Part shown: positions 1 to 41,169 of the stretch, in pieces | Layout of the letters: each line of letters opens with the position of its first letter | Numbering within the stretch: position 1 is the first letter of the stretch | DNA from: a virus | Lineage: Duplodnaviria > Caudoviricetes | IMG/VR virus record: IMGVR_UViG_3300033067_002127 | Coordinates: 1-41,169 of that record | Length of the DNA stretch: 41,169 bases | Strand: one strand, 5' to 3' | The notes under the pieces: model-generated | The model's input: only the letters and a program-made list of their open reading frames with translations | Told to the model about the DNA's origin: nothing | Databases searched by the model: none | Translations under genes and position numbers: made by a program

Positions 1-654
1 TTGGGTCAAGGTGGCATCAGCTTGCTGGCGGGCTTGAGCTTCATCGGCCAAGTCTTGGGTCAAGGCGGCATCGGCCTGCTGGCGAGCAAGTTCTTCCGCA
101 TCAATCGCGTCAGAAAGCTCAGCATCTGCAAGCATGCGGCTATTTTGCTCTGCGAGGACAGCCGCAGCGGAGCCGTTCGATAGGGCAGCAATTGCAGCAA
201 CACGCGCAGCAGTTTCCGCTGCTAAGTTTTGGGTCAGAACAGTATCAGCTTGCTGTCGGGCAAGTTCTTCGGCCTCAATCGCCGCCAATAACTGGGCATC
301 AGCTTGGCTGCGTAGCGTTTGCTCCAAGCTTAGATTTGCACTATTCACCAAGTCGCCAGAAATCCGTTCGTCACGAAGCAGATCAACAACATCAGTGATT
401 TGTAAGTCCGTATATTCGTTAGCTTGGTTGAGCGGATCGTAAGGGCTCTTCACCCACTCACTGCCATTCCACTGGTAGTTGCCCCGATCACTTAGAGCCA
501 CGTCCTCAGTAACTCGGGCAATAATCTGATCATCTAAAGGAGCACCAGAGGCGATCAACTCCGCCTTGGTTGCGTAGTTTAGATAACCTGTAACAATTTC
601 ACGGACAACAGCCACTTGGCCGACACCCATTTGAAACTTGGCTGGATTAGACAT
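1..654 (-). CDS. Tail fibre/tailspike-like protein, N-terminal part (runs off the window edge)
   Basis: Not in the ORF track. ATG at 654 after GGAG, frame open to base 1: MSNPAKFQMGVGQVAVV...GNYQWNGSEWVKSPYDPLNQANEYTDL, then 18-aa E..ARQQAD..L coiled-coil repeats typical of fibre shafts. Confidence 0.75.
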   Translation of the reverse strand, partial: MSNPAKFQMGVGQVAVVREIVTGYLNYATKAELIASGAPLDDQIIARVTEDVALSDRGNYQWNGSEWVKSPYDPLNQANEYTDLQITDVVDLLRDERISGDLVNSANLSLEQTLRSQADAQLLAAIEAEELARQQADTVLTQNLAAETAARVAAIAALSNGSAAAVLAEQNSRMLADAELSDAIDAEELARQQADAALTQDLADEAQARQQADATLTQ

Positions 655-663
655 AAGAGCTCC

Positions 664-1044
664 TTAAACTGGTGCCGTGGTAGACAGCGTAGGTGACGCT
701 TTTACTTCCAAGTAAAAGCAGGGCACCACAGGAAAAATGTAGCCTTCAGGGTAGCTATCATTCGGCTGGATTTCATAAATGACATCGAACTTTATGGTCT
801 GACCCGCGAGTAGAGCTCGGTCATCAGCAAGCCACGGTTTGGTATTTAAGACCATCAAGGCTTTGCCTTTGTTGAGAATCTGATCCAGTAATACAAAACT
901 GAACTGATCAACAAAGTTACCTTCCCCGTCCGTAATGTGGGCTTTGAACTGCCCCTCAAGGGTAGCGAGGTTCACGTCGGGTATGTGAATAGGCCAAGAG
1001 ATACTTTGGCCAAGAATCAAAGACTCAGTGCATCCGCATGGCAT
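664..1044 (-). CDS. Hypothetical virion protein (possible fibre adaptor, BppU-like beta-sandwich)
   Basis: ORF 664..1071 in the track; the ATG at 1044 (MPCGCTES) is the more likely start. Beta-rich, directly upstream of the fibre gene. Confidence 0.5.
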   Translation of the reverse strand: MPCGCTESLILGQSISWPIHIPDVNLATLEGQFKAHITDGEGNFVDQFSFVLLDQILNKGKALMVLNTKPWLADDRALLAGQTIKFDVIYEIQPNDSYPEGYIFPVVPCFYLEVKASPTLSTTAPV

Positions 1045-1088
1045 GATACAAACCAGAAATATAAAACTCACAAAACTATAACACGATG

Positions 1089-1113
1089 AAGGGGCTTTTC
1101 AGCCCCTTTTTTT
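1089..1113. terminator. Intrinsic terminator-like hairpin, originally directly after the endolysin stop
   Basis: AAGGGGCT-TTTC-AGCCCCTT followed by a T run on +. The same GGGCTTTTCAGCCC core recurs after the capsid gene. Confidence 0.7.
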
Positions 1114-1115
1114 AT

Positions 1116-2347
1116 CAACTTCGCCGTAAAACCCCGCCCCGTTTAGGGCGGGGATATAAGGCGGCGATACCGAAGGGGTTCGGCTGTGGCGAAGACCAGT
1201 CTAACACCATCATGGTATCGCTAAAAAAGCGTGAACTTAGGGCTGAAAATTGGTAGAGTATAACCATGAAAACACTCAAATTGCGGATTAAAGACAAACA
1301 CGCCAAGGTGCTGATTCAGTTAGCATCAGAGGTCAATTTTGTCTGGAATTACTGCAACGACTTGAGCTACAAACATCTGCAACGCACAGGCAAGTTCTTT
1401 TCCGCATTCGACATTGCTGCCTACACCAAAGGGGCAAGTAAGTCAGGCTTGAGTTTGCACAGCCAGACCATCCAAGCCATCACCGAAGAACTGGTGACGC
1501 GGCGCAGGCAATTTAAAAAAGCCAAGTTGAATTGGCGTGTATCCAATCCAAAATCGGCCAAAAAATCACTGGGTTGGATACCGTTCAAAGCATCAGGCAT
1601 TCAGTACCAAAACGGCCAAGTTAAATACGCAGGGCAATGGTTTGGTCTGTGGGACAGCTATGGATTGAGCAAGTACAAGGTACGGTGTGGCAGCTTCAAT
1701 CAAGACTCTCGTGGTCGTTGGTATGTCAATCTAGTGGTGGATACACCTGAACCAGCCACGACCACCGAAGGCAAAACCTCCATAGGCATTGATTTAGGCT
1801 TGAAAGATTTTGCCACACTGTCGAATGGTCAAAAGATCGAAGCCCAGCGCACCTACCGAAAATATGAGCAAAAACTCGGGATTGCTCAACGTGCCAAACA
1901 AAAACAACGGGTAAAAGCAATCCATGCCAAGATTAAAAACATCAGAAATGATTTTTTGCACAAACTCAGCCGTCAGTTGGTCAATGACCACGCGGCAATC
2001 TTCGTTGGCAATGTAAACGCCAAAGGCCTAGCACAAACCAAACTGGCAAAGTCAGTGATGGATGCAGGCTGGACGGCGTTTAGAACTATGCTCAAGTACA
2101 AATGCGATCACGCAGGTGTATGGTTTTTCGAGGTCAACGAAGCGTATACCACCCAGACTTGTTCGCGCTGTGGCTCACGCCACAATAGTCCGAAAGGTAG
2201 AGCAGGTTTGCGAATAAGAGAATGGACTTGTCAGCAGTGCGGTACACTGCATGACCGCGACGTGAACGCCGCAAAGAACATTCTCGCGCTCGGACATGAG
2301 CGTCTTGTAGAAGGAATCCCCGTCCTTTAGGACGGGGAGGATGTCAA
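1116..2347 (+). mobile_element. IS200/IS605-family element, tnpB-only (IS1341-like, non-autonomous)
   Basis: TTAT target at 1112-1115; left-end hairpin CCCCGCCC-CGTTTA-GGGCGGGG 1132-1153; right-end hairpin TCCCCGTCC-TTTA-GGACGGGGA 2317-2338; terminal TCAA 2344-2347; no tnpA; no target duplication. Confidence 0.88.
1266..2330 (+). CDS. tnpB: RNA-guided endonuclease TnpB
   Basis: N-terminal LKLRI..L...VNFVWN, RuvC-I IGIDLG, zinc finger CSRC..CQQC, RuvC-III DRDVNAAKNI; 354 aa. Confidence 0.95.
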   Translation: MKTLKLRIKDKHAKVLIQLASEVNFVWNYCNDLSYKHLQRTGKFFSAFDIAAYTKGASKSGLSLHSQTIQAITEELVTRRRQFKKAKLNWRVSNPKSAKKSLGWIPFKASGIQYQNGQVKYAGQWFGLWDSYGLSKYKVRCGSFNQDSRGRWYVNLVVDTPEPATTTEGKTSIGIDLGLKDFATLSNGQKIEAQRTYRKYEQKLGIAQRAKQKQRVKAIHAKIKNIRNDFLHKLSRQLVNDHAAIFVGNVNAKGLAQTKLAKSVMDAGWTAFRTMLKYKCDHAGVWFFEVNEAYTTQTCSRCGSRHNSPKGRAGLRIREWTCQQCGTLHDRDVNAAKNILALGHERLVEGIPVL

Positions 2348-2367
2348 TTTTCCCAGTGAACGAAGTC
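2150..2367 (+). ncRNA. Predicted TnpB omega/reRNA (scaffold overlapping the tnpB 3' end and right end; guide about 2348-2367)
   Basis: Established architecture of IS200/IS605 TnpB. The 5' boundary is a guess; the guide is the flank after TCAA (TTTTCCCAGTGAACGAAGTC). Confidence 0.55.
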
Positions 2368-2835
2368 CCACTCGTTCTTCTCTCCCACTTTCCCATCCTC
2401 GTCCCAGTCGCCGCCCCAGCGCAGAAACGGCTTGCCTAACTCGGTGGCTGCTTTTTTAAAGGCTTCATCCATGGCCTTAAAGGTTGAAACGGGGGCTTGC
2501 CATTCCCCAACCACTGGTAGTAAATCAACCGCGTGGCTGAACCCATCTCGCTGCAGGCAATGTTTGCTGTTCAGGGGATGGCGCAGCCAAGTGACCTTTT
2601 TGGCATTGGGTTGTGCGTATTTCGCAGCACCACCAACGCGGGCGAGTTCCTGTACCGTTCGTCCTTTGCCCCAGTTGCGGTAGGCTTGATCTGCACTGCG
2701 GACGCCTTCAATTACTGAAAAGTCGTGGGCACAGTATTTGGTGAGTCCCAGAGTAACGATGGCAACCACGTCGGGATGAACTCCCTGCAGATTTGCTAGA
2801 GACCGGCGGCCAAATTTAAAGTTTGTCTTCGCCAT
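2344..2835 (-). CDS. Endolysin, M15-family L-Ala-D-Glu peptidase (T5 lys-like)
   Basis: FGRRSLANLQGVHPD, DFSVIEGVRS, SKH, HAVDL, RWGGDW, DFVHWE motifs. ATG at 2835 with upstream GGAG (the track start at 2886 is probably too long). Confidence 0.92.
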   Translation of the reverse strand: MAKTNFKFGRRSLANLQGVHPDVVAIVTLGLTKYCAHDFSVIEGVRSADQAYRNWGKGRTVQELARVGGAAKYAQPNAKKVTWLRHPLNSKHCLQRDGFSHAVDLLPVVGEWQAPVSTFKAMDEAFKKAATELGKPFLRWGGDWDEDGKVGEKNEWDFVHWEN

Positions 2836-3094
2836 AACCTGATGCTCCTGTGTTTGCGTTGAGTCGAAAAAGAAGGTTAGCGGCAAGGATAAGTCCCACA
2901 GCTAACAACAGTGTTAAAGCAACGCCGCTTTGCTGCTGCATCCCGATCCAGCAACAAATCAACCCAAAAGAAACCAGTGCGGCCTTTCGGTGTGTTGAGG
3001 TGTCGAACATTCGATTGGGTAAGAAAAACAGCAAGGCAAAGAGGATAAAAGCGGCAGCCCAATAATCACAAGGCTTGGTCAAAAGTTCAAACAT
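2816..3094 (-). CDS. Small multi-pass membrane protein (holin/antiholin candidate)
   Basis: 92 aa with three hydrophobic segments; overlaps both neighbours in the lysis cassette. Confidence 0.6.
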   Translation of the reverse strand: MFELLTKPCDYWAAAFILFALLFFLPNRMFDTSTHRKAALVSFGLICCWIGMQQQSGVALTLLLAVGLILAANLLFRLNANTGASGYGEDKL

Positions 3095-3485
3095 TTCGGT
3101 TTCCCCGAATTACAGCTAACACGATTGATGCGATCAGAGCGCGTACCTGCTCTGCGAAAATAGGCGCGGCAAAAGCAACCCCCGCTACTGAGATAATAGT
3201 CCCAAGTGTTAAAGATTGGCTACGGTCAATCGTGTAAACAAAGGCTACAAAACCAAATAGCAAACTCAACAAACCTTTAGTGTACCAGTTGGTGATTTTG
3301 CTGCCTTCAGGCTGAGGCACCAAAATACCCGCAACCGTTCCGAGAACAAGGGAAACCAAACAACCGGTGACGACCAGTTCGGTTCGATGGCTTACGACGA
3401 GAGCATCCAGAGGCCCTGCGTGCGCCAGATGTGCGCTGCTGAGGAGCACTAAGCAGCTCAGAATAAAAAGGTTAGACCGAAACAT
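3087..3485 (-). CDS. Membrane protein, putative holin
   Basis: 132 aa, signal-peptide-like N-terminus plus about three TM segments and a basic C-terminus; upstream of the endolysin. Confidence 0.6.
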   Translation of the reverse strand: MFRSNLFILSCLVLLSSAHLAHAGPLDALVVSHRTELVVTGCLVSLVLGTVAGILVPQPEGSKITNWYTKGLLSLLFGFVAFVYTIDRSQSLTLGTIISVAGVAFAAPIFAEQVRALIASIVLAVIRGNRNV

Positions 3486-3668
3486 CGAAGCTCTCCGTTA
3501 AATGTTTACGAAGAATACTACAAACACCAACTCTTTTAGTCTTGTGTTTTACATATCGTCGGAGTCAAGCCCCAACTGCTACTTTTTTACACAAGATTTA
3601 GTGTTTGACTGATTGCCCAGACACAAGAGTTTGTCTAAGGTAATACCTCCACGAAGGAGATACCTCAC

Positions 3669-5645
3669 ATGACCATAGCGATGCCCGCTTATTTGGCCAA
3701 CCGTGTGTTGCCAATCGAAGAATTTGCGCTACGCACCCTTGAAGAACGCTACTACCTGAAACGCCCCGACTATACGGAAACAGACCACAAACAGTGCTAC
3801 TGGCGCTGCGCTGTGGCGTTTTCAGACAACCTAGCGATGGCGGAACGGATTTACGAGTACATTCTGAAACGCTGGTTTGGCCCCGCAAGTCCTGTTCTTT
3901 CAAACGCTCCAGTTCGACTCACTTGGGGCTTAACCTTCAAAGCAAATTTTCTCCCTCAACGCTTCCTTGACACTCGCGGCCCTCAGCCCATTTCTTGCTT
4001 TGTCCCCTACGTCCCAGACTCTCGTGAAGGTATCTCCGACTATTATCGTGAGGCCATGTTCCTGAACTCGAATGGGGGTGGGATCGGGGCTGGTTGGAAT
4101 GCCCTGCGCGAGGCGGGCGCACCCACCAGCACCGGCCAGAAAACGGGCGGGGTTGTGGCTTTTGAAGGTGTACAAGACAAATTGGTCTTGGCAACCAATC
4201 AAGGCAGCAACCGCCGTGGAGCGATCATGTCGGAAATCGACGTGAGTCACCCTGAGATTCTCGAACACATTTCTTTACGCAACCCCACTGGTGACGCTAA
4301 TCGTCGGGCGCGTAATATCCATATCGGTGTCAATATCCCTGACGCATTTATGCGGGCAGTGATTCTTGATCAACCATGGGATTTGGTGTCTCCTTACGAC
4401 GGGCAGGTCAAGGCTACTGTACAAGCGCGGACTCTCTGGGAAAAAATCCTTGAGATCCGCGTTGGTAAAGGTGGCGAACCAATGCTCCACTTTATTGACC
4501 GCAGTAATGAGATGATGCCTGCGAGTCAAAAAGCGAAAGGATTACGAGTCAACAACTCGAACCTCTGCCATGAAATCACGCTCGCCAATAACGCCGAACG
4601 AACTGCGGTCTGCTGCCTATCCTCTATTAACGTGGCTCATGCTGATGAGTTCATGGATCATCCTTTGTTTATTGAGGATGTGACCCGTTTTCTCGATAAC
4701 GTCACTGAGTATTTCATCCAGACTGCCTGCTATAACATCGCGGATAAAGAAGAATTTTCTCGATTCCGTCGGGTCGTGGCTGAAGCCTTGGAGACTATCG
4801 AAGTCACTGATCCAGAGCAGGTTCAAAAAGTCGCGGACTACACCCTGCGCAACTACATCAAAGCAATGTCGAAAGCCGTTTATTCGGCCAGCCAAGAGCG
4901 TGCTTTGGGTATTGGCCAAATGGGTGTTCACACCTACCTGCAAAAGAAAGGTATCGCCTACGAATCTCGTAAGGCTTTGATCTTTGTTGAAAAGATTTCC
5001 AAGCACATCCAGACTCAGGCTCGTGCTGCGAGTAAGAAACTGGCCAAGGAGCGGGGTGAAGCACCAGACATGGTGGGCACCGGCTACCGTAACAGTCACT
5101 TGACCGCGATGGCACCAACCGCCACCAACGCCATCCTCACCCAGAACTGTTCCCCCAGTGGTGAGCCCGTATTCCAGAACGTGTACGTTCACAAGACGCT
5201 TTCGGGCAGCTTCTTGGTCAAGAACCCCCAACTGGAACAGGATCTTGAAAAGCTCGGCTTAAACACCGAGATTATTTGGAAAAGCATCACCCAGCATGAT
5301 GGTTCGATCCAGCATCTGGACGGCGTGCCCGAAAACTTCAAGAAGATCTACAAGACTTCCTTTGAGATCGATAACCGTTGGATTATTGATCATTACGCGA
5401 TTCGGCAGGGTTACATTTGCCAAGCGCAATCCCTGAACCTGTTTGTGTTACCAACGGCCAGCAAAACCTACGTCAACATGCTACACATTTTAGCTTGGCG
5501 CAAAGGCTTGAAAACAGTCTACTACCTCAAGTCCAAAGGTTTGCGTAGCGGCTTTAACCAAGCCCAAGACTCCACCAATGGTATCAAGATCGACGCGAAC
5601 CACATGGAAGTCGATTATCACCAATGCCCATCCTGTGAGGGTTAA
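3669..5645 (+). CDS. nrdA: Ribonucleotide reductase class I alpha subunit (no ATP cone)
   Basis: PASPVLSN, PISCF, GGGIG, RRGA, SNLCHEI, VCCLSS, APTAT, KTVYYLK and C-terminal CPSCEG; RBS AAGGAG. Confidence 0.96.
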   Translation: MTIAMPAYLANRVLPIEEFALRTLEERYYLKRPDYTETDHKQCYWRCAVAFSDNLAMAERIYEYILKRWFGPASPVLSNAPVRLTWGLTFKANFLPQRFLDTRGPQPISCFVPYVPDSREGISDYYREAMFLNSNGGGIGAGWNALREAGAPTSTGQKTGGVVAFEGVQDKLVLATNQGSNRRGAIMSEIDVSHPEILEHISLRNPTGDANRRARNIHIGVNIPDAFMRAVILDQPWDLVSPYDGQVKATVQARTLWEKILEIRVGKGGEPMLHFIDRSNEMMPASQKAKGLRVNNSNLCHEITLANNAERTAVCCLSSINVAHADEFMDHPLFIEDVTRFLDNVTEYFIQTACYNIADKEEFSRFRRVVAEALETIEVTDPEQVQKVADYTLRNYIKAMSKAVYSASQERALGIGQMGVHTYLQKKGIAYESRKALIFVEKISKHIQTQARAASKKLAKERGEAPDMVGTGYRNSHLTAMAPTATNAILTQNCSPSGEPVFQNVYVHKTLSGSFLVKNPQLEQDLEKLGLNTEIIWKSITQHDGSIQHLDGVPENFKKIYKTSFEIDNRWIIDHYAIRQGYICQAQSLNLFVLPTASKTYVNMLHILAWRKGLKTVYYLKSKGLRSGFNQAQDSTNGIKIDANHMEVDYHQCPSCEG

Positions 5646-5648
5646 TTT

Positions 5649-6701
5649 ATGACCGCTTTGACCGCCCCTGAACTCCACGGCTCGTTGACTTTGACTCAAG
5701 AGCGTGACTACTACCAGCCGTTTCGTTACCCTCAAGCCTTTGAGTTTTACAAGGCTCAAGAGGCCATGCACTGGACTGTCGAAGAGACCCCCATCGGTGA
5801 AGACAAGATGGATTGGGACTTCCGACTCGACAACGGCACCAAGAATGTCTACGCCAGTGTGTTGCAGTGGTTTACCCAGCAGGATGTCAACGTAGCTTCT
5901 GGCTATTACGACTGCATCCTCCGCTGGTACAAGCAGCCAGAGCTGCGCATGATGTACGGCCACGTTGCCCGTACCGAGGGGTTGCACGTTGATGCGTACT
6001 CAACCATCCCCGAACAGCTCGGTTTGCCCGACACGGATTACGCTGGTTTCTTGAAGATCAAAGAGACCGCAGACAAGCATGAGTATTACACTCAGCGCGT
6101 GGAAGGGGCTACCGCCGAGGAACGCTGCACGTTCCTGATCCGCAACGGTGTCTTTGGTGAAGGTGTTTCACTCTACGGCCTCTTCACAATCTTGATGAAC
6201 GCGCAGCGTTTTGGCCACATGAAAAACCTTGGCCAAATGATCACTTGGTCAGCGCGTGATGAAGACGTGCATGTCACCATCAATCTCTGGACGTTCAAAA
6301 CCGAACTGGAAGAAAATCCAGAAGTTTGGAACAAGGCATTCAAGGCCAAGATTTATGACATGGCTCGCCACGTTACCACAATGGAAAAGGCTTACGTCCG
6401 TGAAGCGTTGCGTCACGGTGAGCTTCCTGACCTGACCTTGAGCGATCTGGAAAAGTTCATTGAGTTCTTGGTGGATTGGCGTTTGACCCAGATTGGCTTG
6501 AAGCCGATTCATGGCGTTCAGGAAAATCCCTTGAAATGGATGGACTGGGTGTTTAGCAACAGCGAACTGACCAACTTCTTTGAAAACCGCAGTGCGGCCT
6601 ACGCCACCGGTATGCTGCAGGGGGAGTGGAAAGACAGCTACCCACCCTCAACCGAAGAGTGGGCAACCTTGGAACCGATGTACTCCAAGAACACCATTTA
6701 A
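5649..6701 (+). CDS. nrdB: Ribonucleotide reductase class Ia beta subunit
   Basis: YQPFRYP..W, QDVNV, EGLHVDAY (radical Tyr), EGVSLY, RDEDVH and NFFENR motifs. Confidence 0.96.
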   Translation: MTALTAPELHGSLTLTQERDYYQPFRYPQAFEFYKAQEAMHWTVEETPIGEDKMDWDFRLDNGTKNVYASVLQWFTQQDVNVASGYYDCILRWYKQPELRMMYGHVARTEGLHVDAYSTIPEQLGLPDTDYAGFLKIKETADKHEYYTQRVEGATAEERCTFLIRNGVFGEGVSLYGLFTILMNAQRFGHMKNLGQMITWSARDEDVHVTINLWTFKTELEENPEVWNKAFKAKIYDMARHVTTMEKAYVREALRHGELPDLTLSDLEKFIEFLVDWRLTQIGLKPIHGVQENPLKWMDWVFSNSELTNFFENRSAAYATGMLQGEWKDSYPPSTEEWATLEPMYSKNTI

Positions 6702-9700
6702 GTCAGAGTGATTGTGCGTACTGCGGTACGCACATCCGGCATACGGGAGTTCGCTCCCGTATCTTTTCCAACATAATAAAAATAGACCTCATAATCACCA
6801 GCCCCTTCACCGAAAATTATCCCGCGTAGATAAAGAGTCGCAGCTCCTGATGCAAAACCATTATTCAAAGACGTGTTATCCGAACCTGCAGGCTGGGCTA
6901 CCAAATTTGTAATCTTAGGTGTCATCGGCACAAAAGAGCTTTGTCCTACCTTTCGTGCAAATACAATCACACCCTCAAACTGTGTGTGATTAACAGGCTG
7001 TACCGTCACAACTAAATGCACATACTTGTGGACAGGACGATCATAGTTTTGGGCATTGTAGTATTCAGCGATGTACGTCACGTCAGGTGATTGATGTTCA
7101 TGCCGAACTCTAAAACTTGAATCCGTCCAATTATCTGTCACACCGCTAAAGGAGGCCAAAGACATATTTGCCCAGTCATACTGCACATAAATAAACTCAT
7201 TACCGTACAGGTCTAGATCAACATCGAAAGTCGGAGCTAGTGGGTCTGGCTGTAAGAACTTATCGATCTGGAGTTTAACCAAAGATTCCCGAGACTGATA
7301 ATACCGACGGTAGTATAGATTAACAAATAGACCAACCGTGTCATTTGTGCGGAGAGATTCTTTACTACTGATCGTAATAGTGGGTTCGAGCAGATATTCA
7401 TTTTCCTGCGAATAAAAAGGTACAGGAACTGGTAAAACTTCACCAGAGAAAGTGTGCGTTCCACTGTCGTAGTTTTTAAACATCTCCAAACGGTGGTATT
7501 GGAAGATGTCCATATCTTCAGGATTCAACCATGCCACTTTCAGCGTGCTGTCGTAGAAGTCGTAAACCATGCGATCCGAGAGCTTTACTTCCTCAATGAG
7601 GGTCTGAACCGGTTTGGGGTTTTGGTTGAGCAAATAGAAAGTAGCTCCCCGATTACCGTTGGGGTCAATAACCGTAACCTCAAAGTTTATCAAGGTGGAA
7701 CGAACCGGATAGGCGGGGCTCAACAGCCCACGCACGCCCTCGGAACCACCCGCCAAAATCTGGCGATAGCCTTGAGACCGACTCAAACCCTCAGCGTACC
7801 AAACCACCTCATAAACATTACCGTCAATATGATCGACGCTAATATCAATCTCGTAGTTGAGACCGGACAGGGTATTTGTCAGATCCCCAAGCCCGACTGT
7901 AACCGTAAGCGGGGAGGGTACGTTATACCGATCTTTTAAGACCAGCTTGGTGGTGGTGAAACTAAAACCACTGGTTTCGGGATTCAGGTTATCAACCAGC
8001 TGGTATTTGGGTTGGAAAACCTCAGAAGCCTCTAACGTGTAGACGTGCGCATTACCTACCCCTTCGTCTTTGGCCATGAGGGTGCGGAACTGCTTTGGAG
8101 CTCCAATCCCTTCATTTGCGAACAGAACGCAAGTGTTTAAGGGGATGCTCAAAAAGTTGGTGGTATCTTCATGGCGGACATAACCATAGAGGCTGACTTT
8201 CTCCACTTGGGTTTGTTGTAAACCCAAGGTATTGAAAAAGTAGACCGTGTAAATATCTCCGATGGCACCTACCGTAGGATTCATCAACTCGAAACTATTC
8301 TCGGTGGTCTGGGTTACTCGGCCTGAATCTCCCCAACCACAGACTCGATCTGCCAATAAAAAGTTTTCGTATTGTGAGATATACAGGGGCAGTCGGGGAA
8401 TCTTAAAACTGACCATGATCGTTTCATATTTATTGGTCAGCATACTGTAGGCTGCCAAGCGTAGAGCTTCATCTAAATTGGTACAACCCACGGCGGTAAT
8501 ATCCGTAGAGATGATACCATTCAAAGCAATACTGGCAGGATCAGTAATCAGGCGAGTATCCTCTTTATAGTTGGTATCCGCATTCTGATAGCGCACTTTC
8601 ATGTAGTTGTAGCGCGAGGATAAGTCCGTGGTTGAATACTGGAAACCGTCGGTTAAAACCATCTCAGGGCAAACGAAAAAGGTGGGTTCACGTTCCTTGT
8701 CGATGTAAAGGGAGTATTGGCCATTCTTTTCCGAGAGAACCGCCCGAAAATTACCCGCGATGAATCGTTTGACTTCATCACTCGGCTTGTACTCTTGAAG
8801 AACCATATTCAAGGTGTGTCTTGGAATATAAGACTCACCATCCGTGGGATTAAAGGTCGGGATTAACTCGTCGCAGAACTGAGCGGCCTCATAAAAGCTG
8901 CTGTTATTAACTCCGATACTAGGTTCACGCGAACGATCGCCCCAATCTGGATTCATAATCAACTCGCGCAAGACCCAGACGGGGTTATTTGTCCATGCCT
9001 TTTTAAAATTGCCCAACCAGACTCCGTCGTATACCCGCGTGCGTGGGTTGTAGTTGACTGGCACGTCACAAAGAATACCATCGAGTACACACGAAATATC
9101 AGGAATGGCCGAGAAGCGATCCGTGTGCTGCGCAACAATATGAGCCAGAGCTACTCGGGGATAGCTGACTTTTGCTGAGCCGATTTTAGCAACTGAGTCG
9201 ATTGCAATTTCTTTGCTACTGTAGTCATCCGTAACCTCTGCAGTTTTACGGACAATTTCGACTTCCCAGTTTCCAGCAATGGGTGGTACAGGAATACCGA
9301 TCTCGTGAACATAACCCGAAGTGGTCTTGCCGGTAATAACGTAGGCTTTCGGGTTAGTTGTGCTGCTACCCGCCGTAAAACTATTCTCAACACTCTCAGT
9401 AACGATGTCTTTTTCGAGATAACCGTTTGGAGCCGCTTTACCGATATCGCCACCACTGGTAACCGCATTGGTGCCGTCGCTAACGATCAGGAGCTTTTTA
9501 CGGATGATCTCGTTTTTAGCGGCCTCGTCCATGAGTTCAAATGCGGCACGCTCGCTAGTGGTCATCCGCTTGAGTGCCGTCTGCAAATGGACACCACGAT
9601 ACATTTGCATCAGGAAAGAGGTGGTAACATACTGCCAAACCGTAGTGCCTTCAGGCCGATATTTTATCTCTAGTTCGATAGATGAAGTATAGACGGAACC

Positions 9701-10120
9701 GTCTGCGCTACCACTGTAGAGCGAAGCAATCACCAGTCGGATGTCAATAAACCTTACAGGGTCACCTGCAACAGAAGTTACCGTGATATTTTGAGCGATC
9801 AAAGGATTTAAGGGTCGAGCAGAACCCGCCACGACCTGAGCCTCACCCCCAAGCAGGAACTCGATAGGTTCGTCATCTTCATACCCCTGCCGCATGCTTA
9901 CGCAAAAGTCGGGGAAGTTATAATCAACAGTGTCGCTGCCCGAGGACTTAACCAGAGGTTCTTCCCCGATGTAGAAACTGCGAAAACCATCATGTAAGCC
10001 TTCAACAGCCCCCTCCCCAAAGGACAAAACCATTTCGATAATGTCCTGCGAATAGAGAGTGTCCTCTGTACGTTTTGGCTCTTTTGGTTTACCACCAGAT
10101 CCGATGTAATCTTTCATCAC
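6698..10120 (-). CDS. Tail tip attachment / central tail fibre protein (lambda J-like)
   Basis: GEGAVEGL, YPRVA, VPVNYNPRTRVYDGVWLGNFKKAWTNNPVW and AVGCTNLDEALR motifs typical of gpJ. Confidence 0.9.
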   Translation of the reverse strand: MMKDYIGSGGKPKEPKRTEDTLYSQDIIEMVLSFGEGAVEGLHDGFRSFYIGEEPLVKSSGSDTVDYNFPDFCVSMRQGYEDDEPIEFLLGGEAQVVAGSARPLNPLIAQNITVTSVAGDPVRFIDIRLVIASLYSGSADGSVYTSSIELEIKYRPEGTTVWQYVTTSFLMQMYRGVHLQTALKRMTTSERAAFELMDEAAKNEIIRKKLLIVSDGTNAVTSGGDIGKAAPNGYLEKDIVTESVENSFTAGSSTTNPKAYVITGKTTSGYVHEIGIPVPPIAGNWEVEIVRKTAEVTDDYSSKEIAIDSVAKIGSAKVSYPRVALAHIVAQHTDRFSAIPDISCVLDGILCDVPVNYNPRTRVYDGVWLGNFKKAWTNNPVWVLRELIMNPDWGDRSREPSIGVNNSSFYEAAQFCDELIPTFNPTDGESYIPRHTLNMVLQEYKPSDEVKRFIAGNFRAVLSEKNGQYSLYIDKEREPTFFVCPEMVLTDGFQYSTTDLSSRYNYMKVRYQNADTNYKEDTRLITDPASIALNGIISTDITAVGCTNLDEALRLAAYSMLTNKYETIMVSFKIPRLPLYISQYENFLLADRVCGWGDSGRVTQTTENSFELMNPTVGAIGDIYTVYFFNTLGLQQTQVEKVSLYGYVRHEDTTNFLSIPLNTCVLFANEGIGAPKQFRTLMAKDEGVGNAHVYTLEASEVFQPKYQLVDNLNPETSGFSFTTTKLVLKDRYNVPSPLTVTVGLGDLTNTLSGLNYEIDISVDHIDGNVYEVVWYAEGLSRSQGYRQILAGGSEGVRGLLSPAYPVRSTLINFEVTVIDPNGNRGATFYLLNQNPKPVQTLIEEVKLSDRMVYDFYDSTLKVAWLNPEDMDIFQYHRLEMFKNYDSGTHTFSGEVLPVPVPFYSQENEYLLEPTITISSKESLRTNDTVGLFVNLYYRRYYQSRESLVKLQIDKFLQPDPLAPTFDVDLDLYGNEFIYVQYDWANMSLASFSGVTDNWTDSSFRVRHEHQSPDVTYIAEYYNAQNYDRPVHKYVHLVVTVQPVNHTQFEGVIVFARKVGQSSFVPMTPKITNLVAQPAGSDNTSLNNGFASGAATLYLRGIIFGEGAGDYEVYFYYVGKDTGANSRMPDVRTAVRTITLT

Positions 10121-10851
10121 AATGCTTGCCCCGTCCGGTTGACTGCGTTGTCTGTTTGCAGAAGTTTAAGTTGAGAACCCGCTTGAATGTAGCCATAGAA
10201 GCGGCGTAGCTTCTCCCCAGTTGGTAGCGCCTCATTCACCTTGGCAGTAAAAAAAGGAGAGGTTTCAGGCCGGTCGATTCCATCGAAATTGCGAGAGTCG
10301 ATGTTGAAACTCAGCAAGTGTCCGTAGACTCGGTGAGTGCCAAGAACAATGGGGACAGGTGTGCCCATCGCAGTGGTCATTTTCTCTCCGCTGAAGTATC
10401 GGCTTTTTTTATCCGGTTGGGTTTCTTCATCCTTCGGAGTCGGTGAAAGGATCGCAATCAAACCATTCAAAGCAACGGCCAGCCCTAGTTTGATGGTAAA
10501 GCTGGTCAGCTTAGCCCCTGCAGTACCAAAGCCTAAAGCGAAAAGTACCACAGCGGTACCGATCGCTAATAGCTTAGCGCCGTCGTTTTTCTGGCCTCCG
10601 CCACCCGCACCAGAATAGCTTTGTCTGAGATCTTCTACTTCAACACGCACAGCACGAGTTAAAGGGACTTCCATCAGTTCAAAGTTGAGGTATTGTTTAA
10701 GGCGAAGGGGCAACTTTGACCGCCCCTTGGGGAGGGTGAACTGGGCAAACAGTAATTGGCAGGCATCCATAACCGAAGTGGCTTCGACAGACACCTCGGG
10801 GGGAAAGAACTCTTGTAGGCTTTCAGGGAAAGCTAAAGTCACCACGCTCAT
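10117..10851 (-). CDS. Tail assembly protein I-like
   Basis: Ubiquitin-like N-domain ending SGAGGGG, hydrophobic middle, GTPVPIVLG motif. Likely start is the ATG at 10851. Confidence 0.8.
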   Translation of the reverse strand: MSVVTLAFPESLQEFFPPEVSVEATSVMDACQLLFAQFTLPKGRSKLPLRLKQYLNFELMEVPLTRAVRVEVEDLRQSYSGAGGGGQKNDGAKLLAIGTAVVLFALGFGTAGAKLTSFTIKLGLAVALNGLIAILSPTPKDEETQPDKKSRYFSGEKMTTAMGTPVPIVLGTHRVYGHLLSFNIDSRNFDGIDRPETSPFFTAKVNEALPTGEKLRRFYGYIQAGSQLKLLQTDNAVNRTGQAL

Positions 10852-11179
10852 AGACGTTCCGAATATACACAAGGTTATCCAGAACATTGTACTCACAAAT
10901 CCGAGTTTGGGTCACGATGTAATGCAGTTGATCAGGGAACTGCAAAAAATTTTGATAGTCCGTGTCGCTGAGATTAGCGTTACCGTCGGGGTGGGTGTGC
11001 CAAAAAGCCACAATGTCCTCACCGTATACCGCAAGGGATTCGGCAGTCATCTGAAAATTATGAAGTGGCTCAGGATGGGTGTTGGGCAACACCACCACCG
11101 AACCATCTTTTAACACCACGCCGCACTGCTCCAGTAGTGAAACTGGCAATGCCCAAAACTGCTGTAACAACTCATTCAT
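10823..11179 (-). CDS. JAB/MPN metalloprotease (tail assembly K, N-domain)
   Basis: EQCGVV plus intact JAMM motif WHTHPDGNANLSDTD. Confidence 0.88.
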   Translation of the reverse strand: MNELLQQFWALPVSLLEQCGVVLKDGSVVVLPNTHPEPLHNFQMTAESLAVYGEDIVAFWHTHPDGNANLSDTDYQNFLQFPDQLHYIVTQTRICEYNVLDNLVYIRNVYERGDFSFP

Positions 11180-11648
11180 GGCTTGAACCTTGTCGGAAGT
11201 AAGGGCTTAAAAAAGCATCAAGACCTTTCTTGACCGCTTGAGGTTTGACCTCAACGTGGCGAGCCACTAGGAGGATTCGACGATACCATTTCTGGTCAAG
11301 GTTATCTTCACGCGATACCCCATTATGTAGGTGGTGAATAAATAACCCGTTTCCGACGTAAACCCCTAGATGGTTCATCTGATCTGAAGCGACCCGAAAG
11401 ATTAAAACATCCCCCTCACGAAGCCGATCTTGGCCTTTAGGTGAGTCAGAGACAAAATCAGGATTGGCCAAGATTCGGCTAAATATGGACAACTCAGGGT
11501 TTAAAGCATAACCCTCTGGACGTGCATAATTAGGCAAGTGGATGCCATACATTGCCTGATAAAAGCCGCGAACCAGTGAGTAACAATCAGTAAAGCCCAA
11601 TTCATACTTTCGCCCTAACAGAGAGCTGTACTTGTGGTAGGGGATCAT
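11172..11648 (-). CDS. NlpC/P60 peptidase (tail assembly K, C-domain)
   Basis: YELGFTDCYSLVR, GDVL, NHLGVYVGNGLFIHH. Confidence 0.9.
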   Translation of the reverse strand: MIPYHKYSSLLGRKYELGFTDCYSLVRGFYQAMYGIHLPNYARPEGYALNPELSIFSRILANPDFVSDSPKGQDRLREGDVLIFRVASDQMNHLGVYVGNGLFIHHLHNGVSREDNLDQKWYRRILLVARHVEVKPQAVKKGLDAFLSPYFRQGSSHE

Positions 11649-12121
11649 TGCAACTCCACGGTTTTGAAGTCAGGCGGGTAGTAGCCCCGATATGGGAAAG
11701 TTCCCTTTGGAAAATCACTAAACTTTCGGAGTTCAAGCGCCACTTGGGTGCTGACCGTTTGTGTTCGGTAAACCCGCCATAAGTCAACTAGGATATTGTC
11801 GTAGTTGAGGTTCTCATGGTCTGATTCCAAGACCCGAATCAAAGTGACGGTTGCGCCTTGCAGCTCTGGGTTTAAAGCCAAACGGGTGAGGATACCTTCG
11901 GGGTTGGCAATATTCCAAATGGGTCGAGACATCTCACCCGAGTTGCTCTCATGCAGCCCAGAAATGGTGTTGGGCAAGAACTCGTAGAGATCCCCTTGAA
12001 AATGAATCTCTCGACTGCTGCAAAGCCGCAGGACGTAACCACTTTTGGTTTCGATTGTGAACAGCAGCAGGTAATCACTCTGTTCGGGGCTGAGCGCCTG
12101 TGCAATTTGAGCGTTACTCAT
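11645..12121 (-). CDS. Minor tail protein L-like (short)
   Basis: LLLFTI..IHFQGDLYEFLP..G...SRP.WNIAN pattern; sits between the distal tail and K genes. Confidence 0.7.
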   Translation of the reverse strand: MSNAQIAQALSPEQSDYLLLFTIETKSGYVLRLCSSREIHFQGDLYEFLPNTISGLHESNSGEMSRPIWNIANPEGILTRLALNPELQGATVTLIRVLESDHENLNYDNILVDLWRVYRTQTVSTQVALELRKFSDFPKGTFPYRGYYPPDFKTVELQ

Positions 12122-13002
12122 AGGGCTTCCTCTGGGAGTTGCCGCAAATCTTCGTGCAGATACTCACGCAACTCGATCTGAACACTGGGCACCTTTCCGG
12201 TGTTGCCTTGAATATAATCAATCTTCAAAGGGTTTTTAAATACAACACGAACACATTCCCCTCCCAGTTCAATGTAAAAGGGCAAATCCAGCCGGTAGTG
12301 ATTGTAAAAAGCTTCCAACGCCAAAAGGTTTTGAGGGGTGCTGGCCACAAAAGAGAGGTGTCCACCACGAATTTGATAACCCAGACCGGACACCGTTACA
12401 CGAAACGATCGCAGTTTGGGCGCGTAGGTGCGAAAGCGAACTTGGGCACCATCCCCTAAGGTCAAAACTACCGAGTCTTCAGGGTAATCCACCGAATGGT
12501 TGTTAAAAATGAAAGGGAACTGTTCAGGATACCGCAAGGTCTGTTCCATCGGGTGGAACAGGTAAGAGCGCGTAACCACTTCGCGTAATTCCACCTCGAA
12601 GCTCTCCAGTGTCCCTTGGCCTTGTAAACGACGAGCGGGCAGACTTAGCGGTTTGTTGAACACCACCTTTAACTGTCCATACACTGGATGCTTGTAGCTG
12701 AAGGGTCGGTGAAGCCCATGCTCTTGATAAAAGCGTTCCAGACCATACGCGCAAAGCTCAGGCTCCCCATGAAGGGCTTTACCAAGATGGATCATGGTTT
12801 CAAAGCGCAAAGCGAAAAGCCGACTCGGGCGACTTTCTCGACGAGGAACGTAACCTTGATTGCTGCCTTCACCACCAACCCGTTGGTATTGCTCAAGGTA
12901 AGTGGTCGAGTAGTTGTGGTAGCACCAAATAAAAGGCTTCAAGCCTTCAGTGCTTCGGAGCACTGAAGGTTCAAGGCTACCCAGTGGGATCACGTCGGTC
13001 AT
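12118..13002 (-). CDS. Distal tail / minor tail M-like protein with an internal tandem duplication
   Basis: Directly after the tape measure; two similar halves each with LE.FY..H/Y.L..PF...V.F..PL...(V/I)ELRE. Confidence 0.65.
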   Translation of the reverse strand: MTDVIPLGSLEPSVLRSTEGLKPFIWCYHNYSTTYLEQYQRVGGEGSNQGYVPRRESRPSRLFALRFETMIHLGKALHGEPELCAYGLERFYQEHGLHRPFSYKHPVYGQLKVVFNKPLSLPARRLQGQGTLESFEVELREVVTRSYLFHPMEQTLRYPEQFPFIFNNHSVDYPEDSVVLTLGDGAQVRFRTYAPKLRSFRVTVSGLGYQIRGGHLSFVASTPQNLLALEAFYNHYRLDLPFYIELGGECVRVVFKNPLKIDYIQGNTGKVPSVQIELREYLHEDLRQLPEEAL

Positions 13003-16000
13003 GTCTTGATCTGCTTAATCATCTGGTAAATCGGGCCACCGTTTGAGAGGTCGCGGCTGACAGTCACAACCACGTCCTCGTCGGTCAATCCAGATGGTAC
13101 TTTATCTGGGCTGACGACGTAAACATTGGTTGTGCTTGCTTTACCACTGCTCATTGCACCCAGACCCGCAACTTTGGCCATAGTAGCCGCGGGGTTGGTA
13201 CGCAGGCCCTCCATGAACCCATCCCCAAGCACTTTAGTGGTGCTGGTGGGCATAACCCATTCGTTCGGCATAGCAAGGATGGGGACACTGTCCTTGTTGG
13301 GGACACCGCCGGTTACCTTGCCCCCTTCGGCCATTTTTTTGGGGGTGGCATCCCCACCACCAAAACCGAACAGGGAACCTAGAGCAGAGAGCCCCACCTG
13401 TAAAAAGTTCGGGGAGGCTGCCTCACCTTTTTTACCTGAGCCACTGTCGCCCAGTAACATATTTATAAACTGATTGACCATTCGGTTGGTCACAGTTTTA
13501 AGGGCGGTCTCCACGATGCTGAGGCCAAACTCTCGCCATGCGGCTTTGCCTTCCTTGCTGCGACCGATCAAGGCGCGGAAAAAGCCCTCAACCCCGTCGG
13601 TGCTCTGCATAAGGGAGCTGGTCAATCCTTCAAAACCACTCTTCAGACTTTCAGTAACCGCGAGGGCGTCCTCGAACATTGCTTCGTCGCCAAACGCATC
13701 CTTAGTCTGGAGCCGGTAGTGGTCGGCAAGACGTTCTGTAATACCCGCTTTGGGTTTCAGCAACTCCGAGACTGCGTCTTTAGAGAAGCCTTTGAGGGCT
13801 AACTCTTGCTCGATTTGCTGCTTTCTCTCGATAATCTTAGCGATGTCGTTACCGTAAGTGTCTACTGCGTTGCGGTACTCGTCTGCCTTACCTTTGAGGT
13901 ACAGGTAAATCCGGCTTTCAGTACCAGACTTTGCCCGAGTATCTGCCATATCTTGAAAAAGAGTCTGCTTACGCGCCGCAACCCCTTGTTTTTTGCGTGT
14001 GTCCTCTTCACTGTTACTGAGCAGGCGATACTCATCAATCAAATCCCCCGCCCCTAACAGATTAGTTTGCCGTTCCAGCCCTTCTTTGGTGACCTGCAGC
14101 TCTTTCAGCTTGGTTGAGTAAGCCGCCATCTGATCTTTGAGCGTGTTGGCACGGTCAAGCAGTGCCTGATAAACCTTATCGTTGACATCCCCACCAGCTT
14201 TTTTCAGAGCCGTTTCCATGCTGTACTCGGTGTCCATCAGCTTGGCCAAACGGTCGGCTTCCATATCCTCAAGTTGAGTAATGGCCTGATCGGTAGTCTT
14301 TAAGGTTTCTTCAAGACGGACGCGCTCAAGGCGATCGTTAATATCCTGATCGACTTTGGAGAGCAGGGTATCGATACGGTCACGGTCGGCATCGTTGTAG
14401 TTCTCACTACGACCCGTCTTGTCCATGTTGCCGCGGGTGATCCGCAGCATGTCAACCATAAGGGTTCTGGATTCCTCTTCTTTCTTGAGCAAAGCCTCAG
14501 TAGCCTTTGTGCGCTCCTCCAGCATGCGCATGGCTTCCTCATGGCTGCGTTTGATAGCATCATGCTGGTTCTTCAGGCTCTCAAGCAAAATCTCAAGCTG
14601 CTTAGCCTCAAACTTCTTGACTGCCTCGATACGCATCTTTTCACCCTCACGTTCGATACGTTCGAGATCAATCTGCGTTTTGGCCGTAAGCAGTCGAGCC
14701 TTCTGCGCTTTCAAGATTAAAGCGTCAGTGCTGATGTCCGACTCTCCTGCCTTTAGCTTTTCAAGGTCGAGGTCTTGCAATGCCGCCATTTTTCGGGCGT
14801 CGATCACTTTTTTGAGCTGCGCTTGGTACTCATTCAACCGATAGGCGGGATCGATTTCATCAAGCTTGGAGTTCTCCTTCTGGATTTGAGCCTCCTTCTG
14901 GTACTTGATAATCTCAGCTTCAACGGCTGCTTTTTCCCGCTCGGTACCCGCTTGCTCCTTGGCAGAAATAAGCAATTGGTTACGCGCCTCTTGGTACAAC
15001 TGAGCCTGCTTGTTGGATTCAGCCATCGTCTGCACGAGTTGGGTAATCGCAACCTGATCGTTTTTACCTCGTGCCTCCGTCAAACGCCGCTTTAAAGTTT
15101 CACGTCCCAAGCTCAGATCCGCAAGACTACGGTTGATCTTATTGAGCTCTGGGTTGTCGTAGGCCGCCTCTTGGATGATTTGAGCCCCGCCGCGAGGAAC
15201 AGTTTGTGAACTCAAGGCAGCGTAGTAAGAGGCCACCTTGGGTAAATAGGCTTGGGTTTCCGAGGGGAGTAAGGACATCACATCCACACCCTTGCTCTTG
15301 GCTTGAGTCATGCGGTTGCCGAGGGCACCTTCACCCATGTTGTAGGCCATGACCATATTGGAAACTTGGCCACCAGTTGCGGAGTGTTTTTCCAAGTACC
15401 GTAAGTATTTTGCACCAGCTCGGATGTTTTTCTCAGGGTCAAAGCGGTCCTTATCACTCAAACCGTACTGTTTGGCAGTTGCGGGCATAAGTTGCATCAA
15501 GCCTCCAGCACCCACTGGGGAAACGGCCTTGGGGTTACCACCGGACTCTGCCTGCAGCATCGCCATTAGCAGATAAGGGTCAACACCTTCTTCCTCAGCG
15601 ATCTTCTCAACCAAAGGCATCCATTTGGCCTGAGACTTAGACAGCGCATTAATTTGCCCTGTAGTCAGCGGCTGAGCTTTGCTTGTGAAGTAGTTCGCTT
15701 GGAATATACCTTTACCTTCGGCAAAGAGTTTTCCTGCGCGTGCTCTTGCTAATTCGGCATCTTGCAGTTTATTGACATTGCTCTGGCCAATAATAGATTG
15801 CATGGCCATGTAACGCATAGCCAAGCTTTCTGGAGCGTCTTTGTCGTCCTCTTTGGGGCTCTTGCGGAACAGATTGTCCTGCATTTGCGCTGCAATCTTA
15901 GAGAACTCCTTACGCTCTACCGCAGTGCGGCTGGGGCTTGTACTCTCCCGCTTGAGTAAAGTCTCAAGCTCCATGATTAAGGCGTTAGCTTTTTGGTATG

Positions 16001-19000
16001 AGCTCTGGAGTTCCTTGTTCATACTCTGCAGTTGCGCTGGACTCATGCGCTCAACGTCAGCCGTTAAATATCGCTGGGTTGTCAAAAGGGCAGCAACCAT
16101 CTGTTCGGCTTTATTGGCGTCCATTCCGGCGCTGATAGCCGCTTGGTATAGATTTTGAGCGTTCCCTGCAGCCAGAGCTGGTCGTGGGGCGTTAAGCATC
16201 TGATTTGCGGCTAACCCTTTGAGTGGGGAGCTCATGTATTTAGACACAAGCTCTTGGTTGCGGGTAAGGGTCTGTGTCGGATTGAGCATCTGACTGCTTG
16301 TGACTGCCGAGAAGAGCCCCTCAGTGGCATATCCTTGATTCAGAGTCGTCTGATTGTAGATTTGACGCGCAGTGGCCTGCTGCTGCTGCAGCGCCTGCCC
16401 TTTCATTTCTACCTCAACCACAATCTTCTTGCTCATTTCGAGACGCAACTCTTCCCAAGCGTTGCGCAGGGATTCAACCGTCATCTCAACCTGACTGCTT
16501 AAAGCCACGCCTAGTTCCAGTGCTTTTTTACGGACTTCGACAAACTCGACCGCCAAATCACTTTGGTTTTTGCGCAAAGATTCCGACCGACTGGTCAAAG
16601 ACATGAGCTTGTTTTCGACTTCGGACAAAGAAGACTGGTTGGTCTTAATGGCGTCGTCTAGCTCTTTGTAAGTGCCAATTTGACGGTCAAGGGTTTTTTT
16701 GTTTTGCTCCAAGCTAGACCCGAGACTGTTGTTGGCCAGTGTGAATGCTGTGGCTAACGCCGCGCCGACCGTCAAAGCCACCAAGATGGGGTGAGCGCGG
16801 CTAAAGGTCATCACGCTATTCCAAGCGATCATCGCTGTTGTGCTACGAGCAATGGCACCGGTAAACATATTGGTACTTGCGGTTGCTACGCCCAGCGAGG
16901 CGGCATTTTTAAGTGCCTGCGCCTGCGCCACGCGCATGATCAAGGTGAGCCCCGACAACATGCTGACGGTACGAACAATAGCGATGCTGACCCCCGCAAT
17001 AGTCAGAGTCAGGAGGCTGAACTTGATGACACTACCTGCGATCGACTCCTGAGTTTGATCATTCAACCATGCAGTTAGATTGGCGATGGTACGGAAAACA
17101 CCGGTCAGGGCGCTTGCCGTTTCACCGCCGATTGTGTCCGCAAGGATCTTAAACTGGTTGGTCATGCGATCGCTTTGAGCAGCCAAGCTATCCATCTGGA
17201 CCTCTTGGGCTCGCATAGCTGCAGTGTTGTCGTCAAGAGCGACGTAGAGCTGGTTGTAGCCGTCGAGGTTGTTGCTCAAGGCGGTATAGAAGTTGGCGGC
17301 TCGCAACTCAAAAGACTCCAGCGCGTCCGCCCCAGAGAAGCCAGCTTCTTTTAGGTTCTTGAGAACCCCAGCTAAACCGTACACGCGCACGTCCACGTCT
17401 GAAAGAGTTAAGCCTAAGTCTTTCAAAATCGCTTTAAATTTTGCAGTCGGGGCAGTTAAGTCCGCAAGGAGCTGGCGCATACCCGTACCCATAGTGCTAC
17501 CGCTACGGATACCTGTGTTAGCCACAGTTGCGATATCCGCGAGGGTTTCACGGAAAGACATGCCCATCTCAGCCGCAGTGTTACCTGCATACTGCACAGC
17601 CAGCATGAATTTTGGAACGTCCAGCTTACTCAAGTTCATCGCTTGAGTAATTTGGTTGACAATATCCGGCATTGAACTGGCTGACAATTGGAAAGCACCG
17701 AGCACCGAAGTTGCGATGTCCACGCTGTCCTGCAAGCTGCTGCCTGTAGCCGTGGCGAGTGTGGCCACACCTGAAAGTGCCTTTTCAACTTCGCCAATCG
17801 AGAAACCGGCCTGTGCGAGGATGGTACTGGCTTCGGCAAGTTGAATAGCACTGAAGCGGGAGGCGTCGGAAACCTCGATAATTGCAGTCTTGAGTCTTTC
17901 GACTTGTGCTGTCGAAGCCTGAGAGATTGCCTGAGTCTGCTTGAGCGCAGCTTCAAAGTCCCGAATAAAAGTGTAAGCCCCGCTAAGGGAACCGGTCATT
18001 ACGTTCTGAATCGCGTAGTTCTCGCGCAGAACCGTTTGGGTGGCGAACAAACCCGCTCGGCCCTGAGAAGTGTTCAATTGGGCGAAGCGTTCGGCTGCTC
18101 CGGTGCGGGGTTGTAGCAGCTTTTGCCGCTCCATCAATGCCAGACGTTCTTGCGCGTAGATCCGAATGAGGCGTTCTGCGCGGGCGATCTGCTCTTCGTC
18201 CCCTTGTTTACTTGCGGCACGATAAAGCTGGGAAGCTCGACTTAAATCATCGCTGATTTTTACCTGCTGAATTTTAAGATCCGCAAGGGTCTTAGCCGCC
18301 TTGATCTGTGGCTCCAAACCAGTTTCGCGGTAGGTTGCCGCTTTGAGGGTGTCAAGTCGGTTTTTCTCTTGTGCGGAGCGAGCTTGAGCTCGGTTGCCCC
18401 CCTGCTCCGCATTCCGAATAGCGACGCTTTTCTGATCCAGAGAAACCCACTTATTAGTCATCTGCAGGTATTCTTTGGTATTCCCACGTTCCAAAGCGTC
18501 CCGAGCGGCCTGATCTAACCAGCGTTTTGTGTCGCTAAGCTGCTTTTTAATTTGGCTTTTACTTTCTGCAGGTAAGCTGCCGAAGTTTTGCAAGTCTAAA
18601 GCAAGTAGGTCTCGGAGATTCCCACTGTAATTTTTAGCCCTCTCGTCGCGCTTAGATTGTCGGAGTTGCTGCTCCATACTGCGCAGAGTGGCGTCCTTGC
18701 TGGCGTTGCTGCTAACCATCTTGGCCAATAGATTACGCAATTGCTTTTCTTCAACCAATAAACCCTCAAGTGCTCTTTGAATGGCCATTCGAGTGTCACT
18801 GCCTTGCTCATATCGAGGCATTGCTTGTCCCAAAGCCTCACGGTGCAACTGCAAGGCGGACAACTGACTGGTCACTTGATTAGCACTGCTCAGGACTGTG
18901 TTCGGGTCGTAATAGCGTTTTCGGTTTTGTCCAGCAAGATTCTGGAGCCCACTACCCAACAGAGCCTCGATGTCCTGCTGCCGCGAACCCAAGGTCAAAG

Positions 19001-19832
19001 CGCGATTTGTACGCGAACGGGCGTTGCCCTCCAAAACCGCTCGCATTTGTGGGCTCTGCAGATATGGGGCGTAGGCCATGTCCTGCATTTCCGCCATCTG
19101 GTATCGGACGGTGTTACGCCGTTTGGCTTCACGCTCGTTCTCGCGCTGAACTCGCTTAGCTTCACGTTCATTCTCACGCTGAACTCGCTCGGCTTCTTTA
19201 TCCGCTTTACGTTTAGCCTGATCCGAAGTGGCCTTCTGCTTACGCTCTTCCTCGCGCAGGTCAGCGGCCTTCTTCTTGAGTAAGGCTTCATAATCTTTGA
19301 GATAGGTGATCTGACTATCCAGTGCTTTCAGAGCACGCGAGTTCGCACCGTTAAAGGCTTCGCTTGCTCGACGGGCAGTAAGAGCCTCTTTAACCAGTTT
19401 GGCTTCGCCACTTTTGACCATCTCTTCGATGAAGGTCTTGGTGGCCTTGTTAAGTGTGGCCAATGGGCGGCTATAAACGTCATTGAAGAGCTGACTGCGA
19501 ATACCTTCGGAGAAGCTGCGACGCATACGCGCCTGCTGATTCTCGTTAGCAGCCTGCATGAAAGGCACACGCTCTTGACGAATGTTACTCGCTTTAGTGA
19601 AAGCTGTCTGTAGTTGAGCCCCGCCATCCGCGACTTGTAAAAAGGCACGAGTCCGTCGTAGTCTCTTTACGAGGTCGGCATCTAAGGAGTCAATTTTCCG
19701 GAGCTCGGTATTGATCAGACGACCAAGTTCTTTTATTTGGGCATTTAGAGCTTTGATCTCCTCACTGGGCTTACCAGTGAAGGAGATTTCAATATTGGGA
19801 ATCGAATCAACTGGATTACTCATCACTATCAC
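12999..19832 (-). CDS. Tape measure protein with a lytic transglycosylase (SLT) domain
   Basis: 2277 aa, helical, with a TP901-type core (FEAALKQTQAISQAS..LAQAGFS) and an SLT motif AESGGNPKAVSPVGAGGLMQLMPATA..AYNMGEG. Confidence 0.93.
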   Translation of the reverse strand: MIVMSNPVDSIPNIEISFTGKPSEEIKALNAQIKELGRLINTELRKIDSLDADLVKRLRRTRAFLQVADGGAQLQTAFTKASNIRQERVPFMQAANENQQARMRRSFSEGIRSQLFNDVYSRPLATLNKATKTFIEEMVKSGEAKLVKEALTARRASEAFNGANSRALKALDSQITYLKDYEALLKKKAADLREEERKQKATSDQAKRKADKEAERVQRENEREAKRVQRENEREAKRRNTVRYQMAEMQDMAYAPYLQSPQMRAVLEGNARSRTNRALTLGSRQQDIEALLGSGLQNLAGQNRKRYYDPNTVLSSANQVTSQLSALQLHREALGQAMPRYEQGSDTRMAIQRALEGLLVEEKQLRNLLAKMVSSNASKDATLRSMEQQLRQSKRDERAKNYSGNLRDLLALDLQNFGSLPAESKSQIKKQLSDTKRWLDQAARDALERGNTKEYLQMTNKWVSLDQKSVAIRNAEQGGNRAQARSAQEKNRLDTLKAATYRETGLEPQIKAAKTLADLKIQQVKISDDLSRASQLYRAASKQGDEEQIARAERLIRIYAQERLALMERQKLLQPRTGAAERFAQLNTSQGRAGLFATQTVLRENYAIQNVMTGSLSGAYTFIRDFEAALKQTQAISQASTAQVERLKTAIIEVSDASRFSAIQLAEASTILAQAGFSIGEVEKALSGVATLATATGSSLQDSVDIATSVLGAFQLSASSMPDIVNQITQAMNLSKLDVPKFMLAVQYAGNTAAEMGMSFRETLADIATVANTGIRSGSTMGTGMRQLLADLTAPTAKFKAILKDLGLTLSDVDVRVYGLAGVLKNLKEAGFSGADALESFELRAANFYTALSNNLDGYNQLYVALDDNTAAMRAQEVQMDSLAAQSDRMTNQFKILADTIGGETASALTGVFRTIANLTAWLNDQTQESIAGSVIKFSLLTLTIAGVSIAIVRTVSMLSGLTLIMRVAQAQALKNAASLGVATASTNMFTGAIARSTTAMIAWNSVMTFSRAHPILVALTVGAALATAFTLANNSLGSSLEQNKKTLDRQIGTYKELDDAIKTNQSSLSEVENKLMSLTSRSESLRKNQSDLAVEFVEVRKKALELGVALSSQVEMTVESLRNAWEELRLEMSKKIVVEVEMKGQALQQQQATARQIYNQTTLNQGYATEGLFSAVTSSQMLNPTQTLTRNQELVSKYMSSPLKGLAANQMLNAPRPALAAGNAQNLYQAAISAGMDANKAEQMVAALLTTQRYLTADVERMSPAQLQSMNKELQSSYQKANALIMELETLLKRESTSPSRTAVERKEFSKIAAQMQDNLFRKSPKEDDKDAPESLAMRYMAMQSIIGQSNVNKLQDAELARARAGKLFAEGKGIFQANYFTSKAQPLTTGQINALSKSQAKWMPLVEKIAEEEGVDPYLLMAMLQAESGGNPKAVSPVGAGGLMQLMPATAKQYGLSDKDRFDPEKNIRAGAKYLRYLEKHSATGGQVSNMVMAYNMGEGALGNRMTQAKSKGVDVMSLLPSETQAYLPKVASYYAALSSQTVPRGGAQIIQEAAYDNPELNKINRSLADLSLGRETLKRRLTEARGKNDQVAITQLVQTMAESNKQAQLYQEARNQLLISAKEQAGTEREKAAVEAEIIKYQKEAQIQKENSKLDEIDPAYRLNEYQAQLKKVIDARKMAALQDLDLEKLKAGESDISTDALILKAQKARLLTAKTQIDLERIEREGEKMRIEAVKKFEAKQLEILLESLKNQHDAIKRSHEEAMRMLEERTKATEALLKKEEESRTLMVDMLRITRGNMDKTGRSENYNDADRDRIDTLLSKVDQDINDRLERVRLEETLKTTDQAITQLEDMEADRLAKLMDTEYSMETALKKAGGDVNDKVYQALLDRANTLKDQMAAYSTKLKELQVTKEGLERQTNLLGAGDLIDEYRLLSNSEEDTRKKQGVAARKQTLFQDMADTRAKSGTESRIYLYLKGKADEYRNAVDTYGNDIAKIIERKQQIEQELALKGFSKDAVSELLKPKAGITERLADHYRLQTKDAFGDEAMFEDALAVTESLKSGFEGLTSSLMQSTDGVEGFFRALIGRSKEGKAAWREFGLSIVETALKTVTNRMVNQFINMLLGDSGSGKKGEAASPNFLQVGLSALGSLFGFGGGDATPKKMAEGGKVTGGVPNKDSVPILAMPNEWVMPTSTTKVLGDGFMEGLRTNPAATMAKVAGLGAMSSGKASTTNVYVVSPDKVPSGLTDEDVVVTVSRDLSNGGPIYQMIKQIKT

Positions 19833-20239
19833 CGGTTGAGGAAAGAGGTCACCTGCTCCATTGTGTTAAACGTGGGCAGGCTTTTGTCGATCTTACCATG
19901 CTGTGTTGAGTTTTTGTTACCCGATTCCCCTGCAGGAGGTAGTACCGCTTGCAACATCAGATTTAAAAGCTGATGTTGCTGCAAATATCCAGTGTGTTTT
20001 TCACCTAAGTAAAGCCGAACGGCACACTGGACATCCGCGTAAGTCACCTGTGTCCAAAGGAAGTCTTCCTGTTGAGAAGGCAAAACTTTGAAAACAAGGT
20101 AAAGAGTGTCACTGAAATTTAGCTGGCTGTACCAATTGAGGTAGATGTCAACTGTTCGGCCTGCTTCTCGATCTCGCTCAGGTTTTGCTTGACCTTGCTG
20201 AACTGTTTGCTCAGATTGTTCACCTGAGCTTGAAAAAAA
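19829..20239 (-). CDS. Tail assembly chaperone GT extension (made by -1 frameshift)
   Basis: The -1 frame is open from the T-TTT-TTT slippery site (20233-20239) into track ORF 19829..20083. Confidence 0.8.
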   Translation of the reverse strand, partial: FFSSSGEQSEQTVQQGQAKPERDREAGRTVDIYLNWYSQLNFSDTLYLVFKVLPSQQEDFLWTQVTYADVQCAVRLYLGEKHTGYLQQHQLLNLMLQAVLPPAGESGNKNSTQHGKIDKSLPTFNTMEQVTSFLNR

Positions 20240-20532
20240 TTTGCACAGTGTTCCATGAACCAGTCAAGAACCTCTGTGGCTGTCTGCATGGTGACTCCCA
20301 TCTCTTCGAGCTTTTCGAGTAGGTCGTCGAGTTTTACTTCGTCTCGTGGGTAGTCTTTACCCATCAAAATCATTGAAACGATCTGAGCCTGCACCACTGG
20401 TTGCTGCACCACCAGTTGGATTTGCTGCGGGCTACCATAATGAGCCATGATTCGCTGGTGTAGCGCGAAGCTCATAAAGACCTCTACAGGCCCTTGTGCA
20501 AGTTGAAAAGTGCGACGGTCTAAACTGGACAT
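20119..20532 (-). CDS. Tail assembly chaperone G
   Basis: Between tail tube and tape measure; RBS GAGG; carries a slippery site in its C-terminal third. Confidence 0.8.
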   Translation of the reverse strand: MSSLDRRTFQLAQGPVEVFMSFALHQRIMAHYGSPQQIQLVVQQPVVQAQIVSMILMGKDYPRDEVKLDDLLEKLEEMGVTMQTATEVLDWFMEHCANFFQAQVNNLSKQFSKVKQNLSEIEKQAEQLTSTSIGTAS

Positions 20533-20574
20533 GATTCCTCAGCCTTCGTGTTTTGTGAACAAATAGCTTACAAC

Positions 20575-20600
20575 AAAAAAGCCCCGCTTGGGGCTTTTTT
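20575..20600. terminator. Bidirectional intrinsic terminator after the tail tube gene
   Basis: AAAAAAGCCCC-GCTT-GGGGCTTTTTT. Confidence 0.85.
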
Positions 20601-20610
20601 GTTTTCACCT

Positions 20611-21429
20611 TTAAGGGGTCACACGCTCGAACTTGGTCATGTATGGAATGATCGGACGACCATTGCCATTGGCGGTAGCCCACTCGTAGCCCTCGTCGGA
20701 AGGCAACAAATCCATCACCACAAACTCGAAGTTCTGCGAGGAATAATCGCCAACCCCGAACTGGATGTTAAGACCAGAAACCACTTGGATTTTTGGAATC
20801 AGAATGATGATGGGGTCACAGTTTGGCTGGCTGCTAACCACCTTGGCCGACATGTACTTCGCGCCGCCGCAGTTATCAGTCAGGCTCGGAGTAATAGATT
20901 CCATGGTGTAGACAGTGGCACCAGCGGCTACTGCTTTGACCAGTGGGCGGTCGAGTGTCAGGGTGTTGGTGGCCTTGCTCTCTACCTTGTAGATCAGACC
21001 GTGGCGGGCATCTGTACCACCGAAGGTTACAAAGTCACCTACGCTAATACCCGAGGCGCTTGCTACGGCTACGGTTGGGCTCGCTGCCGCAGCTGCGGTA
21101 CCAACAGTGGTGCGCGGAGCTTGGTTGACCGAAAACTCGTGCCCCAAACCACCCATTTGATAGGCCAGCTGGCGTGGAGTAAATTCGTAACCTGCACCGC
21201 TCATGGCGAAGCTGTCTTCAGTCAGAGCAGTGCCAACGATCGTTTGCCGCACGCCTTGCGCGAGACGGGCAAAGTTACGGGTGTTGGTGATCTGCAGGTT
21301 TTTGAACAAGCCAATGCTGTGCTCTTCAACGGTGAGATCGAGAAAACTACCTACTGGACCCAACATCACGGTTGCTTCATTGAGCAAAAAACCGTCGGTG
21401 TTGGCAGTACCATGATTTTGAAGCGACAT
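20611..21429 (-). CDS. Major tail tube protein
   Basis: Position before the chaperone and tape measure; own promoter and terminator; highly-expressed-type codon use; beta-rich. Confidence 0.8.
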   Translation of the reverse strand: MSLQNHGTANTDGFLLNEATVMLGPVGSFLDLTVEEHSIGLFKNLQITNTRNFARLAQGVRQTIVGTALTEDSFAMSGAGYEFTPRQLAYQMGGLGHEFSVNQAPRTTVGTAAAAASPTVAVASASGISVGDFVTFGGTDARHGLIYKVESKATNTLTLDRPLVKAVAAGATVYTMESITPSLTDNCGGAKYMSAKVVSSQPNCDPIIILIPKIQVVSGLNIQFGVGDYSSQNFEFVVMDLLPSDEGYEWATANGNGRPIIPYMTKFERVTP

Positions 21430-21456
21430 GATAAAACCCTCGTTGCAACTACCTAA

Positions 21457-21485
21457 AGCATACGGACTTTACAAAAAATATACAA
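21457..21485 (-). promoter_or_regulatory. sigma70-type promoter for the tail tube gene
   Basis: TTGTAT-N17-TATGCT on the minus strand, about 28 nt upstream of the ATG. Confidence 0.6.
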
Positions 21486-21486
21486 G

Positions 21487-21960
21487 TCAAGCCAATCTTT
21501 TATCACATAAAAGGTTGCAGCGTATAGCTTTAAATGTGCGTGTTCCGTCTCTGGTGCTCGGGGCAATTAGACGGTCACCATTGAAAACCAAGTTGGCTAT
21601 CGGCTGGATCTGCCCCGCGCCGGTGTCTTTATAAATCACAATCACCTGCCCTTCTTGCGTATGCTTGGTCAGAAAGTCAATGATTTTGGTCTCAAGGCGC
21701 ATTAGATTCGTGTCTTCAGTAACCGAAGCTACAAGCATTACCTCTGCATAGAAACCGACCTGTTCAGACTTGCTCAAGATGTTGAGGTCTGAAAAACCGA
21801 GTAGATCTCCGTTTGGTAATTGACCGGTATCACCAATTGCGTCAAACATGGTTACAGTCACAGGCTTCTGCGTAAGCAGCGAGATTTCTCCTGCCGCTTG
21901 TGTGCAAAAACGAATAAGTGACTTGTACAGGTCAGCATACTCAACAACTTTGTCGCTCAT
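21487..21960 (-). CDS. Putative tail terminator/completion protein
   Basis: 157 aa directly upstream of the tail tube; call from synteny. Confidence 0.5.
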   Translation of the reverse strand: MSDKVVEYADLYKSLIRFCTQAAGEISLLTQKPVTVTMFDAIGDTGQLPNGDLLGFSDLNILSKSEQVGFYAEVMLVASVTEDTNLMRLETKIIDFLTKHTQEGQVIVIYKDTGAGQIQPIANLVFNGDRLIAPSTRDGTRTFKAIRCNLLCDKRLA

Positions 21961-22775
21961 TTTTTAGCCTCCGCAATCGCTTTGCGTTGTGCCCATTTCT
22001 GGGTGGTGGGTACGAGGTAATTGGTTACCCAGTGTTTAGCATACGGGATCAAGAGTGGGCGATAGAACTTAACTTGATGGCGCTTGTAAATACCCAGCTT
22101 GAGGCTCGCTGGGATACTCTCCATCGTGCCTTTCAAATTCTGCTGGCGGTCCATCGGGGGTACGATCTTATCGATCAGCAATTCAGGTAATGCTCGCTCG
22201 CTTAACATGCGAAAAACTGAGAACTGAAAGTAGCCGATCTTCACCTTGCGGAACAGATACTCAGGGTCTTTTTTCTTGGCCGGAAAGCTCTTTTGCATAG
22301 TCTTTGGTAGGTCTTTGACACGCTCAAGCCCACTGTTGGGTTCCATTGAAAACCTTTGATCTGGGCTTTCTGTTCGTTTGAGGTAATAACCGCCGAGGGT
22401 TTTACTCACGAGTCCCTTACTCTTGGTGCTTGATATAAAATGGTAAGCCAGATCTCCTGACTCATAGAAGTAATTTGCGTGGCCTTTAGCTTTAACGTGC
22501 CATCTGTGCAAAGGCTTCCATGGGGGATATCCTTGTTTGCGGAGAAATCGGGGTTGTCTTTGATCCGCATATTGGTTAAAGACTTCCCTCGCCAAATCCC
22601 CAAGAAACTGGTCAATCTCAGAGTTTACGAACTCTTTTAGATCCGCCTGCCATTGATTCACATAATCCTCAACACCGCGAGAATACCGTATAGTAATCTG
22701 CTGGTTGACCAAAGCGGCGAGGGTATCCCCCCGTTTTGGGTCTGAGGACTTTAAAACCTTTTTAGACATCAGCAA
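21957..22775 (-). CDS. Putative neck/virion morphogenesis protein
   Basis: Basic 272-aa ORF with a WKPL....K.KG...F...G.L motif like Ne1/tail-completion proteins; synteny. Confidence 0.5.
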   Translation of the reverse strand: MLMSKKVLKSSDPKRGDTLAALVNQQITIRYSRGVEDYVNQWQADLKEFVNSEIDQFLGDLAREVFNQYADQRQPRFLRKQGYPPWKPLHRWHVKAKGHANYFYESGDLAYHFISSTKSKGLVSKTLGGYYLKRTESPDQRFSMEPNSGLERVKDLPKTMQKSFPAKKKDPEYLFRKVKIGYFQFSVFRMLSERALPELLIDKIVPPMDRQQNLKGTMESIPASLKLGIYKRHQVKFYRPLLIPYAKHWVTNYLVPTTQKWAQRKAIAEAKK

Positions 22776-23319
22776 TTATCCGTTCGACTTTCAGAAAGTA
22801 CAAACCGTCTTGGTGATACATCTGATTGACCTTATAGCCTCTCAAGGTGTCTGTAGGCTTCACAGGGCTTGCCGTGATGATTAAGAAGTTGAGGTTGGGG
22901 TTACGGTCGGCATTGATGTTTCGGAAGTCTTCGGTAATGTAAACAGGAATGCTCTCTACCGTTACCTTTCCATTATCTTCCTCTTGCAGGGTAACTGGAT
23001 TGACCTCAGTAGTTCTTACCACCCACTCAAGGATCAGGTTGGCTTCGTAGGCGCGAAAACTCAAACCGTGATTGTCCAGTTTTCGGAAGTCAGCCAGTAG
23101 GAAACGACGATCCGGCTGGGAGATCAACTGAATCAGTCGGTATTCAAACAGTGGTAATAATGTTCCATGTGGAACATTTAACAACCATGCGGGGGTCGCC
23201 CCCCATCGGCTCTCTTCAGGGGGTTCATTCAAGATGCCCTTAAAACGCATGTGTGGCTGGCCACTAATACAAAAATCCTGCGCAAAGCAGGACTTGTTAT
23301 GATCGCCATGAGGTTGCAT
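22762..23319 (-). CDS. Putative head-closure protein
   Basis: 185 aa in the head-tail junction block; synteny. Confidence 0.45.
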   Translation of the reverse strand: MQPHGDHNKSCFAQDFCISGQPHMRFKGILNEPPEESRWGATPAWLLNVPHGTLLPLFEYRLIQLISQPDRRFLLADFRKLDNHGLSFRAYEANLILEWVVRTTEVNPVTLQEEDNGKVTVESIPVYITEDFRNINADRNPNLNFLIITASPVKPTDTLRGYKVNQMYHQDGLYFLKVERIIADV

Positions 23320-23320
23320 T

Positions 23321-24046
23321 TTAAACCCCTGTAATCTCGTCCGGTGTTAGCTCGATCAAGCGTAAACTATTTAGGTTACCGAAGCCAGTGTCGGTCAGAT
23401 AATCTTCAAGAATGGTTGCCAGTTCGTTTAGGCGGGCTTGCAGACTCTCAACCAATGTTTCCAGATCTGAGGCCGTTCCCAGTCGGGAAAACTCACCATT
23501 CTCGCTTGTTTGCTTTTTGCTTAGGAGCATGGTCATTTTAGGGATTACTGCCAGTGCTGTTTTTACACTGAGGTATTCACCAAACTGATCTGTCAAAGTT
23601 GAGTCGCTGCTCCGAGCGAGGTGAAAAGCTGCCGAGAAATCTCGGGAATAACTGCTCAGATAAATCTGATCTAAGGGAATTTCGTGATCAGGAATCTCGT
23701 AATCCCGAACGCCGAGTAGGGATCGCACAGTGTCACGATCTGTCGGAATATCAAATACATCAATGAAGCGGTAGACCTTGCGGATCTGCTTACTGCCTAA
23801 AGGAGTGTTCACTTTAAGAAGTAAGTGGGCCTGACGGCTTTCACCCGCTGGTACAGTCACAGCTGGAATGTCTACAGCAAAAGAGCTGCCCCCGTTAGGG
23901 GGGAAGCTCAGACTGATGGGGGCTTGCCCGTCCACTTGCAAAACCCCAACAGTCGTGTCCGTAGGTGGCGCGTACTGTCCAGAGATAATAACCTCAACAG
24001 TAACCGTATTGGTCATACCGGCTGGTAAGTACACAACGCCACTCAT
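23321..24046 (-). CDS. Putative head-tail adaptor
   Basis: Ig-like N-terminal half, then a TVRSLLGV...EIPD helical domain typical of adaptors. Confidence 0.55.
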   Translation of the reverse strand: MSGVVYLPAGMTNTVTVEVIISGQYAPPTDTTVGVLQVDGQAPISLSFPPNGGSSFAVDIPAVTVPAGESRQAHLLLKVNTPLGSKQIRKVYRFIDVFDIPTDRDTVRSLLGVRDYEIPDHEIPLDQIYLSSYSRDFSAAFHLARSSDSTLTDQFGEYLSVKTALAVIPKMTMLLSKKQTSENGEFSRLGTASDLETLVESLQARLNELATILEDYLTDTGFGNLNSLRLIELTPDEITGV

Positions 24047-24049
24047 GGA

Positions 24050-24361
24050 TTAACCCTCAGCCTTAGCCGATGGTTTCTTGGTAAGCGAAGCCAAATATGC
24101 CTTGGCTTGCTCAAGGGCGGTCTTACCGTTGAGGTTGGGGTTCGCAGCGAGGAACGCTGCGTAGTCGTCATCATTGGCCTGCTCAGGGAAAGTCAAATCC
24201 AACATCTGACGGGTACCCAGTGCGATTTGGCGACCAATGGTGGCATCTGCCTTGTTCACGAAAACAAAGTCACGACCACCAACAACGGGTTTCTGATTGA
24301 TAACGCCCGCGAAGCCATCTTTGGCACTGACGAGGGCTTTTTCTACTACAACTTGAGTCAT
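24050..24361 (-). CDS. Hypothetical virion-associated protein
   Basis: ATG at 24361 with GGAG RBS; follows the capsid gene. Confidence 0.6.
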   Translation of the reverse strand: MTQVVVEKALVSAKDGFAGVINQKPVVGGRDFVFVNKADATIGRQIALGTRQMLDLTFPEQANDDDYAAFLAANPNLNGKTALEQAKAYLASLTKKPSAKAEG

Positions 24362-24377
24362 GGGAATCTCCAAAAAG

Positions 24378-24401
24378 GATTAGGGCTTTTCAGCCCTAAT
24401 C
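24378..24401. terminator. Hairpin downstream of the major capsid gene
   Basis: GATTAGGGCT-TTTC-AGCCCTAATC, a perfect 10-bp stem. Confidence 0.65.
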
Positions 24402-24412
24402 ATTTGACACGG

Positions 24413-25642
24413 TTATACTGCCCAAGTCAACAGACGGCGCGACTCGTGATAGTTCATCATAAAGCCGGTGTTGATGGTGTTGGTCATCACGATGCTTTGG
24501 GTGCGGATCGAACGCTCCATTTCGCTGATCTGAGAACCGATTTCGAGCAGACGGTCCAGAGTCTCACCACGACGGTATACCAAGATCGAACGATCTGGGA
24601 TCGCGTTGGAGATCAGGACACGAACACCGAGCGATGGGAAGCCTTGGAAGCTGATACCCATACCGAACTGTGAACCAATCTGCATCACGCTCTGAGCTGC
24701 GACGTTCTGAGCGTTGTTGATTGGGAACATGGTCATCAGATCGAACGCAGTCTCCCAGTTGACAACCAAGGTATCGACAGGGCGGTTGTTGCGGGCGCAG
24801 TTCATCAAGAACTTCATCAGACCGCGTGCGCGACCAGTGATAGCACCAGTGGCTTGGCCGTCGTAGGTTTGCAACTGCTCAACCGGAGCGGCACCGTTGT
24901 GGCCATCACCGTTCAGCAAGGTGTAAACAGCGAGGCGAGCTTCTGCCTGAGTACGTTCAAAACGCTGACGGTTCACCATCGGAATCATCATATCTGGAGT
25001 GATACGACGACCGGCTTCGTAGGTGAACTCAATACCGCTACCCACTTTGTAGAACTCAGCGGTGCTGCGGGTCGCTTTGACAGTACGCACAGGGATACGA
25101 CCACCTTCCGCGATACGGAAAGAATCGTAGGCGTCCCCACTGGCTTTGTCGTAGGTGATCTCAGTGATCAACTGGTTGCCCGCCACTTGGCGAGTAACAG
25201 CCACGAAGTCTTCAACACGCTCAACCTGAATGGTGTTTTCAACTTCACGCACCAAGTTGTCCATCAGCAAAGGCAGAAGGACGCGCAGGCCGCCGGTGGT
25301 GAACACGTCGGAGTTGGCTGCGAGGATCGCGGCATCAATTTCGGTCTTACGGTGCAGAGGCATTTGCGCTGCAGCGAAAGTTGCACTGATACCGTTATCA
25401 ATCTGACTGGCGATGCCAGAACCGTACATATTGGTCAAGTCAGCGTGTTTGAAATCAACGTGACGTGCCAGCATTGCCGCTGGGGTCAACCCTTCAAGCA
25501 GACAGTCTTGCAGAAAAGCGATCGAGGCATTTTCCTGCGCGGTTTTGATATCACCGCTGTGGTCTTTGGCTTGCAACTTGGCCACCAGTTGTACTGGCGA
25601 CATCAGTTTACCATTTTCAAAAAACTGCAATGCAGAACTCAT
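24413..25642 (-). CDS. Major capsid protein (HK97 fold)
   Basis: 409 aa; RIAEGGRIP..FYKVGSGIEFTYE pattern; follows protease and decoration genes; strong codon bias. Confidence 0.88.
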   Translation of the reverse strand: MSSALQFFENGKLMSPVQLVAKLQAKDHSGDIKTAQENASIAFLQDCLLEGLTPAAMLARHVDFKHADLTNMYGSGIASQIDNGISATFAAAQMPLHRKTEIDAAILAANSDVFTTGGLRVLLPLLMDNLVREVENTIQVERVEDFVAVTRQVAGNQLITEITYDKASGDAYDSFRIAEGGRIPVRTVKATRSTAEFYKVGSGIEFTYEAGRRITPDMMIPMVNRQRFERTQAEARLAVYTLLNGDGHNGAAPVEQLQTYDGQATGAITGRARGLMKFLMNCARNNRPVDTLVVNWETAFDLMTMFPINNAQNVAAQSVMQIGSQFGMGISFQGFPSLGVRVLISNAIPDRSILVYRRGETLDRLLEIGSQISEMERSIRTQSIVMTNTINTGFMMNYHESRRLLTWAV

Positions 25643-25656
25643 TACGGGTCTCCCGA

Positions 25657-26082
25657 TTATTTGAACAGCAGAACGACTAAGCCTTCAGACGCTTTGGCAG
25701 CATCTTCGACAATAATCGGGCCTTGGGCGGTACGAGCACCCGAAGTCTTGATAAAGCCATCACCCGCACCGACTGCTACCGTACCTTTGGTACCTGCGTT
25801 GCCTGAGAGCAGCTTAGCCGCTACACCACCTTTGGTCTCAACCGAGATGGTTACGCGAGCTTCAGCAGGGTAGTATTCGGCCATCAGGATGATGCCGTCG
25901 ATGGTTGCGTTATCTGCCGACAGGGTGTAACCGTTATCGACACTGCCGTCGATGGTTACTGCTTTGCCCTGCAGCAATTCAGCGGCATTATCAACGGTCA
26001 AACCCGCCACGGTGCTGGTCAATTCACCGTTGTAGCGGAACTCCGAGTGAGAAGTACCGCGCATGGTAATTTTTGGAAACAT
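25657..26082 (-). CDS. Capsid decoration/cement protein
   Basis: 141 aa, G/A/T-rich, GKAVT motif, between scaffold and capsid. Confidence 0.7.
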   Translation of the reverse strand: MFPKITMRGTSHSEFRYNGELTSTVAGLTVDNAAELLQGKAVTIDGSVDNGYTLSADNATIDGIILMAEYYPAEARVTISVETKGGVAAKLLSGNAGTKGTVAVGAGDGFIKTSGARTAQGPIIVEDAAKASEGLVVLLFK

Positions 26083-26085
26083 GGC

Positions 26086-27270
26086 TTAGCCCCCAATGGT
26101 TGGAATGTGCGATGCGAAGCTGGCACCGGCGAGGTTGAGTTGAGCTGCAATGCCTGTACCGTCAGAGCCGCCCGCTGGAGCTTTGCTTGCACCGCCTTCT
26201 GGAGCTTTGCTTGCCGCCAGTTGAGTTTCAAGCTGAGTCTTGGTCGCAGTCAACTCAGCAACAGCTGTGTCTTTTGCGCCCAACTGAGCAGTCAATTCCG
26301 CCTTGGCCGCTTCAGCTTGAGCCAAAGCGTCTTTGGCTGAGGCCAGTTCTGCTTTCAATTGTTCAGCAGCCGCAAGTTTCGTCTCCAGATCGGCAACTTT
26401 GGCTTCAAGCACTTTAGCCTGAGCACCATTGTTGACCAATTGGACGTAATCTTCGTGTTTGATTTCCATTGTGCCATCACCTGCAGGTTTGGTTTGGACA
26501 CGATCTTCACTTTGTAAACCAATGTCTGGTAATCGATTGGTATCACTTGTGTGATCATGTGTAACTAAAATCAGTCTATCAGTAACACTGGACGCTGCCA
26601 ACTGGGTAATGTCACTTTTTTGAGCGAGTTTTAGCTCTGAGGTCTTTAAAATGCGAGCATCAGTGACTGCTCCTTGAGTAACTAGACTCAATTCACTCCA
26701 ATATTCTGGATTATCGAGCTTCAAATGCACCCCGTTTGTCCCTACGGTGTGTCCGTTTGGGCAACGAGCTGGTCGGCTGGCTGTGCCTTTGGCATCAAGG
26801 TTAAGGTAGCCCATACTTTTAGCGTCTTTTGTGTAATGGAAATCACACTCCGAGCAGTAAAGGTCCTTCGGCTTAGTGCTGGAAGACACCCGATTTACAA
26901 TCCCTTTACTGATCCGGTCGTCCAGACTGTTGGGCTGATCGTCACGAGTCAGGGCAATCAGACTGTGCAGATCGTAACCGCCTTCCATGTTTTGATAAAC
27001 TTCAGCGTCAAGTACCAAGCCTTCGGGCAGGCTACCTTTTTCGTCGTGAAGCAGGATCAAAGGGATGTAGCTTCGACCTTGAGCAAATTGAGCCAATTGC
27101 TGCAAATAACTCGGCTTCATAGAAGCCCCGTCATACAAACCTGCCGCTTTTTCAATTGGCCGAGTGGTGTTAGTCAAGACCTCGTAAACCGAGAGTTTAC
27201 TGGGGTCTACGTTACCCATACGGTTTTGAATCAACCGCTGGATTCGGGGAGTAATGTCAACGCGATACAT
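26086..27270 (-). CDS. Prohead protease-scaffold fusion
   Basis: LILLHD..., WSELSLVTQGAVTDARIL protease motif, CSEC/CPNGH insert and an Ala/Lys-rich C-terminal coiled coil. Confidence 0.8.
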   Translation of the reverse strand: MYRVDITPRIQRLIQNRMGNVDPSKLSVYEVLTNTTRPIEKAAGLYDGASMKPSYLQQLAQFAQGRSYIPLILLHDEKGSLPEGLVLDAEVYQNMEGGYDLHSLIALTRDDQPNSLDDRISKGIVNRVSSSTKPKDLYCSECDFHYTKDAKSMGYLNLDAKGTASRPARCPNGHTVGTNGVHLKLDNPEYWSELSLVTQGAVTDARILKTSELKLAQKSDITQLAASSVTDRLILVTHDHTSDTNRLPDIGLQSEDRVQTKPAGDGTMEIKHEDYVQLVNNGAQAKVLEAKVADLETKLAAAEQLKAELASAKDALAQAEAAKAELTAQLGAKDTAVAELTATKTQLETQLAASKAPEGGASKAPAGGSDGTGIAAQLNLAGASFASHIPTIGG

Positions 27271-27281
27271 ACTGGGGCTCC

Positions 27282-28769
27282 TTATTGGTTGGCATTGCTA
27301 GTGGCTTGACGCGCTGTTGCACCACCACCGGTGGCCTGTCGCTCTACCGAATCTGGTTGATCAGAAACTGTTCGGTTACTATTGGCAGTGTTCATTACTG
27401 ATTGCGCAGTCTCAAGCAAAAAGTTAGTCCCTGACAGTTCAGGAGCATCGTCGGGGCGAAGACGCCCGTACATTTCAAGATGATAGTCATCATCACTGAT
27501 AAGCCCCAGTGACAGATCCTTTTGCAGTCTTTGCTGTTTGAGCAACCAATTGGCCTCACGCTCGTCCCGACTACGCAGCTCCGGCTCTTCAAACGTCACT
27601 TCAACGTAAGACTGAGAACCACTTAGGCGCAAAACGAAAGTCAAAACCTGAGCCCAGATTGATTCTAAGGTACGGTTCAGTTCCGCTGCGGACATCGAGA
27701 AAATCCGAGATTCCGTGGAGGCGGTGTTCACCCCTGACTCGCCTCGACCAATCAGGGTGGACATCACCTTCAAACCCGCTTGGTTCTGCCCATTGAGCAC
27801 ATTGATGATCGGCTGGATATCCAGACTTGCGCCTGCAGCCTTTTCGTTAATGACCGAAACCTCAGTGTTATTGGTGTGGATAATCGGTTGATCTGGGCGA
27901 ATGTTCCCAAAGGCCACAGCGGTTGAACCGATGATCGACTCAATATACTCACGCATCTTTTCAGGGTTCTTCTGCGCCGGAAGTGGAGCATTTTTGCGAA
28001 TCACTTCTTCGATCAAAGTGATGTTCAATCGGGGGAAGCCCTGAATCTTCAAGATCCGGTAGAAGTCATTGAGAATCTGTTTTCGAGCATAGATGGTATT
28101 GATGGTGCTCAAAAAGAAGCTGCTACCGTAGGCGTCCGCAGGGTCTTTACGGAAACTCGCGTAGAATACGGTCGGGAAGTCCAGTGAAACAGGATCTCCT
28201 TGACCTTGTTGCTGAAAGGGTTTCAAAACGCCCGACTTTGGCTCTCGCCATTCGATGCTATCAGTATCTACGAGGCGCAGATCGGTAATCTTGTTCTTTT
28301 CAATAACCAGCTCGGTGAGAATAGCCCCACGCTTCAACAACATGTAGCGCATTGCCTCGTTGCGGCTATTGAGATCACGAACCGGACTAAACCCAAGACT
28401 GTAATCCGTCACGGTGGTAAGCGAGAGCATAAACTCGTCGAGCAGTTTTTGAGCATTGCGATCGACGACCTTATTCATATCCCGACAAACGTAACGCATC
28501 CGCGTGTTGGCCACAGTCAGGTAGGCGTTGGTCGTGGCACTCATTTCCGTGTCGGTTCGCATCATATCTGCGATAAGTTCTTTGTCGTCAGTGGTCTGAC
28601 GAGCAAGACTTAAATCAACACGATGACTGTCCGCACTTGGTCGAGGAATGTTTTGATCCGTCCGGTTTGGATCGTAAGTTGGTGAGGCAGTCGTACCGCC
28701 ATTTGATCCCACCTTTTTCGGTGGGATCAATTCCAACAGGTTCCCTAATAAATTAGAGGAGACTGCCAT
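27282..28769 (-). CDS. Portal protein
   Basis: 495 aa between terminase and protease; DAYGSS motif. Confidence 0.8.
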   Translation of the reverse strand: MAVSSNLLGNLLELIPPKKVGSNGGTTASPTYDPNRTDQNIPRPSADSHRVDLSLARQTTDDKELIADMMRTDTEMSATTNAYLTVANTRMRYVCRDMNKVVDRNAQKLLDEFMLSLTTVTDYSLGFSPVRDLNSRNEAMRYMLLKRGAILTELVIEKNKITDLRLVDTDSIEWREPKSGVLKPFQQQGQGDPVSLDFPTVFYASFRKDPADAYGSSFFLSTINTIYARKQILNDFYRILKIQGFPRLNITLIEEVIRKNAPLPAQKNPEKMREYIESIIGSTAVAFGNIRPDQPIIHTNNTEVSVINEKAAGASLDIQPIINVLNGQNQAGLKVMSTLIGRGESGVNTASTESRIFSMSAAELNRTLESIWAQVLTFVLRLSGSQSYVEVTFEEPELRSRDEREANWLLKQQRLQKDLSLGLISDDDYHLEMYGRLRPDDAPELSGTNFLLETAQSVMNTANSNRTVSDQPDSVERQATGGGATARQATSNANQ

Positions 28770-30537
28770 CGTTATCGCTCCAAGGCATTAGTAACCCGCT
28801 CTCGGCTTGAGGTTTGTAACCAACCCCGTACAAAGAAGCTGTTGACTGTTTGATGTTAGACACTGTTCCTAAGTATAGCGAGCTATTTCCATAGTTGCTG
28901 CTGTTTTTACCGTCGAAAGTCTGATAAACCGCTTGGTGGGCATAGGCCATGGCGTGGAAATAGTGATCGGCTACGCCGAGTTTTCGCCAAATTGGAACAC
29001 TTTCCTCATTGGTTTCACGAACCATGTTTCGCAAGTGATCGATAATCAACTGTCGCTGTGTGCCATATCCTGCGAAGGTAGTATTACCAGACCGGATGGC
29101 TTTAACAAACTGGTCGATCATCCAAGTGCGTTGCACGTTAGCGTGAGAGACGTTCTTCATCTCGTCGAGACTGTACTCATAGTTTCGACCGTTTTTGTTA
29201 TTGACGTATACCACTGGCATAATGGTACAGCCACTGTTGTCGCGGATACGACTTGCCTCAATCATAAAGGGCATTCGGTCAACGTGGCCTTGACTGACTT
29301 GATATTTTTCTGAGAGTTCAGAAATACGGCTTTCCCATTGGGTATGGTGAATCTGCTCAAAAAGGACATACTCCAAGTGGCTGCCATCTCGGGTTCGTAC
29401 CAAAACCAAGTGGCAGGTACTGCCCGCGTCCGAGCCGAGAAAATAGATGTAGCTGTCGTCGTATTCGGGTTCGTAAGTCTGGTTGGTAAAGCACCGATCA
29501 ATTTCTTTAATACTGAGTCGCTGATCTCCGCTTTCATAAGCCATACCTAGTACGGTGTTGTACCAGCCCTTGATGTTGTCGAGGCGCTGGTAATCAAAAA
29601 GCTGGAGCAGGATGTAGCTCGGAGGTAAGTGCTCGCTACAAAATGGAGTGACACGATAACCACGGTGGTGATTACGGCTTGGGAACTTAGCCACCCAACT
29701 GCGTAATCCGTGATCTTTTAGGTTCATTGGCTTCTGGCACTTCTCACAAACCATGTGTGCTGCCGACAGGTCAATGCTGTAATCCGTGAGCCACTTTTCG
29801 CAAAACTCATGTAACTGGTCGTGCATGGTGAGCGGCAAATTTGGAACACGGACAAATTTCTCATTAAATTCAGGAATTTGGTAGTGATTACAATGTGGGC
29901 AACGGTAGAGGTACTCGTGCTGGTCGGACAGTTCGTAATCCGCTGTGATCCCGAATCCCTCATAGGTCGGGGTGGAAAACTTCTGCTTCATTTTCCAGTC
30001 AGAACCTTGCAGACGCGAGTTGAACAGCGCGAGTGTTCCTTGATCAGAGAGATCAACTTCGTCATTGAAGATAACGTCCGCCGGTTGTGAAGTCGCTGCT
30101 TGTTCGTTGGCAGCCATAAACAGGACGTAGCTCTGAGCGATCTGGTTAATTTCAATCGAACGGGTCGGACGTTGGCCTTGCGGGTTAAAAATGGCCGTGT
30201 CTTTTAAGAAGTCCTCAACCCGAGTCTGGTACAGACGCTTACGCATGTTGTTGTCGGGTAGCGTAAAAATGATATTTCGGTGAGGGTTTCGATAAGCCAA
30301 AGCGCATGCTTTACGGTATTGCACCTCAGTCAGACCTACCTGTGAGGGTTTGATGACCGATAAGTTGGTATGTAAGTCGTTAATGATCGCGGTCTGGAAC
30401 GGATAACGACGGGTACTGAACGGAAGGCCCCCCAGTTTTGTGTATTTGTTCAACCATGTTGAGTAATCAACAGGATTAAATTTCTCGTCTAAATAAGTTC
30501 TTAGGTCACTTTGGACGGCCTTTAACAACTCACTCAT
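28753..30537 (-). CDS. Terminase large subunit (lambda GpA-like)
   Basis: KPSQVGLTE Walker A, FNDEVD Walker B, FSTPT, CPHC/CEKC zinc motifs, nuclease GSDAG and DHYFHA. Confidence 0.93.
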   Translation of the reverse strand: MSELLKAVQSDLRTYLDEKFNPVDYSTWLNKYTKLGGLPFSTRRYPFQTAIINDLHTNLSVIKPSQVGLTEVQYRKACALAYRNPHRNIIFTLPDNNMRKRLYQTRVEDFLKDTAIFNPQGQRPTRSIEINQIAQSYVLFMAANEQAATSQPADVIFNDEVDLSDQGTLALFNSRLQGSDWKMKQKFSTPTYEGFGITADYELSDQHEYLYRCPHCNHYQIPEFNEKFVRVPNLPLTMHDQLHEFCEKWLTDYSIDLSAAHMVCEKCQKPMNLKDHGLRSWVAKFPSRNHHRGYRVTPFCSEHLPPSYILLQLFDYQRLDNIKGWYNTVLGMAYESGDQRLSIKEIDRCFTNQTYEPEYDDSYIYFLGSDAGSTCHLVLVRTRDGSHLEYVLFEQIHHTQWESRISELSEKYQVSQGHVDRMPFMIEASRIRDNSGCTIMPVVYVNNKNGRNYEYSLDEMKNVSHANVQRTWMIDQFVKAIRSGNTTFAGYGTQRQLIIDHLRNMVRETNEESVPIWRKLGVADHYFHAMAYAHQAVYQTFDGKNSSNYGNSSLYLGTVSNIKQSTASLYGVGYKPQAESGLLMPWSDNDGSLL

Positions 30538-30547
30538 GGTAAGCCCT

Positions 30548-30579
30548 TCGACATACGGTTACTAAACGCATACATTATA
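30548..30579. promoter_or_regulatory. Overlapping divergent promoter elements between the virion and replication units
   Basis: TCGACA-N17-TACATT on +; TATAAT on - at 30574-30579; palindrome GCGCCAA-AA-TTGGCGC at 30603-30618. Confidence 0.45.
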
Positions 30580-30632
30580 CTGATTCCCCTGCTAACACAA
30601 ACGCGCCAAAATTGGCGCATTAGGAAGGACGT

Positions 30633-31181
30633 ATGATCGAATTTCCCCGTATCGCTACCAGTGATGTGAACGCTTTGATTCGGCTGATTGAGCAGTATCA
30701 GAAAAATCCAGACCTGTTAGAAGATCCAAACTGTCCGTATGTTGCCACGATGCGTGCCAGCCTGCGCACACTGTTTGAGATGGTGAGTCCACCTGCACCG
30801 GTTGATCCACTACCAGCTCCAAGTATCTTTCCGCGAAAGGGTGTAAACCCACTGTCGGAAAACATCAACTTAGAGCTGGCTGAGTTAGAAACCAAGCCGA
30901 TGACGGTGGAACAACTGATTCATGTACTGGACTCAGGTATTAAAACGCTTGAGGACGTGATGAACAGCAAGGAAGGTAGCGAGGCATCCCGAGTCAGTGC
31001 GACCCGAAACGTATTCGAGCTGGTACAGAAGCGGATCGAGTTGGTGAGCAAGATGGGGGATGTGGAATCGGTCTGGAAATACTCCGCCCTTGTGAAGGAA
31101 TTTTTTCAACGAACCTCAGACCGGAAAATGGCTGAGGAATTTATGAGTCGCCTAGAGGAATTGACCAATGGTAAACACTGA
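30633..31181 (+). CDS. Hypothetical helical protein (possible terminase small subunit)
   Basis: 182 aa with an AGGAAGGA RBS; divergent from terL; overlaps the primase start. Confidence 0.5.
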   Translation: MIEFPRIATSDVNALIRLIEQYQKNPDLLEDPNCPYVATMRASLRTLFEMVSPPAPVDPLPAPSIFPRKGVNPLSENINLELAELETKPMTVEQLIHVLDSGIKTLEDVMNSKEGSEASRVSATRNVFELVQKRIELVSKMGDVESVWKYSALVKEFFQRTSDRKMAEEFMSRLEELTNGKH

Positions 31182-33648
31182 TACCCGCGAGCCGTTACGC
31201 CCAGAAAGCAGTATCTTTCAACGCGAAGCTCCCCACTACTTCGCCTTGGGTATTCCAGTTATGCCGCTCAAGCGAGCGAGCAAAGTGCCTGTCCCAACCG
31301 GATGGTCTGACTGGGCGGATGAAAAGGTTCTGAGCGAGCAAACCAAGGATGACTGGCTCAATCTGGTTTCAGATAACAACATCGGCCTGATTCTGGGCAA
31401 GATGGCGGGCATCTCGGTGGTCGATATCGACATCGAAGATCCGGTCGTGGTTGATCAGTTGATTTCCCGTTTACCTCCCTCCCCTTGGCACCGCCGTGGT
31501 AAGAAGGGTGTGGTTCTGGCGTATAAACACAACCCGAATGTGAGCAGCTTCCGTATTCACAACAAGACCAAAGGGAGTTTGTTGGAATACTTGAGCTCGG
31601 GGACACAGGTGGTCTTGCCACCTTCGATCCACCCAGATACCCAAAAACCCTACACAGCGAACTGCCATCTGTATGAGGTTGTGGATCAACTGGTTGATCT
31701 TCCTGACGATTTTGAGCAGGTTTGCCGTAAACTGTTGACGGATCTGGGCTACGATGTCAGCAGCAAGAGCACAGTCAGCCCACTGACCGACTTTATCCCT
31801 GCTGGTAACCGCGACAATGAGATCACCCGTATTGCCGGTATGCTGTCCCACGACCTGCTTTCGGGCAAAATCTCTTTGCTCCGCGCCTTTGACATCCTTG
31901 AGCTCAAATGTTCAGACTTCATGGAACGGGTTGAGGGCGATGCAATTGATCTGGACAAACATCGTCGCAACCTGATCAAGTTCATTGTCAACGACGCAAA
32001 CCACAATAACCGCTTGATCCCCCACTCGTGGTCGGAAGGTATGACCGAAGAGGAGATCAAGAAGTTTGAAGTCTTGATGCAGCTGCAAGCCCCTGCATAC
32101 GAGGACATTCAACGCGAAGTCGAACTGAACAAGGACAACAGCGCGGCAAACCCTATCGAAGCTATTGAGAAGGTGATCAAAGACCTCGCTCGGGTAGATA
32201 ACCTGTCTCCGGTTCAGGAAGAGGCTCTGCTGCGCCAACTGGCAGCTGAACACAAAGACATCACCTCATTTAGTTCGCTGCGCCAGCAAGTGGCCAAGCT
32301 GCGCCAGCGCCATGAACTGGTGGTCTCCGACCCCGAGACTGGGGCTGAGATCGAACTGATCAGCCATACAGAAATTGCGCGAGCAGCGATCGCCTATTAT
32401 GGCCAGTTTGGTGAACTGCGTACCGAGTCGGGTATTTTATACTCGTGGCGCGGCTCTCACTGGGTCGCTGAGAACCCAGACCAGTTTATGGCTCAGGTCT
32501 CGGTGCGCTACATCAAGTCGGAAATTATGCGCCGCCACAGCGATGTCCTCGGCGTGTACAAGCAGGTTCTGATCCACACCAGTAAGCGTCTGCGCCAGAC
32601 CCCTGAGATTTTCATCAACGTGGCCAATGGTGTGGTTCTGCAAAACGGTACTCTGGTTCCTCACCATCCTGATTACGGTGCAACCTATGTTATGCCTTAC
32701 CGTTACATGCCAGAATTGGCAGGTAAGTGCCCGAATTTCTTCAGCTTTTTGAAGGATGCTTGGGGAACGGACGTGGATTGCAACGACAAAGTGAAGGCGT
32801 TGCAGGAAGCCATCGCGGTTTCTTTGGCCGGTTATGCGACCCGATTCCAGCGTGCTTTCCTGCTGATCGGCAAAGCGCGTACCGGTAAATCGGTGCTGCT
32901 CGAAGTGGTCAGTTCCTTGTTCCCAGAGGAAGCCTCGGCCTCAGTGTCGTTCAACAAGTTGGCAGAAAACCGCTTTTTGGTGAGTTTGGACAAAAAGCTC
33001 CTGAACGTGGTCGGGGAACTGTCTGAAAAACGCCCGATTGCTGGGGATCTGTTTAAGGCTACGGTTGATGGTTCACCCATCGCGTGTTACCGCCTGTACC
33101 AAGAGAGCTTTAACTTGACACCGATTGCAGCGCATTGGGCGGCCTCTAACCACTTGCCAAAGAGTGCGGATTCCTCGCAGGGCTTCATTCGCCGTTGGTT
33201 GATGTTCAAGTTTGAGAATCAGCGTGCTGAAGACCAAGTGGACATTTACCTGAAAGACAAGATCATCGCGGAGCGCGAAGCCATTTTTGCTTGGGCACTG
33301 CAGGTATTACCAGAGATTCTCAAGCGCGGCACATTCACTTTCCCAGACAGCCACCGCAAGTTGTCTGCCGCGTTGACCTATCAGGTAAACCCCGTCCAAT
33401 TGTATCTGGAACGGCGCGGGGGTGGGACTCTGGAGTTTGGCCCTTCGCTCAGTATCCCTGAAGATGAACTGTGGATTGGTTTCCGCTCGTTCTATGTCCA
33501 GATTAGCGGCGGTGCGATGCGCCTCGATATCAACAGTTTCCGGCAGATGATCGAAGAGATCCAGTCGGAATTTAAGATCAAAATTGAGCAGCCGCGTGAC
33601 TCGTTGCATGCGGTTTACCATGGGATTGGGGCGAAGAGTGCATATTGA
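31168..33648 (+). CDS. Bifunctional primase-polymerase / D5-like SF3 helicase
   Basis: NNIGLILG..VVDID, QVVLPPSIHPDT (Prim-Pol), GNRDNE (PriCT), INVANG (D5_N), GKARTGKS Walker A, ASNHLP. Confidence 0.93.
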   Translation: MVNTDTREPLRPESSIFQREAPHYFALGIPVMPLKRASKVPVPTGWSDWADEKVLSEQTKDDWLNLVSDNNIGLILGKMAGISVVDIDIEDPVVVDQLISRLPPSPWHRRGKKGVVLAYKHNPNVSSFRIHNKTKGSLLEYLSSGTQVVLPPSIHPDTQKPYTANCHLYEVVDQLVDLPDDFEQVCRKLLTDLGYDVSSKSTVSPLTDFIPAGNRDNEITRIAGMLSHDLLSGKISLLRAFDILELKCSDFMERVEGDAIDLDKHRRNLIKFIVNDANHNNRLIPHSWSEGMTEEEIKKFEVLMQLQAPAYEDIQREVELNKDNSAANPIEAIEKVIKDLARVDNLSPVQEEALLRQLAAEHKDITSFSSLRQQVAKLRQRHELVVSDPETGAEIELISHTEIARAAIAYYGQFGELRTESGILYSWRGSHWVAENPDQFMAQVSVRYIKSEIMRRHSDVLGVYKQVLIHTSKRLRQTPEIFINVANGVVLQNGTLVPHHPDYGATYVMPYRYMPELAGKCPNFFSFLKDAWGTDVDCNDKVKALQEAIAVSLAGYATRFQRAFLLIGKARTGKSVLLEVVSSLFPEEASASVSFNKLAENRFLVSLDKKLLNVVGELSEKRPIAGDLFKATVDGSPIACYRLYQESFNLTPIAAHWAASNHLPKSADSSQGFIRRWLMFKFENQRAEDQVDIYLKDKIIAEREAIFAWALQVLPEILKRGTFTFPDSHRKLSAALTYQVNPVQLYLERRGGGTLEFGPSLSIPEDELWIGFRSFYVQISGGAMRLDINSFRQMIEEIQSEFKIKIEQPRDSLHAVYHGIGAKSAY

Positions 33649-33848
33649 TGATCAAAAATTCAGGTTTTATTGGTGATCTGTACTCGGGTGATTTGGACAA
33701 CTTCACGTTGTCCATGTTGCTGGAGCGTTGGGATCAATTGTTCGGGCACAAGCCCAGTCGTCGCACTGTTCAACATTGGTTGAAATTAGCTGTTGACCAA
33801 AAGGTTCTGGTGCGCCAAGGCCACCGTTATTGGAGAGTTAAACCATGA
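33645..33848 (+). CDS. Small winged-helix-like DNA-binding protein
   Basis: 67 aa, PSRRTVQHWLKLAVDQKVLVRQGHRY; coupled to the primase. Confidence 0.55.
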   Translation: MMIKNSGFIGDLYSGDLDNFTLSMLLERWDQLFGHKPSRRTVQHWLKLAVDQKVLVRQGHRYWRVKP

Positions 33849-33925
33849 AACATTTTCCGATCTACTTACTGATCGCCGTAGCCGCGGGTGTTGAACACAC
33901 CTGCAGTAAGGGGGTGGTGAAATGA
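33845..33925 (+). CDS. 26-aa small ORF (not in the track)
   Basis: MKHFPIYLLIAVAAGVEHTCSKGVVK; GGAG RBS; ATGA overlaps with both neighbours. Confidence 0.55.
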   Translation: MKHFPIYLLIAVAAGVEHTCSKGVVK

Positions 33926-34383
33926 GTCAGTATGATATCCAATCTGTCCATTGTCCTCACTGTGGTGCAGTTAATGATCTGTCTGAAAACATTACCAACA
34001 TGTTTGACGGAGATTCTTCTGCTCTTTATTGCGTAGAATGTGAGGAGGAGTTTGAGTACACCTTACACATCGAAGTCACGGTTACAGTAAAAGTTCCTGT
34101 GGAGATTGACTCTTTAAATTGGGATTTAATCCATGGTTCGGTGGTGGCCCTTTGGTTTAAAGAGGGGTTATGGACTCCACTGGTTGAACCTCTGAGTTTT
34201 ACTGAAAGTAATTCTGGCTGTAGCGTTTCCAGTTCGATGCTCTGGAGGGTCAGCTCACTTGCGGAGTTGTCAAAGGACATGAATCTACTGGGACAGCCGA
34301 GTTGTGAAACTCTTCACTTTGCCAAGGATTTAGAGGATGCCCAAGACTGGGTGTCCAATAACATTCACCTCCGGCCTTTATAA
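33922..34383 (+). CDS. Zinc-ribbon protein
   Basis: CPHC...CVEC near the N-terminus. Confidence 0.65.
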   Translation: MSQYDIQSVHCPHCGAVNDLSENITNMFDGDSSALYCVECEEEFEYTLHIEVTVTVKVPVEIDSLNWDLIHGSVVALWFKEGLWTPLVEPLSFTESNSGCSVSSSMLWRVSSLAELSKDMNLLGQPSCETLHFAKDLEDAQDWVSNNIHLRPL

Positions 34384-34384
34384 T

Positions 34385-34420
34385 AAAAAAGACCCCTGCA
34401 GGAGGTAAGCTGCAGGGGTT
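34385..34420. terminator. Hairpin/terminator between the converging replication unit and tRNA
   Basis: AAAAAAG-ACCCCTGCAG-GAGGTAAG-CTGCAGGGGT. Confidence 0.65.
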
Positions 34421-34478
34421 TGGAAAACGTCGCCGTTCTTTTCCCAGTCCAGTTAGTATATTTCTTAATCCGCAAGTT

Positions 34479-34554
34479 TGGAAGCCCCGCTTGGATTTGA
34501 ACCAAGGAATGCCAGAATCAAAGTCTGGTGTCTTAACCGCTTGACTACGGAGCT
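34479..34554 (-). tRNA. tRNA-Gln(TTG) with encoded CCA
   Basis: AGCTCCG/CGGGGCT acceptor, D-arm GTC..GAC, CCAGA-CTTTGAT-TCTGG anticodon arm, CTTGG-TTCAAAT-CCAAG T-arm, 76 nt. Confidence 0.95.
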
Positions 34555-34606
34555 AGAGCCCAGAAACGACCTGACCGCGTAGGTGGTTCGTTTCTGGGTT
34601 TGTTAG

Positions 34607-34665
34607 TGTAACAGAGCCTTTTTCATGTAACAAGAACAGTGTTACATGAAAAAGGCTCTGTTACA
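34607..34665. repeat. Perfect 26-bp inverted repeat with a 7-nt spacer
   Basis: TGTAACAGAGCCTTTTTCATGTAACA-AGAACAG-TGTTACATGAAAAAGGCTCTGTTACA. Confidence 0.95.
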
Positions 34666-34928
34666 TGGGCTGTTTGTGGTTGAGGTAGGGATTGAGGTCG
34701 GGGATCTGGAAGAGGTTGGGGTTGAGGTCGTGAATCTGGACGGGATGGGGACGGGGATGGGGTAAAAAGCGGATCTGTTACAGGATCTCTTACAGGTCGG
34801 GGATGGGCAAAATCGATAAAAAATTTTTTAAAAAATAGACACTTGGTAGGGGTGTTCATGTGCGTATAAAGAACAGTAAAAAACCTATACCGGCTTGATC
34901 ATTTTTTGATCAATCAGAAAAAAAAGAC

Positions 34929-34956
34929 TTGCAACGGAAAAAAAGTCTGTTATAGT
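34929..34956 (+). promoter_or_regulatory. Putative early promoter P1
   Basis: A-tract UP element, TTGCAA-N16-TATAGT with extended -10 TG. Confidence 0.65.
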
Positions 34957-35013
34957 GACAACCACAGCGACGAACTAGACCACGTCGAACTAGAAAACAG
35001 TCCTAAAAAACTG

Positions 35014-35042
35014 TTGACAAGTAGATCACTCAAGTCTAGTAT
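35014..35042 (+). promoter_or_regulatory. Putative early promoter P2
   Basis: AAAAAA upstream, TTGACA-N17-TAGTAT. Confidence 0.8.
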
Positions 35043-35048
35043 TGTCCT

Positions 35049-35402
35049 TGTCGGATACGTCCGGCACGTTTAGCACGATGACTGCTGAACCTTTCTTTAA
35101 CACAGCCGATGAAAGTCGAATTTTCGACTCGCCCAAAAATACCAGTTTTGTGCGGCGATACCTTGCCTACTATTCGATAGGACTAGGATTGCCGATAACA
35201 TAAAACAGTTGCCGTGGGTAAAGTACGTCTGTTTGATTTAATCGGTGCTTAATAAAAGGTTTGAAGTCTTTAATGTCGCTCAAGTTGCTATCGTGTCTGA
35301 AAGTCCTTCTAGTGTTGTTGCCTAGGCTGCAACACTAGCGTTTTTCAACTTCGGTTGAAAAACGCAAGCGATAATCAAAATATCGCTTTCGTTTTTCAAC
35401 CG
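35049..35402 (+). ncRNA. Candidate structured leader RNA / ncRNA
   Basis: At least seven hairpins (UACG and C(UUCG)G loops, G-U pairs) between P2 and the first RBS; no ORF of 60 aa or more with a credible start. Confidence 0.5.
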
Positions 35403-35420
35403 TGCAGCGAGGCACAAAAA

Positions 35421-36329
35421 ATGGTCAATATCAATGATTTCACTACGCAGACTCCTGTATTAGCTTTGCAGAAAGCGATGCAAGCTATTCGTGAAAGCAT
35501 CGAATCTTCTTTTGAAGATCAGTTGTTTATCGCGCTTTTAACGGCGGTACAGGGAAAAGCGAGCGATGACAGCATTGTGTACTTGAGCGAACTCATCGAC
35601 GTGAATGCTCACACCAAAAAATGCCTAGTGGATGCGAGCCTTGTCGAAAGCTTGTCCAAAAAGGGCTTCCTAAGTGCGATTCGCAAAAATCGCCAGTTTT
35701 GGGTAGACGTGCTGGCAGGCAACATTCTCAAGTTTGAAGTAGAAGATCGGCTGAATGACGTGAAAGCCAAGTTGTGCATGCACAATCGCTCCCTATTAGA
35801 GCTGTGTATGCTGCGCCTTGAAGCTGAAAAAGCTGAAAATGCGGAAAAGCTGGCAAAGGCTCAACAGCTTGCAGACGCTAAACAAGCGCGTAAGGAAAAA
35901 CGGATCAAGGAAAAGCAACTCCTTGAAGCCAAGCTTGCCGAACAAGAGTATCAAGAGGCGGCGGCGGCACAAGCCAAGCAATTGCAACTTGTGGAAGAAC
36001 AAGTGCAGACCAAGTTGCAACTTATCGAAGCGTATGCGGTTGAGGATGCGGTTCAACGGGCGCTTGAATATCAAGCCACCCAGCACGCCGACCAGTTGCA
36101 GGCGCAAGCCACCCAGCACGCCGACCAGTTGCAGGCGCAAGCCACCGAGCATGCCGATAAGCTGCAACAACTGGCAAGCCCCGACGGTATCCTGAGCCTG
36201 ATCGAACAGCTCGACGACACCCAGCGTTTGGATCTGCTGACCATGCTGGCTGCCAAGTATCCGACCACCGCGCCGACCACCAAACGTGGCAAGCGCGACC
36301 AAGCCAGCCAAGGCAGCCTGATCAGCTAA
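35421..36329 (+). CDS. Hypothetical coiled-coil early protein
   Basis: ATG at 35421 after GAGG (the track's TTG at 35355 lies in a hairpin); Q/A/E/K-rich C-terminal half. Confidence 0.8.
   Translation: MVNINDFTTQTPVLALQKAMQAIRESIESSFEDQLFIALLTAVQGKASDDSIVYLSELIDVNAHTKKCLVDASLVESLSKKGFLSAIRKNRQFWVDVLAGNILKFEVEDRLNDVKAKLCMHNRSLLELCMLRLEAEKAENAEKLAKAQQLADAKQARKEKRIKEKQLLEAKLAEQEYQEAAAAQAKQLQLVEEQVQTKLQLIEAYAVEDAVQRALEYQATQHADQLQAQATQHADQLQAQATEHADKLQQLASPDGILSLIEQLDDTQRLDLLTMLAAKYPTTAPTTKRGKRDQASQGSLIS
36072..36170 (+). repeat. 33-bp in-frame tandem repeat x3 (QATQHADQLQA)
   Basis: CAAGCCACCCAGCACGCCGACCAGTTGCAGGCG twice exact, third copy degenerate. Confidence 0.9.
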
Positions 36330-36397
36330 CCCCACCCCGACCCCACCCCGACCGGATTCCGGTCGGCCTTCCCACCCACCAACGCGGAGCACGCACC

Positions 36398-36469
36398 ATG
36401 CCGGTTTGGTTATTCATCCTGCTGGGGGTCATCGTGATGATGGCTGCCAGCAGCCAATACCACGAGTGA
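36398..36469 (+). CDS. 23-aa single-TM peptide (not in the track)
   Basis: MPVWLFILLGVIVMMAASSQYHE with a GGAGCAC RBS like neighbouring genes. Confidence 0.55.
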   Translation: MPVWLFILLGVIVMMAASSQYHE

Positions 36470-36679
36470 AGCCCCCACGACCCCGACCGGAATCTGGTCG
36501 GGGTCGGTTTCACTTTTCCCCACGACGCGCAAATTCCGCGTATGCGGCAATTAACGTGTCGTGTTTTTGGCTCAACTTCTCAAAATCTGTAGAAGCGCGA
36601 GCCGCAGAAAATTCAAATTTGTAATTACAAGTGAATTACAAATTTGAGTTTTTTACCCCCGCCAAAAGGAGCAAAGCCA

Positions 36680-37120
36680 ATGGCCATCTTAAATCTCACC
36701 CAGCACCGCGCTACCAGCGAGCAACTGCTCGCTGGTATCGAAAACGTGCCCGAGAAATACCGTGAGGAGCTGGAAGGTCTCTTGACCTTTCCAGCTGACT
36801 ACGACCTAACTCTTCTTATCGCCAATGCTTGGGCATTGGCACGCCTCGCTCGTACCTTGAAGTACGACGCGGTAATGATCGGCGGGATGCCCGCCTTAAT
36901 GTCCCACTTGGAGCGGGAGTTGATCAAGGCTGATGTTTCGGTTTGCTATGCAAGAACCGAACGTGTAAGCGTGGATCAACCACAACCGGACGGGAGCACC
37001 AAGAAAGTCAGCGTGTTTAAGCACGCCGGACTCTACTGGGCATGGGAGAAAAACCCATGCCCTTACTGCCGCAGTACCAGCTGCGGGGTGGTCACCCGCG
37101 GTGACACACTCTGCGGCTAA
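36680..37120 (+). CDS. Csx20/Csx15-like Rossmann-fold protein, candidate ring nuclease
   Basis: AAGGAG RBS then MAILNLTQH.AT.EQ..AG; AVMIGG..LM..LE..L; YARTERVSVD...DGSTKKVSVFKH. The ORF itself is solid; the family call is from recalled motifs. Confidence 0.55.
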   Translation: MAILNLTQHRATSEQLLAGIENVPEKYREELEGLLTFPADYDLTLLIANAWALARLARTLKYDAVMIGGMPALMSHLERELIKADVSVCYARTERVSVDQPQPDGSTKKVSVFKHAGLYWAWEKNPCPYCRSTSCGVVTRGDTLCG

Positions 37121-37213
37121 CCGCCCTTGTCCTAGACATGACATAAAACTGTCTAAACAAACACAATAGACTCAAGGGTTTATTGTGTTTGTTTAACAAA
37201 AAGGAGGCCAAGC

Positions 37214-37411
37214 ATGTGGCCAATCAGCCAACGACAATATAACCATCTCTGCCGCGTGTCGGCAGAGAAGGTAAAGTTGGAGCGTGACTACGCAGTCATG
37301 CTCGAATTGGTTGCGCAGGAAGTCCATCCTGCGCACTTCCCAGTTCTTCCCCCAAGTCCGGCGGAGTTGGAGATCAAGGCCAGTGTATTGGGAATCCGTG
37401 TTTGGGTATAA
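37214..37411 (+). CDS. Hypothetical protein
   Basis: Strong AAGGAGG RBS, 65 aa. Confidence 0.75.
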   Translation: MWPISQRQYNHLCRVSAEKVKLERDYAVMLELVAQEVHPAHFPVLPPSPAELEIKASVLGIRVWV

Positions 37412-37515
37412 GCACGGATTCCAGCCCTAGACACGGCATAAAACTGTCTGAATAAAGCTAAGAAAATCAAGCGGTTTTCTTAGATTTATTCACCGACCAA
37501 GCGAGGGTCAAAACT

Positions 37516-37815
37516 ATGTGTAACGTATGCGCCGCCGTGGGTGGCTACTGTGGCGATTGCGACGGTAGCTACTGGTCACAATTCAACGCTCAGGCGGAGA
37601 TCCGCCGTGAAGCGGCCTTGCGCCGCATCACCAAGCGCAAGCGTCAAGCTCGCGCCCTGCAAGTGGCGAGCCGCCACTTGCAATGGGCATATCTCCGCTG
37701 GGCGGAGTTCTCTTGCTCGTTGCTCCCAGCGAGCGAACCCGTATATCAAGACCGCTGCCAATCGTGCGGCGGTCATGGCTGCGCAACGTGCAACTATTGG
37801 GAAAGCACCCGATAA
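37516..37815 (+). CDS. Hypothetical Cys-rich protein
   Basis: GAGG RBS; CxxC-x5-CxxC at the N-terminus and CxxC-x4-CxxC at the C-terminus, flanking a basic helix. Confidence 0.7.
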   Translation: MCNVCAAVGGYCGDCDGSYWSQFNAQAEIRREAALRRITKRKRQARALQVASRHLQWAYLRWAEFSCSLLPASEPVYQDRCQSCGGHGCATCNYWESTR

Positions 37816-37822
37816 GCGCAGA

Positions 37823-37921
37823 CCATCCCCGTCCAGAACCATAAACAGAACCAGTTTTAGGTTCTGGACGGTCTTTTCACGCCTGTTTACCCGTCCAGAC
37901 TCAGGTTCTGGACGGGGATGG
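37823..37921. repeat. Nested inverted-repeat element (REP/MITE-like)
   Basis: Outer 18-bp perfect IR CCATCCCCGTCCAGAACC / GGTTCTGGACGGGGATGG with internal copies of CCGTCCAGA / TCTGGACGG. Confidence 0.85.
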
Positions 37922-37970
37922 CAGGCCAAGCGGGGCAATTGTGCTCCAAAACAGTGCAGCGAGGCACATT

Positions 37971-38195
37971 ATGCAAGTCTTTTTTGGTGGGATCACCGTT
38001 GAGGTTACTGAAACTGAGGCGGGTTATGTTGTGGATGGCCAGACCATCCGCAGCAAGACTCGTGCGTTGAGCGTGGCTTTTGCCATCGCTCAGAAAAAGT
38101 CGTTTGAAACCGAGAAGCGACGCAAGTTGTCGCTCTCGATCGTAGCCTCCAGCGGTGGTTGGGGAGGTTCGCGTGTGAGACTGAGCAAAAAGTAA
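37971..38195 (+). CDS. Hypothetical basic protein
   Basis: ATG at 37971 after GTGCAGCGAGGCACA, the same leader as the 35421 gene. Confidence 0.7.
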   Translation: MQVFFGGITVEVTETEAGYVVDGQTIRSKTRALSVAFAIAQKKSFETEKRRKLSLSIVASSGGWGGSRVRLSKK

Positions 38196-38545
38196 CCACT
38201 TTTTGCTCAGCGAAGGTCAGAAATCGGTCATTTTTTGATCGATTTTTGGCTGTTTTTTGATCGGTTTTGAGTCCTCGAAAAGGGTGACTTTTTCGGGGAC
38301 TTTCCGACGAACGGTAAGACGATTTGATCATTTTTTAATCAGTTTGCGTGCGAATTGATTAAAAAATGAGCAGGTTTTTGCTGCTGAACGATTATTCCGC
38401 CAAAAACGTCCTAGACAGGTTTGGTCTAGGCCAAAAAAGGTGGGATTTTGGATGGGGACGGGGACGGGGAGGGATTTGCTGACAAGTAAAGTCTAGCATG
38501 CACAATTTCTCCACATTTCCGCTTAGGCTAAATTTTTCAAATTGA

Positions 38546-38861
38546 TCAAAAAATAATCACATAATTTTTGTAGGTGTATATTTTTTGACCAGTACAAATG
38601 AGAGGTTTTACCATTTAAGTCCAGTAAGTCCATGAAAAGGTTTGCCCCACGTTTTCCCAAATCAAAAATTATTTCTTGGGGGGGTCTCCGAGTTCAAAAA
38701 CAGTAGTATCAAATGAAAATATATACCCCCCAAGCAAAAAAAATTCGATTTGGGAAAACGTGGGGCAAACCTTTTCAAAGACTTACTGGCCTTAAACGAG
38801 AAATCCTCTCAACAAAATCGTACAAAAAATAATCACCTACAAAAATTATGGGATTTTTTGA
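38546..38861. repeat. Long imperfect inverted repeat (~135-bp arms, ~41-bp spacer)
   Basis: Arms 38546-38684 and 38726-38861 with a perfect 31-bp core TGAAAAGGTTTGCCCCACGTTTTCCCAAATC (38633-38663 / 38747-38777). Confidence 0.92.
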
Positions 38862-39364
38862 CGCAATTCGTCAATCGACTTGATCAATTTTTAATCGAAA
38901 TTTGTACATTTTTTGATCATTTGTCGTGAATTGTATAAAAATGCGAAAAATCAAAAAACGGGCGGTCAAGTCTAGAAAGAAATCACCCCCGTCCCCGACC
39001 AGATCCGTACTCTCAACCGATTCCGCACCCAAATCCACACAAAGATTTGGCCGCCCACGCGGTACGCTAAGAATCGTAAAAAGTCAATACCTCTCCAACC
39101 TAGCCCAAAAACCACCACCTAACCAAAAAACCCCAATTTCCCCGCCTAAAAACAAAAATGCCCTCAAATAACGCTATTTTCGCGCTATAAGCGCCTCACG
39201 ACACCCAAACCACATAACCCTACCTGTCCACCAAAACCGCGCTATAAACGCTTCCTATGCGTTTCTAGTGCACAACGACCTTTTTGGTCATCCCAACCCA
39301 ACCCTGATCAAAAAATCACCAATTTTTGATCAAAATTTAACCAACCATCATCAGGAGCAAGCCG

Positions 39365-39727
39365 ATGAAAACCAAACACGTTCCCCTCAACCGCCAAACA
39401 GCGTTTGAGAAGTACACCACCACGTCTGGCAACCTAGTTGCCTTGGCAACCTTGGCAAAAAACCACGGTCTGGAGAACTTTATCTCCCTGCGCGGTCACA
39501 AAAAGCTGACCCTGCGCAGCCAAACCGAAGAGATTGTGTTTGAGGTAGGTGCGAAGCCCAATGGTTTTGCATCTGGTAAATTGCAAGCCGACACACCTGC
39601 TCAAATTGGTCACACTCTCCAAATGCTGAAAAACGCAGGCTACTTTCACCGTAACCTCGGTTACACCGTCCCGCTGGTATCAGCGCCATATACCTTCATC
39701 CTGTACGAGAACGGGGCATGGGAGTAA
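39365..39727 (+). CDS. Hypothetical protein
   Basis: AGGAG RBS, 120 aa. Confidence 0.75.
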   Translation: MKTKHVPLNRQTAFEKYTTTSGNLVALATLAKNHGLENFISLRGHKKLTLRSQTEEIVFEVGAKPNGFASGKLQADTPAQIGHTLQMLKNAGYFHRNLGYTVPLVSAPYTFILYENGAWE

Positions 39728-39789
39728 TCCCATCCCCGTCCTCGTACAGAACCTGTAACAGAACCTTTTAACCAACATGGAGCACAGCC

Positions 39790-40152
39790 ATGCCGCTACT
39801 CAAAATGCACCAGCATTGGGCTGGCCGCTGGGTCATTGTGACCCACGACGGGCGCGAGGTCTTCTCTTGCGCAGACGAGCAGGACTGCGCCGAGGAACTC
39901 CTCGTGCGCATCAGCAAACAAACCCCGCTCGAAAAACTGGTCTATGCCCTGCAACAGTTGCAGGACATCAAAACCACAATTGGCAATCTCCCTGCGGTTT
40001 ACGGCACAAGTGCCCTTGAGTGGTCTCTCATGGAAGAGATCCAAAAAGAGGTGAAGTTCGCTGGTAATCCAGACCACGTCGTTTTTGACGAAGGAATCTT
40101 GCGTATCTTGGACGTAGATGGTCGCACACTCTACGTCCACAAACCGGAATAA
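39790..40152 (+). CDS. Hypothetical protein
   Basis: GGAG RBS, 120 aa. Confidence 0.75.
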   Translation: MPLLKMHQHWAGRWVIVTHDGREVFSCADEQDCAEELLVRISKQTPLEKLVYALQQLQDIKTTIGNLPAVYGTSALEWSLMEEIQKEVKFAGNPDHVVFDEGILRILDVDGRTLYVHKPE

Positions 40153-40172
40153 ACCCACGGAGCACAAGCCAA

Positions 40173-40703
40173 ATGGTAAAAATCCCCCGCCCCGACCTCA
40201 GCCTCCTCAAGGCTGTCCAAACCCTTTGGGCAGAATACCGCAAGGTCAGCAGCATCCCCACTCGTCTCGACATCACCGCAATGGCCGAAGGGCTACAGCA
40301 AGCAACCGACGCCCTGATCAGTGGCTTCCTCAAGCAGCAGGGCATTGTTGCACCTAGCACTGGTTTGGATTGTCGTGTAGAGGATTACCAAATTCTCGTA
40401 TTCGACGACACCGGCGAAGTCACTTATTTCTATTGGCACAAGAATAGTGTCAGCAGTAAAGAGGTTGAATCATTTAACCTGTTGAATTTCAAACGGTTAT
40501 CCCATCTCAAGGAAGTGGATTACAACGGCACAACTTTCCGTGAACAAGCGGAAAATGACCGAGCGCAGCTTATTCACGCTGCTTGTGAGGAAGTCTTAGG
40601 CGGTGAGTATGCCCACACCCTTGATTTTGAATGGATCACGTCGGGTGTTTTGCGGATTTACGACACCGGAAGCGGTGACACGGTGCTGGCTGTTCACCTG
40701 TAA
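40173..40703 (+). CDS. Hypothetical protein
   Basis: GGAG RBS, 176 aa. Confidence 0.75.
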   Translation: MVKIPRPDLSLLKAVQTLWAEYRKVSSIPTRLDITAMAEGLQQATDALISGFLKQQGIVAPSTGLDCRVEDYQILVFDDTGEVTYFYWHKNSVSSKEVESFNLLNFKRLSHLKEVDYNGTTFREQAENDRAQLIHAACEEVLGGEYAHTLDFEWITSGVLRIYDTGSGDTVLAVHL

Positions 40704-40791
40704 GTCAGCAAGGCCAGATCCGTATCGCCTAACAGATCCAGTTTTACCCCGAACCCCATTAAGGGGACTTTCTCATTCAGGAGTTGAAGCA

Positions 40792-41169
40792 ATGTCAATC
40801 CTAGTAACCCCAGCGCAGGTTTTATCTGCGCTCAAAGCCTTACGGCTAAACGTGAGGCAGCCCTGTTACGGTATCTGCAACAATCTCGACTGGCAGTTAG
40901 CAGTCGAACTGGGCAGTCCCTTCGTTCAGGAATACTCTCTAGCCAGTGGCGAGCCTGCCTCTGACATCATCGCCAAGCTCGCCAGCAAATGGCCGAAGTT
41001 CTCTGGCGTCCCATCACACCCCGTCCCCGTCCCCTACAACCTTCTTGACCAGTACAAAATCGCGGGGAAACCCAGCGTTGAGATCTATGACGCCCTCCTA
41101 AACAAATGGGAAGGCGAGTACGGGGAACTTCGGCGTGAACTGCTCGACTTCCTGATTGAGGAGCTGGAA
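40792..41169 (+). CDS. Hypothetical phage protein (runs off the window edge)
   Basis: AGGAG RBS; GICNNL...KWPKFSG..HPVP...KWEGEYGELRRELLDFLIEELE, a pattern I recall from phage early genes. Confidence 0.7.
   Translation, partial: MSILVTPAQVLSALKALRLNVRQPCYGICNNLDWQLAVELGSPFVQEYSLASGEPASDIIAKLASKWPKFSGVPSHPVPVPYNLLDQYKIAGKPSVEIYDALLNKWEGEYGELRRELLDFLIEELE

Follow-up and report, generated by a model that had tools for sequence, protein, structure and literature searches.

Among described IS200/IS605 elements, the tnpB-only (IS1341-type) ISGst2 of Geobacillus stearothermophilus offers a close comparison for the locus analysed here. As described in PMC10055086, this type of element has hairpin ends, generates no target duplication, inserts 3' of a short motif and encodes a tnpB-overlapping RNA whose guide is the right flank. 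Every IS605-group insertion carries a guide against its own empty site, and cutting by TnpB at vacated sites is a documented role (PMC10055086). The element that we describe shares these features, and TnpB2 of ISGst2 likewise uses TTTAT. However, our element lies in a phage, encodes a relocated-Glu nuclease whose activity is a prediction, and has a right end that forms the stop of a gene.

Further comparisons come from the nuclease. A glycine at the canonical Glu position with a Glu 44 residues later is shared with RIIr TnpBs, for whose clades this relocated arrangement has been described (PMC10691335), and with TnpB2/TvTnpB, of which the relocated-Glu TvTnpB has been demonstrated to be active (PMC10530073). 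TvTnpB uses NTGAC, whereas the element here follows TTTAT.

In the IS605 plasmid system, TnpB alone, without TnpA, favours plasmids that carry the IS over those that lack it (PMC11870625). Like our element, for which this is a prediction, that system and the 'non-restorative homing' of PMC13565253 involve cutting, independent of TnpA, of a homologous replicon that lacks the element, and the 2026 review in which that term appears names co-infecting phages as a theoretical TnpB target. The drive was shown for plasmids, whereas the phage group of our element bears no sign of spread. Phage homing endonucleases, free-standing or within introns (such as SegF and SegB of T4), also place a nuclease near a conserved gene, where it could bias inheritance in co-infection cheaply (PMC13565253). 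In contrast to these protein-guided enzymes with one fixed site, the element has a target set by RNA, and it would be neutral through stop-codon mimicry rather than through splicing.

Here, we analysed a linear virus record of 41,169 nucleotides (the window; about 50% complete, with tail, capsid, terminase, primase and ribonucleotide reductase genes present). We consider it likely that a tnpB-only IS605-group element of host origin inserted backward in the last codon of the phage's lysin gene, survived because the site was harmless, and encodes a predicted cutter of the empty allele. A single case of this kind is ordinary; the locus offers a clean example with empty-type siblings available. 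The TTAN target and the TCAN end both read as stops on the other strand, so elements can occupy gene ends almost free of cost. Should TnpB also cut co-infecting siblings, the plasmid gene drive would extend to phages as a natural retargetable homing system. In mostly open-access literature, supplements aside, we found no published report of a stop-preserving IS605 insertion and no published demonstration of TnpB homing between phages.

Borders of the element and the exchanged stop codon

Table 1. Features of the element and its lysin flank (positions in the window)
Feature	Position	Strand	Basis or remark
Phage hairpin with T/A run, just past the original lysin stop	1088..1113	.	terminator-like; stem 1088-1109
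Target motif TTTAT (TnpA target; predicted TnpB TAM)	1111..1115	+	homologous left ends
Left end: GTAAAA 1126-1131, subterminal hairpin 1132-1153	1116..1165	+	near-identical in L066
Putative -10 box, 6 bases upstream of the tnpB start (ATG)	1250..1265	+	A74/A83/T79 percent, 47 homologues
tnpB, 354 aa, intact, opposite the lysin	1266..2330	+	ORF and family match: NF040570, 258 bits (cut-off 100)
Predicted omega-RNA scaffold	2237..2347	+	RF00062 match, covariation; overlaps tnpB 3' end
Right-end TCAA	2344..2347	+	minus strand TTGA: last base of the lysin plus TGA stop
Predicted guide	2348..2367	+	antisense to lysin codons D157-K/N163, H160 included; conservation ends at 2347
M15-type L-Ala-D-Glu peptidase endolysin	2344..2835	-	163 aa, ends HWEN; phrog_465 match

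The element is 1,232 bp long (1116-2347). The TTTAT at 1111-1115 is followed by CAACTTCGCC from position 1116, and the terminal TCAA by TTTTCCCAGTG from position 2348. We surveyed the boundaries of 63 viral loci and of the best 80 of 402 bacterial loci. The 61 distinct left-end contexts contained TTAT (50), TTAC (3) or no motif (8), and the left-end consensus of 46 host loci was, in percent, T89 T100 T100 A100 T98 then C98. At 59 host loci, right-end conservation stops directly after GGATGTCAA, and the DNA beyond is unconserved; TCAA is 100% conserved in these loci, which were picked by their right-end pattern. The subterminal hairpins of both ends (the right one at 2317-2338) are conserved among homologues, and the left-end layout common to L066 and the window is also found before tnpA in L144. 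Because the homologous ends and the consensus fix both borders, the element spans 1116-2347 without duplication, as the earlier note had placed it, 3' of (T)TTAT.

TCAA is also present at 1115-1118, and the window alone would permit borders at 1119-2347 with a 4-bp TCAA duplication; deleting 1119-2347 likewise leaves the lysin in frame, and the empty gene would already have ended HWEN with no swap of stops. However, among the 50 homologous left ends with TTAT, CAA follows in only 6, sibling lysins end HWEK rather than HWEN, and the family generates no target duplication (PMC10055086). The homologous left ends and the HWEK siblings effectively refute this model, which we regard as very improbable.

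Deletion of 1116-2347 in silico reproduced the predicted HWEK-TAA ending with the lysin length unchanged. With the element in place, the minus strand reads HWEN-TGA, confirming that the stop comes from the element and that one residue is altered. The swap follows from the two motifs: TTAT is ATAA and TCAA is TTGA on the other strand, so wherever a gene ends in A-TAA, an insertion exchanges TAA for TGA, and the sole other change is at one third codon position. In the lysin, TTTAT includes on the minus strand the third base of the Lys codon plus the old TAA. The earlier note called the element near-neutral, and the position of its K-to-N change does vary among K, N and I in relatives. With HWEI at the end of six further lysins at about 84% identity, the last residue is evidently free to change. 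The hairpin said to lie beyond the original lysin stop is present, but its coordinates needed correction: the stem is 1088-1109, and the T-run is on the + strand, where it provides most of the target motif.

The lysin start is most likely the ATG at 2835, which would give 163 aa as in homologues; lysins of named phages are less than 50% identical. Upstream of the lysin are two small membrane-protein-like genes of no named family (2816-3485), a possible holin pair. nrdA and nrdB (3669-6701, + strand) lie between the tail and lysis genes, opposite to the late operon.

Across the surveyed loci, GTAAAG left ends (L001, L007) follow TTAC, and GTAAAA ends mostly follow TTAT, with the exception of L073. 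This pairing fits a base-paired choice of target, and TTAT and TTAC alike give TAA on the opposite strand. Hairpins were not significantly enriched upstream of insertion sites (46 vs 137 sites, p 0.09). One viral contig has two right ends 700 bases apart (L147/L148), possibly from tandem or nested elements.

Nuclease, guide RNA and host origin

TnpB has the RuvC residues D176 and D332, G248 at the canonical Glu position with the alternative E292 44 residues later, and a C4 zinc finger of two CxxC motifs. The alternative-Glu motif occurs in 131 of 143 related sequences. By residues, the Gly at RuvC-II and the alternative Glu would be compatible with the RIIr-5 clade. TnpB is a predicted RNA-guided nuclease of the relocated-Glu type with intact catalytic residues. 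A dead nuclease, as G248 might suggest, was rejected: E292 and both Asp are present, and such TnpBs have been described, one of them active. Differences from three host TnpB copies, synonymous vs amino-acid, were 44:20, 87:36 and 91:31. The closest natural solved relative by sequence is ISDra2 TnpB (PDB 8bf8, 8h1j; E 4e-26). A single-sequence structure model of the window TnpB reached pLDDT 34 and was not used for catalytic geometry. ISDra2 TnpB has another catalytic arrangement and another target motif than the window TnpB.

The predicted RNA scaffold at the right end comprises a stem, the right-end hairpin and a pseudoknot that pairs with the terminal ATGTC. The match to RF00062 (HgcC; 2237-2360) is weak, with an E of 1e-5 and a score under the gathering cut-off; this family is named in work on RNAs at tnpB 3' ends (PMC4615843). 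The 5-pair pseudoknot is 100% paired in 30 sequences with 9 compensatory cells, and pairing across the whole structure, which was picked by eye from the same alignment of related sequences, is 94%; both sides have changed in 12 of 19 pairs. Short of proof, covariation supports the RNA structure of the right end. The predicted guide begins where conservation ends and matches the empty lysin end, in agreement with the guide proposed in the earlier note. It spans H160, W161 and E162 of the lysin; from its motif, we take H160 to be the probable third zinc ligand. No self-target (motif plus at least 5 guide bases) was found in the window.

A conserved -10-like box lies 6-7 bases ahead of the tnpB ATG in the window (1250-1268) and in homologues, which suggests that tnpB of this branch has its own promoter in the left end and a leaderless mRNA. 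The consensus promoter scan did not pick the box at 1250-1265; the promoter and terminator scans ran at chance level (2 vs 2.4 and 6 vs 4.3).

The nearest copy of the element, with 91% nucleotide identity across 1,098 bp and the left end among the matched bases, is in an uncultured Moraxellaceae genome, and the element is multi-copy in four of five such genomes (up to 16 matches). These copies point to a Moraxellaceae host as the probable source of the element, and hence suggest that the phage likely infects an Agitococcus-like Moraxellaceae bacterium. In keeping with the description of the element as TnpA-less, Y1 transposase is absent from this contig of a roughly half-complete record. tnpA is present in two of the five related genomes and in L144, and one Moraxellaceae genome has a tnpA-bearing, autonomous relative whose left end is the same and which likewise follows a hairpin and T-run. 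From the shared ends and the many distinct flanks, we infer mobilisation by Y1 TnpA in trans.

Insertions at stop codons

How often would such an insertion be tolerated? Of 175 TTAT sites in 2400-33648, with ORF starts taken as maximal, 170 are within ORFs, 3 preserve a stop and 2 are intergenic. With 170 of 175 sites in ORFs, surviving insertions should often occupy stops. To count them, we enlarged the survey by 49 loci from a right-end pattern scan and counted identical flanks once; the host loci derive from the best 80 of 402, and the loci are mutually non-independent. Loci were dropped before the count if the right end was not found (15 viral, 9 host), tnpB was incomplete (2 viral, 5 host), the end did not start with TCA (3) or the flank was shorter than 400 bases.

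Among 76 distinct viral flanks, 12 have a right end that forms the stop of an antisense ORF of at least 100 codons; the other two frames give 4 and 2 of 76, and unoccupied TTAT/TTAC sites give 8 of 347 (Fisher p 1.9e-5). In host genomes, the corresponding counts are 2 of 58 and 8 of 549 (p 0.25); the two host genes are ftsK (L081:3590-5566, Acinetobacter pollinis) and a DUF1877 gene (L119:3618-4118, Moraxella osloensis). The 12 viral ORFs comprise 8 clear family members (e.g. terminase, helicase and tail proteins), 2 weak matches and 2 without a match. Since the left end and motif were located in only one of the 12 viral cases (L001), some may instead be genes truncated by elements that use different motifs. 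Seating on stop codons recurs, and is likely a passive way for such elements to persist in packed phage genomes.

Sibling phages and the use of the nuclease

The empty allele anticipated in related phages was found at the level of protein. The 90% lysin cluster has three members: the window's own HWEN lysin and two siblings, P0001 and P0122, which are 95-97% identical to it and have the HWEK ending expected of the empty allele. The DNA junction, however, did not appear in the contigs of seven runs: the joined 1115-2348 sequence was absent from contigs of four (X1, X2, X22, X14), two (X11, X8) held no matching sequence, and a 151-base piece from X13 ends short of the junction. No DNA relative of the lysin was found in viral contigs, and 56 pattern matches in metagenome contigs yielded none that was confirmed. 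The insertion is present in one of the three close lysins, the one ending in N, and its TnpB is a singleton at 90% identity (nearest relative 91% among the matches listed), which indicates no spread in this small sample.

Other siblings have altered lysin ends. Five lysins stop before the target, with three breakpoints (after residues 75, 121 and 131), and their replaced C-terminal tails gave no matches. At least three of the five siblings apparently have another lysin in addition, 45% identical to the resident one (among 15 listed members of a cluster of 20), a pairing that rests on longest contigs of equal size (9280, 78186 and 18783). The 9,280-bp X14 contig, compared with window positions 1109-2474, comes from a sibling about 90% identical (118 of 1,167 bases differ) with no tnpB at the site. 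Its order is the terminator, an approximately 50-bp fusion of left and right ends a few bases from the same TTTAT, 585 bases, and the resident lysin from 2474; the last 126 bases of the lysin (2348-2473) are thus replaced by 585 that are known by length only and that a 166-codon gene would fit. This replacement could reflect a simple exchange of modules, escape from TnpB or the capture of a gene beside an element.

What we observe are both ends, the target motif, the exchanged stop, the HWEK siblings, the catalytic residues, the covarying RNA and the recurrence at stops; the history that we favour would run as follows. Host TnpA acting in trans would have inserted the element after TTTAT, changing the lysin from K to N and retaining H160, and the insertion likely survived because this site was among very few harmless ones. 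The left-end promoter would express TnpB, the RNA would read about 15-20 nt into the lysin end, and TnpB would cut where TTTAT adjoins that sequence. The chief use of cleavage is likely restoration of the element after excision, and copying into a near-identical co-infecting phage would be an occasional side benefit rather than a weapon evolved by the phage. Cutting of element-free sister phages is plausible; given the vacated-site role of TnpB and the plasmid drive, cutting of an HWEK sibling is a fair prediction that needs no special adaptation.

The earlier note went further and proposed a homing or competition device that could cut element-free siblings during co-infection. On this reading, siblings cut in the catalytic end of the lysin would either gain the element or escape by replacing the lysin. 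The plasmid drive without TnpA (PMC11870625) makes such a device conceivable, HWEK siblings exist, and the guide covers codons for H160, W161 and E162. The five truncated lysins, with a second lysin in three, and the X14 contig, with its exchange beside an end fusion, are what such cutting might leave behind, and the passive model leaves the five lysins without a target-bearing end unexplained. However, lysin modules are often swapped among phages, the link to a second lysin depends on matching contig sizes, and the inserted X14 bases are known by length only. Many siblings, if as divergent as that of X14, would mismatch the guide anyway. Nor does a guide against the empty site distinguish a device, since every IS605-group insertion has one, and a seat on a stop is expected from survival. 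Because TnpB is a singleton and the motif would be lost through synonymous substitutions in either the Lys codon or the stop, a real drive is argued against, and with the insertion itself a singleton among siblings, we think the device rather unlikely. Its broader form is unlikely to hold and should be read as speculation: stop-parked phage TnpBs would be cost-free, RNA-guided homing endonucleases directed at conserved ends of essential phage genes, siblings would have escaped by dropping the targeted lysin end and adopting another lysin, and TnpB would drive an arms race among phages.

Conversely, tnpB might be unexpressed or inactive in infection, and the insertion recent and neutral. The promoter is a prediction that the scan missed, G248 replaces the canonical Glu, and IS608 TnpB was inactive in one assay (PMC10055086). 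Against this, E292 and both Asp are present, the alternative-Glu motif is widespread among related sequences, and the element retains an open reading frame, its two ends and its RNA structure; we judge a silent element improbable.

The truncated resident lysins are the proteins P0003, P0128, P0134, P0135 and P0136, and the second M15 lysins are P0092, P0264 and P0265, paired as P0134/P0265, P0135/P0092 and P0128/P0264. A search for close DNA of the second lysin returned none, with 35-40% identity only. A tail of 8 residues distinguishes its 166-aa form from the 158-aa forms, in which it is missing.
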